In this document: one piece after another, positions 1-64,000 of the stretch
Layout: every line of letters begins with the position of its first letter
How positions within the stretch are numbered: position 1 is the stretch's first letter
The notes under the pieces: model-generated
Databases searched by the model: none
Seen by the model: only the letters and a program-made list of their open reading frames with translations
Told to the model about the DNA's origin: nothing
Position numbers and translations under genes: made by a program
Assembly: GCF_001677475.2 (NCBI RefSeq)
Contig: NZ_CP015229.1
Source: Escherichia coli
GTDB taxonomy: Bacteria; Pseudomonadota; Gammaproteobacteria; Enterobacterales; Enterobacteriaceae
Reading direction: 5' to 3' (one strand)
DNA: 64,000 nucleotides

Positions 1-560
1 AAGCCACGGGCGTCATCCGCCGCATGTTCCTTTAAGACCGCCGGATTGATAATGGATGCACCGTCATTCGCCAGCGTGTAGAGGAACGGTGCGAATGGTT
101 GGCTAAGGGTAAACTTCACCGTATGTTCGTCGGGAGCATCAATCTTTAAATCTTTGGGAAATGCTTCTGCTGGCCCCTGGCCGATTTTTAGTAGCCGCTC
201 AAAAGAGAGTTTTACTGCTTCGGCAGTGACCGGTGTGCCATCGGCAAATTTAGCATTATCCTTCAGGGTAAACGTCCACTCTTTTTGATCGTCAGACGCT
301 TTCCAGCTACTTGCCAGATCGCCTTCAACGTCGGTTGAGCCTTTATCACCGTCCGTTTTGTACTGAACCAGTCGCTGATAAGACGGGTAGGTCACTGTCC
401 AGTCGTTATTATCAATTGTCACCGCTGGGTCGAGGGTTTGTGGGTCGGCAGCTTTACCGATCACCAGCATATCTTTCGGTACGGCGGCGTGCGCAACCGG
501 CATTGTTGTGGCAAGGACGATCGCGAGCAATGTAGGACGAAACAAAATCGATCTCTTCAT
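1..560 (-). CDS. ddpA: D,D-dipeptide ABC transporter periplasmic binding protein, N-terminal part (gene runs off the window start)
   Basis: Reverse complement of 541..560 gives ATG AAG AGA TCG ATT TTG (MKRSILF...), a signal-peptide-like N-terminus; gene sits immediately downstream of ddpX as in the E. coli ddpXABCDF operon. Recognised from memory. Confidence 0.8.
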   Translation of the reverse strand, partial: MKRSILFRPTLLAIVLATTMPVAHAAVPKDMLVIGKAADPQTLDPAVTIDNNDWTVTYPSYQRLVQYKTDGDKGSTDVEGDLASSWKASDDQKEWTFTLKDNAKFADGTPVTAEAVKLSFERLLKIGQGPAEAFPKDLKIDAPDEHTVKFTLSQPFAPFLYTLANDGASIINPAVLKEHAADDARG

Positions 561-573
561 GACAGTTTCCTGA

Positions 574-1155
574 TTAACTGGCGTGCTGTGTGCCAGGGGA
601 TATAAAACAGGTGAATTGATCAGCGAGTAGTGGGTAACTCGCTGCCTGGGGTAATTCGAAGTGCCACCATTCGCTCGGGATACCGACAAAGCCACCGCCA
701 GTCATAATCGCATTCAGCAACAGCCGATTGCGCTGAGCGGCTGGCGGGACGGAAGGGTGATAAGCATGGGAACGTTCGTGCATTTCATCGAACTCTGCAC
801 CCATATCCAGTATGTTCCCGTGCTCATCACGAAGCGTCAGGTCGATCGCCGTGCCACGGCTGTGATTAGAACCGACCGCCACATCAACAACATATTGCGG
901 GTCTGGGCAGGCTTGCCACAACATCGCCTGTGCTTGTTGTGGGCGATACGCATCGTAAATCACCAGTTGTAAGCCTGACAGCTGGGCGATACTGATACTT
1001 TTCGCCAGCGCAGTAATCGCATCCTTGTGTAACAGACAACGCGCTTGCTGGTAAATAGCTTTACCTGTGATGTTATCAGCGCAGGCATATTTCAATTCGA
1101 TCTCCAGATCAGGGAAGATCACGGCTAAATCAACCAGTTCGGTGGTATCCGACAT
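574..1155 (-). CDS. ddpX: D-Ala-D-Ala dipeptidase (VanX homolog)
   Basis: 193-aa ORF MSDTTELVDLAVIFPDLEIELKYACADN... recognised as E. coli DdpX. Confidence 0.9.
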   Translation of the reverse strand: MSDTTELVDLAVIFPDLEIELKYACADNITGKAIYQQARCLLHKDAITALAKSISIAQLSGLQLVIYDAYRPQQAQAMLWQACPDPQYVVDVAVGSNHSRGTAIDLTLRDEHGNILDMGAEFDEMHERSHAYHPSVPPAAQRNRLLLNAIMTGGGFVGIPSEWWHFELPQAASYPLLADQFTCFISPGTQHAS

Positions 1156-1379
1156 AAACGGTTCCTGTATAAGACAAAAATTGCTGCGCTTTCCGCTTAT
1201 GCAGATCTCATGCCATGCCGGGATAAGCGCCAGAATGCTGGCTTAAAGTTATATTTTTTAACTTTTGATCAACATTTGTGCAGCGTAGTGCAGTTTTGGT
1301 GCAAGAGGGGAAGTTAAGGAAGGAATCTCCCGGAATCGTAGCTGAAATCACAGTATTTAAGTGACAGTGTCACGTTAAA

Positions 1380-1399
1380 TGAAAACCCGCGAGTGCGGG
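1380..1399 (-). terminator. Putative intrinsic terminator downstream of dosP
   Basis: Hairpin cccgc-gagt-gcggg at 1386..1399 followed on the minus strand by a U-rich tract (plus 1381..1385 gaaaa). Confidence 0.5.
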
Positions 1400-1412
1400 C
1401 GAGAGGAATTTG

Positions 1413-3812
1413 TCAGATGTTCAGCGGTAACACGCTGCTCATCCAGCCTGGAATTTCTTCGGCGGGCAGGGGGCGGGAAAAGAAATATCCCTGAATAACG
1501 CGACAGTGGATCTTGCGTAGCATCTCAAATTGCTCTTTGGTTTCGACGCCTTCCGCTACGACGGTTAAATTGAGGCTTTGCCCAATGCTGGTAATGGCTT
1601 CGAGTAAGGCAAGGATGCGTTTTTCGGTCAGACAACGATCGACAAAACTTTTGTCAATTTTGATTTCCGTTACCGGAAGACTGACTAAGCGGGATAACCC
1701 GGAAAAGCCCGTGCCAAAATCATCTACCGATAAACCCACGCCCATATCACGCAGGATCTGAATGCGCTTAAAGATTTCGGTATCGTGTTCCATCATCATG
1801 CTTTCTGTGATTTCCACCGTCAGCTGGTGGCCGTCAATACCCCAGGCGTGCATTGCATCAGATACCTGATTAGGCAGCTGATTACTGCGAAAGTGCAGCG
1901 CCGACAAGTTAACGGATAACGCCGGGATATGAATATTCTGGCTACGCCATTCTGCTAACTGACGGCAAGCTTCCGCGATGACCCAGCGCCCAATATTTTC
2001 GATTTCACCAATCTCTTCTGCGAGAGGAATAAATCGTGAAGGGGGCACATGACCATGCAGGGGATCGTGCCAGCGAGCAAGGGCTTCGATGCCGTACAGT
2101 TCACCCGTTTCTGCGAAGATTTGTGGCTGGTAAACCAGTTTCAGTTGGTTATTGCTAATCGCTTCTTTCAGCGCTGCGCCTAAAACCAAACGCTCTTTTA
2201 CCATTTCGTTCATCGCCGGGCTGAAGAACTGCCAGCCGTTACCGCCATTCTTGCGAATATAATCCATTGCATTGTGAGCAGTGGAGAGCAGGTAATCGCG
2301 GTTTTTACCCACGTCGTAGCTGATGCCAATACTCAAGGTAAGCGGGAAGGGTTTATCGTCAATCATTATCGGCTTGCTGACCACATTCCGTAGCTCATCG
2401 GCGATTTGGGTAATGTTACTGACGTCGTTTTCCAGGCTCACGAGGACAAACTGCGTACCTTCGATACGACAGAGATACTGATCCGGTTTGAGTTTTTCAC
2501 GAAAGCGATTGACCACTTCCAGCAATGCCTGATCGGCCCACGCATAGCCAAGGCTATCAATCACATCCTGAATATGGTCAACACCGATGAGATACACCAC
2601 CGGAGAGACGGCTTTGTCGACAAGGTCATCGAGGTAATTGTGCAGGTTATTGCGATTTGGCAGACCGGTCATCGGATCAAATTGGATGAGTTGTTCAATA
2701 TGCTGACGGCTTTTTTCCTGTTCCAGCGCCAGCGCGGCCATATGCTGGCTGATATCTGCCACGCGTTCGATAAAGGCGCTGGTTTCTGCTCCTGACGAGG
2801 TTTTAATTTGCAGGATCCCCGCAGGCGCGCCATCACGCTGACGAATGGTCGCTGACCAGCTTTGCGCATTTTGAACTTCTGCACCGTGCGAAGATGACGC
2901 CCAGTGTATCGGCATCCCGTTGCGCAGTGCGAACAGCGAAACATGCGATTCGTTGAGAACAGATTCGATGTTACGACAAATGATTTCCCCCATTTCATGA
3001 AATGGCGGGCTGCTGCACATGGCGGCGAGAATATTGCCTTCAAGCTGGCGTATTTGTCGTTCTTCGGTGATATCCGAGAAGGTCATTACCAGGTTCTGCA
3101 GATGCGCGAGCACGTCATAAACCGGGCTGATAGAGGCTTTAATCCAGATTTTTTCACCGGTGCGCGTCAACAGCAGAAATTCGTCCTGATCGCGGGCGGT
3201 TTTCCATAGCAACTGTTGTAAACGAATGCGGTTATCGGCAGGGAATTCAGGAATGTTCAGGAGTGTATCGGGCTGCATACCGCTGGCTTCGCTAATGCAG
3301 TAACCAAACATTTCGGTAAATGCGCGATTGCACTGCACAATATGACGTTCCGGATCGAGGACAATCACCGGTCGGTCGAGATGGTCAACGGCAATAATCA
3401 ATTGTCGGGTCTGTTCTTTTTGCGCCATTTCTACGCTGGCATCCCGTACCAGCGCCAGGTAATAAACTTTCCCCTCGGCGCTCACTTTCGATAGCGCAAA
3501 ACGGGTCCAGATTTTACTGCCGTCTTTTTTCTCCAGCTGCAGCTCCCGACTCATCCCCTCAACGCGCGCTTTACCGCCTTCACGGTTATGACGAATGTAT
3601 TCAGGATGCGCGGGACGCAAATCCTGCGGAATCAGCATATCAATGTTATTGCCAATGACTTCTTCACGTTTGTATCCCCAGAGCTTCTCTGCGGCGGGGT
3701 TGAAAAACATCACTTCATCATTTTCGTTAATTAACACCGCACCCATCATATTTTGCTCAAGGGCGGGGAAAAAAATGCCATCGGCGGCATTATCCGCATC
3801 GGTTAGCTTCAT
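1413..3812 (-). CDS. dosP: Oxygen-sensing c-di-GMP phosphodiesterase (haem PAS, GGDEF-EAL)
   Basis: ORF 1413..3836; start trimmed to MKLTDADNAADGIFFPALEQN... (799 aa) as in E. coli DosP; EAL-type C-terminus. Confidence 0.9.
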   Translation of the reverse strand: MKLTDADNAADGIFFPALEQNMMGAVLINENDEVMFFNPAAEKLWGYKREEVIGNNIDMLIPQDLRPAHPEYIRHNREGGKARVEGMSRELQLEKKDGSKIWTRFALSKVSAEGKVYYLALVRDASVEMAQKEQTRQLIIAVDHLDRPVIVLDPERHIVQCNRAFTEMFGYCISEASGMQPDTLLNIPEFPADNRIRLQQLLWKTARDQDEFLLLTRTGEKIWIKASISPVYDVLAHLQNLVMTFSDITEERQIRQLEGNILAAMCSSPPFHEMGEIICRNIESVLNESHVSLFALRNGMPIHWASSSHGAEVQNAQSWSATIRQRDGAPAGILQIKTSSGAETSAFIERVADISQHMAALALEQEKSRQHIEQLIQFDPMTGLPNRNNLHNYLDDLVDKAVSPVVYLIGVDHIQDVIDSLGYAWADQALLEVVNRFREKLKPDQYLCRIEGTQFVLVSLENDVSNITQIADELRNVVSKPIMIDDKPFPLTLSIGISYDVGKNRDYLLSTAHNAMDYIRKNGGNGWQFFSPAMNEMVKERLVLGAALKEAISNNQLKLVYQPQIFAETGELYGIEALARWHDPLHGHVPPSRFIPLAEEIGEIENIGRWVIAEACRQLAEWRSQNIHIPALSVNLSALHFRSNQLPNQVSDAMHAWGIDGHQLTVEITESMMMEHDTEIFKRIQILRDMGVGLSVDDFGTGFSGLSRLVSLPVTEIKIDKSFVDRCLTEKRILALLEAITSIGQSLNLTVVAEGVETKEQFEMLRKIHCRVIQGYFFSRPLPAEEIPGWMSSVLPLNI

Positions 3813-3836
3813 GATTACCTCTGCATCCTGGCGCAT

Positions 3837-5219
3837 CTAAAGACTGGCTTTCCAGAGTTCAACACGGTTTCTACCTCGTCTTTTGGCGATATACAGAGCT
3901 TCATCGGCTATTTGAATGAGGCGCTCATAGTCAGGATGACCATTAAACATGGCGGCACCGATGGAAAGTGAGAGGGCAATATCCTCGCCGTTTGCGGCTT
4001 TCAGTTTGGTTTTCTCCACCCGACTGCGAATACGTTCTGCGGTACGTAACGTTTCGTTTTCCGAAGCTTCAGTCAAAACAATGATAAATTCATCGCCCCC
4101 GTAGCGGAAAACATAATCACTACTGCGGACGTTGTCATAAAAGGCCTGAGAGACTTTACGCAGAATTTCATCGCCAGTGTTATGGCCCCACGTATCGTTG
4201 ATCTCTTTGAATTTATCAACGTCAATAATCAGCACTGACAGCGGTGTACCGGTCCGGTTGGCATGGGCAATTTCGCGTTTGAAAATAGTCGGCAGGAAAC
4301 GGCGGTTAAGTAATTTCGTCAGTACATCCATACCGACTTCGTGGCGCGATACTTCTTCAAACAATTCACGCAGCAAGGTAATAATTTGCGATACGGTATT
4401 TCTTATCTGTAATAAAAATTTCACCCGCAGACTTCTGTTATTCAAATTCCTGGTGTTACGCATGGTTTGATTGAAAATACCGTCGAAATCCTGAATCAGA
4501 CGGGAGATATGGCCCACTTCGGCAATGCCGCTAAAATAATGTCGACCTTTATGGTTAAACCACAGGCCAAAATCAGCCTGGCTTAAAGGCAAACTACTGC
4601 CTAAATCAGAATCCAGCAGGACTTTATAGATAATATCTATTTCCCATGAAAGTAATGAGGCTATTTGCCGTTCTTTTTCTTCTTCGGCATTTTCCAGTAA
4701 CGAGAAGATACGATAGTTTTCATCTTCTTTTGAGGCACTACTGTCACTAAAGGTAAACGCGCGGGTCATCACTTCCATAGCGATATCAATACTGTTAATA
4801 GAGAAATGGTAGACCTGAAGTTTTTCTGCGGCGGAATAATCCGAAGAGAAGATGACCGGATAGAGGATTTTTTTCAGCACCCGAAACCCCATCTCGACAA
4901 TTTCTACCGGAATTCCTATGCGGGCATGCACTTCCGCGACGGTATGCTGGATTTGTATTAGCCTTTCGACATCGTCAACCTGGGCAGAAAGCACGTTAAT
5001 AATCCAGCGTTCCATCGCACTTTTCAACTGCCGCTCAACTTGTTCATTACTCAAGAATTCTTCGGCATGCGGGTCGATACGGACAATTCGGTAAAACTCA
5101 ATACTCAGATAATGGGCATGCGCAACGGCAATTTCCGCGGCTTTAGCACGAATGAGCGGATCTGCTTGTTCGACAAGCCCGGTCCACTCATCTTTCATTC
5201 TTTTAAAATACATCTCCAT
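3837..5219 (-). CDS. dosC: Globin-coupled diguanylate cyclase
   Basis: 460-aa ORF MEMYFKRMKDEWTGLVEQ...; GGDEF motif (YGGDEF) near the C-terminus; directly upstream of dosP (dosCP operon). Confidence 0.9.
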   Translation of the reverse strand: MEMYFKRMKDEWTGLVEQADPLIRAKAAEIAVAHAHYLSIEFYRIVRIDPHAEEFLSNEQVERQLKSAMERWIINVLSAQVDDVERLIQIQHTVAEVHARIGIPVEIVEMGFRVLKKILYPVIFSSDYSAAEKLQVYHFSINSIDIAMEVMTRAFTFSDSSASKEDENYRIFSLLENAEEEKERQIASLLSWEIDIIYKVLLDSDLGSSLPLSQADFGLWFNHKGRHYFSGIAEVGHISRLIQDFDGIFNQTMRNTRNLNNRSLRVKFLLQIRNTVSQIITLLRELFEEVSRHEVGMDVLTKLLNRRFLPTIFKREIAHANRTGTPLSVLIIDVDKFKEINDTWGHNTGDEILRKVSQAFYDNVRSSDYVFRYGGDEFIIVLTEASENETLRTAERIRSRVEKTKLKAANGEDIALSLSIGAAMFNGHPDYERLIQIADEALYIAKRRGRNRVELWKASL

Positions 5220-5595
5220 AATTCACACCCTTATAAGGCTGGGAAAGCAGACGGAATCAAAACGAAACGCAACGTGCGAGATCGACTAACTGCACCATAT
5301 TCTCCTGAAATATGAAGATATACTGAAAACAAATAAGCGACTTAGGACAGTTTCAATCTACGCTACTGTTCTTCAGAAGAGTATAGCCCATCGTAATTAT
5401 TTTTCGGTGACAGCGAATATCGTATGTTTTTTCATATTCATACATTTTTATTAGGGGATTTATGGCTATTTAACTAAGTGTGGTTAATTGCGTGGTGAAT
5501 TTGACTTAAGTAAGCATGATTACTAGTGGGATATTTCAAGAGGGTAGCAAGCCGGTGGGTAAACCACCGGCTTGTCACAAAGTATGAATGGGAGT

Positions 5596-6915
5596 TTAAC
5601 TGCCCCAACGACTTTGCAGATAGCTGACCGCTTGTTGAGTCTGCGGTTTATTCAGATAGTCCTCACGGAACAAGATGGTGCCGCTAATTTCTGGTACCGC
5701 ATCGTTAAGATCGAGCTGCTTTTTCAGTTCCGGTACGCCGCCGTTAATCATCCAGTCTGGCTCTATCTTTGAAGGTTCACCCACTTTATAGAAGGCGATA
5801 CCGATATACAGGCGGGTCCTGGTCGGTTTAACGACATCCGCCCACCATTTTGCCAACACGTCATAACGCGCGGCACTCCGTGAGAACGGCCAGTAAATTT
5901 GGGGAGCAATGTAATCCAGCAATCCTTGTTCCACCCATCGACGGGTGTCAGCGTAGGATTCGTCATAGGCTGCCGCGCCTCGGGTATCGGAACCGAGCGG
6001 ATCGTGTGATCGGTTACGCCACACGCCTGCCGGGCTAACACCAAATTCGACTCCCGGCTTAATGCTTTTAATGGTGTGCGATACCTTTGCAATTAACTGC
6101 TGAGTATTGTTGCGCCGCCAGTCTGCTTTTGACGCAAATGCGCCTCCGTATTTACGGTACGTTTCGTTATCATTTAGCCGTGAACCCGGTGATTCAGTAT
6201 AGAAATAGTCGTCAAACTGCACGCCATCTACCGGATAGCGGGAAACCACTTCCGCGACTATTGATGTGATCCAGTCCTGAACCTCAGGGATGCCCGGGTC
6301 GAGGACAAAGCGATCGCCGGACGTTCTGATCCAGTCGCGGTGTTGCACATAGACGCTCGCCGGTTGTTGAGACAGAGTGCTATTCAGTTCCCTGATAGTA
6401 CCGGGCTTCGTATTAACCGATACGCGATAGGGGTTAAACCAGGCGTGTACTTTCATCCCACGCTTGTGAGCTTCGTCGAGAATAAATTGCAGCGGATCGT
6501 AACCTGGATTTTCACCAATCTTTCCGGTCATAAGATCGGACCACGGCAAAATTTTCGATGGCCACAGGGCGGTACCGTCCGGCTTGACCTGGAAAAAGAC
6601 CGTGTTTATGCCGAGACGTTGCAGATGATCCAGTTTGTCGATCATCGCCTGTTGTTGTACACGTGCCCGGCTGGTGGGGTTACTAATGTTAACCGAGGAA
6701 ACCGGTGGCCAGTCGAGGCGAGACACCGTGGCCAGCCAGATGCCACGCATCGGTTGTGACGATTGTTGCGTCGTGGCTGGTGGCTTCGAACCTGTTGGTG
6801 GTGTCACCATTGACTCTGGGGGCGTGCTTTTGCAACTACACAGTAAAAGTGCCAGTGCAACCAGTACCGCGGGTCTTCTAATCGCTAATTTCTCGTTTCG
6901 GGAGCAGATATCCAT
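5596..6915 (-). CDS. yddW: Lipoprotein glycoside hydrolase YddW/DigH
   Basis: 439-aa ORF with lipoprotein signal (…LLLCSCKS) recognised as E. coli YddW. Confidence 0.85.
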   Translation of the reverse strand: MDICSRNEKLAIRRPAVLVALALLLCSCKSTPPESMVTPPTGSKPPATTQQSSQPMRGIWLATVSRLDWPPVSSVNISNPTSRARVQQQAMIDKLDHLQRLGINTVFFQVKPDGTALWPSKILPWSDLMTGKIGENPGYDPLQFILDEAHKRGMKVHAWFNPYRVSVNTKPGTIRELNSTLSQQPASVYVQHRDWIRTSGDRFVLDPGIPEVQDWITSIVAEVVSRYPVDGVQFDDYFYTESPGSRLNDNETYRKYGGAFASKADWRRNNTQQLIAKVSHTIKSIKPGVEFGVSPAGVWRNRSHDPLGSDTRGAAAYDESYADTRRWVEQGLLDYIAPQIYWPFSRSAARYDVLAKWWADVVKPTRTRLYIGIAFYKVGEPSKIEPDWMINGGVPELKKQLDLNDAVPEISGTILFREDYLNKPQTQQAVSYLQSRWGS

Positions 6916-6990
6916 ATATGCTGGTTTCCGGTAAACAGATGTGCGCTCATTCTCGTACTTATCCCGGTTAAGTCAATACGACAGCGAGCA

Positions 6991-7020
6991 CGAAAAAGGG
7001 AGCGATTAATTATCGCTCCC
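6991..7020 (-). terminator. Intrinsic terminator downstream of gadC
   Basis: Hairpin gggagcgat-taat-tatcgctccc at 6998..7020 preceded on the plus strand by aaaaa (T5 on the transcript). Confidence 0.65.
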
Positions 7021-7045
7021 TTGTCTTATAACCATTCAGACATGG

Positions 7046-8581
7046 TTAGTGTTTCTTGTCATTCATCACAATATAGTGTGGTGAACGTGCACGCGGGTGC
7101 AGGAAGAAGTGACCTTTTGGTGCGTTCTGACTGTTGATTGGCTCCAGAGTGACGCCGGTATTCGCTTTGCCTTTACGATCATGAACAGCATAGAGAATAA
7201 AGGGCAGGGCAAGTACCACCAGGAAACTAACGACCAGTAATTCAACATACATATCGGTAGAGTCACCCTGGATGTTATCCGGCGGCAGGAAGGAAACAAT
7301 AAACGCCATAATTGAAGTCAGCAGACCGACAATAGCCACGACCAGTTTCACCCCTTTACCACCAGGGATATTAAATGTGCGTTTTAAGTCAGGATGTTTA
7401 AGAACCAACACAATGTAGCCAATAAACAGCATGAAATAAGCACACAGATAAATCACCACCGTCAGCGCCAGTGCGATCAGGAAGGACATGTTGTTACCGC
7501 CACCGGTATTGGTGAGGATGATCAACGCGATAGAAGTAATCACCAGCTGCGAAATGACCAGCGTTACCGGTACGCCATTTTTGTTCATTTTAGCGAATGC
7601 CGCTGGCAGCAGGTTTTTCTGCGCTGTGACATACATCCCGCGAGAAGGACCAACAATCCAGGAGGCGATTTCCGCCAAAACACCCAGCAACAACAGTGCG
7701 GAGATCACGCGAACCGTCCACTCAATTTCCGGTGCCACATGGGACATCAGAACGGTAAAGGTTTGCATTACCCCTGCGGAGAGGTTGATTTCATTACCCG
7801 GAATGACCATCGCAATAGACAAACCGCCAACAGAGCTTAAGCAGATTGCCGCCACCATCAGCAGTAACATAGCCAGTGGATAGTCGCGCCCGGGGTTGCT
7901 CATTTCATTGACGTGAGTTGCGGAAGCTTCTACGCCCATATAACTCAAAATGAAGGCAACAAATACAACCAGGGTGCCCACTTTAGAGAAGTCAGGGAAG
8001 AAGGTCTTCGAATCCATTTCGATAGCAACGGGGGCACCGGAGTGCAGATAAATAGCCGCTAATGCGATCAAAATAAATGCAGGTAACAGGATACCGGCGA
8101 AGAAGCCAACTTTAGCAATTCGTGCCGTGTATTTCGTGCCACCAAACTGCGTTAATGCCAGCGCCCAAAGAATGATGAGTGCTGCAATAGTTTTGGTAAT
8201 GGGGTCTTCATTCAGCGCTGGCCATTTCAGGATGTAGGAGAGTGCCCCTAACACGAAATAGAGCATCGGAATAAAACCAATGGCGATTTGCAGATAGCCA
8301 AATGAGATCGCTGCAAATCCCCATCTCGGCCCCAGAGTATTTGATACCCAGGCGAAGACACCACCTTCTTCCCAGCCGTCGACGGTGGCCATTTCCGCAG
8401 CACAAAGTCCCACGGGAATAAACCATAAAATCCCGCCTAATAGCAGGAAGAAGACTAATGAAAAGCCCGATGTTGCGAAGGTAGGGTATTCATAAACAGC
8501 CATTACCATCGATGCCGTTATGGCAAAAAAGCCGAGTAATGTGAGCTGCTTAGCTTTACCTGTCTGTACTGATGTAGCCAT
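7046..8581 (-). CDS. gadC: Glutamate:GABA antiporter
   Basis: 511-aa polytopic membrane [39 protein letters not shown]... recognised as GadC. Confidence 0.92.
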
Positions 8582-8690
8582 ATTATCCCCCTAAAACGGT
8601 ATTCCTGTCGGAACCGCACCTGTTTTGTTCTGAAGCGTATTCAGAACAATATTTTCCGTTGCTAATGCCAGTGAACAGACTTTGGAGATT

Positions 8691-8716
8691 GTCCCGAAAC
8701 GGGTTCGTTTCGGGAC
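8691..8716 (-). other. 11-bp perfect stem-loop in the gadB-gadC intergenic region
   Basis: gtcccgaaacg-ggtt-cgtttcgggac; no U-tract follows, so more likely a processing or stability element than a terminator. Confidence 0.5.
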
Positions 8717-8736
8717 ACCGTTACCGTTAAACGTTA

Positions 8737-10137
8737 TCAGGTATGTTTAAAGCTGTTCTGCTGGGCAATACCCTGCAGTTTCGGGTGATCGCTGAGATAT
8801 TTCAGGGAGGCTTTGTAGTCTTCCAGCAACAGTTCAGCAAAGTCCATTTCGAAGCCACGACGACACATAATGCGCATCACCACGATGTCAGTGGCTTCAC
8901 CGCCGAGAGTGAAGGCCGGAACCTGCCAGCCGCGCAGACGCAGACGTTCAGAGAGGTCGTAGAGGGTGTATCCCGGATCTTCACCATCTTTCAGTTTGAA
9001 GCAGACCGCCGGGATGCCTTCGTCCGGACGACCGGTACAGATGAACTCATACGGCCCCAGTTTGGCGATCTCATCCGCCAGATAGGTAGCGACCTGATAA
9101 GAGGCGTTCTGTACTTTGGTATAGCCTTCACGACCGAGGCGCAGGAATTCATAGTACTGTGCAATTACCTGACCCGCCGGGCGGGAGAAGTTGATGGCGA
9201 AAGTACCAATCTGACCACCGAGGTAGTCAACGTTGAACACCAGTTCCTGCGGCAGCGCTTCTTCGTCACGCCAGATAACCCAGCCGCAGCCCAGCGGAGC
9301 CAGACCGAATTTATGGCCTGAAGCACTGATCGATTTCACCCGCGGCAGGCGGAAGTCCCAGACGATATCCGGGGCAACGAACGGCGCCAGGAAGCCACCG
9401 CTGGCAGCGTCGATGTGCATGTCGATGTCGATACCGGTGTCGGCCTGGAATTTATCCAGCGCATCGTGCAGCGGTTGCGGGAACTCATAGTTACCGGTGT
9501 AGGTCACGCCGAAAGTCGGCACCACGCCGATGGTGTTTTCGTCGCAGGCTTCAATCATGCGTTTCGGGTCCATAAACAACTGACCGGGGCGCATAGGGAT
9601 CTCACGCAGCTCCACATCCCAGTAGCGGGCGAATTTATGCCAGCAGATTTGTACCGGACCGCACACCAGGTTTGGTTTATCCGTTGGTTTGCCTGCAGCT
9701 TCCATACGCTTGCGCCAACGCCATTTCATCGCCATCCCGCCGAGCATACAGGCCTCGGAAGAACCAATGGTGTTGGTGCCAACGGCCTGACCATTTTTCG
9801 GCGCAGGCGCATGCCACAGATCGGCAACCATATTTACGCAACGCAGGTCAATGGCTGCGGATTGCGGATATTCTTCTTTGTCGATCCAGTTTTTGTTAAT
9901 GGATAAATCCATCAATTTGTGGACATTTTCGTCGTCCCAGGTCTGGCAGAAAGTGGCCAGGTTCTGACGAGCGTTGCCATCAAGATATAATTCGTCATTG
10001 ATAATCTGGAATGCGACATCGTCGCGCATTTCGTGCAGCGGAAAACGTTTTGATTCTGCGATAGTGGAAATAGACTTCGCACCAAAACGTGAATCGAGTA
10101 GTTCCGACCTTAAATCCGTTACTTGCTTCTTATCCAT
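8737..10137 (-). CDS. gadB: Glutamate decarboxylase beta
   Basis: ORF 8737..10206; start trimmed to [24 protein letters not shown]... (466 aa) as in E. coli GadB; gadA is excluded by the gadC neighbour. Confidence 0.92.
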
Positions 10138-10216
10138 TTTAAACTCCTTAAAATGATTGGATCGCATTAAAAAAGTAGGATTTATCGATAAAGTAAGCAA
10201 GTGCAAAGGACTCGTG

Positions 10217-10236
10217 TTTAAATAACAAAATCCTAA
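10217..10236 (-). promoter_or_regulatory. GAD box (GadE/GadX-type binding site) upstream of gadB
   Basis: Minus strand reads TTAGGATTTTGTTATTTAAA, the 20-bp GAD-box consensus known from gadA/gadBC promoters (recalled from literature). Confidence 0.8.
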
Positions 10237-10454
10237 TGTTATTTATCGTGAGATATTACACGAATAATATTTTTTCATTGAAAAACAATATAATATGGAA
10301 TTCCTGGGTGGTGGTAAGGTGTTTTATGCTGTTATTTTTATGCGCATTATGTGCCTCCTGAATTATCACGTAAAAATCAGACCTTAAAATATCACTATTA
10401 GTACTTGGTTATTATTTTGAACGCATTTATAAAATTATTACATAAAAATAGCGA

Positions 10455-10492
10455 ATATTGATAAAATCCCCGCCAACGATGTGTTGACGGGG
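10455..10492 (-). terminator. Putative intrinsic terminator downstream of pqqL
   Basis: Imperfect hairpin ccccgccaac-gatgtg-ttgacgggg (10468..10492) followed on the transcript by attttatcaatat. Confidence 0.45.
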
Positions 10493-10498
10493 CTGTTA

Positions 10499-13294
10499 TT
10501 ATTTTGGCAATAATATTCCAGTATAAGTATTTACCGGATGAGAAAGATATTGTTTAACGGCAGTGTTAACATTCTCTACCGTCATTTGTTTCAACAATTG
10601 CTCCTGCTCAGTCCATGCTGCAGGATCGTCATATTGAATAAGACTATTTACAATAGTGTTCGCTAATTGTTGAACGCTACGCTGTTGGATATCGAGGCTG
10701 CGCTGAACGTTTTGCTGGTATTCATTCAGTTCTTGCTCACTGATCCCTTTAGCCAGACGCTTAACCATCACTTCATTCGCTAACGTTAACAGTTCATCAT
10801 GTCGTTCTGGTTGACAAGTAAAAGCCAGCAAATGACTGATATCTTTGGCCTCAGGATCAACCGAGAGGCGAGAAGAAACGCTGTATGCTCCAGATGCCTG
10901 TTCACGAATATTAACGCGTAGATCTTTTGCCAGTGCGACGTTAAAAGCATCGAGCGCCATACGCGTCTCCAGATTTACAGGTGTCCGGGAATCATAACGT
11001 TTCCACTGTGAAACCTGTGCCACAGGTTCATTTTGTTCTTTTACAGTAACCGATGCGTTGTCCGTCGCGCGAGTTAATGGTTTACCTGCGGCTAATGGCG
11101 AATCAGAGTGTTTGATTGATCCTAAGTAACGCGTAATTAACGCCACGAGTTTGTCTTCTGCGACATTACCGACAATGACAAACGTGATATCCGCTGGAGA
11201 TGAAAACAACTGGCGATCGGCAGCCAGCGCATCTGCGGCAGTAAACTGTGCAATCTGATTTTCTTGCAGTAATTTCGTGCGGTCATCAGCATAGCGCGTC
11301 TCATACATCTGCTGGGCGAATTTCTCCGCTGGACGCTGGTCGAGCGTTTTCAACGCCTGAATTTGAGCATTTTGTAGCGATGCCCAAATATTATCGTTAA
11401 TCGTGCTGTGGGTGATTCGCTGGTTAATCAACTGGAAACCAGGTTCAGGGTTATTAGTCCGCGTGCTAACAGAGAGCAATGTATTCATGCCACTGACTTT
11501 ACTGCTCATGGTTACCGAGTTTTCCGCACTCCAGCGTTTCAGGCTGGAAGAGGAGAGTTCACCAACGCCGCTTCCGCTTACTGCTTTATTTGCCAGCGCG
11601 ATAAGTGATTTTTGCTGCGCAGGGAAACTTAAATCGCCTTTATTAGATACGGCAGTAATTTGTAGCTTTTGCTCTTCACCCGCGGATTTTGCCAGAATAA
11701 CCCTGGCACCATTGGAAAGTGTTAATGATGTCAGATTCTCAGCCAGCGTTTCTTTGCTGCTAATTTCCGCCAGTGGGTCAGCGTCTACTGTTAACGATAA
11801 ATTTCTGCCTGGGAAGATGTAAGCCGCCAGCTTTTTGTTGGCGTACTCTTTTTCCAGCGCCAGGATAGCCGCAGGAGACAATGCTTTTTTGGCAGCAACC
11901 TCATTGTTTACCATTTGCTCCCAAAATGCATCCTGGTTCTTTCTTAACTGCTGCCATTTTTCCGCCAGACTTTGCACGGTAATTTGCTGCCACAGACGTT
12001 TCGAAAGTTGATATGTCTCTTCCGGCGACAAGAACGGCGTATTATTTAATGAGCTGGATGCCAGGCGACTGGTCAGCATACGTAAATCACGTTCAGCTTG
12101 CTGATCAACCGCATTTTTCAGCCAGGTGAGGCGGGTAGATTTGACATCATCGAGTTCTTCAGCAGAAAAACCATGCTGATCAATGGTTGCCAACTCTGCC
12201 ATTAATGCATTCGCAGCATCCTGCATATTATCGTCTCGTGCATTTACACGGAAAAACAGCGACTGATAATCGGGTGCAATTTTAACGCTGCGCGCAGTGC
12301 CGCCAGAAATAGTCTTCAACTCGCCCGACTGTATGCGTTCCTGCAGACGTTGATTGAACAGCTGAACTAACATGCTCCATTCCGCTTGTTCGATAAAGCT
12401 TTGCTCATCGTTCACTTGTACCATTGGCAGGCGATAATAGAGTGCGATGCCGTTCACCCGGTTTTCTTTATCATTAATGATATTAAAGCGCAGGTGATTT
12501 TCGGCTTTTGTCGGCCAGACGCGATTTTCAGCTGCTTTGTTAGCCGGAAGCTTACTTAAATTATCCTTTATCAGCGCCAGCGCTTCTTTACTGTCGATAT
12601 CGCCGACCACGATAAAGGTCATATTATTTGGTTGATACCAGCGTTGATAAAATTGGCGCAATTGTGCCGGTGTGACCGTGGCGACAGTATCCATCAGGCC
12701 GATAGGTTCACGGTCTAAATTACGGGTATTAGCCAGCAGGAAAGGGCGGCGCGCCTGAGAGGTGCGCCATTTCGCATCCTGATGGGCACGCCATTCCTCA
12801 GTAATTACGCCACGTTCAGCGTCAACTTCGAGTTTTTCAAAGGTTGCGGCATTACTCCATTCACTGAAGATTGCCATCACTTGTTGCAGATTTTGTTTCT
12901 GCGTAGTCGGCAAACTCACCTGATACACCGTTTCGTCATAGCTGGTATAGGCATTAACATCGCGACCAAAACGCAGGCCCATTGACTCAAATGTTTCGAT
13001 GACTTTATTACCCGGCCATGTTTTTGTGCCGTTAAACATCATATGTTCTACAAAATGAGCCACGCCGCGCTCATTGTCTTCTTCCTGCAATGAACCGGTA
13101 TGAATTTGCAGCCATAAATTTATCTGATCCTTTGGATGAGCATGCGGATAAATCATATATCGCAAGCCATTGTCCAGTTGCCCGGTAATTAACTTTTCAT
13201 CCTGCGGTAAGGCGGCGGCAATCAGCCGCCCGGGGAGCAACAGAGTTGCCACTAACGTCAGTAAGAAACAGAGGTTTCTCATAATTATCTCCAT
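10499..13294 (-). CDS. pqqL: Periplasmic M16-family zinc peptidase
   Basis: 931-aa ORF with signal peptide and HFVEH (inverted HXXEH) zinc motif; recognised as E. coli PqqL. Confidence 0.9.
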   Translation of the reverse strand: MEIIMRNLCFLLTLVATLLLPGRLIAAALPQDEKLITGQLDNGLRYMIYPHAHPKDQINLWLQIHTGSLQEEDNERGVAHFVEHMMFNGTKTWPGNKVIETFESMGLRFGRDVNAYTSYDETVYQVSLPTTQKQNLQQVMAIFSEWSNAATFEKLEVDAERGVITEEWRAHQDAKWRTSQARRPFLLANTRNLDREPIGLMDTVATVTPAQLRQFYQRWYQPNNMTFIVVGDIDSKEALALIKDNLSKLPANKAAENRVWPTKAENHLRFNIINDKENRVNGIALYYRLPMVQVNDEQSFIEQAEWSMLVQLFNQRLQERIQSGELKTISGGTARSVKIAPDYQSLFFRVNARDDNMQDAANALMAELATIDQHGFSAEELDDVKSTRLTWLKNAVDQQAERDLRMLTSRLASSSLNNTPFLSPEETYQLSKRLWQQITVQSLAEKWQQLRKNQDAFWEQMVNNEVAAKKALSPAAILALEKEYANKKLAAYIFPGRNLSLTVDADPLAEISSKETLAENLTSLTLSNGARVILAKSAGEEQKLQITAVSNKGDLSFPAQQKSLIALANKAVSGSGVGELSSSSLKRWSAENSVTMSSKVSGMNTLLSVSTRTNNPEPGFQLINQRITHSTINDNIWASLQNAQIQALKTLDQRPAEKFAQQMYETRYADDRTKLLQENQIAQFTAADALAADRQLFSSPADITFVIVGNVAEDKLVALITRYLGSIKHSDSPLAAGKPLTRATDNASVTVKEQNEPVAQVSQWKRYDSRTPVNLETRMALDAFNVALAKDLRVNIREQASGAYSVSSRLSVDPEAKDISHLLAFTCQPERHDELLTLANEVMVKRLAKGISEQELNEYQQNVQRSLDIQQRSVQQLANTIVNSLIQYDDPAAWTEQEQLLKQMTVENVNTAVKQYLSHPVNTYTGILLPK

Positions 13295-13338
13295 GCGAAA
13301 ACCGGGCGAATTTACCCGGTTAAGTAAAATCCGAACTA

Positions 13339-15711
13339 TTAAAATTTCATGCTGACATCAAGCCAGAAAGTACGGCCACTGGCGTAGGTCGCCACACCGG
13401 TATTCGTTGTATCAACAGCGGTTTTGCTATCCAGTACATTGAGAATATCGGCACTGATCGTCAGGTTTTGTTGTTTCAGAAATTGTGGCGTCCAGGACAA
13501 GCGGGTGTCCCAGGTCAGGCTGCTATCCAGTTTTTCGTCAACATACTGCTTGTAATCTGAATATTCGCTGTTGTATTGCGCATTCGTCTTACCCAGGATA
13601 ATGCGAGCTTTACGCGCTTCTTGCCAGGCCAGCGTATTCGCCCACACCAACCCGCTCGGTTGATGCGTGAAATCCATGTTTAAGGAGATCTTTAATGGGT
13701 TATTAAAATCCGCCACTGGAACGCTATCGTAAGAAACCAGATTACCGTTATAAACCACCTGGTTATCACCGGTATTGCTCTCCTCATAACCATTGTTTAA
13801 CGACAAGTTGCCCTTGCTCTTGATATAGCTAAAGACAATTTGCGGGTTAATATCTACCTGGCTGATATGCAGGGGTTCGGCCAGTTCAAGACTGAGGTTA
13901 AACGAATGCGTTTTGGTTTTGCCGTCGTTGTTATATTCAGTAATGGTGGTTTTAGTCGCGCTGTCGGTACGACTGCTTTTGCTGATTTGATCATGCGCTT
14001 CACGGTAAACATAGTTTGCGCGCGCAATAACGTTCTTACCGAATTTTTGCTGCAATCCCATTGCCAGTTCATCGTTATAAGGCGTTTTCAAATCCTGATA
14101 ACGCGTCAGGGTTTTATTGCCTGATACAGATTCCGTCCAGCTATTGCGGATATCACGTAATCCCATATCAAGAATATTCCCGCCATAGTAACGGTTATAA
14201 CCTGCGGTAATCATTGAGGTTTGATCAGCAAAAATATCCCATTCCGTCATAAAGCGTGGGGAAATATTGTGGTTTGACAGATAGTTGTCATAGTCATACC
14301 GCACGCCGGGCATTAACGACACATTACGCCAGCTAATGCGATCCGCCATATACAGCGTGTAGTTGTCAATTCCCAGGCTGCCTTTACCTTTATGGTAAAT
14401 GGTATGGTTAGTTTTCTTTCCGGCAGCATTAATCACATAGGATTCAGACTGGTTATGGCGTTCGGTCCATGCATCGGAATAGATGTATTCCGCGCCGAAG
14501 TAGGGTTGATGAGAAACATTACCCACGGTGAATTTTTGCCAGTCCAGGCGTGTTTTGAAGGTGTAATTATCTACAGCCTGGGAAATGTGTCCTAATCCGC
14601 CACGGGTGCAACGCCCTGTAATATCACCATATGTACATGAAAGTTCGGTGTACCAGATGTCATGATCGTGACGGGTATAATCACTAATATGATCCCAACC
14701 AACGGTGGTACGTAGTTTGGCCCATGCGAGATGCGTATCCATATCCCATGCCAGACCGTAGGATTTATTACCCATTTCGCGATCAGACTGCGGGAAGGTG
14801 CTGGTATTATAATCACGGCTGGAGCCGGTATATTTTAAGGTTAAATCGTGGGTAAAGCGGTCGCTGGCAAACCAGGTAAATTTGCTCACTGCGGTATCGA
14901 TAACGTTTTTGTACTGTGCCCGACCGGCGACAATGCCGTCATTCGAAACATAATCCGCGCGGGTGATATCAGACTGGCGGCGCGATAAACCGGCGGTAAC
15001 GCCGAAGTTATGAGCGAGTTCCTGATTAAATGACAAAGTATAAAAGTTCTTTTTAAAATCTGGAGAGTAATAAGTACTTCCTGAAGAACCTTGATTAAAT
15101 GCGCTCTTGTTATTCTCATCGATATGCGATGTTAACCAGTCCGAACGCGTAGTGCGGTAACCCAGTTTCACGCTGCTATCATCAGCGTTGAAGCGTTTGA
15201 TCTTTGCATCAATTACCCCGCCATTGAAGCGACCAAATTCAACCGGCACAAAACTGTCATAAAGCGTCACATTGTCCAGTAAGCTGACATCAAGATAATA
15301 CCCCTGTGACATCCCGCTAATATTGGTTGCACTACTGGCATCGGACTCATTCGCTGGGTTCAGGTTATTAGTTGCACTAATACCGTCAATCAAATAGGCA
15401 TTCTGGTAGGGCGACGCACCGTGAATAGAGATTTTCTCCGGGCGAATATCTCCCTGGTTCAACGAGGTACTTTGCGTTGAATCCATGCGTACCGCAGGGT
15501 TGGTTCTCAGCAGATCGCTGATATTGCCATTCCCGGTCGGTAAACGCTCGATGCTTTCACTGGTGTAATGCGTGTTGCCGTTTACGGGTACAGGGACAGG
15601 AGCATAGACCGTCATCTCTTCAAAAAAATGCATGTACATGTTTTTGTCATCGACGGCCTGCGCCACATCAGCGCCACATAAAATGACGCCAGGAATAAGA
15701 ACTCGCTTCAT
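13339..15711 (-). CDS. yddB: TonB-dependent outer-membrane receptor
   Basis: 790-aa ORF with signal peptide and C-terminal aromatic residue (…VSMKF); recognised as YddB, partner of PqqL. Confidence 0.85.
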   Translation of the reverse strand: MKRVLIPGVILCGADVAQAVDDKNMYMHFFEEMTVYAPVPVPVNGNTHYTSESIERLPTGNGNISDLLRTNPAVRMDSTQSTSLNQGDIRPEKISIHGASPYQNAYLIDGISATNNLNPANESDASSATNISGMSQGYYLDVSLLDNVTLYDSFVPVEFGRFNGGVIDAKIKRFNADDSSVKLGYRTTRSDWLTSHIDENNKSAFNQGSSGSTYYSPDFKKNFYTLSFNQELAHNFGVTAGLSRRQSDITRADYVSNDGIVAGRAQYKNVIDTAVSKFTWFASDRFTHDLTLKYTGSSRDYNTSTFPQSDREMGNKSYGLAWDMDTHLAWAKLRTTVGWDHISDYTRHDHDIWYTELSCTYGDITGRCTRGGLGHISQAVDNYTFKTRLDWQKFTVGNVSHQPYFGAEYIYSDAWTERHNQSESYVINAAGKKTNHTIYHKGKGSLGIDNYTLYMADRISWRNVSLMPGVRYDYDNYLSNHNISPRFMTEWDIFADQTSMITAGYNRYYGGNILDMGLRDIRNSWTESVSGNKTLTRYQDLKTPYNDELAMGLQQKFGKNVIARANYVYREAHDQISKSSRTDSATKTTITEYNNDGKTKTHSFNLSLELAEPLHISQVDINPQIVFSYIKSKGNLSLNNGYEESNTGDNQVVYNGNLVSYDSVPVADFNNPLKISLNMDFTHQPSGLVWANTLAWQEARKARIILGKTNAQYNSEYSDYKQYVDEKLDSSLTWDTRLSWTPQFLKQQNLTISADILNVLDSKTAVDTTNTGVATYASGRTFWLDVSMKF

Positions 15712-15748
15712 TTATTTATATCTCCGTACAGCAGGGCTTTTATTGTTT

Positions 15749-17434
15749 TTATAAAACCGCGCTAATGTCACAAATATCATCAGCCAGGTTCCAGACACCG
15801 GGTTGATGTGTAACCATAATGACGCCGCTTGTGGGTAGTTTTTCACGCACTAAACGCAGTAAGCGGATAGCCTCTTGTTCCTCAAGATGAGAGGTAGTTT
15901 CGTCAAGAAATATCCATTTCGGACGTCGTAAAATTAATCGTGCCAGGGCGATACGTTGTTTTTCGCCGCTGGAAAGAATATCTCCCCAGCGATCGTGGTC
16001 ATGAATACGCGCAGCCAATTTCCCCAGACCAACCTGATGCAGTACTTCGCTCAACGATTTATCGTCTACGGGCAGGGGAAGTGCTTTACAAATAATCTCT
16101 TTCAGTAAGCCGGTTTTGATTAACGGTGTTTGTGACACATACCAACTGTCAGCAGGAGAAGAAATATAACCTTTAAACCACGGCCAGCAGTGAGATAATG
16201 TTTTAAGCAGTGTGGTTTTTCCCGCACCAGAGTAACCTTTCAGTAATAGCCATTTGCCTGGCGGAACATGAAAGTTCAGGTTCTCTAATATGATCTTATT
16301 ATCAGGGGTACGAATACTCGCGTCAGCCACTTGTACCGCATGTTGGCAATTTTTAGGCTTATTCGTAGGGCGCTGTTCGGTGAGTTGATGGAACTCATAC
16401 AAGCGATCGATAACCGCAGCCAGTTCAGCAATTTCATCATATTTATAAATAAACCAGCTTAAATTGTTCGATACCAGCATAAATGCCTGGCGCGATTTCA
16501 TAAGTCCGCCCAGATTGATCTGTCCGCTAATAAACTGCGGCAATAACAGAAAGTAGGGAAGAACGCTAAGCGAACGCGAATAAATATTCTGCCAGTAATC
16601 AAGCCACCGCTGACGATTCATTAAACGATGCCAGTTCTCTTTAATGGTATGAAAATTGTCGCTCAACTCCTGGCGTTGTAGAGACTCAGCATTGCTTAGC
16701 GCAATCAGTTCTGCCTGTTTATTATGCTGCACAAGATTAGTTCGAAATGTCGCTTCGCTACGTTGTTTTTCCACATTAAGCGGACGAATACGTTTACCCA
16801 CCTTATGGGTAAATAAAGTTCCACCGATCACAATGAGCACGACGGTATAGACCATATACCCCTGGATATTCCATTCTGTTCCACCAACAGTGAATGAGAG
16901 CGTACCCGCACTTTGCCAAAGAATAACGGTAAAGGTGATCAGCATGCTAAGCGACTGGATGAAGCCAAATGAAAGGCTGAGCGTTTTACTGATCAGTAAG
17001 AGAATGTCCTCAGCGATACGTTGGTCAGGGTTATCTGTATTTTTATGCTCGCCGTAGATTTGCGTGAAGTAGTAGTTTTTATCTGCAAACCAGCGATTAA
17101 GATAGTAATCTGTTAACCATTCGCGCCAGCGAATAGTCAGTAGTTTAATTAACCATGTTTTGTTTACGGATATTAATACAAAGATCCCCAGCAGGGCAGG
17201 GAACCAAAGAACAAGCTGCCAAAGCTTATCGGTTTCTTTCTGGCTTAGCGCATTGAAAAAATCATTATTCCAGTCGTTTAACCAGACCTGAATTTTAACA
17301 ACGCCAAGGATCATGGCGAGGATAATAATGATTAACAGCACTGAAGTTTTATTATTCTTACGCAGCCAAAAGGGCTTCAGCAGACAGAGATACTTTGCTA
17401 TCAACATACAAAACGTAATGGGAATGGTTATCAT
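15749..17434 (-). CDS. yddA: Fused ABC transporter permease/ATP-binding protein
   Basis: 561-aa ORF; N-terminal transmembrane region, C-terminal Walker A (GYSGAGKTT) and signature LSSGEKQR. Confidence 0.85.
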   Translation of the reverse strand: MITIPITFCMLIAKYLCLLKPFWLRKNNKTSVLLIIIILAMILGVVKIQVWLNDWNNDFFNALSQKETDKLWQLVLWFPALLGIFVLISVNKTWLIKLLTIRWREWLTDYYLNRWFADKNYYFTQIYGEHKNTDNPDQRIAEDILLLISKTLSLSFGFIQSLSMLITFTVILWQSAGTLSFTVGGTEWNIQGYMVYTVVLIVIGGTLFTHKVGKRIRPLNVEKQRSEATFRTNLVQHNKQAELIALSNAESLQRQELSDNFHTIKENWHRLMNRQRWLDYWQNIYSRSLSVLPYFLLLPQFISGQINLGGLMKSRQAFMLVSNNLSWFIYKYDEIAELAAVIDRLYEFHQLTEQRPTNKPKNCQHAVQVADASIRTPDNKIILENLNFHVPPGKWLLLKGYSGAGKTTLLKTLSHCWPWFKGYISSPADSWYVSQTPLIKTGLLKEIICKALPLPVDDKSLSEVLHQVGLGKLAARIHDHDRWGDILSSGEKQRIALARLILRRPKWIFLDETTSHLEEQEAIRLLRLVREKLPTSGVIMVTHQPGVWNLADDICDISAVL

Positions 17435-17730
17435 TAGCGAAAATTGATTGTGCCATCCAATGATTGTCTATGGCAATGATTTACTGATGAAATTTATTTA
17501 AGTGTCATTTAACAATATGAAATATAAAGGAATATTTCATTTTCAGTGGTTATGGTTATGCTATTGATAATCAAGGATATTGCTAATGCTAATGCCCTGA
17601 CGCATACCACGTAAGCCAGGATTTTCGCAAGGGAAGATGATGATGACGAAACACCCGACAGGAATATGTGTCGGGTGCATTGTTAAGGTCATAAGAAGGA
17701 GGCTAAGACTGGAGCTAAGAGGGAGCGTTA

Positions 17731-18888
17731 TTAATTATTCTCCATTTGTCTTGCAACATCCATGATGTGGTAAAGCGGTACTCTGTTCTTAGCTAACTCC
17801 ACCATGGCGTTCAAATAAGGCACCATGGTTGAAAAAAGGATTTTATAACCTTCACAAAAATAGGAAACAGTCTCATTGTTTACTTTAGTAATACGATGCT
17901 TAGGACAACCGCCATTGCAGATAGGTTTATATGCACATTGCTGACATTTCGCTGAAATCCGTTTTTTTTGCGCTGTCAGTTGAACACTGTTCATCGTTTT
18001 GAGTTCAGATTTATTAATGTTTCCAATTTTGTACTGTGGATAGACAAAATGGTCGCATTCGTAAATGTCTCCATTACTTTCAACAACCAGATTATCCTTG
18101 CAGGACTCCTGGAAAATACAACTGGTATGCCCATTCCCCAAAAAACGGCTGACAAAGCTTTCAAACTGACGGATGAAAATTTCACCCACATCGTTTTTAA
18201 CCCATTGCATAAAAATGGTCGACATAAACTTGCCATAAGCCGTAGGAGGCACAGAAAAATCAATGATACGGAATGTGTTCTCACTATGACCACTGAAATC
18301 AATATTCGGCGTCCCGGTTTCGAGCAATTCGATAAATTGCATATGTTTACTGCCGATAGATTTTAAAAAATGATAAACCTCAAGAGGGTAATGGACATTA
18401 ACGTTATTAATGACGGTTAACGTATTAAACTCTACTTGATATGATTTCAGACGCTCGATGGCTGCTATCACTTTTGTAAAAGTACCGTTACCTGAATTAC
18501 TGCGTCTGTAACGGTCATGTAGCTCCTGGGGTCCATCGATCGAGATACCAACCAGAAACTCATGTTCTTTGAGAAAGGCACACCATTCATTATTCAATAA
18601 AATGCCATTCGTTTGTAATGCATTAAAAATACGTTTTTGGCCTGCATAGCGTTGTTGATAGTGAATAACTTTACGGAAAAAATCCAGGCCAGCCAGAGTG
18701 GGTTCACCGCCTTGCCAGGTAAAATAGACCTGATTGCCAGACGCTGCGATATATTGTTTGATGAACTCTTTCAGAGTGCTGTCATCCATCCATTTTTCAT
18801 GAGTAAACTGCGACTCTTTTTCAAGGTAAAAACAGTAATCACATTTGAGATTACATTGAAAACTGGAGGGCTTGGCTGTAACGTGCAT
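17731..18888 (-). CDS. ydeM: Radical-SAM anaerobic sulfatase-maturating enzyme homolog
   Basis: ORF 17731..18903 trimmed to [21 protein letters not shown]... (385 aa); CxxxCxxC radical-SAM motif. Confidence 0.85.
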
Positions 18889-18939
18889 CGCTATCTCGCT
18901 CAATAAGGCGGCGGAAAATTCCGCCGCATGAAGGTTTAG

Positions 18940-20622
18940 TTATTTCGCTTCGCTTAGTGCTTTCTTGATATTGTTAAACTTCTCCTGATTTACCTCGCTA
19001 AGCGGTGGCTGGCTGCTGTCGATAAACTCTCTTACCACGCCTTGCATCTCTTTAACGACCTGCGGATTGGCGGCGGCAAGGTTATCTTTTTGCTGTAGAT
19101 CCGTCAGTTTGTATAGACCTAACTGATTGTTTTCTACTGTATAGACAAGCGAATAATCGTTATTTCTCACCGTATAAGAGAATTGGCTTAAGTCCTCAGT
19201 GTTGGGGTTATGCGGGTAATCGTCTGACTGATGACGGACAAATTTGTGGTAATTATCCCAGAATGGAATATTTTCCTCGTCAAACCAGTGAGAATAAGAG
19301 GTTATCCAGGTCAGATTTTTATGTGGCTCGCCTTGTTTCTTATCTTGCAACCAGGGCAGCAAGGAAACGCCATCCAGCTTAAGGTCTTTTGGAATGCTGA
19401 TATCGGCTGCATCAAGAGCTGTCGGGTAGAAATCCATTGCGGAAATCAGCTTGTCATAATTACCGGGTTGAAGTTTTCCTTTCCACCACATAAACATTGG
19501 GGTGTGAGTACCGCCAGGATAGGTCTGACTCTTATAGCCTTTTTGCGCCCCGTTCAGCGGCAGAGGACCATCGATAACCGCACCATTATCGGAGGTAAAG
19601 AGAATAATTGTATTGTCATACTGTCCGTTTTTCTTCAGTTGTTCGAGAATGCGTTTTACACCCTGATCAACAGAATAAACGGAAGCGTAGTAGTTATCTG
19701 CCGTTTGACTACCGGTATTAAATTGCTTCTGATATTGCTCCGGTGCAGGATTATCATTTGGCAGGTGCGGAGCATTATAAGCCAGGTAAAGCATAAAAGG
19801 CTGGTCAAGTGTTTTGGCACGATCAACAACGCCAATTGCCTCATCGGTTAACTGATCGCTGATATAACCTTTTGCGGGGACGCGTTCACGATTTTTGAAC
19901 AGTGAAGGGGAGTTGTAATATGCCGTTCCTGCAGCGTGGAATCCCATAAAGTAATCAAAGCCACGGTTTTGCGGTTGCCATTCTTCCGCAGAAAATGTGG
20001 TGAAGTTGTCATGATAGTCACGCGTTTGTTTATCTTCCGGTACCGGCACATTACTGATTTTTGACAAGTGCCATTTACCTACTGCTGCAGTGTAATAACC
20101 ATGATTCTGGAATAATTCAGGCAAGAAAGTTTCTGTTAGCGGAATACCATCCTGAGCATCAGTATTGGAATAGACACCAAAGCGGGCGGGTGCTCGACCG
20201 GTCATTATTGCGGCGCGGGAGGGGCCGGAAACACCGTGCGCCACATAGCCGTTAGTAAAACGTACGCCTTCATCCATTAATGAAAGGAGCGTCGGCGTTG
20301 ATTTTTGCGCAGCTTCAATGGCTTTATCTATCCCTATTTTGTAGGTATCGACAACTTCACGATTTTCCATTGTTTTTGGGTCAAAAGATCCCTTATCAAA
20401 AGGAAGTTGTCCATAACCAAGATCATCCATGGTCAGTACGATAATATTTGGCTTTCCTTTGGTACTGTATTCAGTCGGCGTAAAGTCTGAGAAAGCAACG
20501 TTTGTTTTGGTTGCTTTCAGCTTTACATCATCTGCCGCATGAGCAGCAAATGCAGTCATACCAGATGCCAGTATCAAAGATATCGAGGTACTTACGACAC
20601 TTTTCTTTAATGCAGACTTCAT
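18940..20622 (-). CDS. ydeN: Putative sulfatase (secreted)
   Basis: ORF 18940..20655 trimmed to MKSALKKSVVSTSISLILASG... (560 aa); adjacent to its putative maturase ydeM. Confidence 0.85.
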   Translation of the reverse strand: MKSALKKSVVSTSISLILASGMTAFAAHAADDVKLKATKTNVAFSDFTPTEYSTKGKPNIIVLTMDDLGYGQLPFDKGSFDPKTMENREVVDTYKIGIDKAIEAAQKSTPTLLSLMDEGVRFTNGYVAHGVSGPSRAAIMTGRAPARFGVYSNTDAQDGIPLTETFLPELFQNHGYYTAAVGKWHLSKISNVPVPEDKQTRDYHDNFTTFSAEEWQPQNRGFDYFMGFHAAGTAYYNSPSLFKNRERVPAKGYISDQLTDEAIGVVDRAKTLDQPFMLYLAYNAPHLPNDNPAPEQYQKQFNTGSQTADNYYASVYSVDQGVKRILEQLKKNGQYDNTIILFTSDNGAVIDGPLPLNGAQKGYKSQTYPGGTHTPMFMWWKGKLQPGNYDKLISAMDFYPTALDAADISIPKDLKLDGVSLLPWLQDKKQGEPHKNLTWITSYSHWFDEENIPFWDNYHKFVRHQSDDYPHNPNTEDLSQFSYTVRNNDYSLVYTVENNQLGLYKLTDLQQKDNLAAANPQVVKEMQGVVREFIDSSQPPLSEVNQEKFNNIKKALSEAK

Positions 20623-20954
20623 AAATGTTCCTCTTCTTATTGTACTTAATTCCAAAGTAATTTTACGAAGAGAAATAAGTGGATGTAAGTGAAGTTAGTC
20701 ACATAAAGAGATAGCAGATTTAGCTAAAAAAAGGGAAATAACAGTCCATAAAGCGTTGACATTACTTTTTGTTCTACTAAGTAATTTCTCGACGATAAAC
20801 AACTAATCTATTGATATTTAATAAATTATTGTATTTTACTGACAAAATGCCGAATTAAGATCATAAATAATCATGCAACAGGTTATGCAAATGCATAAAT
20901 ATGTGATGAATGTCACTTATTTATTTCAATAAATATATCGCCTAAAAACAACGC

Positions 20955-20975
20955 GGGGCAGGAAATGGCTGCCCC
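20955..20975 (-). terminator. Putative intrinsic terminator downstream of ydeO
   Basis: Hairpin ggggcag-gaaatgg-ctgcccc followed on the transcript by gcgttgttttt. Confidence 0.5.
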
Positions 20976-21023
20976 ATTTAATTCTTACGTAGCGTGTGTG
21001 GTTGACTACTCGTTAGCAAATAA

Positions 21024-21785
21024 TCAAATAGCTAAAGCATTCATCGTGTTGCCCTTATTCATACCCGTGTGCCTTTGACAACGGTACTCCTTAGAAACTC
21101 TCTTTGGACTGTTGCCAAAATGTTTGCGGAACGCATAAATAAAATAAGATGTACTGGCATAACCACATTGTTCGGCAATTTTATTGACTGAACCTTCTAC
21201 GCGTATCAAATTTTTTGCGTGCTGCATTCTGGCATCTAAAAGAATCTGTGAGAATGTCGTTTGCTCTTGCTTAAGTTTTTTCTTCAACAGGCTTTCACTG
21301 ATGTACAGGCAGTCACAAATATCTTTCAGCTTCCATGGGTGCGCCAGCTTCATGTTGACAATATTTCTCACTTTCCCGGAAACGGATAGCACACCGTTAG
21401 TTAATAGTGTAATGAAACCTTTGCATGCGGCAAAAATAGACAGGCAAGAAAAAAGCAAAAGTTCTGAAAAATTATGATGATTGCGTTCTTCCGAGTTGAG
21501 ATAAGCAATCATTTCATTAAGCAATCCAGTCGGTACATTTGAAGCACGTAAAAACTTCGCAGGAACAGGCACCGTCACTGTCTGGATGTTAGTGCATTGT
21601 AGATATTTTTTAATGGTATTTTCATTAAATCCGATTTCTTTAAAATGCCGCTCATAAGGTTCAAAATGCGTACGAACAGCGTTATCTACCATCAAGATCT
21701 CGCCGTCAGAGAAGGCGTAATCTTTATCTAAAATGTTAGCGTTGAAGGCATGATGAATAAATATAACAGAACAAACGAGCGACAT
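21024..21785 (-). CDS. ydeO: AraC-family acid-resistance transcriptional activator
   Basis: 253-aa ORF MSLVCSVIFIHHAFNANILDKDYAFSDG... with C-terminal AraC HTH; recognised as YdeO. Confidence 0.92.
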   Translation of the reverse strand: MSLVCSVIFIHHAFNANILDKDYAFSDGEILMVDNAVRTHFEPYERHFKEIGFNENTIKKYLQCTNIQTVTVPVPAKFLRASNVPTGLLNEMIAYLNSEERNHHNFSELLLFSCLSIFAACKGFITLLTNGVLSVSGKVRNIVNMKLAHPWKLKDICDCLYISESLLKKKLKQEQTTFSQILLDARMQHAKNLIRVEGSVNKIAEQCGYASTSYFIYAFRKHFGNSPKRVSKEYRCQRHTGMNKGNTMNALAI

Positions 21786-21859
21786 TTTATCTCCTTAAAA
21801 CAATAAAGTTTTTATCGATACTTTTTTAACATTTCATATTTATAATTTGCTGTTTATTT

Positions 21860-22057
21860 TCAGTCTTGCAAACTATTGATAATGAAATGTGTAATATCTC
21901 TTGCAATGCGACCCATTTCTGAAATACCCAGCTGATCAATTGCCGAAAAAATGGCTATCAACGTAAGTGTCAGTAATAAGACAACCACAATTACAGACAT
22001 GATTTCTTTATAGTTGTCTCTTTGCGTGATTTTGTTTTTCACTGTGGTCGCATGCAT
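21860..22057 (-). CDS. safA: Small membrane connector protein linking EvgS/EvgA to PhoQ/PhoP
   Basis: 65-aa ORF with a single transmembrane segment (IMSVIVVVLLLTLTLIAIFSAI); position between ydeO and ydeP as for safA. Confidence 0.85.
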   Translation of the reverse strand: MHATTVKNKITQRDNYKEIMSVIVVVLLLTLTLIAIFSAIDQLGISEMGRIARDITHFIINSLQD

Positions 22058-22168
22058 TTCAAATATGTTTATTTAGCGGATAACGTTAAAAATCGTTAAT
22101 CAGTATGCTTAATATAACAGGCTGGAGAAAAGAGGAAATAGGACTGGTGCTTCAGTACTGAGCGGAGT

Positions 22169-22186
22169 TTCTTACAGCTGTAGGCA
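22169..22186. promoter_or_regulatory. EvgA box upstream of safA-ydeO
   Basis: TTCTTACA-GC-TGTAGGCA, matching the inverted-repeat EvgA consensus TTCYTACA-N2-TGTARGAA (recalled), about 110 bp upstream of safA. Confidence 0.7.
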
Positions 22187-22304
22187 GAAGTTTATATCTT
22201 ATAGTATGTAGTTTAATTTAATCCATGTGAGCAAATTGCGCGATAATAGTCAATGAGGAATTCTTCTGCTGTGCGGATGACAGCAGAAGAAATGAGAAGA
22301 GGCA

Positions 22305-24584
22305 TTAATTTGATGGTTCTAATTCAACCGGAATACTTTTATAGCCAGGAATGCCACTTAATGGATCGTGGTTATCAAGTGTTAGCATGTGATTCGATTC
22401 TGGAAAATAGGTCACCAGTGAGCGGTCAGCCATAGGGTAAATGACCACTTTTAATCTATCCATGCGGCGTGAGCTGCGCTTACCGTCTGGCGTAAGCGCA
22501 ATAAGATTAACTCTTTCGCCGTTTTTTACACGGCAAATTTTAGCTTGTTTAGCACTCATAAAGACCACATCTCGTTGACCGAATACCCCTCGATAGCGAT
22601 CATCCATACCATAAATCGTCGTGTTGTACTGATCGTGGCTGCGTACTGTCGCCATGACCAGCTTACTATTAAACGCTGAAGAGGGATCTTCTAACAGCCC
22701 TTTGCTGGTAATGAAATTAGCCTTACCTGACGGCGTCATCCAGCGCCTTTCAGCAGCTGCATTTATCAGGTGAAAACCACCGGGATGACGGATGCGCTGG
22801 TTATAGTCGGCGAACTCTGGCAGCACAGCTTCAATGTCATTGCGAATGCGATCATAATCTTCCACCAGATACTCCCAGGCTACCACGCTCTGAGGTAGTG
22901 CTGCCTGCGCGATTCCCGCGACCACTGCACACTCTGATTTCAGCATTACACCGGCGGGTTTTAACACGCCACGCGAGGCATGAATCATCGACATTGAATC
23001 CTCAACGGTTACCGCCTGCGCACCGCTTTTTTGCATATCAATCTCGCTACGTCCCAGAACCGGCAGAATATAGCTATGCCGTGCGGTCAGCAGATGAGAG
23101 CGGTTAAGCTTAGTGGCTACGTGTACCGTCAGATCTAATTGCGTTAACGGTACAGCGCTCGCTTCCCGATCTGGCATTGCAAGTGCAAAGTTGCCCCCCA
23201 TGCAGATCAATGCTCGAGCTTGCCCCGTACATATAGCTTGCATGCTGGCAATTGCAGCATGTCCAGGTGCATGAGGTGGGGTGAAGCCATAGCGCTCACC
23301 AAGGCGAGCCAGAAACTCTGCAGACGGTTTCTCGGTGATACCGACGGTTCGGTCGCCCTGTACATTAGAGTGACCTCGTAGTGGGCAGATACCCGCACCA
23401 GGCTTGCCAATGTTACCTTTCATCAACAGCAGATTGACCAGTTGCTGTACATTCTGGGTACCATGTTCGTGCTGAGTGATCCCCATTCCGTAACAGATAA
23501 TGGTGCGTTCGGCAGCGACATATGCATCAGCCAGTTCGGCGATTTGAGTCTGACTTAATCCAGAAATACGTTCGATATCTTTCCACTCGGAATTGAGAAC
23601 GTCACGGCGTAGCTCGTCAAAGCCGACGGTATGCGTTTGAATAAATTCGTCATCCAGCAATGAGGGCCGACCTGCGGCGCTTGCAGCATCATCGCGCTCA
23701 ATTAACAGGCGCATCATCCCCTTGAGCAACGCCATATCGCCACCAATGCGCACGTTATAGTAGGCACTAGCCAACTGAGTCTCAGAGTTCGTCAGCATTT
23801 CAAACGGGTTTTGCGGTGCGGTAAATCGCTCCAGGCCACGTTCCTGTAGAGGATTGATGGCGATCATTTTCGCTCCCCGTTTCACTAAAGCGCGCAACGA
23901 AGTCAACATGCGAGGGTGGTTTGTACCAGGGTTATGCCCAATGCAAATGACTAAATCGCACTTCTCAAAGTCTTCCAGCAACACGGTCCCTTTACCCACA
24001 CCGATACTCGCTGCCAAACCCACACTGGTCGGTTCATGGCACATGTTGGAGCAGTCGGGAAAGTTATTGCTCCCGTATTCACGGGCAAAAAGCTGATAAA
24101 GAAAGGCAGCTTCATTGGAAGTGCGCCCCGAAGTATAGAATTCAACCTGATTGGGATCACTATAGCTTTGAAGGCGAGCGCCAATTTCGTCGAAAGCTTG
24201 TTGCCAGCTTAATGGCTTGTAACAGTCGCTGACGGCATCATATTTCAAAGGCTGAGTGAGACGCCCGGCAGCCTCAAGCTCGTGGTCTCCCCAGGTAAGT
24301 AATGATTGAACCGTATTCTCAGCAAAGAAAGAGGCGTTTACCTGCTTATCCGTGACTTCCCAGGCGATTGCTTTTGCGCCGTTTTCACAAATGTCGAATG
24401 ACGCACTGTGCTTAGGATCTGGCCATGCACAACCCGGACAGTCAAAGCCCTCTGGCTTATTCATGTCAAACATGGCAATAACATCCTGGCGTATATCCAT
24501 CTGCTTACGTACTGCATTCGCTACGGATTTAACAGCACCCCAACCACCGGCAGCTCCCTGGTAGGATTCAATTTTTTTCTTCAT
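22305..24584 (-). CDS. ydeP: Molybdopterin-type oxidoreductase, acid-resistance protein
   Basis: 759-aa ORF recognised as YdeP (formate-dehydrogenase-like family). Confidence 0.9.
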
Positions 24585-24824
24585 CTGCTTATCCTGTGTG
24601 GAAATGAATTATTAGGATTTGTAATAGCGATGATGCACAGTATATACAAAGGGATTATCGTCAACATGGATATAAGAGTAGGGGACTACTCTCTTTCTAT
24701 TTTAATCTATTATCGTTAAACAAAAGATTAAATACGATAAATTAAGCATCATCTCTCGTAGTGTTTAAATTAACATATTTTTCAATATAAAAAATAAGAC
24801 TCTGGCGTTAATTGTGCGCGGATT

Positions 24825-24842
24825 TTCTTACAGGTGTAGGAT
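24825..24842. promoter_or_regulatory. EvgA box upstream of ydeP
   Basis: TTCTTACA-GG-TGTAGGAT; same inverted-repeat pattern as the safA box, about 240 bp upstream of ydeP. Confidence 0.7.
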
Positions 24843-24914
24843 AATAGCCTTCACAAAATAATTATCCGCGCAATTTTCGCGAATGGAGCGCATAGACTAA
24901 GGTCAAAATCACAA

Positions 24915-25829
24915 TTATTCATAGATAAAAGTGACACCAATGACTGACTGGACGGTTCCGGCTGAAACTTTGTTTCCTGTTTGTCCATAGGTTGCGCTTA
25001 AACCCAGAGGTACTTTGCTTTTATTTACTGTCCCCAGGGAGACGTTTTCTCCCGTAGCCAGTATTTTTCCATTACGCATCAGAGAGACACCCACTCCCGA
25101 TGCTTTTGTTGCATCTGGTGCTGTGTTAGCAAACACTTGTCGGGCACTGTCAGTGGTGGCACCCGAAAGATAAAATGAGAGCTTTTGTTCACTTGAGCAA
25201 TATACGCCAAGTGGTATTTCTGCGCTTCCAGGAAAGTCCGGGAGATTCACGTTGACATTACGACTATCAACGGTGCAGCCGCCTGTTGGCATAACAACAC
25301 TGTTATTTGAAATAATATTCCACGTAAAATTACGCGGATTTCCGCTTCCTAACGTGGCAATTTTATACATATGAATACGGGCAATAACTTCCCCGGCTTT
25401 TATGACAACTCCACCGGCCGCACCGACTGGGGTAATATAGAGTTTTAACGGTAATGGCATCGGTGTCTTATCACCAATATCTAATACATTAGTATTTGTC
25501 GTCAACGGGAAGGGGTAGGTCACACTATTCCAGTACAGCGATCCTTTATATGACTGTAGGGAGCCTGCGAAAGCTGAGCCTTGTACCAGGTTTATATGAT
25601 CAGTATCGTACCAGCCGCCGTAATCATTCCAGCAACTTATATGCTGAGACAAGTCTACAACCAGATTCTGTCCCGGTTGTATTACAGGGTCGAGATTAAC
25701 ATAAACAGAGGTTGTACCTGCTCCAATACTTGCCCCGCCATCGACATTACAACTGAAGGCAAAAACTTTGCCTGCCATTAATAGAAGATAAATACCGAAC
25801 AGGACCTTTATACTGATTGTTTTACCCAT
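24915..25829 (-). CDS. ydeQ: F9/Yde-type fimbrial tip adhesin (FimH-like)
   Basis: ORF 24915..25871 trimmed to [24 protein letters not shown]... (304 aa); last gene of a chaperone-usher operon. Confidence 0.85.
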
Positions 25830-25889
25830 GATATATCCTAAGGTTAAAAAATTGATTAAAAAAGGAGGCAAAAAAAAATCGAATCGACG

Positions 25890-26393
25890 TTATTGCCAGG
25901 TGTAGATCACATTGATTAGCGCCTCGATCGTTCCCTGGCTTGCGTTTCCATTCACCGTGATAGCTCTTGCCTTAAGTGGAAACTGTGCATTACGAGTGAT
26001 CTCATCAACAATAACCGTTTTGCTATCGCCATTTTTTAACGTCGCATCCTGGTCATCCCTTAGCTCTATCTGAATATTTTCGGCAGTACCTTCATTTTTG
26101 TAATAACCCGTATTGTCAGTTGAACCTGTCACGATTGCCGTCACTGCACTTGTTTCAACCGGACAATCGGTTAATGACAAAGTAATATTGTGCCAGCCTG
26201 ATGCAGAACCAGGTTGTTGCAGATTGCGCGTATAAAGATCCCCGAGATTAACGTTAGCTTCTTTGGTTTGAATAGTGCAGGGTTTAGCGACTACCCGACC
26301 ATTAACAGTGATAGTGACATCGGCGGCCTGGAGAGTTGCTGTGAATAACGCGCAAAACGTAGCTAACAGGAACCTCTTGTGAAGTCTTTTCAT
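25890..26393 (-). CDS. ydeR: Fimbrial minor subunit
   Basis: 167-aa ORF with signal peptide and pilin-like C-terminus. Confidence 0.85.
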   Translation of the reverse strand: MKRLHKRFLLATFCALFTATLQAADVTITVNGRVVAKPCTIQTKEANVNLGDLYTRNLQQPGSASGWHNITLSLTDCPVETSAVTAIVTGSTDNTGYYKNEGTAENIQIELRDDQDATLKNGDSKTVIVDEITRNAQFPLKARAITVNGNASQGTIEALINVIYTWQ

Positions 26394-26405
26394 ATCTGAC
26401 TCTGA

Positions 26406-26936
26406 TTATTGAAATTCAAGGGTAAAGGTTGCCGAAGCCCTCACCAGTCCCGGATTGACGGAATTCTGCGTTGACTTCAAACGAGCGGAATAAGGCAAAA
26501 TATTGTTCTGTTCTGGTACCAGTGGGATCCACTGCATCCCGGCATGAAGGTCATTCAATTTCACCGGACGCATATTTCCGTCCAGTATTTCTATACCCAA
26601 ACCGGAGGCCGTATTGCTTCCTTCATCCAGTTTCAACAGAGTATTATTTTCTGCATCCTCAATCCCGTTAAATGCAACCCGAACCCCCGTTGTTCCTTTA
26701 CTGCATTCACTTAACGTAATCTGAAAAGGGACGGCTGGACCTGTGCTACCGGTCGTTGGAAATTGTCTGGCACTGTTTTTTTGGAGATCTACGGTAAAAT
26801 TAAGCGAATCCGATGAGACTGTGCAGCCATAATCGAGGACGCGCCCGCTAATTTTAATAACGCTATCTGCGGATAAAGCAGAATAGGTGGTTAACCCCAG
26901 ACATAAACCGAGGAAAATAATGTTATTGTATTTCAT
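26406..26936 (-). CDS. ydeS: Fimbrial minor subunit
   Basis: 176-aa ORF with signal peptide; pilin-like. Confidence 0.85.
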   Translation of the reverse strand: MKYNNIIFLGLCLGLTTYSALSADSVIKISGRVLDYGCTVSSDSLNFTVDLQKNSARQFPTTGSTGPAVPFQITLSECSKGTTGVRVAFNGIEDAENNTLLKLDEGSNTASGLGIEILDGNMRPVKLNDLHAGMQWIPLVPEQNNILPYSARLKSTQNSVNPGLVRASATFTLEFQ

Positions 26937-26949
26937 AATCTATTGTTCC

Positions 26950-29601
26950 TTAGCGACAGATTGCTGTCTGCTGGTTCAGTAAGGTACCAGGAGAAACTTC
27001 AGGAAGCTTGTACTCGACAATACAGTTTGAGTTTTTATCTTTGCCCCATGAAACCTGTAATTTCCCTGACTGTGGAAGTCCAGTCAGATAAACCTGACCG
27101 TTTTCCGCGACAATGCTGCCATTTTTATTCTCTCCATGTGTGACAATTGCACCGAATGGAACGCTCTTATTACCGTACTTCAACGTCATTAATACTTTCC
27201 CGCCGATTTGTGCATTAAATGTTGCTCTGGCAATAGCACCGTGAGTTGGGATGACAGTGACCACGGTTTCATCCAGTTCAACATTATCTGCAAGGGAATT
27301 CGCGTTAAGAGCGACACGATTTTCTCTATATTCTGTCGCAAATGGTAATATGGCATAGCCACGCCAGTCGGTATGAATTCCGGTCTGGTTCTCTATTTTG
27401 ACATTATCAGCGCCAGGAGCCTTAACCAGAACCATTGTGTCGCCCAGCGGCTGACCAAAGGTGATGCCATCAGCATGAGCAATAATCCCACCACTCATTC
27501 CGTAATAAATCTGGCTGCTGTCCCCACTCCGACTGTAACCGACATTAGTATTACCGTAAGCTCCACGATAATTAAGAGAACTGTAACCACTGGTGGCAGA
27601 CGATGTATTACCTCCGTGGGTGTTACCTACCTGAACGCTATAATTCAGGTTATTATCCGGCAGCAGAGTGCCATAAACCCCCGATAGATTGGTCATGCCG
27701 CCTTTCAAATCGTTTGACATACTGTAACTGGCGTTTGAATTACGAAATGCCGACTGACTGTCTGTACGCATCCAATGACTGAAGGGAACATTAAGCGTAA
27801 AAGCAAGTAAATGATCCCGATCGTTTTGCCATATATTATTGGAATAGCTGTAATTCAGCGAAGTCGTAATATCACCAAACGGCACATTTAATCCAAATGA
27901 TATTTGCTGGTCGCTGCGTGACGTGTTCCAGTAACTTTGGCGACTGGCACTGAAAAATGTCGTACCGTAATTTCCAAGCTGCTGAGAGATGCTTATTTGT
28001 TCCTGACCACGCTTACTGTAGAACAGATTAAAATAATCAATAAATTGTGTCTGCTCATTGCTGTCTCCGGTAGGAGGCTTGACGGTGTAACCACTCATTC
28101 GACTGTAGGCACTGTCGGATAAGTTATAAAAACCTTGCGTAGAATAGCGATATCCTGCGACCTGGATATTGGTTCCCGTCTGGTAGAAGGATTTGCTGTA
28201 GACGGATTTAATCGATTGCCCGCTGTGACGGGTGCCATCTGCAAGTGTCGTATTGGCCTGCGTGATATCGAAAGAAAAGGCACCAAAAAGTCCTAAATCT
28301 TTACCAATACCAAGGTTGAAGGCCTGATAATCTTCTGCAATTTGCATTCCGCCATAAGGTGTCCAGTTTCCTTCCAGTCCATGCATCAAGCTACCTTGTA
28401 TGAACTTGGGGGAGCTTTGCAGGTTATTTCCACTACGATATTCCCCCATGGCAAGCGCATAACGCGTATATCCAGCACGTTGGAGAACCGGAACAGACGA
28501 ATAAGGAACATATAATGTCTGAATACTGCCGTCTGCCTCTTTTATGGTTACTTGCAGATCACCACCATTGGCCGCAGAGTTGATATCATCAATAGTAAAA
28601 GGGCCGGGTGGAACAGTAGTCTGATAAACATCGTATCCGTTCTGTTTTACACTCACTTGTGCGGTGCCACGGGCAATACCATGAATCACCGGAGCGAAAC
28701 CATGTTGGCTATCGGGCAACATCGCTTCTGTTGAATTTATTTTGAGGCCACGAAAGTTCACACTATCAAAAATATCGCCATCGGTATAACTATCACCTAC
28801 CGTTAACCGTGAGCGTAAGGGAATAATGTCACGTTCAGCCGACGTATTGATATGCTGCCATTTATTGCTGTCAGATGAATTGCTACTCCCACTGTTATAA
28901 CTCCACGTTGAGTTATCGCGCAGTCGCCAACTACCAATGTTGATGCCACTCTGTAAATTCAAATATGCATAGTTGGATTTTCCTGCATTATGGTTACTAC
29001 GATTATTAATAGAATTACCATTAAAACTATAGTTTAGAAGCCCAGCATTTATTCCTTCTTCCCACAGATCAGGAGAAACATAGCCGCTAGCCATTCTGCC
29101 AACATAAATTTGCGGAACGGAGAGTGACAGATGTTGCTGACCAACATCAAACTCAGTTGATGCGTCGGCCAAACGATCCTGAAGTGGTGTGCATGCGCTG
29201 TTGTCCGGCACATGTTTTTCTGCCGAATGTTCCTTATTGCCTAATAATGCAGATTTTTTTATGCCAAGACTGACAAGAAGATCTGTACTCAGGCATGGGA
29301 TGAGATCTGCGTTATTATCATCTGCAATAAAAGTAATATCCCGACTAGTCATAAATTCGTCGTTCAAATAAATGTCGACCCGATATGTACCAGGTGGTGC
29401 CTCGCGTCCCTTAGTAAAGGCGGATAAATCGACAGATTCAGCAAGATCATTGCTTAAAAACCGTGGATTAAAATAATACTCTGCGTCAACGGGAAAAACC
29501 GCAGTTGCTAAGCCAAGGGCAATGGTAAGCCGTGCAAAGCGAGGCAGTAGTAACACCTGATGCATACGATATGCCTTAAATGCGGCACGAAAGGCTGTCA
29601 T
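26950..29601 (-). CDS. ydeT: Fimbrial outer-membrane usher, full length
   Basis: 883-aa ORF at usher size and position; in K-12 ydeT is only a fragment (recalled), whereas here it is intact. Start codon choice (MTAF vs MHQV) not resolved. Confidence 0.85.
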   Translation of the reverse strand: MTAFRAAFKAYRMHQVLLLPRFARLTIALGLATAVFPVDAEYYFNPRFLSNDLAESVDLSAFTKGREAPPGTYRVDIYLNDEFMTSRDITFIADDNNADLIPCLSTDLLVSLGIKKSALLGNKEHSAEKHVPDNSACTPLQDRLADASTEFDVGQQHLSLSVPQIYVGRMASGYVSPDLWEEGINAGLLNYSFNGNSINNRSNHNAGKSNYAYLNLQSGINIGSWRLRDNSTWSYNSGSSNSSDSNKWQHINTSAERDIIPLRSRLTVGDSYTDGDIFDSVNFRGLKINSTEAMLPDSQHGFAPVIHGIARGTAQVSVKQNGYDVYQTTVPPGPFTIDDINSAANGGDLQVTIKEADGSIQTLYVPYSSVPVLQRAGYTRYALAMGEYRSGNNLQSSPKFIQGSLMHGLEGNWTPYGGMQIAEDYQAFNLGIGKDLGLFGAFSFDITQANTTLADGTRHSGQSIKSVYSKSFYQTGTNIQVAGYRYSTQGFYNLSDSAYSRMSGYTVKPPTGDSNEQTQFIDYFNLFYSKRGQEQISISQQLGNYGTTFFSASRQSYWNTSRSDQQISFGLNVPFGDITTSLNYSYSNNIWQNDRDHLLAFTLNVPFSHWMRTDSQSAFRNSNASYSMSNDLKGGMTNLSGVYGTLLPDNNLNYSVQVGNTHGGNTSSATSGYSSLNYRGAYGNTNVGYSRSGDSSQIYYGMSGGIIAHADGITFGQPLGDTMVLVKAPGADNVKIENQTGIHTDWRGYAILPFATEYRENRVALNANSLADNVELDETVVTVIPTHGAIARATFNAQIGGKVLMTLKYGNKSVPFGAIVTHGENKNGSIVAENGQVYLTGLPQSGKLQVSWGKDKNSNCIVEYKLPEVSPGTLLNQQTAICR

Positions 29602-29642
29602 TATTAATTCCGATTGAGTTTATTATTAATTAGGTCACTGGC

Positions 29643-30362
29643 TTACTGCATGGTTGCCTTAATACGCGGAGTTAATGCACCGTAATCATTGATCGTCTGA
29701 AAACTGATGTCCCCGGTTGCAGCATGCGGGATATCCACCGATACTTCACCTTTTGGCGGCACCATGGTGTTTGGGAGATTGCTATTTCCTGCTTTCATAT
29801 TTGTTACGGTAATGAAGTAGGGCGTTGGATTAATAAGAGTGAGTTTGCTACCGCTGCGACGAAACCGAAGCATTGCAGGCGCTTCTTCAGGTGCCATTGC
29901 CAGGTTCGTGGGGCGATAAAACATTTTTATGCGGCTAATAATTGCCAGCTGTAATGTATTCTCATTCTTCTGGTCTTTTTCCATAGCAGGAATAGCTTTA
30001 ACATTAACCCAGAACAGGCTTTCACGGTCGCCTGGTAACTGATGATTAGTGGCGTTGATTATCCGCAGCGTATTCTCTTTTTTACCTTGCATGGAAAAAA
30101 GCGGTGGGGTAATGACAAACTGGGTGTCTTTTTGGTCACCTGCATTTTCTATCCATGACTGAATGAGATAGACACTGGCAGGATCATTATTCGTGACAGG
30201 CAATAAAACCTGTTTCTGGTTTGCCGGATAAATTACCCGCGTCGCACCCAGTGCGACAGCTGCGTTGGCAACGGTGCTATGGCAAGCAAAGAGCAATAAA
30301 AGTAACACTGTCGCCATAAAGGAAATAGAGTAGGGGGTACGCGTAGTTTGCATCTGATGCAT
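29643..30362 (-). CDS. Periplasmic fimbrial chaperone (PapD/FimC family)
   Basis: 239-aa ORF with signal peptide, immediately upstream of the usher. Confidence 0.85.
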   Translation of the reverse strand: MHQMQTTRTPYSISFMATVLLLLLFACHSTVANAAVALGATRVIYPANQKQVLLPVTNNDPASVYLIQSWIENAGDQKDTQFVITPPLFSMQGKKENTLRIINATNHQLPGDRESLFWVNVKAIPAMEKDQKNENTLQLAIISRIKMFYRPTNLAMAPEEAPAMLRFRRSGSKLTLINPTPYFITVTNMKAGNSNLPNTMVPPKGEVSVDIPHAATGDISFQTINDYGALTPRIKATMQ

Positions 30363-30714
30363 TCTCCATGTGTTAAGAGGATAAGCGGGGAAACCGTTAC
30401 ATCAGACAATCGGTAAATGTTGCTAATACATTGGCGACTCGCTGGGTTTCCATACTTAATGCGTTTGTAATAAATGTTGGTTCTCTTTTAATAGGAAAAC
30501 CTTGCTACAAAGTAAATTTTTTAAATAACAGTAAATTTAACTACTGTTGTTTATTGATCGTTTAGATATTATGTGATTTTTCATAGTGCTCCCAAATAAA
30601 AACCATTTCTCATTAAAAATGAGATGAACATTGGTGAGTTGCTCGGGTGTGCGTAGCCATGCCACACACACCCTGTTTCAATTTCAGATGACGTATAGCC
30701 ACCTTAAGATTGAA

Positions 30715-31278
30715 TTATAGATATTGAACTTTGAAGGTCGCATCTGCGTTTGCAGTACCAGCTACTGACTGCCCGAGAGCAATATAACGAGCCTGGAATG
30801 GCAGTATATTCGTGCCATCAATCAAGTCAGTTTTAGCGCTAAAAGTGGTACCATCAAGTATTAATACCTCCCCCGTACGGTCCAAAATTTGAATACCAAC
30901 ATTTTGGGCAGAGCCTGCCGCTGAACTCTGCAGCGCTAACGTGTCGTCATTACTGGTGACAGTAGTACCCAGGAATGCAACAGCTGCATTACTGGAAACA
31001 TTGGTATCACAATCATTCAGCTTGATATTGAAGCCAACGGCGGAGCTGAGGTCACCCGCTTTAGCCAGACGAGAAGAACGGACCTGACCCAGCTCAACCG
31101 TTTGGTTCATTGATTCTGAATCAATCGCACAAGCGGCATTTACCACTTCACCTTTAAAATGAATAACACCGCCATTAACAGTGGTCGTTACTGATTCATC
31201 ACCCTCGGCTGCGCTTACCGCAGCAGACGACATCGCCAACACAGAAACGACAATCATACCGACATGTTTGAGTTTCAT
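30715..31278 (-). CDS. Major fimbrial subunit (FimA-like)
   Basis: ORF 30715..31326 trimmed to [23 protein letters not shown]... (187 aa), preceded by GGAG; first gene of the operon. Confidence 0.8.
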
Positions 31279-31711
31279 AATTCTCCAAAATCTATATTTA
31301 AGTAGCTGAATAAAGAGAGTTAACAATTAAGTCATTCTGTTATTGCTTATAAAACAAGAATCATTCTTGATTGGTTGTTGCCCTGAGAATATAGTTTCCA
31401 GGGTTATTACATTTCACGAAGAACGATAATATCTTTAAATCACAAGGACACCTAATCACAACAAGTTTATTGCTGCACTTGTTGGAGAGAGTATTTGCAA
31501 AAACATTTTATGGCGCTAAATAACATGACGATTTCATTATGCATGTTATTTATAAACCGTGACTAAACAGAATATTATTGCGGACAAGGGAAGTGTCAGG
31601 AAAGGTCAAGAGATACTAATGGTTTATATGGCTATAAATCATTAGTTATGGTTAATGTTTGCCTGGTGTAACTAACACGGAATTGCTCTAAACAGATAAG
31701 TGCAGGGTTTA

Positions 31712-32062
31712 TTAAAGCTGACCGACAGACTTTCTTAACCTGGTAATATCTCTCTTAGGTGACTCTCCAAACATCCGCGAATATTCCCGACTGAAATGGG
31801 ATAAGCTTTCGTAACCGACAGCATAGGCTGCAGTGGTGACATCGTAATGTTCATTCAGCATCGGTCGCCTGGCTTCATTGAGGCGTAGCCATTTCTGATA
31901 CCGGAGTGGACTCATTCCCGCAAGCTGTCTGAAGTGTTGATGGAAAGAGGGGGGTTCATTTGCACGCGGTTTGCCAGCCTGACTCTTCAACGCAGGGAAG
32001 ATGCGGCAAACGGCAAACCTGCATACCAGCCAGCCTATATCCGGTATGCACAGGCTAATCAT
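31712..32062 (-). pseudogene. yneL: AraC-family regulator fragment (HTH domain only)
   Basis: 116-aa ORF carrying only an AraC-type HTH (…LSHFSREYSRMFGESPKRD…) with no sensing domain; corresponds to the yneL remnant that flanks dif in K-12. Confidence 0.6.
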
Positions 32063-32141
32063 GAAAGAGGAGAGGCTTTATGTTCTTGAACCCTGAAGTA
32101 ATAACGACGACCGGAAAATCGCTTCGCATCACTCAAACTCA

Positions 32142-32169
32142 ATTTAACATAATATACATTATGCGCACT
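32142..32169. other. dif-like site, left junction (attL): host-like XerD arm, phage-like XerC arm
   Basis: ATTTAACATAA-TATACA-TTATGCGCACT; 27 of 28 identical to the reverse complement of E. coli dif (GGTGCGCATAATGTATATTATGTTAAAT, recalled); the single mismatch is the outermost base of the XerC arm. Confidence 0.85.
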
Positions 32170-32181
32170 AAGGTGCGCATA
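32160..32181 (+). repeat. 9-bp perfect inverted repeat of the XerC-binding arm
   Basis: TATGCGCAC-TAAG-GTGCGCATA; the left half is the XerC arm of attL, the right half an inverted copy; overlaps a 10-bp palindrome CGCATATGCG (32176..32185). Confidence 0.8.
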
Positions 32182-32202
32182 TGCGTATTCTGGAGGTGTG
32201 TC

Positions 32203-33066
32203 ATGGCTTGTACTCGTCCTTTGAACGCGTACCAAATGCCATCGGGGAAGATTTTTTTCACGCCGTCACGTGGCGCTAAATTCATTCAGTTGCCCTGTGG
32301 TCAGTGCATCGGTTGCCGTCTTGCTCATTCTCGTGACTGGGCGACCCGCTGCGTTCATGAAGCCCACATGCACGATCACAATTGTTTTATCACTCTGACT
32401 TATTCGCCTGAGAATTTACCTGAAGGCGGTACTCTCGTTCGTAAACATTTCACCGATTTTATGAAGCGTTTGCGTAAGGAATTAGATAAGGATGATGTGA
32501 AAATTCGTTATTTTGGCTGTGGTGAATATGGCTCTAAATTAGAGCGACCGCATTATCATGCGATTATTTTTGGTTATGATTTTCCGGATAAGACACTTTA
32601 TAAAGCGGGAAGATTTAATTTATTTAATTCCCCGCTTCTTTCGAGATGTTGGAATCTTGGTTGGGCTGTTATTGCTGGTTTTAGTTTTGAGTCGGCTGCT
32701 TATGTGGCGCGATACTGTGTTAAAAAAATCAACGGTTTCCGTGCAGATGAGCATTATGGACATCGCCTACCCGAGTTTTCGGCTATGAGTAATCGCCCAG
32801 GTATTGGGTATGATTTTTTTATGACCTATTACGAGGATATTGTTAATGCAGATGCGTGTATTGGTCGTGGCGGTCGTCAGATAAAACCGCCCCGCTATTA
32901 TGACAAGTTATTATCAGGCTGTGATTTGGAAAAGTTGCAGCAGAATAAAGAAAAGCGCCAGTTAAATGCCCGTGTATTAGACCCGTGGCGTTTGCAGGAT
33001 TTGGATAAGTTTAATCTGGTTAAATTCCAGCGAATGATGAGGAAATTAGAAGATGGCTCACTCTGA
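32203..33066 (+). CDS. Replication initiation protein (VP4, rolling-circle HUH endonuclease)
   Basis: Track ORF 32080..33066 trimmed to MACTRPLNAYQ… (287 aa) with GGAGG 6 nt upstream. Rolling-circle motifs: FITLTY, HYHAIIF (HUH), AAYVARYCVKK (catalytic Tyr pair), plus CGQCIGC. Confidence 0.9.
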   Translation: MACTRPLNAYQMPSGKIFFTPSRGAKFIQLPCGQCIGCRLAHSRDWATRCVHEAHMHDHNCFITLTYSPENLPEGGTLVRKHFTDFMKRLRKELDKDDVKIRYFGCGEYGSKLERPHYHAIIFGYDFPDKTLYKAGRFNLFNSPLLSRCWNLGWAVIAGFSFESAAYVARYCVKKINGFRADEHYGHRLPEFSAMSNRPGIGYDFFMTYYEDIVNADACIGRGGRQIKPPRYYDKLLSGCDLEKLQQNKEKRQLNARVLDPWRLQDLDKFNLVKFQRMMRKLEDGSL

Positions 33067-33322
33067 TGCAGTTTATGTAATTCATGACAAGCTGATTGCG
33101 GCTGATGTTTTTATGTTTATGGCCCAGCATGATGGTATTGCGAAAGGCAATTTGCACGCGTTCTGTAACCGTATGCAGCGCACTGACTTTGTGCTGTACC
33201 GTGTGACGGCTTATGACTTTGAAGACCAGCAGCTCGTCCCCGTGGACATTGACCGCGTTTATATTTGCACCGCTTTCCCTGCCATGCTGGAGAATGCCCA
33301 AGATGAAATCCTTGAAGCGTAA
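33053..33322 (+). CDS. Small phage protein, VP5-like
   Basis: 89-aa ORF overlapping the VP4 3' end and the VP3 start; assigned by size and position in the gokushovirus gene order, not by motif. Confidence 0.6.
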   Translation: MAHSDAVYVIHDKLIAADVFMFMAQHDGIAKGNLHAFCNRMQRTDFVLYRVTAYDFEDQQLVPVDIDRVYICTAFPAMLENAQDEILEA

Positions 33323-33815
33323 GTTCCATACCCGCTATGACCCGCCGCCGTCGCCCGGCATCGAGTTCAAAGAACCCACGATGACCCAGCAGCATTTCCG
33401 CGATGAGTGCGACATCAACAAGATTGTTGAGCGTGCGATAAGAACGGGAGATACGACAGTCTTTACCAGTGCTCAACGTGCTGATTTCTACGATGCATCT
33501 TCGATTACTGACTACGTGGACGCAATGGCTTTAATTGACGACGTTAACGACGACTTTAACAGCCTGCCGTCCACGATTCGCTCGATGTTTGGTAATAACG
33601 TTAAGCAGTACGTTGAGTGGATGAGTAATCCCGCGAACTGGAATAAAGCCCGTGAGCTTGGATTGTTGAGCGGCGGAGAGGAGTCGGCGACCGAACGCGC
33701 CAGCGTTCGCGAGTCGAGTCCTGCTCCGGCGTCCCCGCGGGAGCGTGAGCGGACTTCGGAGAGTTCCCCGAAGGGGGAGTCGGAGAAGTCTGCGAATAAT
33801 GATGCAGGCTCATGA
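33303..33815 (+). CDS. Internal scaffolding protein, VP3-like
   Basis: ORF 33213..33815; likely start MKSLKRKFHTRYDPPPSPGIEF… (33303, or 33294); acidic Ser/Glu-rich C-terminus. Assigned by position and size. Confidence 0.6.
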   Translation: MKSLKRKFHTRYDPPPSPGIEFKEPTMTQQHFRDECDINKIVERAIRTGDTTVFTSAQRADFYDASSITDYVDAMALIDDVNDDFNSLPSTIRSMFGNNVKQYVEWMSNPANWNKARELGLLSGGEESATERASVRESSPAPASPRERERTSESSPKGESEKSANNDAGS

Positions 33816-33855
33816 GCTGCATGAAAAAAACCTGAAGACGGCTCCGGCCCTTCAG

Positions 33856-33892
33856 CCTGGCACAGTGGCCCTCTTGATGTAACTGTGCCAGG
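33856..33892 (+). repeat. 11-bp perfect stem-loop in the VP3-VP1 intergenic region
   Basis: cctggcacagt-(15 nt)-actgtgccagg. Confidence 0.8.
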
Positions 33893-33904
33893 TGACACCG
33901 AAAC

Positions 33905-33932
33905 TTACAGGCGGCTCCCACGAAGCCTGTAA
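33905..33932 (+). repeat. 8-bp stem-loop in the VP3-VP1 intergenic region
   Basis: ttacaggc-(12 nt)-gcctgtaa. Confidence 0.75.
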
Positions 33933-33992
33933 AAAGGTGTCAGTTTATACAGTAGTTTGTGTAGTATTTAAACAATTCCCTGAGGGGGGTTT

Positions 33993-35705
33993 ATGAGTAA
34001 ATTCGGTCGTAAAGTACCTAGTAATGCAAAAAGTCAGCATAATTTTTCAGTAATCCCGAGTGCCAATATTCAGCGTTCGGTCTTTAACCGCAGCTCTGGT
34101 TATAAAACCACTTTTGACGCTGGTTATTTGATTCCCGTGTTTCTGGATGAGGCTTTGCCGGGTGATACATTCCACCTGAAAACGTCCATACTGGCGCGTT
34201 TATCCACGCCAGTGGTGCCGTTTATGGATAACCTGCGACTGGACATCCAGTATTTTTCCGTGCCCTACCGTCTGGTCTGGGATAACTGGCAGAAATTCAA
34301 CGGTGAACAGAAGAATCCTGGCGATTCGACGGATTACCTTATTCCGCAGATTAAAGCCCCTGCTGGCGGCTTCCCTGTAGGCTCCCTTGCCGATTATTTT
34401 GGTGTTCCCACAGGTGTGGAGAATATCAGTGTAAGCGCCCTGCCGTTCCGCGCTTATAACCTGATTTATAACGAGTGGTATCGTGATGAAAACCTGATTA
34501 ATTCCGCCCCGCTTCCGCTTGGCGATGAGGAAGAAACAGGCCTCGCCAATTTCCCGCTGCGTAAGCGTGCCAAGCGTCACGATTACTTCACAAGTGCTCT
34601 GCCGTGGCCTCAGAAGGGTGAAGGCGTTGAGATTGGTTTAGGCGTTCCGCCGTCGTATACGCTCGATTTCCCGACCTATCCTGATGGTCTGCCGTTTGTT
34701 TCTTATGGCGTTGGTGTCGATGGAGATATGACTTCGCACAATCCGACTTATCTTGCCCGTAATAATGTTAACGAAGGCTCATCATACGAGGCCTATGGTA
34801 ATGCGGTTTATATGAGTGACGGCAGGAATCCCAGCAATCCGCTGGAATGGCCTCCTATGTCGCCCTCCACTGGACGTATTGATGTTATTGGTGGTTTTAG
34901 CAGAAACCAGCCTCCGGTTACGTTAAATAAGCAAGGTGGTGAAGTTGTCGATAATCTGACAATTAACTCGCTGCGTCAGGCGTTCCAGCTTCAGCGGCTG
35001 CTTGAGCGCGATGCTCGCGGTGGTACTCGCTATATTGAGATTATCCGCTCCCACTTTGGCGTTATTTCGCCTGATGCCCGTGTACAGCGTCCCGAGTATC
35101 TCGGCTCTGGTTCATTCGACATAAATATTAATCCTGTTCTTCAAAACTCCGCGACGACCGACGCAAGTCCGCAAGGCAACCTCGCGGCCTATGGTGTCTC
35201 CGGTGGTGTTAACCGTGGATTTTCTCATTCTTTTGTGGAGCACTGTTTTGTTATTGGCCTTGTTAGCGTTCGTGCTGACCTGACCTACCAGCAAGGCATC
35301 CCGCGCATGTTCTCCCGCCAGACCCGCTTTGATTTCTACTGGCCTGCACTGGCTCACCTGGGCGAACAGGCTATCCTTAACAAGGAGATTTACGCGCAAG
35401 GCAACGACAAGGATGATGAAGTATTTGGCTACCAGGAACGTTACGCGGAGTACCGCTACCGACCGTCTCAGATTACTGGTAAATTGCGTTCTACCGACCC
35501 GCAATCCCTCGATGTGTGGCATTTAGCCCAGCGGTTCGACTCTCTGCCCGCACTGAATCAGGAGTTTATCGAGGAGAATCCACCGATGAAGCGCGTCCTC
35601 GCCGTACAGGACGAGCCTCAGTTCATCATGGATGCGTTCTTCGACCTGAAGTGTGTGCGGCCTATGCCTGTTTACTCAGTACCAGGTCTTATCGATCATT
35701 TCTAA
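33993..35705 (+). CDS. Major capsid protein (VP1, Microviridae F-protein family)
   Basis: 570-aa ORF MSKFGRKVPSNAKSQHNFSVIPSANIQRSVFNRSSGYKTTFDAGYLIPVFLDEALPGDTF…, closely resembling the conserved N-terminal block of gokushovirus VP1 (recalled Chlamydia-phage pattern …IQRS.F.RS.G.KTTFDAGYLIP…PGDTF…); RBS GAGGGGGG. Confidence 0.9.
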   Translation: MSKFGRKVPSNAKSQHNFSVIPSANIQRSVFNRSSGYKTTFDAGYLIPVFLDEALPGDTFHLKTSILARLSTPVVPFMDNLRLDIQYFSVPYRLVWDNWQKFNGEQKNPGDSTDYLIPQIKAPAGGFPVGSLADYFGVPTGVENISVSALPFRAYNLIYNEWYRDENLINSAPLPLGDEEETGLANFPLRKRAKRHDYFTSALPWPQKGEGVEIGLGVPPSYTLDFPTYPDGLPFVSYGVGVDGDMTSHNPTYLARNNVNEGSSYEAYGNAVYMSDGRNPSNPLEWPPMSPSTGRIDVIGGFSRNQPPVTLNKQGGEVVDNLTINSLRQAFQLQRLLERDARGGTRYIEIIRSHFGVISPDARVQRPEYLGSGSFDININPVLQNSATTDASPQGNLAAYGVSGGVNRGFSHSFVEHCFVIGLVSVRADLTYQQGIPRMFSRQTRFDFYWPALAHLGEQAILNKEIYAQGNDKDDEVFGYQERYAEYRYRPSQITGKLRSTDPQSLDVWHLAQRFDSLPALNQEFIEENPPMKRVLAVQDEPQFIMDAFFDLKCVRPMPVYSVPGLIDHF

Positions 35706-35722
35706 GTTACATTGTCACTTTT

Positions 35723-35745
35723 GGCCTCTGCGGAGGCCTTTTTTT
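35723..35745 (+). terminator. Intrinsic terminator/attenuator after the capsid gene
   Basis: ggcctc-tgcg-gaggcc followed by TTTTTTT. Confidence 0.7.
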
Positions 35746-35759
35746 CATGAGGTGAAATT

Positions 35760-36542
35760 ATGGGCTTTTTATCATCTGCCATTGGTGCCGCTGGTTCTAT
35801 TGCCGGCTCCCTGCTTGGTGCGAACTCTGCGAAGGATTCAGCTAACCGTGCCAATAAGTTAACGATGGATTTGGCCAAAAACGGCATCCAGTACCGTGTG
35901 CAGGATTTACGGAAAGCTGGCCTTAACCCCATTCTGGCCGTTACTGGTTCCGGTGGTCTTGGTTCCGTCAGTTCGTCAGGTATTCAGGCCGCCCAGCCTG
36001 CCGATTTTTCTGGTGTGGTTAATTCTGCGGTCAGCGTATTTGACGCATTAACGAAGCGTCAGCAGCAGGAAGTCGCTAAGGAAGGCATCATGTCCCAGAT
36101 TGCGTTACAACGTAACCAGATTGCGAATAGCGCGGCTGATGTGAAGCTCAAAGAGGCTCAGGCTGCGCAAGCCTTATCTTCCATTTCTACTGGTAATGCC
36201 CAGACTAATTTGATTAATCAGCAGGCTTTGACCGAGGCTTCCCGCCGTGCCAATATTGAAGCACAGACGGGCCTTAGTTCTGCGCAGCGGATTAGAACAC
36301 AGTATCAAACTGTACAGGACAAGGTTTTGGCTGATTATTTGAATACACCGATTGGAGCTGAAAGTGCACGTGTCAATATGGATGCTTCTCGCGGTGGTAT
36401 CGTTGGCGGCGTTAATACTTTTCTGCGTTCTTTGCAACGTGATTACCCGTCTAACTCGAACTCTGCGAAGAAAGTAAACAAGGGGGGAACCTTCCCCCCT
36501 TCACAGTTCCAACAGCAATTGATTAATAACTATCGGAGGTAA
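35760..36542 (+). CDS. Minor capsid / DNA pilot protein (VP2-like)
   Basis: 260-aa ORF with Gly/Ala/Ser-rich N-terminus (MGFLSSAIGAAGSIAGSLLGANSA…) and Gln/Ala-rich predicted coiled region; RBS GAGGTG; position after VP1. Confidence 0.7.
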   Translation: MGFLSSAIGAAGSIAGSLLGANSAKDSANRANKLTMDLAKNGIQYRVQDLRKAGLNPILAVTGSGGLGSVSSSGIQAAQPADFSGVVNSAVSVFDALTKRQQQEVAKEGIMSQIALQRNQIANSAADVKLKEAQAAQALSSISTGNAQTNLINQQALTEASRRANIEAQTGLSSAQRIRTQYQTVQDKVLADYLNTPIGAESARVNMDASRGGIVGGVNTFLRSLQRDYPSNSNSAKKVNKGGTFPPSQFQQQLINNYRR

Positions 36543-36543
36543 T

Positions 36544-36663
36544 ATGGCTCGTTCTCGCCGTCGTATGTCCAAGCGTTCTTCCCGTCGTTCGTTCCGTAAG
36601 TACGCAAAGACGCATAAACGTAACTTTAAAGCCCGCTCTATGCGTGGTGGAATTCGTCTTTGA
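36544..36663 (+). CDS. Small basic DNA-binding protein (VP8 / J-like), absent from the ORF track
   Basis: ATG at 36544, stop TGA 36661..36663; translation MARSRRRMSKRSSRRSFRKYAKTHKRNFKARSMRGGIRL (39 aa, roughly 40% Arg/Lys). Confidence 0.7.
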   Translation: MARSRRRMSKRSSRRSFRKYAKTHKRNFKARSMRGGIRL

Positions 36664-36693
36664 TTGACAAAGTTGATCGTAACGATCTATGAT
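36664..36693 (+). promoter_or_regulatory. Putative sigma70 promoter at the prophage right end
   Basis: TTGACA (36664..36669), 18-bp spacer, TATGAT (36688..36693); the spacer contains GATCGTAACGATC with two GATC sites. Pattern match only. Confidence 0.35.
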
Positions 36694-36716
36694 AATTATC
36701 GTAAGTCGTTGTTTTT

Positions 36717-36744
36717 GTTAAACTAAATATACATTATGCGCACC
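36717..36744. other. dif-like site, right junction (attR): phage-like degenerate XerD arm, host-like XerC arm
   Basis: GTTAAACTAAA-TATACA-TTATGCGCACC; XerD arm 7 of 11, central region 6 of 6, XerC arm 11 of 11 versus dif. Confidence 0.8.
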
Positions 36745-36820
36745 AACATAAACCAAGGGAGAATCCAGTCGTTGGCGGTCATGATTGTCCTGCTCATTAA
36801 CAACGGCCAAACCCCATATC

Positions 36821-38143
36821 TTACTTAATACCGTATTCTCGGCTTAACCGACGGTGCAACCTCAACACATTGGTTTCAACTGCCGTCACCACGTTCTTCG
36901 GAAAATCTGTCGGTAATGAAGTCTTCACGTTATCCAGTGCTGCCGGAATCATTCTGGCAAAGTCACTCAGGATTTCATGCATCTGCACTTCCGGAAATTT
37001 CAGCACCTTTGCTGTCGCCAGAAAATGTCGCGGATAAATTTTATCGATTGCCGTTTTTTTGCCTTTGGATGAGTTAAGCCCCATTGCCAGTTTGAGATCG
37101 CTAATGTGTATTCCTGCGCCACCCAATACCGGAAATGCTGAAATGATGTCGTAAAATGGCGTGAGTCGATAACTGCCGCCAGCCTGAATAAATACGGAGA
37201 AGTTTTTTGCATGGCCATCCGTTGCGCCAATCAACCACTGGAACACCTGAAACTTCATAAAATCATAGCGATCTTTCAGCGCCTCGCTGGACCCCATCAA
37301 AAAAGCCATGATCCGCGCGATACCTGGGCCTCCATCTGATTCATATTTCACCGATGAAGGTAAACCGAATGTCTGACACATATCCTCCTGTGGCAAGCGA
37401 AGTAAAACCGTTCGCTCAGCATTCCAACGCCTGTCAAAACGTTCGACCGCTAACGCACGCACATTTCCCGCTTTAATGATTTCTGCGTCCGGCACATTCA
37501 ACCCAAGTTCTTTCGCCAGCAGCAGACAGTAATACTCATTATCAACGCTTTGGCTGAGATCGAGCGTCGCATTGGGCTGCCTGATTTCGCCAATCGGTAA
37601 TTTAATGATGTGTGTCGTCGGCGTTATTCCTTTCGGAATGCACCAGTCATTGCCTATTCTGAGCAGCGCTGTCTTCTCCTGCGCGCCAGCAACCGAGATG
37701 CGAAAGTCATTTTCTTCTCTAATCATGCCTAGAGGGATATCTGCTTTATAAGCCGTTAATACTTCTTCAAGCCTGGCTTCAGTGAGCTGCTCCCATGCCA
37801 TTATCGGGCGCGTTATGGTTTCATTTTCGGGTAATAACGTTACGGCACCAACGCTGTCTCGCCCTATTTCTGACAATAAATCAAACGGTTGTCTGGATTT
37901 AGCATGATAACGTTTAACGATCCGGTCACGTACAATCGGGCTATCGGGTAGCAGGTTATCGAAGAAGTTAAATACGGCATCAGAGGTGATATTCCCCCTC
38001 TGCAATGGCAGCGAAAGTGACAACGGTCTGGCATAACGGTTAGCTAACCACTCCGGTGCATACTTAAAGGTGTGCGCGCCATTGGCTAACTTCGTTAACT
38101 CGCCTACCCGCTGGTTGTTCATCCAAGTGACAAGTTTAGGCAT
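36821..38143 (-). CDS. hipA: Ser/Thr kinase toxin HipA
   Basis: ORF 36821..38200 trimmed to MPKLVTWMNNQRVGELTKLANGAHTFKYAPEWL… (440 aa); start overlaps the hipB stop by 1 nt. Confidence 0.92.
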   Translation of the reverse strand: MPKLVTWMNNQRVGELTKLANGAHTFKYAPEWLANRYARPLSLSLPLQRGNITSDAVFNFFDNLLPDSPIVRDRIVKRYHAKSRQPFDLLSEIGRDSVGAVTLLPENETITRPIMAWEQLTEARLEEVLTAYKADIPLGMIREENDFRISVAGAQEKTALLRIGNDWCIPKGITPTTHIIKLPIGEIRQPNATLDLSQSVDNEYYCLLLAKELGLNVPDAEIIKAGNVRALAVERFDRRWNAERTVLLRLPQEDMCQTFGLPSSVKYESDGGPGIARIMAFLMGSSEALKDRYDFMKFQVFQWLIGATDGHAKNFSVFIQAGGSYRLTPFYDIISAFPVLGGAGIHISDLKLAMGLNSSKGKKTAIDKIYPRHFLATAKVLKFPEVQMHEILSDFARMIPAALDNVKTSLPTDFPKNVVTAVETNVLRLHRRLSREYGIK

Positions 38144-38409
38144 TACCACTCCAGATCTTGCTGTTCTGTTGATTCTGGCGAGGCATTTTTCGTGTCGCAT
38201 AGCGTCATTGAGAGTTCAAGCGACTGTAAAATCTTAAAAAATGTCGTGAGCGTGGTATTGTCAGGGTTGTTTTCGAAATTGGAAATTGTCGCCTGCTTAA
38301 TACCGATTTTTTTCGCCAGCTCGCTCTGCGTCCAGCCATTTTGCTGACGAACCAGTTTCATTGCATTCGCTAATTGCGTTGGGCTATAAATCTTCTGAAA
38401 GCTCATCAT
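38143..38409 (-). CDS. hipB: Antitoxin and HTH repressor HipB
   Basis: ORF 38143..38427 trimmed to MMSFQKIYSPTQLANAMKLVRQQNGWTQSELAKKIGIKQATISNFENN… (88 aa). Confidence 0.9.
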   Translation of the reverse strand: MMSFQKIYSPTQLANAMKLVRQQNGWTQSELAKKIGIKQATISNFENNPDNTTLTTFFKILQSLELSMTLCDTKNASPESTEQQDLEW

Positions 38410-38430
38410 GTCATACGTCCATAGCAAATT

Positions 38431-38544
38431 TATCCGCTCAAGGGGATATTATCAGTTTTATCCTTTAGTGGGGATAAAGTCAATCAGGAAACACATTTTA
38501 TCCGCTCTACGGGATAAACGCTGCGATATCCGCGATCGCGGATA
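38431..38544. promoter_or_regulatory. Four HipB operators upstream of hipBA
   Basis: TATCC-N8-GGATA at 38431..38448 (TATCCGCTCAAGGGGATA), 38459..38476 (TATCCTTTAGTGGGGATA), 38499..38516 (TATCCGCTCTACGGGATA) and 38527..38544 (TATCCGCGATCGCGGATA). Confidence 0.9.
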
Positions 38545-38619
38545 AAAAGGAGAATTTAAAAGTCGTTTGAAGTCGGCAATATTAAGCCGCATGCCATCTC
38601 TACATGCGGCTTATACGGT

Positions 38620-41600
38620 TTACCAGCTATATTTAACACCCAGCATGCCCTGAGTATCGCTATAGCCTTTATCACCTAGTTGCACACCGACATTCCCCCA
38701 CAGGCTAAGGTTGTTATTTACTTTCGCCTCAACCCCGGTACGTACTTCACCGAGATTACGCGCACCATCACGGCTTACGGTTTGACCATTCATCTTCACG
38801 GCGTAGACTTTGCTGTTGTTGATCCAGTTCGCTTCAATGTAAGGCTGGAACTCACGCTGTTTACCATTGTCACGCTGGTGATGACTGTTCAGGTAGGTTT
38901 TCACCCCAAGCCGCGTTTGCACGTTTCCGTCACCTTCCGTTTCAATGCGTGTTCCGTCTTTCCGGGTATGGTCAGAATTTTTCACACCCATCCAGGTGAT
39001 TTGCACCTGTGGCTGGACGTACCAGGTATTCAGCGTCCCTTCGCTGCCGCTAAATATTCCCGCTTCAAAGGTATACCCACCCTCAACAGAGGCCGTCAGA
39101 CCGCGAGAATCATAGTCGTCAGCAGAACGGTTATCGGAACTGACGCTGTTATCAAACCAGTTATACAGCGCCCAGCTGTCAACATAAGCGCCGGTCTTAT
39201 TCGCATCGTTCTGATACCAGGTCGCGTAAATCCCAGCGCTGTACCCGCTGATGCGCCCATCCGATTTATAACCCACACGATTACTCTGAGTATTACTGTG
39301 CTGATTGGCATAGCCTGCCATAATGCCGAGGTGCCAGCGATCCTGCGCGTTGCTACTCCACTGCGCCAAATCGCCGCCTAGATGCAATACATAGCGGTTA
39401 GCCTGAGTATTTAGCTGACCGTCACCGGTCCTGAAACGTTCGTGCCCCCCGACATGACGCATCCACATACTGCTTGCTGCACCCTGAGAATGCAGTGAAT
39501 CTGCATACTGTGGCTCACCCAGACGGTCGTGTAAGCGATGGCTAAACAGCGAGTTAGCTGCGGCAATGTTGCTGATATAGCTTCCGGCCTCCGGGCGATA
39601 AACTGATGGGCCTTCCGGATCCACAACAGGGGGATTATTAATGGGATCGGGTGTATCCGGTGGCGTTACGCCGTCCCATTTACTGGTCAGATACCAGTTT
39701 TTCTCGTCATTCCCCTTCCCTTTAGCCAGCGTGTAGACGTATGCCCCAGCTTCGACAGTTCCGGTGGTCAGCGCGAAGTTACCTGCAGAATTACCGCCAA
39801 CCTCAATGAGTTCAATACCGTTGACCGTATGTGCACCGACGCCGCCAATGTTATCAACCCGAACGCGAGTGCTTCCTTGTGTATCGCCTTTCACGTTCAT
39901 CTTATCGGTGGGCGAATTATCGCCGCCCAGCGTCGCGTTGAACGTTATCAGGCCATTGTTTCCGGTATCGTTGCCGTTAACGGTCAGTACATTCCCCGGT
40001 TTTCCTCCTTCACTATTCATTTGAACCGTGCCGCCATTCTCCAGATTGCCGCCGATAGTGGTTTTGGCGACACGCAGTGTCCCCCCAGACATAACGTTCA
40101 CATCACCTGCAGTGGTGACATTTCCCGACATCACACCGCTGTTGTGGATATTAATGTGCTGACTTGCCATATTAATGGCAGAGTCGGAACCGAAAGCAAT
40201 TTCACCACCCACGATATCCGTCGTACCCTTATACGTCGCGGAATCGTTGTTAAGAGTCAGGATCCCGGTCCCCAGTTTTGTCACATCACCGCTACCGCTG
40301 ATACTGTGCGTCATCGCCCAGCTACGCTCAGTGGAGATGGTGAGCAGGCCATTATTGATAACGGAAGCATCACCCAGGTTTTTCTGCTCGTTGACGCTGA
40401 GCGCGCTACCTGCATCGATGTTGAATTGCCCCACAAAGCGGCTATTATCGCCATCCAGCTCTACATCTGTCCTGGCGGTTGCGCTCACGATACCCTTCCC
40501 GCTTATGCTATTACGCAGTTCGCCAGTCACGTTTTTTAGCGTTAACAGACCGTCATTGGCAATATTTCCTCTGCCTAACCCCTGCGTATTATCGAGGCTG
40601 ACTTCCGCATTTGGGCTAACGCTGGTTAACGCATTGTAGCGTGCATTAAGCCCCTCGATAGCCAGCGTTCCCCCTGTAACATTCAGATTACCGCCACCTG
40701 TCAGTTCACCCTGACTGATCCCACCTTTATTTACCGTCAGCGCCCCCTCTTTGAACAAAACAGTCGAACCCATCTGCCCGGTGAATGTCTCTACCGTCTG
40801 CGTCGATCCATTAAGATCGACGATGGCCGCGTTGCGGATGTTCAGTTCCCGGGTGTTGCCCAGCGCGCCATCCGCATCGGTACGTAATGTCCCCATCTGA
40901 ACATAGGTTGCCCCCTGATAGTCGTTCTGACCGTTGGAAAGCGAAACCTGTCGCACCGTATTGATTGCCAGATCCCCTTCACCACCGATTTTTGCCGACA
41001 TATCGGCCGTTGCGCCATAGGCTCCGCCATGTTCGGCTAACGTCAGCTTTTGCCCACCATGGATGTTCAGCGCTTTCAGCCCATAGTTAACATACAAACC
41101 ATCACCAGGTACGGTCGTGAGGCGGAATCCATAATCACCCTCGGCGACCACTGTTCCGTTTTGTGCAATGTGTAACGTTTTGTCCGCTTCCACCTCGTCG
41201 CCCTGTAAATCACGTAACGTTAATGAGCCACCCGACCCAATAACCGTTTGCGCCTTCACCAGTTGAACGCCGACATGGCTATCATCGTGTTCCAGCAAAT
41301 TGAGCGTCGTCAGAGGGTTATTCGCCATGGGATCATTCCACGGTTTAGGCACGTCGATAAGCACGTCGCCCGTCCCGTTTACCTGATAGTTACGGCCTTT
41401 CCAGGTGTAGTCACCCGCGCCGACAACCAGCGTATCGACGCTGATATATCCCTCCGCAAGCGTCGCAGCAGGTATATCCGTATCGAAAGTGAGCGTACCG
41501 CCATTCATGGCTAGTCCACCAATGGATTGCTCTCCCACTTTTACCGATGTGGTATTTTCACTGTCAGACTGAAGCATCGCGTGAGTAAGCGCAGCGGTGT

Positions 41601-44040
41601 TGTCGCGTTCCAGTGTGAAGGTACTGTCTTTCAGTTGGGCAACACCGGCGAATTCAGTTCCTGTTGCATGGGTAAAGCCAAACATTTTGTCGGAGGATGA
41701 CAGCTGCACTCGCATCAAGCCATCGCCTTTGAGCGCATTGGTCAGCGTGTAATCTCCTGCGCTGTTCGTTGATGCGAGAATGTCTAGCGTACCGGGGCTT
41801 GCAATGGTTACTTCACTCGAACCCATGCCTGTTACCCCATCTGCCGTATGTGACGCAATAGTCAGGAGGCCGTCATTGACCAGCGTTTTACCGCTATAAG
41901 TATTCCCTGCATTGAACACCGTATGGCCTGCATCATGCATCACTTTTCCGCCTTTATCGTCACCCGTAATCAGCATATCGACCTGGTAGCCGGCATCACT
42001 GTTATTAGTATGATTAAAGACAAAAACGCCTTCGCCATGACCAAACTCTACTTTCGTCGCGTTGGTGATAAATCCGGCATCTGCCGCCGCCTCACCGTGA
42101 GCAGCACCAATGTTTAGCGTTCCTACAGCAGGATCAAAAAGACCTAAGTAAACTTCGCCACCCTCAACATTTAGCGTGCCGTTATTCGTCAGGGTTAACG
42201 TACCCGTGCCAGTCGTCCCTACGTTCATATTGAATGTTTCAAGAAGAGAGTTCTGCCCATCCACCCTCACGTCGCCCTTACTTTTGTCATTGAGAGCTAT
42301 CTGTGTATCACGCGCTTTAACTATACCTCCGGTGGTAATATTCAGTTCACCCGAGCCTAATACACCGACCTGTAGCAATTGGGCGTTATTAGAAGACGTC
42401 TTTAAATTCCAAAGACTATCCGTTGAAATATTAACTATTCCCTTACCGGGGGAATTTCCTCCGATAAATCCATAGCCCGTTGAATTAAGTGTGGCACCAT
42501 TACTGACATTTACGATACCGCTACCAAAATTACCGACATTGATACCCACAGTATCGAACGATGATGTCGCATCCATCAGGTTCAGTGTGCCGATACTGCT
42601 TGCTTTATCGCCCAAAAAAGTAATATTTTGCGATACGAACTTACCGCCATCGCTAATATTGAGGTTTCCGACGCCCGCAACACCAATGGTGGTATAGACA
42701 TTCTTATTGACCTCCCATATCCCCCCCGTGGTGATGCTAACCTTCCCGACGCCGGTTTCGCCATAACCGAGTGAGCTTCCTCCGTTGCTGACAACAAGCC
42801 CCTCATTACTGATATTCATTTCGCCGTGGCCGTCATAACCAAGATTAGTTCCGAGATTAGTGATAACGGAGTTCTTATCCTTAACAGTAATGTTGCCAGT
42901 GCCTGTTTCTTTCATCCCCGCAGTGATAATTCCCGAATCTACTTTACCTGCACGCGAGACATTAAGTTCACCGTCGCCAGCATCACCGATATAGATATAG
43001 CGGAAAGCTTCGCCTGTTCCGAGGAAATTCCAATGCCCTTTATCGGTCACGTTGACGACACCGTGGGAACCGTCCTGAACGCCCACCAATGAATATTCTT
43101 TGTTATTAATTAGTCCATTATTGGAAATATTGACTGTGCCATTACCGAAATATCCATTATAGAGTCTGCGTACCGTGATGACAGAGTCTTGATCCTGCAC
43201 ATTCAGGGTTCCGATACCGGTAGCATTGCCACCGATAATCGTATTTTCAGCCGTAATCAGCCCACCCTCGCGAATAGTCGCTTCTCCCGTCCCTTGATTA
43301 CCAATTTGAAATTCAATTGAGGAGTCGTTATTTTTTATTAGCCACTCACCGCCCTTTTCAACGACAACCTGGCCATTACTGCCCGTCTGATAGCCTAAAA
43401 TGGCGACGATTGAACTCGTGACATAACCCTTATCTGTAATATTTAATGAACCTGTGCCATAGCTACCTATTTCGAATAACTCCGTCGTCAGAACCGAGTC
43501 CTCTCCCTCAACATTAATCATCCCGACGCCTGCAGCTTGAGTACCTAATCTTAAATAGCCTCCATCAACGTGACCTTTCTGTTTAATATTCAGCGTCCCC
43601 GTTCCGGATTGACCCACATTTAAAGGCCTTGCATTATTTCCGCTATCATACAATCGCCAGGTGCCACCCAAAACATTAACGGTGCCCTCTGAGTCCTCAT
43701 TAGCGCCAATGACACTGGTAGTAATAGTGGTTAAGGAGGCATTTCCGCCAGCCAAAATATTAAGCACTCCAGTGCCATACCAGCCAACCAGATAGGCATC
43801 ATAAGCAACATCAGTATCAATATTGGTAATCAGACCATTATCAACTTCAAGACTTGCACCAGACGCTGAACCGCTTAGTGCCAGCAAAACACCCAGCGTC
43901 AATCTACTGAATTTCGTTGTCAGCCCAGAGGATTTATGTAAATTAACCGTCGATGTTTTACCTACCCTGAGAGTTAATTCCGAGCAGACCTGAAATACCT
44001 GTAGGGTGCAATTCCATATCACGCGATAGATTCTATTCAT
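38620..44040 (-). CDS. Large AIDA-I-type autotransporter adhesin, intact
   Basis: 1806-aa ORF with extended signal peptide MNRIYRVIWNCTLQVFQVCSEL…, long Gly/Thr/Asn-rich repeat passenger, and C-terminal β-barrel ending …GMLGVKYSW; recalled as fragmented (yneO/ydeK/ydeU) in K-12. Confidence 0.85.
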   Translation of the reverse strand: MNRIYRVIWNCTLQVFQVCSELTLRVGKTSTVNLHKSSGLTTKFSRLTLGVLLALSGSASGASLEVDNGLITNIDTDVAYDAYLVGWYGTGVLNILAGGNASLTTITTSVIGANEDSEGTVNVLGGTWRLYDSGNNARPLNVGQSGTGTLNIKQKGHVDGGYLRLGTQAAGVGMINVEGEDSVLTTELFEIGSYGTGSLNITDKGYVTSSIVAILGYQTGSNGQVVVEKGGEWLIKNNDSSIEFQIGNQGTGEATIREGGLITAENTIIGGNATGIGTLNVQDQDSVITVRRLYNGYFGNGTVNISNNGLINNKEYSLVGVQDGSHGVVNVTDKGHWNFLGTGEAFRYIYIGDAGDGELNVSRAGKVDSGIITAGMKETGTGNITVKDKNSVITNLGTNLGYDGHGEMNISNEGLVVSNGGSSLGYGETGVGKVSITTGGIWEVNKNVYTTIGVAGVGNLNISDGGKFVSQNITFLGDKASSIGTLNLMDATSSFDTVGINVGNFGSGIVNVSNGATLNSTGYGFIGGNSPGKGIVNISTDSLWNLKTSSNNAQLLQVGVLGSGELNITTGGIVKARDTQIALNDKSKGDVRVDGQNSLLETFNMNVGTTGTGTLTLTNNGTLNVEGGEVYLGLFDPAVGTLNIGAAHGEAAADAGFITNATKVEFGHGEGVFVFNHTNNSDAGYQVDMLITGDDKGGKVMHDAGHTVFNAGNTYSGKTLVNDGLLTIASHTADGVTGMGSSEVTIASPGTLDILASTNSAGDYTLTNALKGDGLMRVQLSSSDKMFGFTHATGTEFAGVAQLKDSTFTLERDNTAALTHAMLQSDSENTTSVKVGEQSIGGLAMNGGTLTFDTDIPAATLAEGYISVDTLVVGAGDYTWKGRNYQVNGTGDVLIDVPKPWNDPMANNPLTTLNLLEHDDSHVGVQLVKAQTVIGSGGSLTLRDLQGDEVEADKTLHIAQNGTVVAEGDYGFRLTTVPGDGLYVNYGLKALNIHGGQKLTLAEHGGAYGATADMSAKIGGEGDLAINTVRQVSLSNGQNDYQGATYVQMGTLRTDADGALGNTRELNIRNAAIVDLNGSTQTVETFTGQMGSTVLFKEGALTVNKGGISQGELTGGGNLNVTGGTLAIEGLNARYNALTSVSPNAEVSLDNTQGLGRGNIANDGLLTLKNVTGELRNSISGKGIVSATARTDVELDGDNSRFVGQFNIDAGSALSVNEQKNLGDASVINNGLLTISTERSWAMTHSISGSGDVTKLGTGILTLNNDSATYKGTTDIVGGEIAFGSDSAINMASQHINIHNSGVMSGNVTTAGDVNVMSGGTLRVAKTTIGGNLENGGTVQMNSEGGKPGNVLTVNGNDTGNNGLITFNATLGGDNSPTDKMNVKGDTQGSTRVRVDNIGGVGAHTVNGIELIEVGGNSAGNFALTTGTVEAGAYVYTLAKGKGNDEKNWYLTSKWDGVTPPDTPDPINNPPVVDPEGPSVYRPEAGSYISNIAAANSLFSHRLHDRLGEPQYADSLHSQGAASSMWMRHVGGHERFRTGDGQLNTQANRYVLHLGGDLAQWSSNAQDRWHLGIMAGYANQHSNTQSNRVGYKSDGRISGYSAGIYATWYQNDANKTGAYVDSWALYNWFDNSVSSDNRSADDYDSRGLTASVEGGYTFEAGIFSGSEGTLNTWYVQPQVQITWMGVKNSDHTRKDGTRIETEGDGNVQTRLGVKTYLNSHHQRDNGKQREFQPYIEANWINNSKVYAVKMNGQTVSRDGARNLGEVRTGVEAKVNNNLSLWGNVGVQLGDKGYSDTQGMLGVKYSW

Positions 44041-44524
44041 ATAAACGCTCCATATACAAATAATACAGCCACGAAAGAGATGAGTCGTCAGACATTAAAA
44101 ATGAAACTTATTAAATTGTCAGAGGTCTGTATTGAGTGTTGGTTGGAGGTGGGAAGGTGTCAATTTGGCTAATTTGCTAATACTTTCGAATTGATAGATT
44201 AAAAATTGCATAGTTCTTATTTTATTTAAAAATGGACCATGAGTTATTGTTGCTTAATAAGAAAACTGTTTCTTTCAATAAGAAAACTATCATCATCATA
44301 TTTAACAAATAATAGCACTAATTGCTAAAAACCGAAGTTTATTAAACCCCTTTTGCATCCATTAATGTCTTTAGGAATATTCGCTATAAAATAAGGGTTA
44401 TGCTTAATGCTTTAAGGAAAATAGCAATTTTCCCTTGAATATAGTACTGGTGATGGAACGATGAATCTGCAAGCTGGCATTTAACAAGCCAGCTCTAAAA
44501 GAAGGGAAATAAGAATAACTATAC

Positions 44525-44562
44525 TCAAAAACTAACAGCCACGGTCATCATGATGTGGCTGT
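44525..44562 (-). terminator. Putative intrinsic terminator downstream of lsrK
   Basis: Stem acagccac/gtggctgt (44535..44562) followed on the transcript by tagtttttgag. Confidence 0.45.
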
Positions 44563-44570
44563 CAATGAAA

Positions 44571-46163
44571 CTATAACCCAGGCGCTTTCCATAACGACGT
44601 CGTCAGTCCATGATCAACCAGCCCCAGCTGATCCTGATAAACTGCCTGCCACTTATCGCGTGAATCCTGATAAAGTTCATGCTTTTTCGGGTCTGGTGTG
44701 TGCGTCCGTTCCCAGCGAACCAGGCGTTCTCCGGTTTCTGCCATTGATGAAAAAATTCCGGCACCGACGCCAGCTGCAATGGCACATCCTAATGCAGTGG
44801 CTTCTTTGACCACCGGAATATTGACGGGTAATCCCGAGACATCAGCGAGAATTTGACTCCATAATTTCCCTTTTGAACCTCCACCTGCAAAGACTAACGA
44901 TGAAGGATGAATATTCGAGAAATCAGCAATTTGCTGCAAGTTACACGCTGATACAATCGCCGCATTTTCTTCCAGCGCACGGAACAATGTCGCTTTGTTA
45001 CATTTATCCGGGTCAATAGACAAATTAATAAAGGAAGGTGCAGCGTGATACCAAGTTTTAAAGCGCATTCTGTCGGAGAATATCGGCATTACGCCCCACG
45101 ACCCAGGCGGCACACGACTGGCCATCTCTTCCAGCAACGTATAGGTGTCGATGCCTAAACGTTCGGCAATCAGTTTTTCTTCGGCACAGAAAGCATCGCG
45201 AAACCAGCGCATGGTGAGTCCGGTAAAAAAGCTTATAGATTCAGCTTGTACCATGCCAGGAATAACATGGGGATTAACGCGCACGTTCATTTCTGGGTCT
45301 GTCGCCGGCGCGGCTAAGTTTACAACTTGCTGCCAGAATGTGCCGCCAAGAACAGCGGTTTGTGCCGGACGCACAACGCCTAACCCCAGGCAACCAAGCT
45401 GCACGTCGCCTCCTCCAACGACCACAGGAGTGCCCACCTTCAGACCGCAGAGTTCCGCCGCTTGTGAACTTACCACGCCCAGCAATGTGCCGGTTTCTTT
45501 GACAGGAGAAAGAATATCGGCACGCAGGCCAGCCATATCCAGCAATGCAGGTTTCCAGTCACGGGTGGTTAGATCAAGAAGTCCCGTGGTGCCAGCGTTA
45601 GAGGGATCCACCGCAAGTTCGCCGCTGAGCATATAGGCCAGCCAGTCGCTGATCATGGTGATGGTTGATGCCTGACGGTAAATATCGGAACGATGGTGCG
45701 CCAGCCAAAGTAATCTGGGGATGGCACTTAAAGCCAGCGTTTGTCCGGTCGCGCGATAAACTTCGTTTTCAAAGGTATTGTTGTGCAGTTCTTTAAGTTC
45801 GCTAACTTCGCGCGCCGCTCTGGCATCCACATTGGCGCAGGCCCAGATCGGTGTTCCTTCATTGTTATATAAAACAATGCCTTCACGCATCGAACATGCC
45901 GAAACGGCAGCGATATACTCAGGGGCTATGCCGGCGTTGTGCAGCGCCTGGCGCATACACTCACACGCCAGTTTCCAGTTTTTGTTGAGATCAAATTCCA
46001 TAGAACCAGGAACGTCCGGTACTGCCAGATGCTGCCACTCCGCCTGTCCCACTGCTATTTGATTGCCTTCCAGGTCGAATATCACAGCCCGAATACTTCC
46101 GGTGCCTGCATCCAGCGCCATAAGGTAATACTTTGATTCTGAAGGGGTAAAGAGTCGAGCCAT
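44571..46163 (-). CDS. lsrK: Autoinducer-2 kinase
   Basis: 530-aa FGGY-family kinase [33 protein letters not shown]… recognised as LsrK. Confidence 0.92.
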
Positions 46164-46241
46164 TAGATTATCCTCGGCTTATGCGTTCTGTCTGTTCCTC
46201 TATACGTTCTCCATCATTCCCGGTAATAAGGTCATGCAAAT

Positions 46242-47195
46242 TTAACTACGTAAAATCGCCGCTGCTGTATCCTGATCGGTAACCAGTGCGTTGATATAAC
46301 CGCCTTTCATTGCAGCAGCAATTGCTTCGGCTTTATTTTCTCCCCCTGCCACGCCAACCCGGACGGGTATGGTCTTCAGCGCGCTTAAAGGTAAGCCAAT
46401 CAGTTCGTTATGTATTTTAATATCCGTGACAACGTCACCTTTTGCATCAAAAAAGTAGCCTAAAATGTCGCCAACTGCACCTTTTCGGCCAATCATTAAC
46501 TGTTCGCCCTGGCTGATATAGCCGGAGCGAATGATTGTCGCGTCGTCTTGTTGACTCACGGCCCCAATGCCGACAATCGCCACATCCGCTGCTTGCGCGG
46601 CTAACAGAACATCTTTGACGCAATTTTCATTTTTTAGCGTACGGGCAATATCAGCGGAGGATGCCCGCAGCGGAGCCGGAATAATATTCACACTGCACGC
46701 CGCGTTAAGCTGCCCGATACCCGTCATATAAGAACCGACGCCACCGGAGAGCGTGACCAGGCGAATTTGCTGTGACGAAATAAAACCACTTAAGCGTTGC
46801 AGCGTATTCATGGTTGCCTCGCCAAAACCAATCGCCAGCATCTGTTGTGGTTGAAGTAAACTCATCAACATATGCGCCGCGCCTATCCCTAGTCGCCCGC
46901 CGACATCAGCATCCGCAAGCCCAGGGATCACCCGGACATGTTGCAGCGAAAACTGACGACGTAATTGTGTTTCATGTTCCAGACAGCCTTCAAAGCGAGA
47001 ATTAATCTGCACGCGAATAATGCCGGACTGATGCCCTTTTTCCAGTAATCGCGACACTTTCAAGCGAGTCAGCCCGAGACGATCGCTGATCTCGCTCTGG
47101 GTCAGCCCGTCGTGGTAGTAAAACCACGCGATCCGCGCGACCTGTTCTTCTTCACACATTCCCTGTTCTGAAATTGCCGAATCGTTGATTGTCAT
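46242..47195 (-). CDS. lsrR: lsr operon repressor (SorC family)
   Basis: 317-aa ORF with N-terminal HTH; divergent from lsrA. Confidence 0.92.
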
Positions 47196-47211
47196 AATTC
47201 ATTCTTCACTT

Positions 47212-47244
47212 TGAACATATTTAAATCTTTAATGCAATTGTTCA
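47212..47244. promoter_or_regulatory. Palindrome TGAACA-N21-TGTTCA, lsrR-proximal; candidate LsrR operator
   Basis: tgaacatatttaaatctttaatgcaattgttca in the lsrR-lsrA intergenic region. Confidence 0.5.
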
Positions 47245-47379
47245 GTTCTTGCGCATTTATATCTGTGATAGCAACCACAGTTTGACTCTACGAGCATGAA
47301 CAAACGCAACCGTGAAAATCAAAATAGCATAAATTGTGATCTATTCGTCGGAAATATGTGCAATGTCCACCTAAGGTTA

Positions 47380-47412
47380 TGAACAAATTAAAAGCAGAAA
47401 TACATTTGTTCA
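47380..47412. promoter_or_regulatory. Palindrome TGAACA-N21-TGTTCA, lsrA-proximal; candidate LsrR operator
   Basis: tgaacaaattaaaagcagaaatacatttgttca, about 30 bp upstream of the lsrA start. Confidence 0.5.
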
Positions 47413-47443
47413 AAACTCACCTGCAAAACTGAACGGGGGAAAT

Positions 47444-48979
47444 ATGCAAACGAGTGATACCTGCGCGTTACCGCTACTTTGCGCCCGCTCGGTTTATAAA
47501 CAGTATTCAGGGGTCAATGTCCTGAAAGGCATCGATTTTACGTTGCACCAGGGGGAAGTCCACGCCCTGCTTGGCGGCAATGGTGCCGGTAAATCGACGT
47601 TAATGAAGATTATTGCCGGTATTACCCCTGCTGATAGCGGTACGCTGGAGATTGGGGGCAATAATTACACCAGATTAACGCCAGTTCATGCTCATCAGTT
47701 GGGCATTTATCTCGTTCCCCAGGAACCGCTGCTTTTCCCAAGCCTGTCGATAAAAGAAAACATCCTGTTTGGACTGGCAAAAAAACAGCTCTCCATGCAG
47801 AAAATGAAGAACTTGCTGGCGGCTCTGGGCTGCCAGTTTGATCTGCATAGTCTGGCAGGATCGCTGGATGTCGCCGATCGCCAAATGGTGGAAATCCTCC
47901 GCGGGCTGATGCGCGACTCGCGGATTCTGATCCTCGATGAACCTACCGCCTCGCTTACCCCTGCGGAAACCGAACGCTTGTTTAGTCGCTTGCAAGAGCT
48001 GCTTGCTACTGGCGTGGGTATTGTTTTTATCTCGCATAAGCTGCCGGAAATTCGCCAGATTGCCGATCGAATTAGCGTGATGCGCGACGGAACCATCGCC
48101 TTAAGCGGCAAAACCAGCGAACTGTCTACCGACGACATTATTCAGGCCATCACGCCAGTGGTACGGGAAAAATCGCTCTCTGCCAGCCAAAAATTATGGC
48201 TGGAGTTACCTGGTAACCGCCCACAACATGCCACCGGAACGCCGGTGCTGACACTGGAAAATCTGACCGGCGAAGGTTTCAGGAATGTCAGCATGACGCT
48301 CAATGCCGGAGAAATTCTGGGCCTGGCTGGGCTGGTGGGAGCCGGACGCACAGAACTGGCCGAGACGCTATATGGTCTACGTACTTTGCGTGGCGGACGC
48401 ATTATGCTGAATGGTAAAGAGATCAATAAATTATCCACTGGAGAACGTTTACTGCGCGGTCTGGTTTATCTGCCGGAAGATCGCCAGTCATCCGGACTGA
48501 ATCTCGATGCTTCGCTGGCCTGGAACGTCTGCGCCCTTACTCATAACCTTCGTGGATTCTGGGCGAAAACCGCGAAAGAAAATGCCACCCTGGAACGTTA
48601 TCGTCGGGCGCTGAATATTAAATTTAACCAACCGGAACAAGCTGCACGGACATTATCCGGTGGCAACCAGCAAAAAATCCTCATTGCCAAATGCCTGGAA
48701 GCTTCGCCGCAAGTATTGATTGTCGATGAGCCGACGCGCGGCGTGGATGTCTCGGCGCGTAATGATATCTACCAACTGTTGCGCAGCATCGCAGCACAGA
48801 ATGTGGCTGTGCTGCTTATCTCCTCTGATCTGGAAGAGATCGAACTGATGGCAGATCGCGTGTATGTGATGCATCAGGGCGAAATTGCCCACTCTGCACT
48901 GACCGGGCGCGATATTAATGTCGAGACCATTATGCGCGTTGCCTTCGGCGATAGTCAGCGTCAGGAGGCGTCATGCTGA
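47444..48979 (+). CDS. lsrA: AI-2 ABC transporter ATP-binding protein (tandem ATPase)
   Basis: 511-aa ORF with Walker [10 protein letters not shown] and a second nucleotide-binding domain. Confidence 0.92.
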
Positions 48980-50001
48980 AATTTATTCAGAACAATCGTG
49001 AAATCACGGCACTGCTGGCGGTGGTGCTGCTGTTTGTATTACCCGGTTTTCTCGACCGCCAGTATTTAAGTGTGCAAACGCTGACCATGGTTTATAGCAG
49101 CGCGCAAATCCTGATCCTGCTGGCAATGGGCGCGACGCTGGTAATGCTTACGCGCAATATTGATGTTTCAGTGGGTTCGATTACCGGAATGTGCGCGGTG
49201 CTGTTGGGGATGTTACTGAACGCGGGGTATTCACTACCTGTTGCTTGTGTCGCGACTTTACTGCTTGGTTTGCTTGCGGGATTTTTCAACGGTGTCCTGG
49301 TCGCGTGGCTAAAGATCCCTGCCATTGTTGCCACCCTTGGCACGTTAGGATTGTACAGAGGCATCATGTTGCTGTGGACTGGCGGTAAATGGATTGAGGG
49401 ATTACCCGCCGAACTGAAACAGCTCTCCGCCCCGCTGCTGCTTGGCGTTTCAGCAATTGGTTGGTTGACGATAATTCTGGTGGCATTTATGGCCTGGCTG
49501 CTGGCGAAGACAGCGTTTGGACGCAGTTTTTATGCCACGGGCGATAATTTACAGGGCGCTCGTCAACTGGGCGTTCGTACGGAAGCCATTCGCATTGTGG
49601 CATTTTCGTTGAACGGTTGCATGGCGGCACTGGCGGGGATTGTGTTTGCTTCGCAGATTGGTTTTATCCCCAACCAGACCGGTACCGGGCTGGAGATGAA
49701 AGCAATTGCAGCCTGCGTGCTGGGCGGCATTAGTTTGCTCGGCGGTTCCGGTGCGATCATCGGTGCGGTACTCGGCGCATGGTTCCTGACGCAGATCGAT
49801 AGTGTACTGGTGCTGTTGCGCATTCCGGCATGGTGGAACGATTTTATCGCGGGCCTCGTGCTGCTGGCGGTGCTGGTGTTTGATGGACGCCTGCGTTGCG
49901 CGCTGGAACGTAATCTGCGGCGGCAAAAATATGCCCGCTTTATGACGCCACCGCCATCCGTTAAAACCGCTTCGTCAGGTAAAAAACGGGAGGCTGCATA
50001 A
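48973..50001 (+). CDS. lsrC: AI-2 ABC transporter permease
   Basis: 342-aa polytopic membrane ORF overlapping the lsrA end. Confidence 0.9.
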
Positions 50002-50993
50002 TGCGTATTCGCTACGGTTGGGAACTGGCTCTTGCCGCACTGCTCGTTATTGAGATTGTCGCATTTGGTGCAATTAACCCGCGGATGTTAGATCTCAATA
50101 TGTTGCTGTTCAGCACCAGTGACTTTATCTGCATTGGCATTGTCGCCCTACCGCTGACGATGGTGATTGTCAGTGGCGGGATCGATATTTCGTTTGGTTC
50201 GACCATCGGCCTCTGCGCCATTGCATTGGGCGTACTGTTTCAAAGTGGTGTGCCGATGCCGCTGGCGATCCTCCTGACCTTATTGCTCGGCGCATTGTGC
50301 GGGCTTATCAACGCCGGATTAATTATCTATACCAAAGTTAACCCGCTGGTGATTACGCTTGGCACGCTGTATCTGTTTGCCGGAAGCGCCCTGCTGCTTT
50401 CCGGAATGGCCGGAGCGACGGGGTACGAAGGTATTGGTGGATTCCCGATGGCGTTTACAGATTTCGCTAACCTGGATGTGCTGGGACTCCCCGTTCCGCT
50501 GATTATCTTTCTGATATGTCTCCTCGTTTTCTGGCTCTGGCTGCATAAAACCCATGCCGGACGTAATGTGTTTTTGATTGGGCAAAGCCCGCGCGTGGCA
50601 CTTTATAGCGCGATTCCAGTTAACCGCACCTTATGTGCGCTCTATGCCATGACGGGGCTGGCGTCTGCGGTCGCCGCTGTGCTGCTGGTGTCGTATTTTG
50701 GTTCAGCACGTTCCGATCTCGGTGCGTCGTTTCTGATGCCCGCCATCACCGCCGTGGTGCTTGGCGGTGCCAATATTTATGGTGGTTCCGGTTCCATTAT
50801 CGGCACCGCCATTGCGGTTTTACTAGTGGGATATTTGCAACAAGGTTTGCAAATGGCAGGAGTGCCAAATCAGGTGTCCAGCGCCCTTTCCGGTGCGCTG
50901 CTTATCGTCGTTGTCGTAGGTCGTTCCGTTAGCCTGCATCGCCAGCAAATTAAAGAGTGGCTGGCGCGTCGGGCCAATAACCCATTGCCATAA
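50001..50993 (+). CDS. lsrD: AI-2 ABC transporter permease
   Basis: 330-aa membrane ORF; start overlaps the lsrC stop. Confidence 0.9.
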
Positions 50994-51004
50994 AGGATAT
51001 CTTC

Positions 51005-52027
51005 ATGACACTTCATCGCTTTAAGAAAATCGCCTTACTTAGCGCCCTTGGCATTGCCGCAATTTCTATGAATGTGCATGCCGCAGAGCGTATTGCATTT
51101 ATTCCCAAACTGGTTGGCGTGGGATTTTTTACCAGCGGTGGCAACGGCGCACAACAAGCGGGTAAAGAGCTGGGCGTTGATGTGACCTACGACGGGCCGA
51201 CAGAACCCAGTGTTTCTGGTCAGGTACAGTTGATTAATAACTTCGTCAATCAGGGTTATAACGCCATTATCGTTTCTGCGGTTTCGCCTGATGGCTTGTG
51301 TCCGGCACTGAAACGCGCCATGCAACGTGGTGTGAGAGTGCTGACCTGGGACTCGGATACTAAACCGGAGTGCCGCTCTTACTACATTAATCAGGGAACG
51401 CCCGCCCAGTTAGGAGGTATGTTGGTGGATATGGCGGCACGTCAGGTGAATAAAGACAAAGCCAAAGTCGCGTTTTTCTACTCCAGCCCCACCGTTACGG
51501 ACCAAAACCAGTGGGTGAAAGAAGCGAAAGCGAAAATCGCCAAAGAGCATCCAGGCTGGGAAATTGTCACTACGCAGTTTGGCTATAACGATGCCACTAA
51601 ATCGTTACAAACCGCAGAAGGAATATTAAAAGCGTATAGCGATCTCGACGCCATTATCGCTCCGGATGCCAACGCCCTGCCCGCTGCCGCACAAGCCGCA
51701 GAAAACCTGAAAAATGACAAAGTTGCGATTGTCGGATTCAGTACGCCAAATGTGATGCGCCCGTATGTAGAGCGCGGCACGGTGAAAGAATTTGGCCTGT
51801 GGGATGTGGTTCAGCAAGGCAAAATTTCAGTGTATGTCGCGGATGCATTATTGAAAAAAGGATCAATGAAAACGGGCGACAAGCTGGATATCCAGGGAGT
51901 AGGTCAGGTGGAAGTCTCGCCAAACAGCGTTCAGGGCTATGACTACGAAGCGGATGGTAATGGCATCGTACTGTTACCGGAGCGCGTGATATTCAACAAA
52001 GAGAATATCGGCAAATACGATTTCTGA
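51005..52027 (+). CDS. lsrB: Periplasmic AI-2-binding protein
   Basis: 340-aa ORF with signal peptide. Confidence 0.92.
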
Positions 52028-52053
52028 TGTGCATTACTTAACCGGAGTACGTT

Positions 52054-52929
52054 ATGGCAGATTTAGACGATATTAAAGATGGTAAAGATTTTCGTACCGA
52101 TCAACCGCAAAAAAATATCCCTTTTACCCTGAAAGGTTGCGGTGCGCTGGATTGGGGAATGCAGTCACGCTTATCGCGGATATTTAATCCGCAAACGGGT
52201 AAAACCGTGATGCTGGCCTTTGACCATGGTTATTTTCAGGGGCCGACTACCGGACTTGAACGCATTGATATAAATATCGCCCCGCTGTTTGAACATGCCG
52301 ATGTATTAATGTGTACGCGCGGCATTTTGCGCAGCGTAGTCCCCCCTGCGACCAATAAGCCGGTGGTACTGCGGGCGTCAGGTGCGAACTCTATTCTGGC
52401 GGAATTAAGTAATGAAGCCGTGGCGTTATCGATGGATGACGCCGTGCGCCTGAACAGTTGCGCGGTGGCGGCGCAGGTTTATATCGGCAGCGAATATGAA
52501 CATCAGTCGATCAAAAATATTATTCAGCTGGTCGATGCCGGAATGAAAGTGGGAATGCCGACCATGGCCGTGACTGGCGTGGGCAAAGATATGGTGCGCG
52601 ATCAGCGTTATTTCTCGCTCGCGACTCGAATCGCCGCTGAAATGGGGGCGCAAATTATCAAAACCTATTATGTTGAAAAAGGTTTTGAACGGATTGTTGC
52701 CGGATGTCCGGTACCCATTGTTATTGCTGGCGGTAAAAAATTACCGGAGCGCGAGGCGCTGGAAATGTGCTGGCAGGCTATCGATCAGGGTGCTTCTGGT
52801 GTGGATATGGGGCGTAATATTTTCCAGTCTGACCATCCGGTGGCGATGATGAAAGCCGTACAGGCGGTGGTTCACCATAACGAAACGGCTGATCGGGCAT
52901 ATGAACTCTATCTGAGTGAAAAACAGTAA
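52054..52929 (+). CDS. lsrF: Phospho-AI-2 processing thiolase (aldolase-fold)
   Basis: 291-aa ORF recognised as LsrF. Confidence 0.9.
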
Positions 52930-52951
52930 CTGCGGATTAAGGAGAAGAAAC

Positions 52952-53242
52952 ATGCACGTCACACTGGTTGAAATTAACGTTCATGAAGACAAGGTTGACG
53001 AGTTTATCGAAGTTTTTCGCCAAAACCATCTGGGCTCGGTACAGGAAGAAGGCAATTTGCGCTTCGATGTCTTACAGGACCCGGAAGTGAATTCGCGCTT
53101 TTATATTTACGAAGCCTATAAAGATGAAGACGCAGTGGCGTTCCATAAAACCACGCCCCACTACAAAACCTGTGTCGCGAAACTGGAATCTTTAATGACC
53201 GGGCCGCGTAAAAAACGTCTGTTCAATGGGTTGATGCCGTGA
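52952..53242 (+). CDS. lsrG: Phospho-AI-2 isomerase
   Basis: ORF 52916..53242 trimmed to [18 protein letters not shown]… (96 aa), preceded by AAGGAGAAG. Confidence 0.88.
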
Positions 53243-53298
53243 GGCGAATTTATCAGTTTTATCTACAATTGGGGTAACGCGCTGACGGGAGTAAATAA

Positions 53299-54057
53299 AT
53301 GTCTGACTGGAATCCCTCTTTATATCTGCACTTTGCCGCTGAACGATCGCGTCCGGCGGTGGAGCTGCTTGCCAGAGTGCCGCTGGAGAATATCAAATAC
53401 GTTGCCGATCTTGGCTGTGGCCCAGGTAACAGCACCGCCCTGCTGCATCAACGTTGGCCTGCTGCCAGGATAACGGGCATCGACTCGTCTCCGGCGATGA
53501 TTGCTGAAGCGCGCAGTGCTTTGCCAGACTGCCAGTTCGTGGAAGCAGACATCCGCAACTGGCAACCGGTACAGGCACTCGATCTGATTTTTGCTAATGC
53601 CTCACTGCAATGGCTGCCCGACCATTACGAATTGTTCCCTCATCTGGTTTCTTTACTTAATTCGCATGGTGTGTTGGCAGTACAGATGCCAGATAACTGG
53701 CTAGAGCCGACCCATGTGCTCATGCGCGAAGTCGCCTGGGAACAAAATTATCCGGATCGCGGGCGTGAGCCGCTGGATGGCGTTCATGCTTACTACGATA
53801 TTTTGAGCGAAGCCGGATGTGAGGTCGATATCTGGCGAACCACCTACTATCACCAGATGCCGTCGCACCAGGCGATTATCGATTGGGTGACCGCCACTGG
53901 ATTACGCCCGTGGTTACAGGATCTGACCGAGAGCGAACAGCAGCATTTTCTTACGCGCTACCATCAGATGCTGGAAGAGCAGTATCCCCTCCAGGAGAAC
54001 GGAGAGATACTGCTGGCATTTCCGCGTCTGTTTATTGTTGCCCAGCGTACGGAGTAA
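53299..54057 (+). CDS. tam: trans-Aconitate 2-methyltransferase
   Basis: 252-aa ORF with SAM-binding motif [10 protein letters not shown]. Confidence 0.9.
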
Positions 54058-54060
54058 ATA

Positions 54061-54975
54061 TTACGTCAGCTGGTAATGACGATCGGGAAGAATTTTTGCT
54101 GGAATTTCTGCTTCATCGTTCATCTGTAACAGGTCAATTTCAATAGCGTTGCAGATGGCATCCAGTGGTAAATCATTGTTTTCAGTACCGAAGGGATCTT
54201 CCAGTTCTTCCGCCAGACAATCCAGCGAAATAAAAGTGTAGGAAATCAGCACAGAGATAAAAGGCGTCATGTAATGCAGGTCCACGACCAGCGCGAACGG
54301 TAGCATGATACAAAACAGATAAACGGTACGATGCAAAATCAGGGTGTAGGCAAAGGGAATTGGCGTGTAGGCAATGCGCTCGCAACCTGCCAGAACCGCT
54401 GAAATATCGTTAAGCCGATCGTTGAGGCTAATAAACAGGATATCTGAAAGCTGTCCATTGCGTCGCTGAACCGCCAACCACTCCCCCATTATCAACAAAA
54501 TACGGTTAGCTGGAGTGTTTGAAGCCAGTACACGCTGAAGATCTTCAGTCTTGAGATAATGTGCCAGCACTTCCGCCTGTGGCTGTTTGCGTAATGTCAT
54601 GCGTAAACAGTGGGCGAAGGCGATTTGCAGCCGGGCAAACTCCCTTACACTTGCCGAATCCGGCAATGTCGTTTTTACCTCGCGCAGTAACGACCGTGAG
54701 GCAATCATCAACTGCCCCCAAAGTTTTCGCGCTTCAACGTAACGGGCGTACCCAGCATTATTACGAAAACCAAGAAAAATGGCGATGGCGACACCGAGAA
54801 TGCTGAACGGTGCGAGGGTGAATTTAATGCCCAAATGCGTGTACCAGGGCAGCATGAAAATAACAGCGATAGAAAAGAGAAAATTGAGTAGTAAGCGCGA
54901 GGATATCTTGGATAATACTGAACCGTGCCAGACAAAAATACGGCGCAGCCAGTGTTGTTGTGGACGAACAATCAT
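54061..54975 (-). CDS. yneE: Bestrophin-family membrane protein
   Basis: ORF 54061..55026 trimmed to MIVRPQQHWLRRIF… (304 aa); convergent with tam. Confidence 0.8.
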   Translation of the reverse strand: MIVRPQQHWLRRIFVWHGSVLSKISSRLLLNFLFSIAVIFMLPWYTHLGIKFTLAPFSILGVAIAIFLGFRNNAGYARYVEARKLWGQLMIASRSLLREVKTTLPDSASVREFARLQIAFAHCLRMTLRKQPQAEVLAHYLKTEDLQRVLASNTPANRILLIMGEWLAVQRRNGQLSDILFISLNDRLNDISAVLAGCERIAYTPIPFAYTLILHRTVYLFCIMLPFALVVDLHYMTPFISVLISYTFISLDCLAEELEDPFGTENNDLPLDAICNAIEIDLLQMNDEAEIPAKILPDRHYQLT

Positions 54976-55144
54976 GGTTATCTTCAGGCGTGGAAAAGTC
55001 GCACTATTAAACGTGATTCCGATCACATTCTCAAGACACTACTTACAAATTACCTACAAGCTTACAACATCAACAGGTGCTGCATGTGGCACCTGTTGAT
55101 GATAAAGGCACATAGGATGTTGTAACTAATATAGTCAAATAAGA

Positions 55145-55164
55145 AACCCGGTCGAAACCGGGTT
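55145..55164 (-). terminator. Intrinsic terminator downstream of uxaB
   Basis: aacccggt-cgaa-accgggtt followed on the transcript by tcttatttgac. Confidence 0.6.
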
Positions 55165-55171
55165 CAGAGTA

Positions 55172-56623
55172 TTAGCACAACGGACGTACAGCTTCGCGCA
55201 TTCCTTTTTCGAGAATCGCATCCAGGTCATTAGCAACCTGCTCGACCAGACCAGGCACTTGCGTCAGGTCCTGCTCCCAGTGGTCTTTTTCTGCCAACAC
55301 AATAGCAACCAGTTCCTGGGTGCCGATAACACGGTCATGATGCTGGCTCCAGAGTTGCTGATAACGTTCCAGCCAGTGGGCATCGTCCTGTACCGGATAT
55401 GTTTCTCCGTTACGCTCACCGCGATAAAACGCAATCAATGCCGCTAATGCGAAAGTAAGGCGCGCCGGAAGTGTGCCGTTTGCCTTCTGCCCTGCCAGCA
55501 GCTGCGGCAGGATACGGGTGCGGAACTTGGTCATACCGTTAAGCGCGATAGACAGAAGCTGATGCTTGATGTACGGATTACGGAAACGTCCGGTGACTGC
55601 ACTGGCGAAAGATTCCAGTTCATCACGAGGCAAATCCAGTACCGGAATAATCTCTTCGTAGATGGCTTTTTCAACGAATGCACAAATTTCAGCATCGTTC
55701 ATCGCTTCACCTACAGTATCCAGCCCTGCCTGGAACGCCACCGGCACCAGCGCCGTGTGTGCACCGTTGAGGATTGCCACTTTGCGCTCTTTATACGGTT
55801 TAATATCGTCAACAATCAGCACGTTGAGCGGATATTTGTCCAGACGCAGCTCAGTCGCTAAGGATTTCGGCCCCTGAATCACAAACAGGTAAAAGTGTTC
55901 AGCGGTGTCGAGGAAACCATCGTGATAACCCAGTTCTTCTTCCAGTTTAGCCACTTCATCACGCGGATAACCGGTGACGATACGGTCCACCAGCGTAGAA
56001 CAGAAGCTGTTAGCCTGATCCAGCCATTGAATAAATGCTTCTGGTAGTGCCCACTCTTGCGCGTAGCGCAGCACCAGTTCACGCAGTGCATCGCCGTTAT
56101 AGTCGATCAGTTCACATGGGATGATGATCCAACCTTTATCCTGCGCTCCGTTGAAATGGCTGAAACGTTCGAACAGCAGACGGGTCAGTTTTGCCGGATA
56201 ACTTACCGCTGGCGCGTCATCGAATTTATCGCCCGCATGGTAGCTGATACCTGCTTCGGTGGTGTTAGAGAAAACAAAGCGCATTTCCGGGTTGTGCGCC
56301 AGTTTCAGGAATTCATCGTATTCACTGTAGACGCTGATTTCACGATTAACAGAGCGAATCAGACGCGCGTCGCTGACCGCCTCCCCCTTCTCATTCAAAC
56401 CACGAATGATGGTGGTGTACAGACCATCCTGCGTGCTCAGTGACGGCGGGAATGAAGTTTCAATCGGACGAACAACGACCACGCCAGAATTCAGATCGGT
56501 GTGCTCATTCAGGAGATCGATTTGCCAGTCAACAAAGGCGCGCAGGAAGTTACCTTCACCAAACTGAATGATACGTTCTGGATACTGTGCACCGGGAAAA
56601 TCGCGACGATTTAGTGTTTTCAC
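55172..56623 (-). CDS. uxaB: Altronate oxidoreductase (tagaturonate reductase)
   Basis: 483-aa [33 protein letters not shown]… recognised as UxaB. Confidence 0.92.
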
Positions 56624-56850
56624 AATGGGTTCCCTTCTGATTAGTCATACAACCTGTTTGAATTGGTACGACAGGTTAGCAAACTTTAATACGCCGAACC
56701 CCTGTTTTGATCAACTCCTGATGATTAATGAGCAGTTTTATGAGAAAAGTGTGGCGCGGATCATGGTTTAATCAAGGAACTACGCCTTTTATTCGCTCAA
56801 TAAAGTGGTAGAACACATTCCGTTTAAATCGCTGTGAATGAATAAAGATG

Positions 56851-58269
56851 TCAGACAACTTCCTCACCGTAACGCATAGTGCTGGTACGGTTGCGCCCAT
56901 CTTTCTTCGAGCGATACAGACACGTATCGGCTTCGACCATCAATTTATTAAAGTCATCGGTCAGCGTTCGGTACGACGCGCATCCACTACCGACGCCAAT
57001 ACTTACCGTGAGATAAAGCGTTTTTTGTTGCCAGGTGAACGGTTGCAGTTCAACGCCTTTACGGATTTTTTCCGCCATTAGCAGACCATCGACAGGATTC
57101 ACCGATGGCACTGCAACAGCAAATTCTTCGCCGCCCATTCGTGCCACCAGCCCCTTATCACCGACAATCTTCTGAATATGCTGGGCAAACACGCTTAACA
57201 CTTTATCGCCACATTCATGTCCATAGTTATCGTTAATGCTTTTGAAATAGTCGATATCAAGCAGCATGACAGTCAGATGTTGTGTCTGTTTCAGCGATGG
57301 ACTTTTCAGCGCCTCATAAAGACCGGACCGTGAGTAAACCTGAGTCAGAAAATCAAAGTCGGCTCGCAGCGCAACTTGCTTCATTAGCGAATTGATCGCT
57401 GCCACGCTAAAAGAAACCATAATTGGGCATATCGCCATCGTGGCAATACCGAGACGTGCGGAGAACATTTCTGGAATGGAGAATGGCGAACCGACCGAGA
57501 TATCAATTACCGAATTTGCCACCAGTACGATTTCCACCGCACCGGTGACAAAGGTCAACAGACATGTTACCTGCGGCGTATAGCGCACTGCACACCAGAT
57601 TAATGCAGGCAGCGGGAACGCCAGACTCCCCGCTCCGCCAATGACTACCGAGGCAATAACCGACACAATAAGCGCGATAGCGGGCATCATCTGTTCTGCT
57701 TTAAAGCGCGGCAGCACTCCCGGAATAGCCAACGTCAGCATACAAGGCACGATCAACACGCCCGTTGAGAATTGCTCACTGAACCAGTCGGCAAGCAAAG
57801 GCCAGAAATCCAGACTATCAATACTGACCGAACCAATCGCCCCGACAATAGCGCATAATAATGCGGCAATCAGACAGTAATTAAATAGCCGTAAGGCACT
57901 TACTGGCTCATACTTATTTTTCCCCAAACGCTTATCCCGCACGACCAGTAAGGCGACGGTAACAATAAACATCATATTAGAGAAATTGATAGCCAGTGAA
58001 ACCAGCCCCCATTCGGTGGTTATGGCATCATAAACCAGCATTGCCACATAACTGATCGCATAGTAATGCAGTCGATTAAGCCAGACATAGCGGGCAAACA
58101 CCCCCGCCATTACGCCATTCAGCGGCCAGAAAAGAGAAAGTTCGTGAACCAGCCGTAACTCTGCACCAATAAAATAGAACAGCGTGGTTAGCGCAAAAAT
58201 AGCGATGCTATTACGTAGCAGATGACCTTCCTGGAACAAACGGAAAGTTGAAATGGGCTGTACATGCAT
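56851..58269 (-). CDS. dgcF: Membrane diguanylate cyclase (N-terminal membrane sensor domain plus GGDEF, GGEEF motif)
   Basis: 472-aa ORF; GGEEF active-site motif in the C-terminal domain; K-12 yneF/dgcF position. Start codon not verified. Confidence 0.75.
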   Translation of the reverse strand: MHVQPISTFRLFQEGHLLRNSIAIFALTTLFYFIGAELRLVHELSLFWPLNGVMAGVFARYVWLNRLHYYAISYVAMLVYDAITTEWGLVSLAINFSNMMFIVTVALLVVRDKRLGKNKYEPVSALRLFNYCLIAALLCAIVGAIGSVSIDSLDFWPLLADWFSEQFSTGVLIVPCMLTLAIPGVLPRFKAEQMMPAIALIVSVIASVVIGGAGSLAFPLPALIWCAVRYTPQVTCLLTFVTGAVEIVLVANSVIDISVGSPFSIPEMFSARLGIATMAICPIMVSFSVAAINSLMKQVALRADFDFLTQVYSRSGLYEALKSPSLKQTQHLTVMLLDIDYFKSINDNYGHECGDKVLSVFAQHIQKIVGDKGLVARMGGEEFAVAVPSVNPVDGLLMAEKIRKGVELQPFTWQQKTLYLTVSIGVGSGCASYRTLTDDFNKLMVEADTCLYRSKKDGRNRTSTMRYGEEVV

Positions 58270-58407
58270 TAATTATCTGTCCATACAATTGCGGGTGGCA
58301 ATTATCTCAACGTAATAAGTAAATTCTCATAAAGGATAGCATGTTCGCTGACAGCGGCGGCAAATAAAGATATCCTGGGAATGCTATTTTATCGTTTTCC
58401 GCAATTA

Positions 58408-58767
58408 TCATGGCTGATTCATCTGTATAACCAGCCAGTGATAGATTACCGCCACGATATAACGTTGTTGTTGCTCGCTTAGCGAAACACCCTGCGGAAT
58501 GTTATGCCACTTAGCCAGACAACCGCGACAACAGGTTGCAGTGGCGTGCTGAGCGATAAACACCGGATGCCCGCGCATGGGGGTTTGCTTACCGTCGTTA
58601 GCCGGTAATGCCGGAGCAAGACGTTTAGCGACAAAATCCGCCGCATGTTGTTCGATGACTGGCGCGCCTTTCTCCAGACAATACTGACGCTCTTTCATGC
58701 CCAAACGAAAGCGAGAGCGAAATTTTGAACGGGATAAACGCGCGAAGAGTGGATCGAGAGACTGCAT
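58408..58767 (-). CDS. yneG: Small conserved protein YneG
   Basis: 119-aa ORF immediately downstream of glsB. Confidence 0.75.
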   Translation of the reverse strand: MQSLDPLFARLSRSKFRSRFRLGMKERQYCLEKGAPVIEQHAADFVAKRLAPALPANDGKQTPMRGHPVFIAQHATATCCRGCLAKWHNIPQGVSLSEQQQRYIVAVIYHWLVIQMNQP

Positions 58768-59693
58768 TAATAAACCGAACGCCCTAACTGTTTCGTTAAT
58801 TGTTCAAGAACGGCAATGCCCGCAAGCGAGTTACCAGCATCATCCAGTTCCGGACTCCAGACTGCGATGGCCATTTCATGCGGAACAATCGCCACAATAC
58901 CGCCACCAACGCCAGATTTCGCTGGTAGTCCCACCCGCCAGGCAAACTCCCCCGCGTTCTGGTACATACCACTGGTCGCCATCAGTGCGTTAATTTGCCG
59001 CGCCTGCATTGGCGTCACCACAGGTTCATCAATATGAATAGCTTTCCCCTGATTAGCCAGAAAGACAAACGTCCGGGCCAGCTCTACACAGCTCATTTTC
59101 AGAGCGCAGTAATGAAAGTAGTTTTGCAGAACGGTTGTCACGTCATGATGGAAATTGCCAAACGACTTCATCAGCCAGGCGATAGCCGCATTTCGCGCGG
59201 AGTGTTCAAATTCGGAACGCGCTACCACCGTATCGTAGGAAATATCAGACACACCGCTTAAGCCGCGCACGACTTCCAGCATACGTTGCCGAGGAGCGCT
59301 TAATCGCCCTTGCAACATATCGCAGACCACCAGCGCACCGGCATTAATAAACGGATTACGCGGAATACCCTGCTCCATTTCCAGTTGCACTAAAGAATTG
59401 AACGGTGATCCAGACGGATCTTTGCCGACGCGTTGCCAGATTTCCTCTTCGGAGTAATGACGCATGGCGACAACGAGACTCAGCACTTTGGAAATAGACT
59501 GAATGGAAAAACGTTCTTGCGCGTCTCCGGCCTGAAAAAGCTGTCCGTCAACGGTACAGATAGCAATGCCCAATCGGGAACCGTCTACTGTAGCCAGCGC
59601 CGGAATATAATTCGCGACTTTACCCTGACCAATGAGCGGCCGTACTTGCCGCAAGATGTTTTCTAAAATTGCATTATCCATGGCGACTGCCAC
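58767..59693 (-). CDS. glsB: Glutaminase 2
   Basis: 308-aa [37 protein letters not shown]… recognised as GlsB/YneH. Confidence 0.92.
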
Positions 59694-59756
59694 TTTCTAC
59701 TCCTGGACCGCAGGTCTGAAAAGACCTGCGAGTATATCAGAGCTGAATATGTAGCG

Positions 59757-61145
59757 TCAGATCCGGTCTTTCCACACCGTCTGGATATTACAGAATTCGT
59801 GTAAGCCGAAATGGGAAAGCTCACGACCAAAGCCACTCTTTTTCACGCCACCAAAGGCCACTCGCGCGTCGCTGGCACAATAACCATTGATAAACACTCC
59901 ACCGCATTCCAGACGTGCCGCCATCTGTCTGGCCTGTGTTTCGTCAGTGGTAAAAATGGTCGCTGAAAGGCCGAACTCGCTATCATTAGCCAGTTCCAGT
60001 GCATGTTCTGCATCTTTCGCAATGGTGATTGCCGCAACGGGGCCAAACATTTCTTCCCGAAACGCGGTCATTTCTGGGGTAACATTCGCCAGAACCGTTG
60101 GCGGATAGTAGTTACCTGCCCCAGCCATCTTTTCCCCGCCCAGTATCAAACGCGCACCCTGCGCCAGGGTTTTCTCCACCTGATGATGCAGCTCATCACG
60201 TAAATCAAAACGAGCCATTGGTCCGAGAGTGTTCTCTTCGTCACGGGGATCGCCCATTTTCAAGGCTGCCGCAGCTGCCACAAAACGTTCGGTAAATGCA
60301 GAAGCAATTCCCTCTTCGATAATAAAGCGTTTTGCCGCTGCACATACCTGTCCGGTATTCTGATAACGTCCGGCTACCGCCGCTTTCACCGCCAGTTCCA
60401 GATCGGCATCGTTAAGCACAATAAAAGGATCCGAACCGCCCAGTTCCAGTACGCATTTTTTCAGTGCCGCTCCAGCCTGTGCGCCAATAGCAGCTCCAGC
60501 ACGAACACTTCCGGTCACCGTGACAGCAGCAATGCGCGAGTCTTTAATCATCTGACTGACACCGTCGTTGTCAGCATTCAGCCAGCCATATACGCCTTGC
60601 GGGATTCCCGCATCTTTAAACACCTGGGCAATGAGCTGAGCACACCCCATCACATTCGGCGCATGTTTAAGTAAGTAGCCGTTACCTGCAAGAATGATGG
60701 GAACAGCGCCACGCATCACCTGCCATAACGGAAAATTCCACGGCATAATCGCCAGAATCGTCCCCAACGGTCGATACTCAATAACTGCCTGCTGATTTTC
60801 CACCAGCGTAGGTTCCGCCTTCAGCATTGCCGGACCATGTTCTGCATACCAGTCACACAAATTCGCCGATTTCGCCACTTCAGCGCGCGCCTGATTGATT
60901 GGTTTGCCCATTTCACGGGTGATCATTTGCGCCATTTCTTCGCTACGGGCGCGCAGAGCCTTACCGATATCACGCAGTTTTTCAGCACGATAATCTATAT
61001 TTGTCTCGCGCCAGTCGCGAAAGCCTGCTGCCGCCAGCTGAAGTGCGTTTTCTATATCGTCAGCGCCAGCCCACGGCAGCACAGAAAGTTGTTCACCAGT
61101 GGCAGGATTTATCGAAATTGCATGGGTTGCCGGAGTAATGGTCAT
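59757..61145 (-). CDS. sad: NAD-dependent succinate-semialdehyde dehydrogenase
   Basis: 462-aa aldehyde dehydrogenase family ORF recognised as Sad/YneI. Confidence 0.9.
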
Positions 61146-61245
61146 CGGGGTATCTCCTTTATGGGTTATGGAAAAAAGATACGCAGATTTACTCTTGCTT
61201 GAAAATGAATAATATTAAGCCACTTATTCACGAATTGAGAATGCT

Positions 61246-62127
61246 ATGGATCTGACCCAACTGGAGATGTTCAACGCGGTTGCCGAAGCTGGCAGCATTA
61301 CCCAGGCTGCAGCAAAAGTGCATCGCGTGCCGTCGAATCTCACTACCCGTCTACGCCAGCTGGAAACAGAACTGGGGGTTGATCTGTTTATTCGCGAGAA
61401 TCAGCGTTTACGTCTCTCGCCTGCCGGGCATAACTTTTTACGCTATAGCCAACAAATTCTCGCGTTAGTGGATGAAGCGCGGAGCGTTGTCGCTGGCGAT
61501 GAGCCGCAAGGTTTATTTTCTCTTGGTTCGCTGGAAAGCACCGCTGCAGTGCGCATTCCGGCCACGCTGGCGGAATTCAACCGTCGATATCCCAAAATTC
61601 AGTTTTCACTTTCCACCGGCCCTTCCGGCACTATGCTGGAAGGGGTGCTGGAGGGAAAACTGAATGCGGCGTTTATTGATGGGCCCATTAACCATACTGC
61701 CATTGACGGGATACCGGTGTACCGCGAGGAGTTGATGATTGTCACGCCACAAGGACATGCGCCAGTAACCCGTGCCAGTCAGGTTAATGGCAGTAACATT
61801 TATGCCTTCCGCGCCAATTGTTCGTATCGTCGCCACTTCGAGAGCTGGTTTCATGCTGACGGTGCCGCTCCGGGAACTATTCACGAGATGGAGTCGTATC
61901 ACGGAATGTTGGCCTGTGTGGTCGCAGGAGCAGGCATTGCGCTTATTCCACGCTCTATGCTGGAAAGTATGCCGGGGCATCACCAGGTTGAAGCGTGGCC
62001 GTTAGCTGAGCAATGGCGTTGGTTAACAACCTGGCTGGTCTGGCGTCGTGGTGCGAAAACGCGTCCGCTTGAGGCATTTATTCAACTACTGGATGTGCCT
62101 GACTCAGCAAAACAGGGTTACCAATGA
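61246..62127 (+). CDS. yneJ: LysR-family transcriptional regulator
   Basis: 293-aa ORF with N-terminal LysR HTH; divergent from sad. Confidence 0.88.
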
Positions 62128-62204
62128 GCTATTTTTGATAGTTCTTGCAGCTCAAATGCCCTATATAGTGATGTTCCGATGACTTATGACTATATGGGGC
62201 AAAT

Positions 62205-63320
62205 ATGGTTACGCCAGTAAGCATCAGCAATTACATATCTCTTCCTGATGATTTTCCCGCTCGTAATATTGCACCTCAAGTAAAAGAAGTTTTAAAGGAT
62301 TTTATTGATGCACTCAGTACCATAATATGTGATGAAGAGTGGCGCACGTCTTTAAACACCAACTCAGCCACAAAAAAGATATTTAACAACCTTGATAACT
62401 TATCATATATTCAGAGGACTTCTTTTCGGGGTAACGACACACTATACAATGAAAAGGTTCAGTTTAAACTCACTTATCCTGCCAGGAATGGAAGACACAA
62501 AGAAAATATTGAATTTCAGGTAGTAATAAATTTAAGCCCTATTTATTTAGATAATTTTCGCCATGATGGAGAAATTAATATTTTTTGCGCCCCCAACCCA
62601 AAGCCTGTCACTATGGGGCGCGTATTTCAGACCGGCGTCGAGCGTGTGCTCTTTCTGTTTCTGAATGATTTTATTGAACAATTTCCAATGATCAACCCTG
62701 GCGTTCCTATCAAAAGAGCGCATACACCACATATTGAACCCCTGCCTCCGGATCACCATACCGCTGCAGATTACTTACGCCAGTTTGATTTGCTTGTCCT
62801 GAATTTTATCACCCGCGGTAATTTTGTCATACTCCCCCGATTATGGAATAGCTCTGAAGTTCACAGATGGTTCGTCAATAAAGAACCTAACTTGATCACC
62901 GCCATTCTCGACATAACGGACAGCGAATTAAAAGAGGATTTATTGCAAAGTCTGATGGATTCATTAGGTTCTAACAAACATGTACTACCCGAAGTCTGCA
63001 TCTGCTTTTTATCCCTTTTAGCAGAACAAGAATCCCCTCATTTTCAGGAGTTGTTTTTATTTTTCGCCAATATGTTGTTGCACTATCACCAATTTATGAA
63101 TCCCAATGAAAGTGATTTGAATGACGTGTTGATGCCAGCATCATTAAGTGATGATAAAATTATCAAACATTTGGCGCGCAGGACCCTCAAACTTTTTGTA
63201 AAAAATGAAACGCCGCCAAAAGTTACTCACGAAGACCTGGTTAAAAACAGGCCTCGCTCCCCTGTAAGACCACCTATACCCGCAACCGCCAAAACGCCAG
63301 ACCTCCCTGAACGTCATTAA
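62205..63320 (+). CDS. yneK: Uncharacterised protein YneK
   Basis: 371-aa ORF at the K-12 yneK position. Confidence 0.75.
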   Translation: MVTPVSISNYISLPDDFPARNIAPQVKEVLKDFIDALSTIICDEEWRTSLNTNSATKKIFNNLDNLSYIQRTSFRGNDTLYNEKVQFKLTYPARNGRHKENIEFQVVINLSPIYLDNFRHDGEINIFCAPNPKPVTMGRVFQTGVERVLFLFLNDFIEQFPMINPGVPIKRAHTPHIEPLPPDHHTAADYLRQFDLLVLNFITRGNFVILPRLWNSSEVHRWFVNKEPNLITAILDITDSELKEDLLQSLMDSLGSNKHVLPEVCICFLSLLAEQESPHFQELFLFFANMLLHYHQFMNPNESDLNDVLMPASLSDDKIIKHLARRTLKLFVKNETPPKVTHEDLVKNRPRSPVRPPIPATAKTPDLPERH

Positions 63321-63469
63321 ACCGTGATGTTACCGACTCTCTGACGCGGACCAGAATCAGCGTCAGAGAAACGGAAAACGCGATCCAGATCACAAATGCA
63401 TTGTATTCACATCATTAACCGTTTTAAGATCATTTCATCACTTTTTCGCAACTCACCCGATAATCTGTT

Positions 63470-64000
63470 ATGACAACAAACACTGTTTCCCGCAAAGTGG
63501 CGTGGCTACGGGTCGTTACGCTGGCAGTCGCCGCCTTCATCTTCAACACCACCGAATTTGTCCCTGTTGGCCTGCTCTCTGACATTGCGCAAAGTTTTCA
63601 CATGCAAACCGCTCAGGTCGGCATCATGTTGACGATTTATGCATGGGTAGTGGCGCTAATGTCATTGCCTTTTATGTTAATGACCAGCCAGGTTGAACGA
63701 CGCAAATTACTGATCTGCCTGTTTGTGGTATTTATTGCCAGCCACGTACTGTCGTTTTTGTCGTGGAGCTTTACCGTTCTGGTGATCAGTCGCATTGGTG
63801 TGGCTTTTGCACATGCGATTTTCTGGTCGATTACGGCGTCTCTGGCGATCCGTATGGCTCCGGCCGGGAAGCGAGCGCAGGCTTTGAGTTTAATTGCCAC
63901 TGGTACAGCACTGGCAATGGTATTAGGTTTACCTCTCGGGCGCATTGTGGGGCAGTATTTTGGCTGGCGAATGACCTTCTTCGCGATTGGTATCGGGGCG
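63470..64000 (+). CDS. sotB: Sugar efflux transporter (MFS), N-terminal part; runs off the window end
   Basis: ATG at 63470; [43 protein letters not shown]… recognised as YdeA/SotB; no stop within the window. Confidence 0.85.

Follow-up and report, generated by a model that had tools for sequence, protein, structure and literature searches.

Next to the dif site of Escherichia coli, in the 64,000-nt stretch of DNA that was analysed here (the window), lies a short AraC-type reading frame, and on the other side of the site lies a prophage. The question raised by this locus is what shortened the AraC-type gene. An earlier description made from the letters alone (the sequence-only reading) had suggested an old deletion or rearrangement at dif itself, older than the prophage, and had proposed that repeated IMEX traffic at dif could erode neighbouring genes.

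The window is part of the E. coli terminus region. The ydeQRST/fim-like fimbrial operon lies to the left of the reading frame, on the minus strand, and ends at 31326; to the right of the prophage are hipA/hipB, a large autotransporter gene and lsrK. The dif site next to the reading frame (32142–32169, minus strand; ATTTAACATAATATACATTATGCGCACT) is functional-looking and has 27 of its 28 positions in common with the reverse complement of E. coli dif. It constitutes the attL of the prophage and consists of the host XerD arm and spacer, with an XerC arm (AGTGCGCATAA) in which position 1 is changed from G to A, a variant that is shared with three other lysogens. The attR (36717–36744, minus strand) matches at 24 of 28 positions and combines a degenerate, phage-derived XerD-like arm with a perfect host XerC arm. 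All six KOPS motifs to the left of dif are on the plus strand and all three to its right are on the minus strand; since this strand switch falls exactly at 32142–32169, the site is the genuine terminus dif, and it serves as an attachment site of the dif/IMEX type. Beyond attL and attR, no further dif-like site with up to 8 mismatches, of the kind that would mark an old IMEX on the yneL side, was found in the 64 kb.

The reading frame (31712–32062, minus strand) appears in the ORF list of the window as a protein of 116 aa. Residues 38–104 match HTH_18 (5.9e-20, with a score above the cutoff of 33.6 bits) and the frame also matches HTH_AraC (3.6e-08), while no N-terminal domain was matched in the 116 aa by Pfam; the description as a truncated AraC-type gene is therefore correct. 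Its ATG at 32062 was said to lie 80 bp from the left dif-like site, and this agrees with the distance to 32142 (80 nt in coordinates, 79 bases between). The statement that the frame retains only an HTH domain holds as well, with corrections: the HTH_18 region is the only Pfam domain region, the HTH is clipped, with profile positions 10–76 of 80 matched and the first HTH incomplete, and residues 1–37 are not AraC-derived at all. These residues are antisense or out-of-frame readthrough of the relics of other genes. The ATG is likewise not the ancestral start codon; it overlaps, on the opposite strand, the start codon of a DUF2255 gene. By the ORF list, Pfam and frame analysis, AraC-derived sequence is confined to residues 38–116, and its match to the C-terminal, two-HTH DNA-binding domain of about 100 aa places the origin of the remnant in the AraC/XylS family.

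The yneL relic proper is shorter than the frame. It occupies 31712–31977 on the minus strand, with the stop codon at 31712–31714, and corresponds to codons 217–304 of 304, the 3′ end of a gene for an AraC_N + HTH_18 regulator, so that 88 of the 304 codons are kept. In blastn comparisons with intact orthologues the identity is 84–88% over 270–300 bp and the alignment always starts at window 31976–31978; position 31977 (codon 217) is an abrupt edge of AraC DNA homology. At the protein level, residues 226–304 of the orthologues are matched at 89–92% (tblastn). A homopolymer run at 31949–31954 has lost one nucleotide compared with the SCU-172 allele and all orthologues (GAACACCCCC to GAAC-CCCCC), as seen in the allele alignment, in the blastn gap and in a position check. 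This loss frameshifts the relic, and it is only past the missing base, from about 31948 (codon 226/227) onwards, that the ORF is read in the ancestral frame. A conserved Leu is replaced by Pro in the window relic and by Gln in K-12. The AraC_N domain (PF06719) is absent from all frames of the window; the remnant descends from the AraC_N, YqhC-like subfamily and has since lost that architecture. A consensus promoter scan of 31600–32203 found no sigma-70-like promoter on either strand.

The feature is the already known E. coli pseudogene yneL. The equivalent in K-12 MG1655 is annotated as pseudogene b1506, in the ydeT-hipA interval, and in every strain inspected PGAP labels the gene as 'incomplete; missing N-terminus', the K-12-type allele being additionally 'frameshifted'. 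A survey from 2022 of the transcription factors of E. coli likewise counts yneL among the pseudogenes and notes that its context varies by strain (PMC9308461). The window relic is a pseudogene by virtue of the 88 of 304 codons kept, the frameshift at 31949–31954, the different lesions of the K-12-type allele and the annotation, and it is very probably non-functional. The same survey gives a microarray signal for K-12 yneL, and given this signal the relic may be transcribed.

Intact orthologues of 304 aa (MIS[DE]KSVEKLL...AGKL) were found by protein search and by a scan of GTDB species representatives. They are present in Enterobacter vonholyi, Citrobacter youngae, Klebsiella michiganensis, Enterobacter sp. 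MGH 24 and E. mori. Pfam places AraC_N at residues 31–181 (3.8e-45) and HTH_18/HTH_AraC at 204–291, and solved AraC-type DNA-binding domains align to residues ~197–294; the relic's copy of this domain is thus clipped at its N-terminal end. The architecture is YqhC-like, and a function resembling that of YqhC is suggested by the shared Pfam architecture, the single ground for this likeness.

In the orthologue loci the AraC gene is divergent from a 365-aa alpha/beta-hydrolase gene, and in three of the five species with an intact orthologue dif is found on the side of the hydrolase gene and its XerD arm points towards the gene pair. In MGH 24 (L014) the AraC start codon is 1.4 kb from dif and the hydrolase stop codon only 115 bp from it. 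In C. youngae (L012) a HigBA pair intervenes and the AraC start codon is 2.6 kb away; in E. vonholyi (L011), where flavodoxin-like and DUF2255 genes intervene, the distance is 4.4 kb. The frameshifted genes of E. hormaechei (L023) and K. pneumoniae (L007) start 2.0 kb and 5.0 kb from dif, respectively. No dif was found within 10 kb upstream of the orthologue in K. michiganensis and E. mori. Because the arrangement is conserved across genera wherever dif is nearby, the synteny of dif and the AraC gene is ancestral and no peculiarity of E. coli.

The scan of species representatives, which used exact peptide patterns that divergent relics could escape, found no such locus in any named Escherichia, Shigella or Salmonella record; its sole E. 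coli-like match was a mis-binned MAG. The ancestral state proposed below is drawn from other genera, no Escherichia genome showing it, and should be read as a reconstruction. It had been pointed out beforehand that a full-length homologue at identical dif spacing in close relatives would make the truncation recent and strain-specific. No such homologue was found; intact orthologues occur only in other genera and at larger spacing.

The 164 bp between the yneL relic and dif contain relics of the ancestral neighbours, which keep the ancestral order and orientation. The first (31980–32039, plus strand) is an internal 60-bp piece from the middle of the 365-aa alpha/beta-hydrolase gene, encoding ..LQR(W)EDAANGKPAYQPAY. 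It is 85–93% identical to loci L007, L011, L012, L014 and L015, and 81% identical over 58 bp to L013, with a best E of 5e-17; it also matches the intact hydrolase gene of E. coli A35. In loci without an intervening ADH fragment, the counterpart of this piece lies ~0.85–1 kb upstream of the AraC start codon. Reading the upstream frames as frameshifted AraC N-terminal remains (AGWYAGLPFAASSLR*RVRLANRVQM, resembling ..IDWLKTNIASPLRVEELASRVQM) was considered and dropped; blastn with Klebsiella assigned the 60-bp piece to a different gene on the other strand.

The hydrolase piece is followed by a 21-bp leftover spacer (32040–32060), of which about 15 bp are common to the K-12-type allele and the remaining ~6 bp are filler at the deletion junction, ACCGGA on the minus strand (allele and pairwise alignments). 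The next relic is the 5′ end of a DUF2255 gene (32061–32131, plus strand), with ribosome-binding site, start codons, ~20 codons and a 16-bp internal deletion. These ~70 bp align locally to 3667–3753 of the K. pneumoniae locus L007 and to 6505–6591 of the E. vonholyi locus L011, whose intact gene matches DUF2255 at 9.2e-40 (Pfam). This is the oldest relic, common to the window-type and K-12-type alleles. The last 10 nt before dif are at 32132–32141; the 5 nt that touch the XerD arm vary by allele, being TGAGT in the window and GTGAT, GTAAT, TGGAT or CATGT elsewhere. In the K-12-type allele, DUF2255 homology extends to the base that touches the XerD arm; among window-type alleles the 5 nt nearest to dif are variable.

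Comparison with the intact loci allows the deletions to be placed. The junctions that truncate yneL (31977/31980 and 32039/32040) are today 165 and 103 bp from dif, and the corresponding points in intact relatives are inside two different genes, 0.5–6 kb from dif. Codons 1–216 were removed by a deletion from the AraC gene into the hydrolase gene, a distance of ~1.5–1.8 kb in intact relatives; the 3′ half of the hydrolase gene was lost in a second deletion, and relics are left between both deletions and dif. Because the junctions are 103 and 165 bp away, and because the relics of the intervening genes are still in order, the truncation cannot be placed at dif, as had been proposed; the deletion that truncated yneL has neither endpoint there, and it does not have the form of a dif-anchored, Xer-mediated deletion.

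A third, older deletion does reach dif. Its junction is 0–5 bp from the outer edge of the XerD arm and is common to both yneL-bearing alleles. Xer exchange takes place in the 6-bp spacer, with cuts at the spacer borders and not at the outer edge of an arm. An Xer-mediated origin is not supported for this older deletion, because the DUF2255 genes that serve as proxies contain no dif-like sequence and because of the position of the Xer cuts; some room is left for a dif-linked contribution. A pseudo-dif at the deletion junction was rejected as a candidate: the best one in a proxy DUF2255 gene has 10–11 mismatches of 28 and lies off the junction.

The flank exists in several forms in E. coli. The shared 3′ part of yneL is present in 4026 of 5426 complete genomes and absent from ~1400; a 112-bp segment of the K-12 type is found in 3048 of the 5426 and a 125-bp segment of the window type in 815. 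In the K-12-type allele yneL starts only at codon 236, the first 235 being gone, and has an extra frameshift at codon 274/275, inside the second HTH; this allele keeps 82 bp of the hydrolase 3′/terminator region (E = 1e-13) that are missing from the window type. The B2-type allele, of which NC101 is an example, has no yneL and carries 98 bp of the hydrolase gene that the other two lack. In NC101, 6.8 kb of mostly fragmentary genes and pseudogenes separate this piece from dif, beyond which are two tandem filamentous prophages. Two of the E. coli alleles have an identical breakpoint inside the hydrolase gene.

Since each of the three alleles holds ancestral DNA that is absent from the others, they are mutually non-derivable by deletion alone, which implies at least three independent deletion histories from a fuller ancestor. 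An intermediate allele, in which the hydrolase relics of 60 and 98 bp would adjoin each other at the dif locus, was found in none of the 5426 genomes. The N-terminal two thirds of the gene occur in 94 of the 5426, and in neither of the two contexts inspected do they belong to the resident allele. In A35 the AraC gene is in an argW/intS island, together with a partial alcohol dehydrogenase and the hydrolase, and its DNA is 86% identical to that of the relic; in EC476 a second, Enterobacter-like copy (98% to E. vonholyi) is in an inserted, integrase-bearing element beside the resident relic. An intact resident gene was therefore rejected in both contexts.

The orthologue is also being lost outside E. 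coli. In K. pneumoniae ATCC 13883 a single 5.3-kb deletion, with its junction ~430 bp from dif, has left codons ~220–304, and the ERR025142 lineage keeps codons 136–304 (a protein cluster of 68 member sequences). A pair of frameshifts, at codons 45/46 and 119/120, is common to four K. pneumoniae assemblies, and E. hormaechei has one frameshift near codon 182. Loss through both frameshifts and deletions is expected under relaxed selection and needs no dif-specific mechanism.

The prophage allows the truncation to be placed in time. A phage leader of 33 nt (32170–32202, plus strand) contains a GGAGG ribosome-binding site before the VP4 ATG at 32203 and an inverted copy of the XerC arm; an inverted repeat at 32160–32181 spans attL and the leader. 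The body of the prophage, a gokushovirus (32203–36716, plus strand), encodes VP4 (32203–33066), a scaffold protein, the capsid protein VP1 (33993–35705), VP2 and a small basic ORF, as identified by Pfam (REP_ORF2-G2P, Chlamy_scaf and Phage_F) and by a phage database match. The element, ~4.5 kb in all, is 92% identical to Escherichia phage EC6098, the megablast match starting at query base 1, which is window 32170. Upstream of VP4 in the lysogen come 33 nt of phage DNA, attL and the host relics, in that order, in agreement with the statement that only host DNA precedes it.

That the truncation predates the prophage was also borne out. SCU-172 has a window-type flank (97.4% identical) and a perfect dif but no prophage, and related prophages occur in only 6 of the 5426 genomes that yielded the 4026 relics; three of the six, the lysogens C41, MEI7BO1-21 and C5, carry the K-12-type flank. 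Because the same alleles occur free of prophage and because other lysogens carry the K-12-type allele, the truncation of yneL is older than the integration and independent of it. The element integrated on the XerC-arm side of dif, away from yneL, and left the flank unaltered.

Taken together, the best explanation is the ordinary deletional decay of a dispensable ancestral module, leaving yneL as a relic, and we put the probability of this reading at about 0.85. In the E. coli ancestor the XerD-arm side of dif would have been occupied by an accessory block consisting, from dif outwards, of variable cargo including a DUF2255 gene, of the 365-aa alpha/beta-hydrolase gene and of the divergent, 304-aa YqhC-like AraC regulator; the block is still present in Enterobacter, Citrobacter and Klebsiella. 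In the lineage leading to E. coli it presumably lost its value and was worn down, probably neutrally, by illegitimate deletions with short or no junction homology. The older deletion, which took everything between dif and roughly codon 30 of the DUF2255 gene (~25 from the called start in K. pneumoniae), would have come first. Independent later deletions may then have removed, lineage by lineage, most of the hydrolase gene together with regulator codons: the first 216 in the window type, 235 in the K-12 type and all of them in the B2 type. Point frameshifts would have followed, while dif was probably kept intact because it is under selection. The gokushovirus would have integrated into dif later, by XerCD, with the yneL flank untouched.

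Some observations sit less easily with ordinary decay. The older junction, at 0–5 bp from the XerD arm, is closer to it than a random endpoint would usually be. All of the truncations come from the side that faces dif, and the E. coli flank is unusually polymorphic.

A terminus-specific instability could account for these features, with more double-strand breaks and RecBCD processing near dif leading to faster loss, and dif acting as the selected stop point. Terminal hyper-recombination is a known property of this region, and the septum-induced breakage of unresolved dimers would be part of the same process. The hydrolase/AraC module shows at least five independent cuts, in three E. coli alleles and two Klebsiella lineages, in each case from the dif side; at least 80% of the 840-bp flank is covered in only 1257 of 5164 matching genomes; and the B2 flank is mostly pseudogenes over its 6.8 kb. 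The XerC side is variable too, hipBA being lost in SCU-172 and replaced in L024–L026. However, the same gene also decays by frameshifts, and hipA, on the opposite side and only 76 bp from dif, was found intact in the window and in the majority of the strains seen; we regard this explanation as unlikely.

A broader form of the same idea would make the XerD-arm flank of dif a recurrent 'deletion sink' throughout the Enterobacteriaceae, emptied by a mutational process specific to the terminus (breakage or processing at dif, dimer resolution or septation) beyond the generic loss of pseudogenes. It is suggested by the repeated dif-side cuts, the flush junction, the shared breakpoint in the hydrolase gene and the hypervariable 5 nt at dif, and we consider it doubtful.

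Erosion by Xer recombination or IMEX, whether through imprecise excision or through XerCD recombination between dif and a pseudo-dif that deleted the flanking genes along with the 5′ part of yneL, would be in keeping with the one old deletion that ends at the XerD arm. The site is, moreover, used by mobile elements: the gokushovirus of the window, the tandem filamentous prophages of NC101 and the integrase-bearing element of EC476. Against this, the yneL-truncating junctions are 103 and 165 bp away from dif and have relics of the intervening genes beside them, the scanned DUF2255 gene offers no partner site, and established Xer biochemistry puts the exchange in the spacer. The flank is identical in lysogens and non-lysogens, the element entered on the far side of dif, and the orthologues of K. 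pneumoniae and E. hormaechei were broken by frameshifts. As the cause of the yneL truncation this process, and with it the proposal of IMEX traffic, is largely refuted, and we consider it very improbable.

That yneL survives as a stand-alone, MarA- or SoxS-like DNA-binding protein retained beside dif, as its open 116-codon frame in the window, the significant HTH_18 match and the array expression of K-12 yneL (PMC9308461) might suggest, is hardly credible, given a domain that starts at about residue 197, of which the relic, with codon 217 as its first and the correct frame only from 226/227, has lost helix 1 and most of the first HTH, a 37-residue N-terminus that is junk and differs by allele (P0002, P0003, P0007, P0010), a frameshift inside the second HTH of the commonest allele (3048 genomes), the substituted Leu, the lack of any promoter-like site in the region scanned and the absence of the relic from about 1400 genomes.

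Ordinary decay of an ancestral module thus remains the preferred reading, and it has some practical consequences. Annotators should be warned that the 116-aa ORF is an artefact of the relics of three genes, for which the label of regulator is unwarranted; similarly, the yneL relic, as the neighbour of the prophage, is uninformative about the phage. The three non-derivable decay products could serve as a lineage marker. The locus would also suit a small test of whether the loss of DNA beside dif outpaces that elsewhere, and the reconstructed ancestral dif flank, with its DUF2255, alpha/beta-hydrolase and YqhC-like regulator genes, is a modest addition to what was known of it.

The arrangement can be compared with four known systems. 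The first concerns the relic's neighbour. Lysogeny of enterogokushoviruses at dif has been described by Kirchberger and Ochman (2020, PMC7062461), in the passages used here, with a near-perfect dif on the upstream side, a degenerate dif of the phage on the downstream side and VP4 in first place among the genes; the window, whose prophage is close to EC6098, matches this dif layout and VP4-first order. Those passages do not discuss the yneL flank.

MarA, SoxS and the N-domain of Rob resemble the relic in their small size and in their match to HTH_18/HTH_AraC, and MarA (1bl0) and RamA align to residues 197–291 of the intact orthologue. In contrast to the relic, which is without the beginning of the domain and shows no evidence of selection, these proteins have a complete two-HTH domain.

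K-12 yneL (b1506) occupies the same locus, between the ydeQRST/fim-like operon and dif/hipA, and is ~97% identical over the shared 3′ 210 bp. The window allele, which is the minority form, differs from it in 19 additional codons (217–235), in the 60-bp hydrolase relic and in its own frameshift at 31949–31954; it is without the 82-bp terminator relic and the frameshift at codon 274/275.

Finally, compared with the YqhC-type AraC regulators, represented by the intact orthologues and by the copy in the argW island of A35, the relic is without the entire AraC_N domain and the first 20–30 residues of the DNA-binding domain. It resembles them in what it keeps, the 89–92% protein identity extending over residues 226–304, and wherever dif is nearby their loci show the same synteny with the hydrolase gene and dif as the relic locus.

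The pieces of the alpha/beta-hydrolase gene that are found in the window-type and B2-type alleles of the E. coli dif flank are adjacent parts of that gene, and they meet at one identical nucleotide. The meeting point is 32039/32040 in the window and 955/956 in L020, the dif locus of the B2 strain NC101 (…CAGTTTAT|TATAGGCTGG…). None of the 5426 complete E. coli genomes has the two pieces joined at the dif locus. This pattern may reflect an ancestral insertion at the 32039/32040 point, followed by deletions running in opposite directions.

The XerD-side flank of NC101 (L020 900-25001) is a different one, with 6.8 kb that contain many gene fragments, among them bhsA', LysR', a histidine kinase fragment and an esterase fragment; immediately past dif, this strain carries two filamentous (Zot/pII-type) prophages in tandem. 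Structural variation is found on the XerC-arm side of dif as well (L001 3416-5840; L024-L026 4250-4890). Strain SCU-172 (L001) has lost hipBA by deletion, with IS2 and IS4 close by, and in the three assemblies L024-L026 a LysR fragment stands in place of hipBA. Outside E. coli, the yneL orthologue of K. pneumoniae (5475-6384 in L005-L008) has its reading frame broken at codons 45/46 and again at codons 119/120 in each of four independent assemblies, and may be a fixed frameshift pseudogene rather than the product of an assembly error.

At a finer scale, the five nucleotides adjoining the XerD arm (32137-32141 in the window, with equivalents in loci L001, L010, L022 and L024) vary between alleles that are otherwise approximately 97% identical; the variants are TGAGT, GTGAT, GTAAT and TGGAT, with CATGT in the K-12-type allele. 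The three to five nucleotides beyond the XerC arm are variable too (ATGTT, ATACT, ATATT).

On the phage side of attL, directly inside the site, phage DNA repeats the XerC arm in inverted orientation (32160-32181; TATGCGCAC-CTTA-GTGCGCATA, with a 9-bp stem), and this sequence could fold as a hairpin in the single-stranded DNA phage. Sequence identical to this copy flanks attL in two further lysogens, C41 and MEI7BO1-21. The same junction is crossed by a plus-strand open reading frame of 328 amino acids (32080-33066), which begins at the start codon and ribosome-binding site kept in the DUF2255 relic and continues in frame through dif into VP4, extending that protein by 41 residues. This reading frame is probably incidental, because its ATG is missing from the K-12-type flank.

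At the other end of the prophage, a strong sigma-70-like promoter is predicted on the plus strand at 36664-36693 (TTGACA, 18-nt spacer, TATGAT; 11 of 12 matches), shortly upstream of the phage dif site, attR (36717-36744). In the circular phage, this promoter would read through attP into VP4, which begins at 32203; in the lysogen it is parted from VP4 and faces the 3' end of hipA. We infer from this arrangement that integration, by separating promoter and VP4, could silence the replication gene passively.

In some strains, the match to the host flank ends approximately 7-10 nucleotides inside the XerD arm (ATTTAAC|TTATGTTGTGCG…), and foreign DNA follows, as in EC476 (L022 8390-18604) and in YPE12 (L003, from about 3178). 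The 10 kb of foreign DNA examined in EC476 carry IS elements together with a site-specific integrase and an Enterobacter-like AraC gene of full length. A canonical dif was not found past the break in the approximately 10 kb scanned in EC476 or the approximately 2.3 kb scanned in YPE12. This arrangement looks like a dif-targeting element that carries its own integrase. In strain A35 (L021 4345-9417), an argW/intS island contains a module in which the intact regulator and the hydrolase are accompanied by part of an iron-dependent alcohol dehydrogenase gene. The N-terminal part of the A35 regulator has matches of at least 99% identity in 87 genomes; the module of the dif flank therefore also moves as island cargo.

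Follow-up and report, generated by a model that had tools for sequence, protein, structure and literature searches.

The stretch of DNA analysed here (64,000 nucleotides of Escherichia coli, hereafter the window) carries a compact block of phage-like genes at the chromosomal dif site, and the locus raises the question of what this element is, how it entered the chromosome, and whether it can still leave and complete an infectious cycle. We identify it, with little room for doubt, as a temperate gokushovirus residing in the chromosome as an intact prophage; within the genus Enterogokushovirus (Microviridae) it belongs to clade H of Kirchberger & Ochman 2020. It represents no new kind of element, having already been catalogued and tested in that work (eLife 9:e51599; PMC7062461); a sequence-only reading that preceded our analysis had presented it as biologically unusual, which was overstated, as the genus is published and the exact prophage stands in a table of the same paper. 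The block and its host flanks are as follows:

32142-36744, + strand: prophage block, six genes in the order VP4-VP5-VP3-VP1-VP2-VP8 (open reading frame list)
31712..32062, - strand: yneL pseudogene, remnant of an AraC-type HTH regulator, left host flank (open reading frame list, PGAP, Pfam)
36821..38143, - strand: hipA toxin gene (440 aa), followed by hipB, right host flank (open reading frame list; PGAP and Pfam of homologous loci)

Gene content of the block

The six genes and the other elements found within the block are these:

32203-33066, + strand: VP4, HUH rolling-circle replication initiator, 287 aa (phrog_942, E=8e-112; Pfam REP_ORF2-G2P, PF23343, E=1e-21)
33053-33322, + strand: VP5, small non-structural protein, 89 aa (Pfam Phage_ORF5, E=1e-4)
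33303-33815, + strand: VP3, internal scaffolding protein, 170 aa (Pfam Chlamy_scaf, PF09675, E=2e-34; phrog_1642, E=1.5e-37)
33816..33992, + strand: VP3-VP1 intergenic region, three stable stem-loops predicted by DNA folding of the single strand
33993-35705, + strand: VP1, major capsid protein, 570 aa (Pfam Phage_F, PF02305, E=2e-184; phrog_514, E=3e-217)
35723..35745, + strand: terminator-like GC hairpin and T-run after VP1 (fold z = -3.65)
35760-36542, + strand: VP2, DNA pilot or minor capsid protein, 260 aa (phrog_8693, 'pilot protein for DNA ejection', E=2e-17)
36544-36663, + strand: VP8, putative DNA-binding protein rich in Arg and Lys, 39 aa (phrog_10695, E=1.6e-10)

The sequence-only reading had described six Microviridae-type genes on one strand, lodged between the yneL remnant and hipA; all six lie where it placed them and their family matches agree, as do the open reading frame, PGAP and Pfam evidence for the flanks. 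On the left, the stretch homologous to the remnant carries the PGAP label 'helix-turn-helix domain-containing protein, incomplete, missing N-terminus', and Pfam HTH_AraC/HTH_18 matches the gene called there in a related locus (L011). The circle measures 4575 nt, of which the six genes fill 92.4%, and falls inside the range of enterogokushovirus genomes (4316-4692 bp; PMC7062461); gene order and size are those expected of an Enterogokushovirus (4.3-4.7 kb). In the profile searches VP1 fell in the Phage_F capsid family, VP4 among the HUH Reps, VP3 among scaffolds of the Chlamydia-phage type and VP2 among pilot proteins, and the comparison of VP1 and VP4 with Microviridae families that had been proposed as a check gave the Phage_F and phrog_942 matches listed above. 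Neither the six genes nor ten antisense or alternative-frame open reading frames on both strands matched a recombinase, integrase or transposase (PHROG for all, Pfam for the six products), as had been claimed, and the ten alternative frames gave no PHROG match of any kind. The phiX-type external scaffold D and spike G are probably absent, since no room is left for them and there were no hits.

The Rep protein VP4 contains the three motifs singled out beforehand, FITLTY (residues 62-67), HYHAIIF (117-123) and YVARYCVKK (167-175), in line with a rolling-circle Rep that has motif 1, an HUH motif and a Y-x-x-x-Y motif; it is 90.6% identical over its full length to VP4 of Escherichia phage EC6098, and a PDB sequence search with it found no solved relative. 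Its reading frame is open upstream as far as 32080, and the best-supported start, preceded by GGAGG and in agreement with the one that PGAP picks in relatives, is the ATG at 32203 rather than the first ATG of the frame at 32080 inside host DNA. VP5 is 82% identical to vp5 of EC6098 and 96.6% identical to its counterparts in three related E. coli loci (L003-L005). In VP3, the alignment places the variability in the C-terminal ~22 residues. The intergenic region that follows folds with z = -5.6, equalled by none of 200 shuffles (0/200), is almost invariant across eight genomes and is near-identical in EC6098. A covariation test on these eight genomes, whose sequences are too similar, yielded no compensatory pairs, so the support for the hairpins is that of folding energy; we regard the region as a candidate complementary-strand origin or other cis element. 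An Rfam scan of the whole window returned no RNA family at gathering score.

Among the structural proteins, VP1 matches the EC6098 capsid structure (PDB 8des) over residues 1-570 with E=0, and its conservation profile shows a gokushovirus-type hypervariable loop at about residues 226-312 with invariant flanks on either side. VP8 is 100% identical to vp8 of EC6098, and 17 of its 39 residues are Arg or Lys, in keeping with its earlier description. VP2 has no Pfam match and is 76.5% identical to VP2 of EC6098, with a variable stretch towards its C-terminus (about residues 192-245); its pilot-like character was correctly recognised from sequence, but it is Gly/Ala-rich only moderately (23% Gly+Ala). 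The hypervariable regions of VP2 and superinfection exclusion are reportedly the topic of a PNAS paper of 2021.

Attachment sites and the route of integration

Three features at the ends of the block bear on how it was inserted (att sites are given in the + strand reading):

32142-32169: attL, dif site, ATTTAACATAA-TATACA-TTATGCGCACT, 27/28 to the reverse complement of E. coli dif
36717-36744: attR, dif-like site, GTTAAACTAAA-TATACA-TTATGCGCACC, 24/28 to dif
32160..32181, + strand: hairpin with a 9-bp stem and 4-nt loop, in which the XerC arm pairs with its own inverted copy (TATGCGCAC-TAAG-GTGCGCATA)

The flanking dif-like 28-mers reported in the sequence-only reading are direct repeats 4575 bp apart, and shuffles of the window contain no dif match of the grade of attL. 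The arms of both sites are hybrid, as recombination between attP and dif predicts: attL has the canonical XerD arm and spacer and an XerC arm that ends in T like that of the phage attP, and attR has the degenerate phage XerD arm (7/11), the identical spacer and the canonical host XerC arm. The reconstructed attP, GTTAAACTAAA-TATACA-TTATGCGCACT, is a single 28-mer (XerD arm 7/11, spacer 6/6, XerC arm 10/11) and equals positions 2-29 of EC6098. Five independent E. coli prophages repeat the hybrid pattern, and a sixth (L008) has the same attL and a more degenerate attR. Supplementary file 1 of PMC7062461 lists the attL sequence under 'bacterial dif-site' and, for clade H, the reverse complement of attR, GGTGCGCATAATGTATATTTAGTTTAAC, under 'phage dif-site'. 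Comparison with an empty locus, as had been suggested, found 28/28 of dif between the same flanks in E. coli VCSW5. The GC-skew profile of the 64-kb window is too noisy at such length to show the terminus, so the identity of the dif site rests on sequence and synteny.

Could the arrangement instead have arisen in assembly or by contamination, say through the joining of a microvirus contig to reads from the chromosome? We found no point in favour of such an artefact. At least ten public contigs have identical junctions, 6 of 5426 complete E. coli genomes carry relatives, once each and always at this locus, and the att sites are hybrid in the predicted way; we give this explanation practically no weight. 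A route other than recombination of a double-stranded attP with dif by XerC and XerD, either from folded single-stranded DNA as in CTX-phi or by a recombinase acting in trans, has somewhat more to recommend it, since the XerC-arm hairpin adjoins attP and PMC7062461 leaves the exact mechanism, including the order of strand exchange, to be elucidated. However, the hairpin is present in EC6098 and in L003, L004 and L007 and absent in L005, L006 and L008, which are prophages at the same dif, and attP is a single site with a fully matching spacer rather than two inverted sites. The phage EC6098, whose attP is identical, does not integrate in delta-xerC or delta-xerD hosts or when either attP arm is missing, and its integration is reversible (PMC7062461), unlike that of CTX-phi as described in PMC6744903. 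We therefore rate a different route as very improbable, and reject the hairpin as a CTX-phi-like folded site: it is just a duplicated XerC arm, and lineage-specific. Xer-mediated integration in the IMEX mode, as the sequence-only reading had proposed and as was already published, is supported by the exact insertion at dif and by the EC6098 experiments on the same attP.

Integrity and proposed life cycle

The block and its flanks are 100% identical over 8713 bp to contig NJSK01000007 of E. coli MOD1-EC2703, whose prophage, entered as leaf 76 of clade H in Supplementary file 1 (PMC7062461), shows no detectable difference from it; MOD1-EC2703 and E. coli 06-00048 (CP015229) both belong to clade H and O36:H14 and share the same dif pair (PMC7062461). 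In MOD1-EC2703 cultures PCR revealed circular genomes, so that the head-to-tail PCR suggested for this locus has in effect been done on an identical prophage, with a positive result, yet neither the synthesised phage nor the native culture yielded plaques on E. coli K-12 (PMC7062461). This combination is what a cryptic remnant would give, one that is no longer infectious and that Xer still excises, and PMC7062461 does not separate host range from a defect as the basis of the missing plaques. Such a remnant nevertheless seems improbable to us, as all six reading frames are full-length and their products align end to end with those of the viable EC6098 at 76-100% identity, and the same sequence recurs with zero changes in independent assemblies. 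The divergence from EC6098 clusters in the loop of VP1 and at the C-terminal end of VP2, regions variable among all relatives, a pattern that fits differences in host range or exclusion better than decay. The earlier claim of an intact element thus holds, and the suggestion that it is inducible went too far: what is described is continuous, Xer-driven excision and re-integration, with no plaques on K-12 (PMC7062461).

For an intact prophage, the following life cycle may be proposed, in which Xer dependence, reversibility and virion production are carried over by analogy from EC6098. The virion would hold a 4575-nt circular single-stranded DNA, which after infection would be converted to a double-stranded replicative form with one dif-like attP between VP8 and VP4. 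Host XerC and XerD would join attP to the chromosomal dif by recombination across the 6-bp spacer, which is identical in both, leaving two hybrid sites, attL as a functional dif and attR with a weak XerD arm. Chromosome-dimer resolution would be kept because attL is a functional dif, and because both sites remain the same enzymes could excise the circle. After excision, the HUH Rep (VP4) would drive rolling-circle replication, and VP1, VP2, VP3 and VP8 would build and fill T=1 capsids. The parallels in EC6098 are that its lysogens continually excise and re-integrate the phage, that EM has shown it to have the tailless T=1 virion with circular ssDNA expected of the genus, and that virion release is far lower from integrated lysogens than from cells carrying the circle in non-integrated form (PMC7062461).

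How lysogeny might be maintained is a further question, and to our knowledge no repressor or induction circuit has been described for such a phage. One feature near the right end invites a suggestion:

36664-36693, + strand: best sigma-70-like promoter match, TTGACA-18-TATGAT, 11/12 positions

No other site in the block reaches 11/12, a score also attained in 44 of 1000 shuffles. In the circle the site is just upstream of attP and points at VP4, and in the prophage it is cut off from all phage genes. From this layout one might imagine lysogeny by promoter uncoupling, in which integration would strip the phage genes of their putative main promoter, leaving it to read across attR toward the 3' end of hipA, and XerCD excision would restore expression. 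If true, this would explain the far lower virion release of integrated lysogens with no need for a phage regulator. We hold it to be unlikely: the site is not conserved in L005, L006, L008 or L009, and its absence from L005, L006, L008 and mar4 weakens the idea.

The discovery of temperate gokushoviruses in E. coli, an advance of 2020, altered the strictly lytic view of Microviridae and supplied a tractable model for a phage group that is among the most abundant in gut viromes. Within that setting, the present block is useful as a clean worked example, in which the hybrid att sites are exact, the clade-H genome is intact and the relation to other clades is mosaic.

Comparison with known systems

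The closest characterised phage is EC6098 (MT185428 / NC_048874), to which the block is about 92% identical in nucleotide sequence over 90% of its length by megablast and 87.8% identical in one gapped alignment. Clades in PMC7062461 were set at >95% identity, and 92% therefore places the two in the same genus and in different clades. They share the same six genes in the same order, an identical attP 28-mer, an identical VP8, VP4 and VP1 proteins of about 90% identity, and an insertion at dif that leaves the same pair of hybrid sites. They differ in the VP1 loop and VP2 C-terminal region, in clade and host (clade E in E. marmotae for EC6098, clade H in E. coli for the block), and in that the clade-H phage gave no plaques on K-12.

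Other elements that use host Xer recombinases resemble the block in part. It has the features of an IMEX, with no integrase of its own, exact insertion at dif, and dif and dif-like flanks in direct repeat. As in TLC-phi-type IMEX and gonococcal genetic islands (Midonet et al. [quoted passage not shown] Strand exchange of the TLC-phi type is XerD-first and FtsK-independent. The attP layout fits, but we reject membership of the TLC-phi type, as a Pfam scan of all six products found no XafT or DUF3653-like Xer activator; the elements there are a filamentous satellite phage or an island, whereas here the element is a microvirus. CTX-phi, a filamentous phage of Vibrio cholerae, is likewise a single-stranded DNA phage with an HUH Rep that integrates at dif through host XerCD. 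According to PMC3442271 and PMC6744903, it integrates irreversibly from folded single-stranded DNA by exchange of one strand pair. In this type attP is built from two inverted sites and XerC alone carries out the exchange; assignment of the block to it was rejected on account of the single duplex-type 28-mer of attP and the reversible integration of EC6098 (PMC7062461). The Alpavirinae proviruses of Bacteroidetes are also chromosome-integrated genomes related to Microviridae, for which Xer-type integration has been hypothesised (Krupovic & Forterre 2011, PMC3091885); they belong to another subfamily and another host phylum.

Gene content and relatives of the element

The sequence-only reading had described six same-strand genes of Microviridae type between a yneL remnant and hipA, with particular Rep motifs, and both the ORFs and the motif residues were located as it described them. 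The genes, which occupy 92.4% of the 4575-nt circle (32170-36744) of the gokushovirus-type element, are as follows.

Genes of the element
32203-33066, + strand, VP4 (Rep), 287 aa ORF
33053-33322, + strand, VP5, 89 aa ORF
33303-33815, + strand, VP3, 170 aa ORF
33993-35705, + strand, VP1, 570 aa ORF
35760-36542, + strand, VP2, 260 aa ORF
36544-36663, + strand, VP8, 39 aa ORF

The Rep motifs of VP4 are FITLTY (residues 62-67), HYHAIIF (117-123), and YVARYCVKK (167-175). The proposed kinship of VP1 and VP4 with Microviridae is upheld by several searches: VP4 falls in the PHROGs replication initiation family (E=8e-112) and VP1 in the major head protein family (E=3e-217), VP1 is a Phage_F protein in Pfam (E=2e-184), and VP1 matches the solved capsid (8des) of EC6098, a cultivated Escherichia phage, across its full length (E=0). 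PHROGs also places VP3 in a virion structural family (E=1.5e-37), VP2 under 'pilot protein for DNA ejection' (E=2e-17), and VP8 in a small function-unassigned family; Pfam assigns VP4 to REP_ORF2-G2P, VP3 to Chlamy_scaf, and VP5 to Phage_ORF5, with no match for VP2 or VP8. Proteins identical to VP1 (annotated as capsid), VP4 (rolling-circle Rep), and VP2 (pilot protein) are already in NCBI. The six genes and ten alternative ORFs on both strands include no integrase, transposase, or other recombinase, in agreement with the earlier claim.

The VP4 frame is open upstream from 32080, through the left dif site and into host DNA, which is why some gene callers report a 328-aa host-phage chimera (for example, in comparison locus L011). 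We place the start at ATG 32203, which is preceded by GGAGG and is the start chosen by PGAP in relatives; in the EC6098 GenBank record, the vp4 start is an ATG within the dif motif.

In a phage collection search, the element is 91.9% identical to EC6098 (Gokushovirinae, Enterogokushovirus) across 90% of its length. The six genes and their order are shared with EC6098, whose annotation includes a 'dif-motif', and all six proteins align end to end with their EC6098 counterparts, with identities of 100% (VP8), 90.6% (VP4), 90.5% (VP1), 88.5% (VP3, aligned part), 82% (VP5), and 76.5% (VP2). Most of the divergence falls within about residues 226-312 of VP1 and about residues 192-245 of VP2; Kirchberger & Ochman 2020 (PMC7062461) name three variable regions, and these are two of them. 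Because the nearest relative differs gene by gene (VP4, 96.5% to L006; VP5, 96.6% to L003-L005; VP1, 90.5% to EC6098; VP2, 85% to L004; the L numbers denote comparison loci), the protein comparisons point to recombination among enterogokushovirus clades and a mosaic history. Residues 149-170, the C-terminal tail of VP3, do not resemble those of the other loci compared. The VP2 coding region contains a G/C-rich 9-bp palindrome without mismatches, AAGGGGGGAACCTTCCCCCCTT, at 36480-36501 (residues KGGTFPPS), and from this point onward the VP2 C-terminus of loci L006 and L007 reads quite differently.

Hybrid dif sites at the insertion

A scan of the window for E. coli dif, tolerating as many as 3 mismatches, gave a single match, at 32142-32169, with one mismatch; shuffled controls gave none. 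A repeat finder located a second copy of this left dif 4575 bp downstream, so that direct dif-like 28-mers do flank the block, as had been noted.

Sites flanking the element (XerD arm / spacer / XerC arm)
32142-32169, attL, ATTTAACATAA / TATACA / TTATGCGCACT, 27/28 to dif
36717-36744, attR, GTTAAACTAAA / TATACA / TTATGCGCACC, 24/28 to dif

Both are hybrid sites: attL has an XerD arm of canonical host type and an XerC arm ending in T, whereas in attR the XerD arm is degenerate and the XerC arm, which ends in C, is canonical. When the XerD arm and spacer of attR are joined to the XerC arm of attL, they reconstruct the phage site of the circle, attP (GTTAAACTAAATATACATTATGCGCACT), which is identical to nucleotides 2-29 of circular EC6098 and matches dif at 6/6 spacer, 10/11 XerC arm, and 7/11 XerD arm positions. 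The empty locus, a comparison proposed earlier, is found in VCSW5, a genome without the block, in which the flanks seen in the window enclose a perfect dif (28/28). Related blocks occur in 6 of 5426 complete E. coli genomes, each time as one chromosomal copy with the same fimbrial/yneL remnant on one side and hipA on the other. Five independent E. coli prophages repeat the hybrid pattern; a sixth, that of E. coli C5 (L008), has the same attL and a more degenerate attR. The hybrid sites are the signature of a crossover between phage attP and host dif, within or beside the shared spacer.

A more degenerate attP, TTTGACATAAC TTTACA TTATGCGCACC, is common to Microvirus mar4 from marmot faeces (MZ089750, L009, 2753-2813) and the C5 prophage (L008, about 5990-6020). 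It has a TTGACA hexamer inside its XerD arm and was missed by a dif search with 6 mismatches.

Cis features and host flanks

The element has a single sigma-70-like site that scores 11/12 or better, TTGACA-18-TATGAT (11/12; 36664-36693, + strand; -10 hexamer at 36688-36693), between the VP8 stop and attR. It points towards VP4 in the circle and towards the hipA 3' end in the prophage; since it lies a short way upstream of attP, all the phage genes are separated from it on integration. 'Promoter uncoupling' by integration at this predicted site is improbable, because the site is absent from four related genomes (L005, L006, L008, and L009). At 32160-32181, the attL XerC arm is followed immediately by its inverted copy, forming a 9-bp hairpin (TATGCGCAC-TAAG-GTGCGCATA) that is shared with EC6098, L003, L004, and L007, is not found in L005, L006, or L008, and is lineage-specific. 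The VP3-VP1 intergenic region (33816-33992, + strand) forms three stable stem-loops as ssDNA (z = -5.6) and is nearly invariant in eight enterogokushovirus genomes, whose neighbouring genes vary; these eight show no compensatory changes or covariation in the stem-loops. It may act as an origin for the complementary strand or as some other cis element.

Host DNA is at best 98.4-98.6% identical (1-32141) and 97.6% identical (39001-64000) to any of the 5426 complete genomes, so the host lineage is not represented among them. An identical locus is found in MOD1-EC2703 (O36:H14). A 1806-aa autotransporter (38620-44040, - strand; ECSE_1600 family by annotation in relatives) adjoins hipBA; at least one relative (L003) has a frameshifted copy.

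Published behaviour and other Xer users

A 2020 study (Kirchberger & Ochman, PMC7062461) already described the biology of this prophage and had this very element in its set. Two public contigs are 100% identical to the window along 8713 bp that take in both flanks. One of the two, NJSK01000007 from E. coli MOD1-EC2703, appears as leaf 76, clade H, in Supplementary file 1 of that study; clade H also includes E. coli 06-00048 (CP015229, O36:H14), and the 'bacterial' and 'phage' dif sequences in that file match those read in the window. The study describes 95 prophages of this kind from Enterobacteriaceae; dif motifs flank every one of them, and not one carries an integrase. EC6098 did not integrate in delta-xerC or delta-xerD hosts, nor did mutants of it in which one or the other arm of the phage motif was missing, and lysogens showed continued phage excision and re-integration, at about 4:1 integrated to empty (PMC7062461). 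The head-to-tail PCR suggested for circles had been done on this element, with a positive result: the four strains tested included MOD1-EC2703, and circular genomes were detected in its culture. Neither a synthesised circle nor the native culture of the MOD1-EC2703 phage gave plaques on K-12 (PMC7062461). The word 'inducible' in the sequence-only reading had no known regulator behind it.

The XerC/XerD route proposed earlier is supported by the hybrid sites, by the identity of the reconstructed attP with that of EC6098, and by the xer-mutant results (PMC7062461). A temperate microvirus that borrows host XerC/XerD is the best explanation of the element, as published, and the same study itself calls the strand-exchange mechanism unresolved. 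No XafT/DUF3653-like domain turned up in the six proteins, and we therefore do not class the element as TLC-type. The anatomy of its attP is closer to TLC-phi and the gonococcal islands (PMC6744903) than to CTX-phi.

Follow-up and report, generated by a model that had tools for sequence, protein, structure and literature searches.

Dif-Like Sites Flanking an Enterogokushovirus Prophage of Escherichia coli Are Very Probably Reciprocal Host/Phage Hybrids of XerC/XerD Recombination

We analyzed a stretch of 64,000 nucleotides of Escherichia coli DNA, here called the window, in which two dif motifs flank an element of 4,603 bp from site to site. The element is a complete enterogokushovirus prophage with the gene order VP4-VP5-VP3-VP1-VP2-VP8 (Table 1), and its length fits the range of about 4.3 to 4.7 kb of enterogokushoviruses. 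The dif-like motif is located in the VP8-VP4 intergenic region. The strain carrying the window is lysogenic for a small temperate single-stranded DNA (ssDNA) phage of the Gokushovirinae (Microviridae). Neither an integrase nor a transposase nor another recombinase was found among the six open reading frames (ORFs) of the element by means of the ORF list and of PHROG and Pfam profile matches.

Table 1. Features of the prophage locus (positions are those of the 64,000-nucleotide window)
Feature	Position	Strand	Basis
Host left flank: AraC-family (yneL-like) pseudogene remnant, adjoining dif	31712..32062	-	ORF list; annotations of E. coli genomes also place this helix-turn-helix domain-containing protein pseudogene to the left of dif
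attL, read as a hybrid site: host XerD arm ATTTAACATAA, host spacer TATACA, phage XerC arm TTATGCGCACT	32142..32169	+	27/28 to E. coli dif
Palindrome ATGCGCAC-taag-GTGCGCAT: perfect, 8 bp, 4-nt loop	32161..32180	+	Sequence; DNA fold z = -2.75
VP4 rolling-circle replication initiation protein, 287 aa, GGAGG before the start	32203..33066	+	phrog_942, E = 8e-112; RefSeq uses the same start in relatives
VP5 nonstructural protein	33053..33322	+	Pfam Phage_ORF5, E = 1e-4; vp5 position as in EC6098
VP3 internal scaffolding protein, start codon inferred	about 33303..33815	+	phrog_1642, E = 1.5e-37; vp3 position as in EC6098
VP1 major capsid protein, 570 aa	33993..35705	+	phrog_514, E = 3e-217
VP2 DNA pilot protein	35760..36542	+	phrog_8693, E = 2e-17; vp2 position as in EC6098
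VP8 small basic protein, 39 aa; annotated in EC6098 as a putative DNA-binding protein	36544..36663	+	phrog_10695, E = 1.6e-10
attR, read as a hybrid site: degenerate phage XerD arm GTTAAACTAAA, TATACA, host XerC arm TTATGCGCACC	36717..36744	+	XerD arm 7/11; followed by host flank aacataaaccaagggagaat
Host right flank: hipA, then hipB	36821..38200	-	ORF list; hipA/hipB annotated at the same position in E. coli genomes

The element shares 91.9% nucleotide identity with Escherichia phage EC6098, the type enterogokushovirus, over 90% of its length and is 84% identical to Microvirus mar4, and its VP1 is 85 to 91% identical to those of five relatives, the value for EC6098 VP1 being 91%. Related prophages with 85 to 94% identity were found in 6 of 5,426 complete E. 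coli genomes, the closest of which is at most about 94% identical to the window element, and all six are situated between a yneL-like pseudogene and hipA, as in the window. Indeed, the gene order and the yneL/hipA insertion point are the same as those of EC6098 and the Enterogokushovirus prophages of Escherichia, and the flanking 28-mers are identical to those of the EC6098 group, although in comparison with the described enterogokushoviruses the window prophage is a distinct variant. That enterogokushoviruses enter dif as prophages by means of XerCD is already known (Kirchberger and Ochman, eLife 2020). With respect to VP4, a mechanically called ORF (32080-33066) starts with an ATG at 32080 in host DNA and passes through attL in frame into the gene, and the GenBank annotation of EC6098 places the vp4 start at an ATG inside the XerC arm (TTATGCGCAC). 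The ATG at 32203, which is preceded by GGAGG, is more likely to be the start of VP4 than these upstream ATGs.

The reference dif of E. coli reads ATTTAACATAATATACATTATGCGCACC in the orientation of the window and was checked in five unoccupied E. coli chromosomes (28/28 each). According to an earlier note made from the window sequence, the left site has a perfect host XerD arm and spacer and a XerC arm with one mismatch, and the right site combines a XerD arm matching at 7 of 11 positions with a perfect host XerC arm; both descriptions proved accurate. The sole difference between attL and dif is the outermost base of the XerC arm, and the spacer of attR is identical to that of dif. A search of the 64-kb window for dif with up to 3 mismatches returned attL as the only match (0 expected), and the 16-mer TATACATTATGCGCAC has exactly two copies, at 32153 and 36728 (0.08 expected even with 2 mismatches allowed). 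No dif-like site besides these two was found within the window. attL and attR share a direct repeat of 18 identical nucleotides (32151-32168 and 36726-36743), which extends from position 10 of the XerD arm to position 10 of the XerC arm.

An empty-site construct of 828 nt, made by placing a single dif between the two flanks of the window, aligned without a break to at least 3,054 of the 5,426 E. coli genomes (best identity, 98.6%); removal of the prophage in silico thus recreates the yneL-dif-hipA locus. This contiguity indicates that the host is E. coli and that the insertion was precise and took place exactly at the chromosomal dif. In all five unoccupied chromosomes sampled, whose left flanks differ, dif matches at 28/28 positions, ends in C, and is followed by aa[c/t]ataaaccaagg, corresponding to the bases after the right site of the window. 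In two of the empty sites (L032 and L036), the bases after dif are the same as the host flank of attR, aacataaaccaagggagaat.

We further compared the junctions of the window with those of related lysogens, which are partly related to each other, so that the counts given here do not all represent phylogenetically independent events. All nine left junctions (the window, six complete E. coli genomes, and two metagenome contigs) consist of the host XerD arm, TATACA, and TTATGCGCACT (hereafter T-type), followed by phage DNA. Among the right junctions with an E. coli-type flank, which were drawn from the window, the six genomes, and the metagenome contigs L010 and L012, seven out of eight have the phage XerD arm and spacer followed by the host arm TTATGCGCACC (ending CACC), and that of strain C41 has one substitution in the host-derived XerC arm. 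Since T stands next to phage DNA and C is found in the empty sites and the right junctions, T travels with the phage and C with the chromosome. The published lysogens show a similar distribution: in our tally of Supplementary file 1 of PMC7062461, the upstream site is A-type (equivalent to T in the window orientation) in 88 of 95 lysogens, and the canonical host XerC arm is present downstream in 61 of 81 readable entries. Besides, the two 28-mers of the window are the most frequent pair in that file, and the sequence of a metagenome-assembled genome in the same supplement (ERR688616) begins inside a T-type site. The earlier note had read the pair of sites as reciprocal products of one crossover, and this is supported by the left junctions (T-type in 9/9), the empty sites (C in 5/5), and the right junctions (host arm in 7/8). 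Thus, attL and attR are very probably reciprocal host/phage hybrids derived from XerC/XerD recombination of attP with dif.

The variant XerC arm of the C41 right site (L005 5995-6022; TTATGCGCATC) is also found in two cattle isolates in the PMC7062461 table, where it is given as GATGCGCATAA. A metagenome scan for the phage arm returned three contigs, none of which was a free circle: L010 and L012 are E. coli-flanked lysogen junctions, and L011 is a lysogen with other flanks. The right site of L011, which ends in T, was considered as a counterexample and rejected as uninformative, because its flank is an ISNCY transposase fragment and not the hipA side of E. coli.

In PMC7062461, the sites are labelled "bacterial" and "phage," the bacterial motif being at most 1 nucleotide from the canonical dif, and the sites of the EC6098 group were labelled without a reciprocal-hybrid view, whereas we read those of the window as hybrids. 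This implies a small correction to the literature, namely, that in enterogokushovirus lysogens the XerC arm of the upstream site is derived from the phage and that of the "phage" site from the host. Several rows of Supplementary file 1 (5-11, 13-14, 57, 83-85, and 90) contain sites that fit neither the host dif nor the resident phage, with TTTATT or TGAGGC spacers, XerC arms TAGGCGTACAA, and A-type downstream arms. Tandem arrays in which other elements have also integrated at dif may account for these sites.

From the two junctions, the attP of the phage is predicted to be GTTAAACTAAA-TATACA-TTATGCGCACT. GenBank record MT185428 (EC6098) begins with c-GTTAAACTAAA-TATACA-TTATGCGCACT-aaggtgcgcat and so contains the predicted attP without a mismatch. 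It does not count as independent evidence from a natural circle, because the EC6098 phage was obtained by amplifying the prophage by PCR and circularizing the product (PMC7062461). The published primers (PMC7062461 Supplementary file 5) would join ...GCGCACC to AAGGTGCGCAT and produce a C-type site; the primer-built circle would accordingly be C-type (…GCGCACC+AAGG), whereas the deposited EC6098 sequence is T-type (…GCGCACT-AAGG). The forward primer for MOD1-EC5150 begins with TAAGG, by which the junction would gain an additional base. On K-12, no plaques were obtained with three of the four circles built by those authors (PMC7062461).

The exact attP 28-mer had one match in the viral collection, the EC6098 record itself (L003), and an independent natural circle carrying it was not found in that collection; a shorter pattern, ACATTATGCGCACTAAG, added only L015. 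The closest natural circular contig (L013; 127-nt terminal overlap, VP1 89% identical) reads, in order, phage right end, GTTAAACTAAA-TATACA-TTATGCGCACC, and phage left end, and in the natural circle L015 (VP1 61% identical), TTATGCGCACT-aag is joined to a phage XerD-like arm. No recognizable dif-like site was detected in L014 (VP1 79% identical) at the thresholds used. The natural assemblies L013 and L015 thus confirm the architecture of the predicted attP. The T-type attP matches dif at 6/6 positions of the spacer and 10/11 of the XerC arm, and the XerC arm of L013 matches at 11/11. Since L013 ends in C and L015 is T-type, the last base of attP is polymorphic between phage lineages. In clade I of the PMC7062461 table, the upstream site is also 28/28. 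The attP reconstruction proposed in the earlier note therefore stood as to its architecture, which is that of the natural circle L013, and as to its T-type arm, which is present in L015 and at the start of MT185428, but not as to the last base in L013, which is C instead of T.

The crossover had also been assigned to the 6-bp central region. Because attL and attR are identical over 18 bp, the window alone limits the exchange to this 18-bp tract, within which the choice of the spacer derives from the Xer mechanism; the relatives place the exchange more narrowly, at the XerC side. Strain C5 has TATACA as the left spacer and TTTACA as the right spacer, and the free circle mar4 has the same phage arm and spacer as C5. 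In the PMC7062461 table, a nonhost spacer is found downstream in 44 lysogens (clades A, B, D, and I and three singletons) and never upstream (0/44), and the phage spacers all keep the first three or four bases beside the XerC arm (TGT/TGTA). Furthermore, two gokushovirus prophages with 70 to 83% identity lie in tandem at the presumed dif of Intestinirhabdus alba (WMJZ01000007; L022 1-8616, L038 2922-2949). The first site of this array is ATTTAACATAA-TATACA-TTATGCGTACT, the third is CCATAACAAAA-TATACA-TTACGCGCACC, and the middle one is cGTTAACATAA-TGCAACA-TTATACGCACT, in which the XerD arm and 7-nt spacer of phage 1 are joined to the XerC arm of phage 2. The array contains three different XerC arms, with the two phage arms each beside the VP4 gene of their own phage, and one exchange falls within 7 nt (ACA|TTAT), an interval that spans the point of XerC cleavage but not that of XerD cleavage. 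Since the spacer cosegregates with the phage XerD arm in the relatives, the effective crossover is on the XerC cleavage side, and these comparisons provide evidence on a point left open in PMC7062461. By analogy with VGJ-phi, the pattern is that which XerC-mediated strand exchange followed by replication would give.

We propose that a circular double-stranded replicative form would carry the dif-like attP in the VP8-VP4 intergenic region and that host XerC and XerD would recombine it with the chromosomal dif (ATTTAACATAA-TATACA-TTATGCGCACC). Each arm would keep to its own DNA, giving attL with the host XerD and phage XerC arms and attR with the phage XerD and host XerC arms. The poor XerD arm of attR might then limit, without abolishing, XerCD excision between the direct repeats. 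Integration of EC6098 has been reported to require xerC and xerD as well as both arms of the phage site, based on knockouts and arm deletions, whereas complementation of xerD failed, and continuous excision was observed in lysogenic colonies (PMC7062461). As attL and attR are direct repeats on which XerCD can act, the window prophage can probably excise in this way. With regard to the host, outer XerC positions vary within and between species, and native dif sites beginning with AGTGCGCATAA exist (PMC2731167). The A-type site carried by 88 of the 95 wild lysogens makes it very likely that attL is functional. Given its perfect XerD arm and spacer and its single difference at a variable outer XerC position, attL (27/28) is probably the working dif of the lysogen and used for dimer resolution, as the earlier note had supposed.

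The window element is inserted exactly at dif and encodes no integrase or transposase of its own, as is characteristic of an IMEX (integrative mobile element exploiting Xer), for which TLC-phi, VGJ-phi, and CTX-phi types are distinguished (PMC4246890). By sequence definition, the window attP is TLC-phi-like: in TLC-phi of Vibrio cholerae, the XerC arm and spacer of attP are likewise near-identical to dif and the XerD arm is degenerate. TLC-phi integrates as double-stranded DNA at dif and leaves a usable dif behind (PMC4246890). TLC-phi itself belongs to the filamentous satellite phages and encodes an Xer activation factor, XafT, which in this class drives an exchange that starts with XerD and is independent of FtsK. 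In the window phage, VP5, considered as a candidate for such a factor, matched only Pfam Phage_ORF5, and the PHROG matches of the six proteins suggest no activator. VGJ-phi of V. cholerae has a single duplex dif-like attP and integrates reversibly, features which it shares with the gokushoviruses. The spacer of the window, being 6 bp long and identical to that of dif, differs from the 7-bp spacer of the 29-bp VGJ site, in which homology is missing beside the XerD arm. In contrast, sister lineages (C5, mar4, L015, and I. alba phage 1) are VGJ-phi-like, with 7-nt or divergent spacers and homology only beside the XerC arm, and the 7-nt feature is present both in the TTTTGACATAA-CTTTACA site of C5 and mar4 and in the TGCAACA spacer of L015 and I. 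alba phage 1. The attP or attR sites of mar4 (L002 2768-2796), L009 (5941-5969), and L015 (4367-4395) align better to dif with a 7-nt than with a 6-nt spacer; these alignments (TTTTGACATAA-CTTTACA and tATTAACATAA-TGCAACA, XerD arm 9/11) resemble the 29-bp attP of VGJ-phi. Among the Microviridae, proviruses of Bacteroidetes were reportedly described by Krupovic and Forterre in 2011, who are said to have proposed integration by host XerC/XerD; these are likewise integrated Microviridae, although they belong to a different microvirus group and have different hosts.

The same sites could be explained without hybrids if the upstream site were an unchanged bacterial dif in which T is a host polymorphism and a complete phage dif motif had been inserted "downstream of dif." The labels used in PMC7062461 imply this, dif of BW25113 "remains unchanged" after EC6098 integration, and for phages with a C-type XerC arm, such as L013, both readings predict the same sequences. 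We nevertheless consider this explanation very unlikely, since all five empty E. coli sites end in C and T occurs only beside phage DNA, and since the 88 of 95 published lysogens that are T-type upstream contrast with a downstream arm that is the canonical host arm. Moreover, the I. alba array has three XerC arms, both phage arms lying beside their own VP4, and the chemistry of tyrosine recombinases cannot insert DNA beside an intact site. The unchanged dif in BW25113 is accounted for by the laboratory circle, which was built C-type. It is still harder to believe that the element was inserted independently of Xer, either by RecA-type homologous recombination across the 18 bp or by target-duplicating transposition, even though it is flanked by a perfect 18-nt direct repeat and PMC7062461 speaks loosely of "homologous recombination." RecA-dependent recombination would have had very little to act on in 18 bp, the repeat coincides with the core of dif, and the element has neither transposase nor integrase. 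In addition, the exchange point in relatives is always on the XerC side, even where identity amounts to a few bases, and EC6098 fails to integrate in xerC or xerD mutants or if either arm is missing (PMC7062461).

Because the phage is an ssDNA virus, it is also conceivable that a hairpin of its genome forms the attachment site and that integration occurs via a single XerC strand exchange, as in CTX-phi of V. cholerae, which is likewise an ssDNA phage that uses host XerCD at dif and leaves hybrid junctions. Beside attL, a perfect 8-bp inverted repeat has the phage XerC arm as one half and a second, inverted XerC-like arm as the other, and this palindrome is predicted to form a stable hairpin in ssDNA (fold z = -2.75). 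It recurs in several lineages: window-type phages keep it, L015 has it with an 11-nt loop, and I. alba phage 2 has part of it, whereas it is absent in phage types B and C, which integrate in the same manner. A CTX-type attP was considered for the window and rejected, as the hairpin duplicates the XerC arm only, with neither a second XerD arm nor a second spacer to pair. CTX-phi folds ssDNA from two inverted sites and integrates irreversibly; the gokushoviruses have one duplex 28-bp dif-like site, as do VGJ-phi and TLC-phi, which integrate as double-stranded DNA (PMC4246890), and their excision has been observed. Besides, deletion of the XerD arm abolishes integration (PMC7062461). A CTX-phi-like route is thus highly improbable, and we favor recombination between a duplex attP and dif by XerC and XerD, with hybrid sites as its products.

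Further dif-associated arrangements were observed in the sequences examined. Plasmid pECO-cbb3 (NZ_CP026206, 191 kb; L037 3001-3033) carries a perfect 28/28 E. coli dif located 5 bp from the transposase-gene region of ISKpn21 (ISNCY/IS1202 family), and in L011 (about 5510-6077), the ISNCY transposase fragment abuts the XerC arm of the right site of the prophage. Both arrangements fit the finding that IS1202-family elements target dif (PMC10132070). In the uncultured Phascolarctobacterium UMGS733, a distant gokushovirus prophage lies between Firmicutes-type dif-like sites (L029 5864-5891 and about 10737-10764) whose orientation is opposite to that of the phage genes. Its left site is ACGTCCGATAA-TATATA-TTATGTAAAAT, and its right site is degenerate on the XerC side, so that the whole mirrors what is seen in enterobacteria.

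Since hybrid junctions are the standard outcome of IMEX integration, the reading of the earlier note is only a small refinement of a known system. Nevertheless, raw sequence alone sufficed for the correct reconstruction of an IMEX integration event. A broader reading, which we regard as possible but rather doubtful, is that the genus contains two mechanistically different designs, that the labels of the XerC arms have been swapped, and that the one-base mark is not neutral. The TLC-like design, to which the window phage would belong, would combine a spacer identical to that of dif with a poor XerD arm, and the VGJ-like design would have a 7-nt or divergent spacer with homology on the XerC side. 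If this were true, the names "bacterial" and "phage" in the literature would have to be exchanged as far as the XerC arms are concerned, and natural phages of most lineages would bear an A/T-type XerC arm, leaving 88 of 95 wild lysogens with a noncanonical working dif. The one-base mark and the ssDNA palindrome could then affect the frequency of excision and reintegration or the capture of secondary IMEXs.

Follow-up and report, generated by a model that had tools for sequence, protein, structure and literature searches.

A conserved hairpin element between VP3 and VP1 of an integrated Enterogokushovirus is the probable viral-strand replication origin of gokushoviruses

We analyzed a stretch of 64,000 nucleotides of Escherichia coli DNA (GCF_001677475.2, NZ_CP015229.1), referred to below as the window, which contained an integrated Enterogokushovirus with 87.8% nucleotide identity to Escherichia phage EC6098. 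The prophage genes are arranged on the + strand in the order VP4, VP5, VP3, a 177-nt gap (33816-33992), VP1, VP2, and VP8 (Table 1). The other gaps inside the prophage measured 54 nt (VP1-VP2) and ~80 nt (VP8 to dif), indicating that the VP3-VP1 gap is indeed the only sizeable non-coding stretch of the prophage, as a preliminary description of this DNA had stated. The left end of the prophage is a host dif site. This match was unique within the window, and EC6098 annotates a dif-motif at the equivalent place. A dif-like half was observed near 36722-36745, adjoining hipA, and the E. coli prophages L003-L008 share this setting. VP3 is 200 aa long in the window compared to 165-170 aa in EC6098 and E. 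coli prophages, and conservation within the left half of the prophage was lowest across the VP3 3′ end and the start of the gap (33730-33849), where it was 48-63% in a comparison with 12 relatives. Within VP1, the stretch 34690-34930 showed 12-38% conservation and was nearly unalignable among close relatives; it coincides with the VP1 loop that has been described as hypervariable in gokushoviruses (PMC7062461). Outside the prophage, ~0.5 kb upstream of dif, the host flank carried two strong inverted repeats (31517-31552 and 31615-31646), one a perfect 11 bp and the other 14 nt with 93% complementarity.

Table 1. Positions of the genes and sequence elements discussed, numbered from the first nucleotide of the window.
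Feature	Position	Strand	Basis
Host dif site, left end of the prophage	32142-32169	-	27/28 match to E. coli dif
VP4, rolling-circle Rep, presumed to act on the origin	32203-33066	+	Pfam PF23343, motifs, length
VP3 scaffolding gene, stop codon just 5′ of the hairpin array	33213-33815	+	ORF list
Three-hairpin array H1-H2-H3, closed by AAAC/GTTT	33828-33946	+	MFE = centroid, -30.8 kcal/mol, z = -6.05
Closing helix, 4 bp (AAAC with GTTT)	33828-33831 with 33943-33946	+	
H1, upstream accessory hairpin (CTGAAG/CTTCAG plus GGC/GCC)	33832-33855	+	Fold, compensatory changes
H2, candidate origin hairpin (11-bp stem, 15-nt loop GGCCCTCTTGATGTA)	33856-33892	+	Covariance model R1, 60.1 bits
CTTGAT loop core, predicted VP4 nick G33876/A33877	33873-33878	+	phiX174 analogy
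TGACACC box, candidate Rep-binding site, also 5′ arm of the H3 outer stem	33893-33899	+	
H3, two-tier hairpin (outer TGACACC/GGTGTCA, inner TTACAGGC/GCCTGTAA, loop GGCTCCCACGAA)	33893-33942	+	Fold
H3 outer stem, 7 bp (TGACACC with GGTGTCA)	33893-33899 with 33936-33942	+	
Shine-Dalgarno sequence GAGGGGGG and VP1 start codon	33982-33995	+	Read off the sequence; genus-conserved
VP1 capsid gene	33993-35705	+	
VP8	36544-36663	+	

Folding of the 177-nt gap gave z = -4.6 for the + DNA strand, -4.3 for the - DNA strand, and -5.6 for RNA, and none of 200 shuffles folded as well; a 123-nt core reached z = -6.05. Two stem-loops had been described here previously, and both were present. The 11-bp arm CCTGGCACAGT (33856-33866) was perfectly complementary to ACTGTGCCAGG (33882-33892) across a 15-nt loop, and the 8-bp arm TTACAGGC (33905-33912) paired with GCCTGTAA (33925-33932) across a 12-nt loop. 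However, the count of two fell short, as the array consists of three hairpins, H1, H2, and H3, which are directly adjacent to each other with zero spacer between them. Beyond the first reading, the fold added H1, a 7-bp outer stem that encloses the 8-bp hairpin, and a 4-bp closing helix. We estimate that ~0.06 perfect 11-bp inverted repeats with loops of up to 60 nt would occur by chance in a 4.6-kb genome. For 8-bp inverted repeats, ~4 were expected by chance and seven were found in 5.7 kb, so the 8-bp stem is not significant by itself, and the weight of this hairpin rests on its enclosing stem and its conservation. The heptamer CGGCTCC occurred in the apical parts of both H1 (33839-33845) and H3 (33912-33918), both copies being conserved in the genus except for one G-to-T change in strain E9; the pair could be a protein-binding repeat or a coincidence. 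A CCC...GGG hairpin sequestering the Shine-Dalgarno sequence in the RNA fold was rejected, as its loops were too small and the pattern of T/A indels breaks the pairing.

The distribution of H2 was then analyzed in metagenomic and genomic sequences. The 27-mer CTTGATGTAACTGTGCCAGGTGACACC, which covers the box, the 3′ arm, and half of the loop (its 3′ half), was found exactly in 21 IMG/VR contigs, whose flanks were mostly unrelated to the window. The pattern CTTGATGTA-N8-AGGTGACACC, in which the eight 3′-arm bases were freed and the 5′ arm lay outside the pattern, matched at least 120 IMG/VR contigs. Among the matches listed, N8 took ten forms, and a complementary 5′ arm was present upstream every time. 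In 108 distinct motif-selected sequences, 90.3% of the cells were paired compared to 80.8% in shuffled alignments (0 of 500 shuffles reached the observed value), and two-sided changes were observed in 57 cells against 10.3 expected. When the partner columns were slid as a control, pairing was 20-37%. The invariance of CTTGATGTA in these 108 sequences proves nothing because the search pattern had fixed it.

A motif-independent sample was obtained from the best 80 loci of a capsid-protein search, 79 of which were new, and searched with a 47-position covariance model. As a result, 59 of the 79 contigs matched the model at E <= 1e-3. The element lay on the gene strand in 57 of these 59 genomes and in 135 of 139 loci (~97%). 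The capsid-selected alignment, which was fitted to the model and therefore leans towards structure, showed 93.7% pairing compared to 69.8% after shuffling, with compensatory changes at all 8 stem pairs. A hairpin scan detected a CTTG-loop hairpin followed by a (C)TGACA-type box or an A-rich tail in six of nine contigs lacking a model match, and three weak model matches likewise carried a CTTG-loop hairpin with a TGAC box or an A-rich tail. An H2-type element was thus present in at least 68 of the 79 capsid-selected contigs, divergent stems included. The conserved parts in this sample were the loop core YTNCTTG(A/T)T and the TGACACC box located 3 nt after the stem, the box being found in nearly all matches. 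Covariation of the H2 stem extended over more than 180 genomes, and on the 64-kb window, model R1 returned H2 as the sole strong match (60.1 bits, E = 1.3e-14). The preliminary description had staked its stems on compensatory changes among relatives, and such changes were found at all 8 modelled pairs of H2; two independent compensatory swaps in H1 within the genus likewise speak against non-conservation. H2 is almost certainly a conserved, structured cis element.

Related elements were also observed in more distant phages. In Chlamydia phage Chp2, the post-VP3 gap contained a 13-bp stem with the 10-nt loop TCTACTTGAT, followed by AGGTGA, and TGATAGC was found instead of TGACACC. Bdellovibrio phage phiMH2K showed a looser likeness, with an 11-bp stem and a loop ending in CTACTTGTTGTAA, without the TGACACC box. 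SpV4 retained the spacing ACTTGAT-N11-AGGTGA without an enclosing stem, and the covariance model gave no match there. In EC6098, TGACACC occurs only twice, as the box and as its inverted copy in H3, and some lineages showed a direct GTCACC repeat downstream of H2. The same 27-mer was found in a gokushovirus prophage of Intestinirhabdus alba BIT-B35 (L235, NZ_WMJZ01000007.1, motif 5355-5381), which was the sole match when 100,044 species, each represented by a single genome, were scanned. Several IMG/VR contigs of 5.8-9.3 kb (L012, L015, L018, L019, L025, and L147) carried two slightly different copies of the motif approximately one genome length apart, possibly because co-occurring strains were assembled into concatemers or chimeras.

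The position of the element relative to the genes was conserved as well. Searches by tblastn placed VP3 immediately 5′ of the element in nearly all loci irrespective of gene order. The cassette resembled a movable unit in that it stayed linked to VP3 while other gene blocks permuted and was flipped in place in ~3% of genomes. With the element marked as ori, the order is VP4-VP5-VP3-ori-VP1-VP2-VP8 in Enterogokushovirus, compared to ori-small basic ORF-VP4-...-VP1-VP2-VP3 in most gokushoviruses, as seen when the window was compared with loci L009-L147. The linkage between VP3 and the putative origin is kept in both orders, indicating that the rearrangement breakpoints flank this module.

Next, we compared the element with the viral-strand origin of phiX174. 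In the phiX174 record, CAACTTG/ATATTAATAAC (the slash marks the nick) carries the annotation "origin of viral strand synthesis" at A4306, so that the nick falls between G4305 and A4306. The heptamer ACTTGAT occurs a single time in phiX174, counting both strands, at the annotated rep_origin, and once in EC6098, in the H2 loop. The consensus loop CTACTTGAT has ACTTGAT in common with phiX174, and the loop in the window contains TCTTGAT, which matches at 6 of 7 positions. We calculated the chance of a given heptamer falling within a 15-nt loop as ~5e-4. The product of VP4 matched Pfam PF23343 (REP_ORF2-G2P) at E = 1.3e-21, with a weak Phage_GPA match, and its translation contained the HUH motif HYHAIIF and the two-tyrosine (YxxxY) motif YVARY. 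The gene, at 864 nt, is as long as the one that RefSeq names "rolling circle replication-associated protein" in prophages of E. coli. In pC194-family plasmids, which use Rep_1, the nick lies at CTTGATA (PMC10378824), and in phiX-type origins, the nick site and the bind site are separate (PMC5714925); by analogy, the TGACACC box would be a candidate bind site. The loop and the box are shared by phages whose known hosts include Chlamydia and Enterobacteriaceae, suggesting that they are recognized by the phage Rep, which is conserved, more probably than by priming factors of the host.

We propose that H2 together with the TGACACC box is probably the viral-strand (rolling-circle) origin, nicked at CTTG/AT, with the cut predicted from the phiX174 analogy between G33876 and A33877. 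The Rep nicking site, which the preliminary description had not located, is then probably H2 itself, with the CTTGAT loop (consensus ACTTGAT) corresponding to the phiX174 nick heptamer and the box lying 3′ of it. That description had rightly seen a functional structured element here, but its candidate functions (complementary-strand origin, packaging, and mRNA stability) did not include the one best supported for H2. Several observations weigh against the origin assignment. The predicted nick position depends on 6-7 nt of identity to phiX174; in ungapped 30-mers, H2 and phiX174 were identical at 17 of 30 positions, and the AT-rich spacer of phiX174 was absent. The box lies 14 nt after the CTTGAT core, separated from it by a GC-containing arm of the stem, and is unlike the phiX174 sequence. 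The window itself has TCTTGAT in place of ACTTGAT, the box is missing from phiMH2K and replaced by TGATAGC in Chp2, and SpV4 has no stem around the motif; the phiX174 origin, for its part, sits within gene A outside any hairpin. In addition, a conserved hairpin on the packaged strand is equally compatible with a complementary-strand origin. Finally, the packaging of an antisense strand, which is implied by six inverted cases considered below, has to our knowledge never been reported for Microviridae.

If H2 is the viral-strand origin, the gap would serve as the cis-acting replication region of the integrated Enterogokushovirus. VP4, as a two-tyrosine HUH Rep, would bind the TGACACC box on the supercoiled double-stranded replicative form, and the inverted repeat may expose the H2 loop as single-stranded DNA through cruciform extrusion. 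VP4 would then cut CTTG/AT at the predicted G33876/A33877 junction and become covalently joined to the 5′ end, with a host polymerase extending the 3′-OH. After one round, the hairpin would be regenerated, cut, and ligated, so that a circular viral strand is released and can be packaged.

The two accessory hairpins that abut H2, H1 and H3, are clade-specific; their positions are conserved but their sequences are not. Within the genus, the core 33828-33960 was 94% conserved, compared to a genome mean of 83% and 97% in the best coding stretch; to place the gap far above coding sequence in conservation would thus be an overstatement. Exact-pattern scans of metagenomes and genomes yielded only 5 further loci for the within-genus comparison of H1 and H3. 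The compensatory swaps in H1 were A-T to C-G (EcC5, L021, and L029) and C-G to A-T (tcmA_3). The inner stem of H3 was kept in C41, EcC5, and E9 via a register shift, in which GT changed to TG and T to C, with a bulged C. In L235, L022, and L152, the H1 position was occupied by a hairpin of unrelated sequence, and an equivalent of the H3 outer stem was found in these three and in several distant lineages. Two more distant relatives, the prophage L235 and contig L022 (the latter with a VP1 of 61% identity), had unrelated H1 and H3 sequences and kept three abutting hairpins (z = -4.3 to -4.6). At the H1 position, the hairpins of L152 (~1720-1760) and L235 (~5310-5345) had the loop AAGCGATGCATAAAG in common, with wholly different stems (CCTGCAACT/AGTTGCAGG and ACCCGAAA/TTTCGGGT, respectively). 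This loop contains AGCGAT, which is similar to the CS-6 motif TAGCGA/T of plasmid single-strand origins (sso) (PMC10378824).

Flanking structure was then examined in the capsid-selected sample. The 40 nt upstream of H2 ranked at or below the 5th percentile of same-genome windows in 29% of genomes and at or below the 20th percentile in 59%. The 45 nt downstream did so in 12% and 29%, respectively, showing no enrichment, and the former figure gave no support to a general downstream hairpin in gokushoviruses. H1-like hairpins upstream of H2 are therefore common, whereas H3 is clade-specific. The foremost candidate roles of H1 and H3 are complementary-strand priming and a function in forming the 3′ end of the VP3 mRNA; the former is attractive because clade-specific parts are expected to adapt to the host.

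The array follows the VP3 stop codon, precedes the VP1 ribosome-binding site, and lies in a gap that folds at z = -5.6 as RNA, which would suit an RNA element that forms the 3′ end of a VP4-VP5-VP3 transcript, terminates or stabilizes it, or acts as a leader for VP1 translation. GC-rich hairpins are common after VP3, and in several distant lineages, a TGACACC...GGTGTC hairpin is followed by a T-run, resembling an intrinsic terminator. However, scanning of 33816-33992 called no intrinsic terminator and no sigma-70 promoter, and by eye, no -35/-10 pair with acceptable spacing was seen upstream of VP1. The loops of 12-15 nt are outside the 3-8 nt of intrinsic terminators, no T-run follows H1 or H2, and H3 is followed by GTTTAT only. 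Termination would, moreover, have no need of an invariant loop and box. A scan of the prophage against Rfam 15 at E <= 10 gave no match in the gap and only chance snoRNA-like matches elsewhere. The H2 stem was ~93% Watson-Crick, and G.U pairs were not favoured: G.T mismatches were not in excess over A.C (9 versus 5 and 7 versus 10), counts that say nothing of which strand folds. In six contigs (L048, L049, L065, L067, L174 at 3441-3489, and L198 at 4257-4304), the cassette was inverted relative to all genes; it occupied the usual VP3-VP4 gap and retained the loop and box sequence on the DNA strand. The in-place inversion, the Watson-Crick stem, and the lack of a terminator or promoter favour DNA over RNA, so that a DNA-level signal is the best reading, and we regard an RNA function of the array as very unlikely. 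If the element sets the displaced and packaged strand, the six inverted-cassette phages would package the antisense strand. A conserved element on one strand, the gene strand in ~97% of genomes, might also be a signal for packaging or condensation, apart from the nick site and bound by VP8 (a DNA-binding protein) or VP5, and the inverted TGACACC pair could suit a dimeric binder. Yet VP8 and VP5 are poorly conserved (VP5 was found by tblastn in 4 of 139 loci), in contrast to the nearly universal element, and the phiX-like nick heptamer would be left unexplained. We know of no separate pac site in phiX174, where packaging is coupled to origin-dependent strand displacement, and we consider such a signal highly improbable.

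Every microvirus needs a start site for its complementary strand, and three adjacent stable intergenic hairpins resemble the layout of the G4 ori-c. The whole array, H2 included, might be a complementary-strand (minus) origin. On the single-stranded genome that enters the cell, hairpins free of SSB would then recruit host primase, RNA polymerase, or the PriA primosome and so start conversion to duplex DNA, as ssi elements do in G4 and phiX174 and sso elements do in plasmids. The array has a strong fold as single-stranded DNA, and hairpins abutting H2 upstream are enriched across gokushoviruses. Moreover, conserved hairpins in other microvirus clades have tentatively been given such a role (PMC9865509), and the H1-position loops of L152 and L235 contain AGCGAT, similar to CS-6 of plasmid sso (PMC10378824). 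Sites for host factors should, however, vary by host, whereas the loop of H2 and the box do not differ between phages that have Chlamydia and Enterobacteriaceae among their known hosts. The loop heptamer is also the nick heptamer of the homologous phiX174 Rep, which priming would not require, and it is H1 and H3, as opposed to H2, that appear specific to a host or clade. A minus origin comprising the whole array is therefore unlikely. When confined to H1 and H3, a minus origin is a tentative option, which we regard as possible but doubtful. A compact combined origin, in which H2 and the box form the Rep nick and bind site, H1 and H3 form a host-adapted complementary-strand priming site, and flipped cassettes reflect negative-sense packaging, is rather unlikely in that full form; if it were true, the flipped-cassette gokushoviruses would be the first negative-sense microviruses.

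As the probable viral-strand origin, H2 with its box can be compared to several known systems. In phiX174 and G4 (Bullavirinae), the gene A protein, which is a homologous HUH Rep with two tyrosines, cuts the origin at the conserved 30-nt sequence CAACTTG/ATATTAATAACACTATAGACCAC. Shared features are the ACTTGAT nick heptamer on the viral (gene-sense) strand, unique in the genome, and a two-part layout in which the nick is followed 11-14 nt later by a presumed binding sequence (PMC5714925). The phiX174 origin, however, lies inside gene A without an enclosing inverted repeat and has an AT-rich spacer, whereas the gokushovirus element is intergenic and carries the nick motif in a hairpin loop. Its spacer is the covarying 3′ stem arm, and its box is TGACACC in place of the phiX174 key sequence. 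The double-strand origins of pC194 and pUB110 (Rep_1) similarly have the CTTGAT nick core (PMC10378824), an HUH Rep, and a nick near an inverted repeat; they differ in belonging to plasmids, in having Rep_1 PF01446 (PMC5714925) as opposed to PF23343 in VP4, and in lacking the TGACACC box.

CRESS-DNA viruses (geminiviruses, circoviruses, and nanoviruses) have an intergenic covarying stem, an invariant nick loop, and a nearby Rep-binding repeat, for which the box is the candidate here. Their loop is a nonanucleotide of the TAATATT/AC type, and their Rep has one tyrosine and is fused to an SF3 helicase. As for iterons, the genus has a single TGACACC box and one inverted copy. The likeness to CRESS origins is an analogy, not homology. 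The ssi of G4 (three stem-loops, DnaG) and that of phiX174 (a PriA n′ hairpin in the F-G gap) resemble the array as clustered hairpins beside the capsid gene. They have no sequence similarity to it, such sites have no known consensus sequence, and the conservation of H2 across hosts would be unexpected for a host-factor site; by analogy, these ssi elements are a possible model for H1 and H3. Hairpins in the reekeekee- and roodoodoo-microviruses likewise have a conserved loop, compensatory stems, and an intergenic position beside Rep (Olo Ndela et al. 2022, PMC9865509). They belong to other clades, and their authors, who leaned to negative-strand initiation, reported no phiX-like nick motif (PMC9865509).

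The full-text literature that we searched contained no description of a gokushovirus origin or hairpin; older papers on Chp1, Chp2, SpV4, and phiMH2K lay outside its coverage, so an earlier description is possible. The main comparative gokushovirus papers do not mention an origin, and searching the literature with sequence words (CTTGATGTA and similar) returned primers only. The kind of element, a rolling-circle origin, is already known, and the gokushovirus example is new as far as searched. In viromes of the gut and the environment, gokushoviruses rank with the most abundant ssDNA phages, and a replication origin for them would fill a gap in a major phage group. It would provide a nick site that is testable in EC6098, the one culturable E. 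coli gokushovirus, and a minimal cis element for building gokushovirus phagemids or replicons. The 47-nt covariance model offers a compact marker for gokushoviruses and their prophages. The origin would also give a natural zero coordinate and a strand definition to thousands of metagenomic genomes that are now linearised arbitrarily at VP1. Finally, it would join the CTTG/AT nick chemistry of phiX174 and pC194 with the hairpin-loop architecture of other HUH origins.

Follow-up and report, generated by a model that had tools for sequence, protein, structure and literature searches.

Between the genes for the major capsid protein and the DNA pilot protein of a small prophage in Escherichia coli lies a GC-rich hairpin followed by a run of T residues, and the locus raises the question of whether this element stops transcription inside the structural gene unit and, if so, what this would mean for the genes behind it. 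We analysed the element within a stretch of 64,000 nucleotides, hereafter the window. The element belongs to an Enterogokushovirus prophage that is related to Escherichia phage EC6098 and is located at dif next to hipA. Its DNA is about 92% identical to that of EC6098 (genus Enterogokushovirus), and the same prophage occupies the same locus in six complete E. coli genomes. It is a member of the dif-integrating prophage family that was described in eLife in 2020 (PMC7062461). The left border is formed by the bacterial dif (32142-32169, minus strand), with one mismatch to the E. coli consensus, and the right border by a phage-derived dif-like motif (36717-36744, minus strand) that matches the left dif at 23 of 28 positions; the layout in the EC6098 paper likewise has the bacterial dif upstream and the phage dif downstream (PMC7062461). 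An AraC-type gene and fimbrial genes flank the prophage on the left, and hipA flanks it on the right.

The gokushovirus cassette lies on the plus strand and comprises Rep/VP4 (ORF 32080-33066, likely start at 32203), VP5 (33053-33322) and the VP3 scaffold gene, which ends at 33815. They are followed by the 570-residue major capsid protein VP1 (33993-35705, with the TAA at 35703-35705; Pfam PF02305 Phage_F, E=1.7e-184; PHROG 514, major head protein) and the 260-residue DNA pilot protein VP2 (35760-36542; PHROG 8693, pilot protein for DNA ejection, E=1.8e-17), the start of which is identical to that in the RefSeq/GenBank annotations of relatives. The last gene encodes VP8, an arginine-rich, putative DNA-binding protein of 39 residues (36544-36663), homologous to the annotated vp8 of EC6098. 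At the left border, the bacterial dif overlaps a 9-bp inverted repeat, TATGCGCAC..GTGCGCATA (32160-32181), which is built from the XerC arm of dif and the first phage bases. The in-frame ATG at 32161, the VP4 start in the EC6098 record, falls inside dif, and a far better Shine-Dalgarno (SD) sequence (GGAGGTG) precedes the RefSeq-style start at 32203.

The element between VP1 and VP2 (35723-35745, plus strand) reads GGCCTC-TGCG-GAGGCC followed by T7. Its left arm (35723-35728), UNCG-type tetraloop (35729-35732) and right arm (35733-35738) form a stem of six perfect pairs, five of them G-C, and the T7 tract (35739-35745), the U-tract of the transcript, abuts the stem with zero gap. In the RNA fold, the hairpin has a free energy of -11.7 kcal/mol and accounts for 0.98 of the ensemble. 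A 17-nt spacer (35706-35722) separates it from VP1, so that the hairpin begins 18 nt past the VP1 stop TAA on the same strand; in the alignment, this spacer varies in sequence and in length, from 5 to 30 nt among relatives. The VP2 ATG at 35760 is 14 nt past the T-run, and six of those nucleotides belong to the SD sequence GAGGTG (35749-35754), which is conserved in the alignment and lies 5 nt before the ATG. The preliminary description had placed the VP2 ribosome-binding site 9 nt after the terminator; its actual start is 3 nt past the T-run and 10 nt past the stem. On the opposite strand, the hairpin is followed by AAAAGTG, the upstream flank being CACTTTT and not an A-tract, and the terminator is therefore unidirectional. 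The locus thus holds, on the coding strand and past a stop codon, a stem-loop with an abutting U-tract, and the structure is conserved in relatives as described below. The GC stem and T7 between VP1 and VP2 in the preliminary description are read directly at these positions, and its view that they form a canonical intrinsic terminator after the major capsid gene agrees with the anatomy, position, strand and comparative evidence.

Two other features of the same region were considered and dropped. In the minimum free energy fold of 35700-35765, an outer helix pairs UCACUUU with the VP2 SD region GAGGUGA, which would sequester the SD; its z-score is only -1.6, and the SDs of relatives pair with different, non-homologous pyrimidine stretches, so that this is not a conserved structure. 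A mini-ORF, ATG-AGG-TGA (35747-35755), overlaps the SD and is not conserved in strain C5.

The element stands out from its surroundings. When both strands of the window were scanned with strict criteria (a perfect 6-bp stem with at least five GC pairs, a loop of 3-8 nt and at least seven T in the next eight positions), 35723-35745 was the sole match, and 30 first-order Markov simulations of the window yielded none. An independent consensus terminator scan also lists it. No other strong terminator is present on the coding strand of the prophage, the next best hairpin having -6.5 kcal/mol as compared to -11.7 kcal/mol. A search of 31900-36900 on both strands with the Rfam 15 covariance models gave zero matches at E<=1.

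Conservation was assessed in an alignment of nine enterogokushoviruses (the window prophage, EC6098, the marmot microvirus mar4 and six E. coli prophages), the most divergent of which share about 84-86% genome identity. All nine have the same two stem arms, and the T-run is nearly as constant, with T7 throughout except for T6 in one or two genomes (in C5, T6 and then A). The sequences around them change: upstream, the spacers of mar4 and C5 can hardly be aligned, and downstream, 30 nt are inserted between the T-run and the SD in C5. Variation in the loop is confined to the second base, giving TGCG, TCCG or TTCG, and all three are UNCG tetraloops closed by C-G. Such C-G-closed tetraloops stabilise RNA hairpins, and not notably DNA hairpins. 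The stem is also intact in three IMG/VR contigs (L009-L011), including one at 79% VP1 identity (L011), and in five metagenome enterogokushovirus contigs. A metagenome scan for stem variants with the downstream anchor TTCATGAGGTGAAATTATG gave 24 matches and no new variation; 19 of the 24 are chance occurrences of an SD plus ATG, and five are enterogokushoviruses with the intact stem. Judging from these comparisons, the stem and T-run are under purifying selection amid variable spacers and a variable loop.

In outgroups at 61-65% VP1 identity, the sequence is replaced and the structure is kept, with a different hairpin at the same position and a T-rich tract after each. The hairpin is AGGCTCC-CGCG-GGAGCCT followed by TTATTT in L012, AGGCGTCCC-CCCG-GGGACGCTT followed by T8 in L013, and ACGGCCTC-TCA-GAGGCCGT followed by TTTGATATTT in Robin microvirus RP_37. 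MG945583 and MG945479 share AAGGGGG-loop-CCCCCTT followed by ATTTTTAT, and in MG945491 (L092), where the arms are swapped relative to these two, it is ATACCCCCTT-GTT-AAGGGGGTAT followed by CTTATTAT. CGGCCTC/GAGGCCG is also found among the stems of relatives at this distance. The stem lengths and registers differ such that MAFFT cannot align them, and the stems were therefore compared by eye and by folding each sequence. In all, at least five unrelated stem sequences occupy the VP1-VP2 position, each with a T-tract, and the stabilities of the outgroup hairpins all fall between -10.8 and -14.7 kcal/mol. In several relatives, the hairpin begins only 5 nt past the VP1 stop.

Under one fixed criterion for the clade (-8 kcal/mol or lower and at least five T in eight), the motif is present in the VP1-VP2 spacer of 12 of 13 genomes, and a T6-T8 or T-rich tract is likewise found in 12 of the 13 members. 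On the coding strand, this amounts to 12 matches in 743 nt of VP1-VP2 spacer and 17 in 60,513 nt elsewhere, an enrichment of about 58-fold. The 87-nt spacer of MG945491 (3418-3504) holds two GC hairpins. The first, CCCCCTT..AAGGGGG as compared to AAGGGGG..CCCCCTT in the sister genomes, is a wholesale inversion of the arms; the second, ATGGGGGG-ATAAA-CCCCCCAT, is without a T-tract.

Beyond this clade, the arrangement disappears. Among 75 more distant IMG/VR gokushoviruses (L014-L088; 56-61% VP1 identity), a VP2 can be recognised after VP1 in 57, not one of which carries the terminator motif in the VP1-VP2 spacer; the VP1-VP2 gaps are mostly 6-23 nt. The post-VP1 terminator is therefore specific to its lineage and was not inherited from an ancestor shared with phiX174; as far as the sampled genomes tell, it is a trait of the lineage containing Enterogokushovirus and is not general to gokushoviruses. 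The strong coding-strand motifs of the distant genomes are concentrated elsewhere, in the 100 nt that follow VP3 and shortly precede VP1 (28 cases), which suggests that many gut gokushoviruses end a transcript after VP3, upstream of VP1. These post-VP3 terminators are likewise strong coding-strand hairpins with a T-tract in small circular genomes, as compared to which the Enterogokushovirus clade would have moved the stop to, or added one on, the far side of VP1. Across L014-L088, hairpin plus T-tract motifs are about four times commoner on the coding strand (160 vs 39), a bias to which the T-richness of the viral strand may add.

The closest functional parallel is found in phiX174, where short GC hairpins with a U-tract likewise separate structural genes within the polycistronic unit of a member of the Microviridae, and expression of the genes further down relies on read-through. 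In an RNA-seq study of phiX174, T_J, T_F and T_G were each found to block 20-40% of transcription and T_H about 70%, and the message fell stepwise along J-F-G-H (bioRxiv 10.1101/2020.03.05.979765). As a positive control, our scan applied to phiX174 recovered two of the mapped terminators, T_J (GGGGC-TTCG-GCCCC, -9.6 kcal/mol) and T_H (GCCTCCAA-ATC-TTGGAGGC, -11.6 kcal/mol, with T6 and then the ATG of gene A). The prophage element shares with T_J a tetraloop of the C(UUCG)G kind, which in T_J sits on a 5-bp GC stem, and with T_H its stability (-11.7 vs -11.6 kcal/mol), although its perfect T7 is longer than the T6 of T_H; with T_F it shares the position after the major capsid gene. On the other hand, phiX174 belongs to another subfamily and has a staircase of four terminators, whereas a single strong one is present here, and the gene that follows the phiX174 capsid gene encodes the spike, whereas here it encodes the pilot protein, the H homologue. 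The phiX174 F-G spacer has no sequence similarity to the prophage terminator and, together with the absence of the motif from 57 of 57 other gokushoviruses, this means that there is no homology to T_F; by sequence comparison, the element is analogous or convergent rather than descended from T_F. In its build, it resembles canonical Rho-independent terminators of E. coli, which have a GC stem of 5-14 bp, a tetraloop and seven or eight abutting U just past a stop codon, and differs from them in lying inside an operon, 3 nt before the next ribosome-binding site, and not at the operon end.

Given this position, the supply of VP2 and VP8 message depends on where transcription could begin. A candidate sigma-70 promoter, GTGTCA-17-TGTAGT, lies upstream of VP1 on the plus strand (33937-33965; 1752-1780 in L001), matching the consensus at 8 of 12 positions; in EC6098 it reads GTGTCA-17-TATAGT and matches at 9 of 12. 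This weak consensus match lies in a block that hardly varies, some 30 nt before VP1, and would start a VP1-terminator-VP2-VP8 unit; overall, promoter-like matches in the phage do not exceed chance (7 observed vs 5.2 expected). Between the T-run and the VP2 ATG there is no consensus match that could serve as a VP2 promoter within or after the terminator, and with only 14 nt available a separate VP2 promoter is excluded. With no room for a promoter past the T-run, all VP2 and VP8 message must therefore read through the terminator, and since both genes depend on this read-through, termination must be leaky. The pilot protein is among the conserved components of the virion (PMC11980548), and as VP2 is encoded only behind the hairpin, this too means that termination would have to be incomplete. 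The preliminary description had proposed partial termination as a means of setting the ratio of capsid to pilot protein; given this gene order, read-through would be obligatory, and partial termination is a sound inference from it.

We consider it probable, on balance, that the element is a functional, leaky Rho-independent terminator that ends the VP1 message and attenuates VP2 and VP8 relative to VP1 in the rightward lytic message. RNA polymerase would transcribe VP1, the nascent RNA would fold into the 6-bp GC hairpin with its UNCG tetraloop, and the U7:A7 hybrid would release the transcript 3 nt before the VP2 ribosome-binding site. This would yield VP1 message in abundance, its 3' end protected by the hairpin, and the minority of polymerases that read through would be the sole source of VP2 and VP8 message. 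In this way, the terminator would lower VP2 and VP8 relative to VP1, acting on the rightward message during lytic growth.

By analogy with phiX174, it is plausible that the terminator sets the capsid-to-pilot stoichiometry and would have selective value through the VP1:VP2 ratio, and two observations weaken this idea. VP8 is the counterpart of the abundant DNA-binding protein J (PMC11980548), and the location of this presumed J homologue behind the terminator is a misfit with the simple logic that fewer copies are needed. In addition, most gokushoviruses build the same kind of capsid without a VP1-VP2 terminator; with none of the 57 distant genomes carrying the motif, the capsid:pilot ratio can therefore be set otherwise, such as by translation. 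A hairpin of this stability followed by U7 resembles T_H, with its block of about 70%, and the supply of VP2 and VP8 could thereby become very low. The attenuation of VP2 may thus be real and yet need not be the reason why the terminator is kept; a stable 3' end of the VP1 message is an equally simple benefit. In a broader and more tentative reading, which we regard as unlikely, the Enterogokushovirus lineage alone among the sampled gokushoviruses would have opened a spacer of 40-90 nt and installed an E. coli-style terminator, convergent with phiX174, where read-through sets not only VP2 and VP8 but also the re-entry of transcription into the replication genes, because this would be the sole strong terminator on the circular genome. 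In this reading, translation of VP1 might also tune the terminator, given that in some relatives the hairpin is only 5 nt past the stop.

Other explanations of the hairpin have to be weighed against the leaky terminator. That it is a chance palindrome next to a T-run without function draws on the count of terminator-like motifs over the whole 12-kb region, which is only mildly above that expected from shuffles (18 vs 11.7); it is at odds with the uniqueness of the element under strict criteria, with an invariant stem amid variable flanks and with unrelated stems maintained at the same position in diverged relatives, and this reading, which we hold to be extremely improbable, is effectively refuted by the comparative data. 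A role mainly as a stabiliser of the mRNA 3' end or a processing barrier, by which VP1 would be raised through message stability and not through stopped polymerases, overlaps with the leaky terminator rather than excluding it. The conservation of a very stable C(UNCG)G tetraloop hairpin and the narrow band of hairpin stability across unrelated sequences speak for such a role, as does the description of the phiX174 terminator regions as mRNA-stabilising, reportedly made by Hayashi and Hayashi in 1985. Stabilisation alone, however, would require no T-tract next to the stem, and such a tract is conserved in 12 of 13 genomes; we judge this reading unlikely as the main function. Less likely still is a full stop of the main transcript, with VP2 and VP8 expressed by some other route, such as regulated antitermination or ribosome-coupled suppression, in which the ribosome that completes VP1 closely trails the polymerase. 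The element is the sole strong coding-strand terminator in the genome and equals or exceeds T_H, the strongest in phiX174, and where the hairpin begins 5 nt past the VP1 stop, as in several relatives, a terminating ribosome would cover the left arm. However, the distance from stop to hairpin is not conserved (5 to 30 nt), the 17 nt seen in the window should keep the stem beyond the reach of a terminating ribosome, and there is no antiterminator candidate among the six small genes.

The hairpin could also act in the packaged single-stranded DNA, either in complementary-strand priming of the type of the G4 origin or the phiX174 PriA site, or as a signal for packaging or condensation. Since the viral strand is of mRNA sense, the hairpin can form in virion DNA, and in the Bullavirinae complementary-strand signals sit after the capsid gene, in the F-G intergenic region of G4 and phiX174. 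The window hairpin moreover holds CTG, the DnaG recognition triplet, in CTCTGCG; this triplet is lost in the UCCG and UUCG loop variants, however, and only a single hairpin is present, so that neither the conserved CTG nor the multi-hairpin array of a G4 oric or phiX174 PriA-type origin is found. All loop variants stay in the UNCG class, whose stabilising effect is seen in RNA and is not notable in DNA, and the 3' T-tract, a terminator hallmark, is conserved even where the stem sequence has been replaced. A better candidate for such a function is the far more elaborate multi-hairpin region between VP3 and VP1, which is nearly invariant and has a z-score of -4.6 as DNA, and we regard a single-stranded DNA role for the VP1-VP2 hairpin as very improbable.

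The VP3-VP1 spacer itself (33816-33992, 177 nt) is conserved above the surrounding coding DNA in the nine enterogokushoviruses. As single-stranded DNA, it is predicted to form three or four hairpins with a total of -34.1 kcal/mol: CTGAAG..CTTCAG, an 11-bp stem CCTGGCACAGT..ACTGTGCCAGG at 33857-33893, and GTGACACC enclosing CTTACAGGC..GCCTGTAA. Complementary-strand origin and packaging signal are both candidate functions for the spacer, within which the candidate VP1 promoter also lies. We found no description of this spacer in the EC6098 paper (PMC7062461).

The same paper makes no mention of a terminator, hairpin, stem-loop, intergenic element or transcription (PMC7062461), and the searchable literature yielded no description of the transcription of EC6098-type phages. 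More broadly, we found no described gokushovirus terminator or transcript mapping in the literature searched, to which the subscription-only papers on SpV4, Chp2 and phiMH2K did not belong. The VP1-VP2 terminator is thus a previously unannotated example of a well-known kind of signal, working like the phiX174 intercistronic terminators; being a signal of an expected kind, it adds annotation rather than a new principle. It reveals a regulatory layout specific to one lineage and not general to the subfamily. Among the gokushoviruses of E. coli, only the EC6098-type phages can be cultivated and are genetically tractable, and the conserved capsid-pilot terminator offers a mutable handle on how expression is apportioned in a six-gene single-stranded DNA phage.

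Two further features were noted at the right end of the prophage. A near-consensus sigma-70 promoter-like site, TTGACA-18-TATGAT (11 of 12 positions), lies on the plus strand between VP8 and the phage dif (36664-36693). It is present in the window, EC6098, MEI7BO1 and E9, and its deletion in PSS15, C5 and mar4 rules it out as a universal phage promoter. In the circular phage, this predicted promoter would read through dif into VP4, and after XerCD integration it sits at the extreme right of the prophage, facing hipA and separated from VP4. Its displacement from VP4 by integration could help to silence the replication genes in the lysogen.

Near the 3' end of VP2, within the coding sequence, lies a 9-bp GC palindrome, AAGGGGGGAACCTTCCCCCCTT (36480-36501, -16.3 kcal/mol), which the scan scores as a terminator-like motif of the minus strand. 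It falls in a part of VP2 that was termed hypervariable in the eLife paper (PMC7062461), and in the IMG/VR relative L010 a similar palindrome, AGGGGGGATTCTTCCCCCCT, is followed by GTTTTT on the plus strand.
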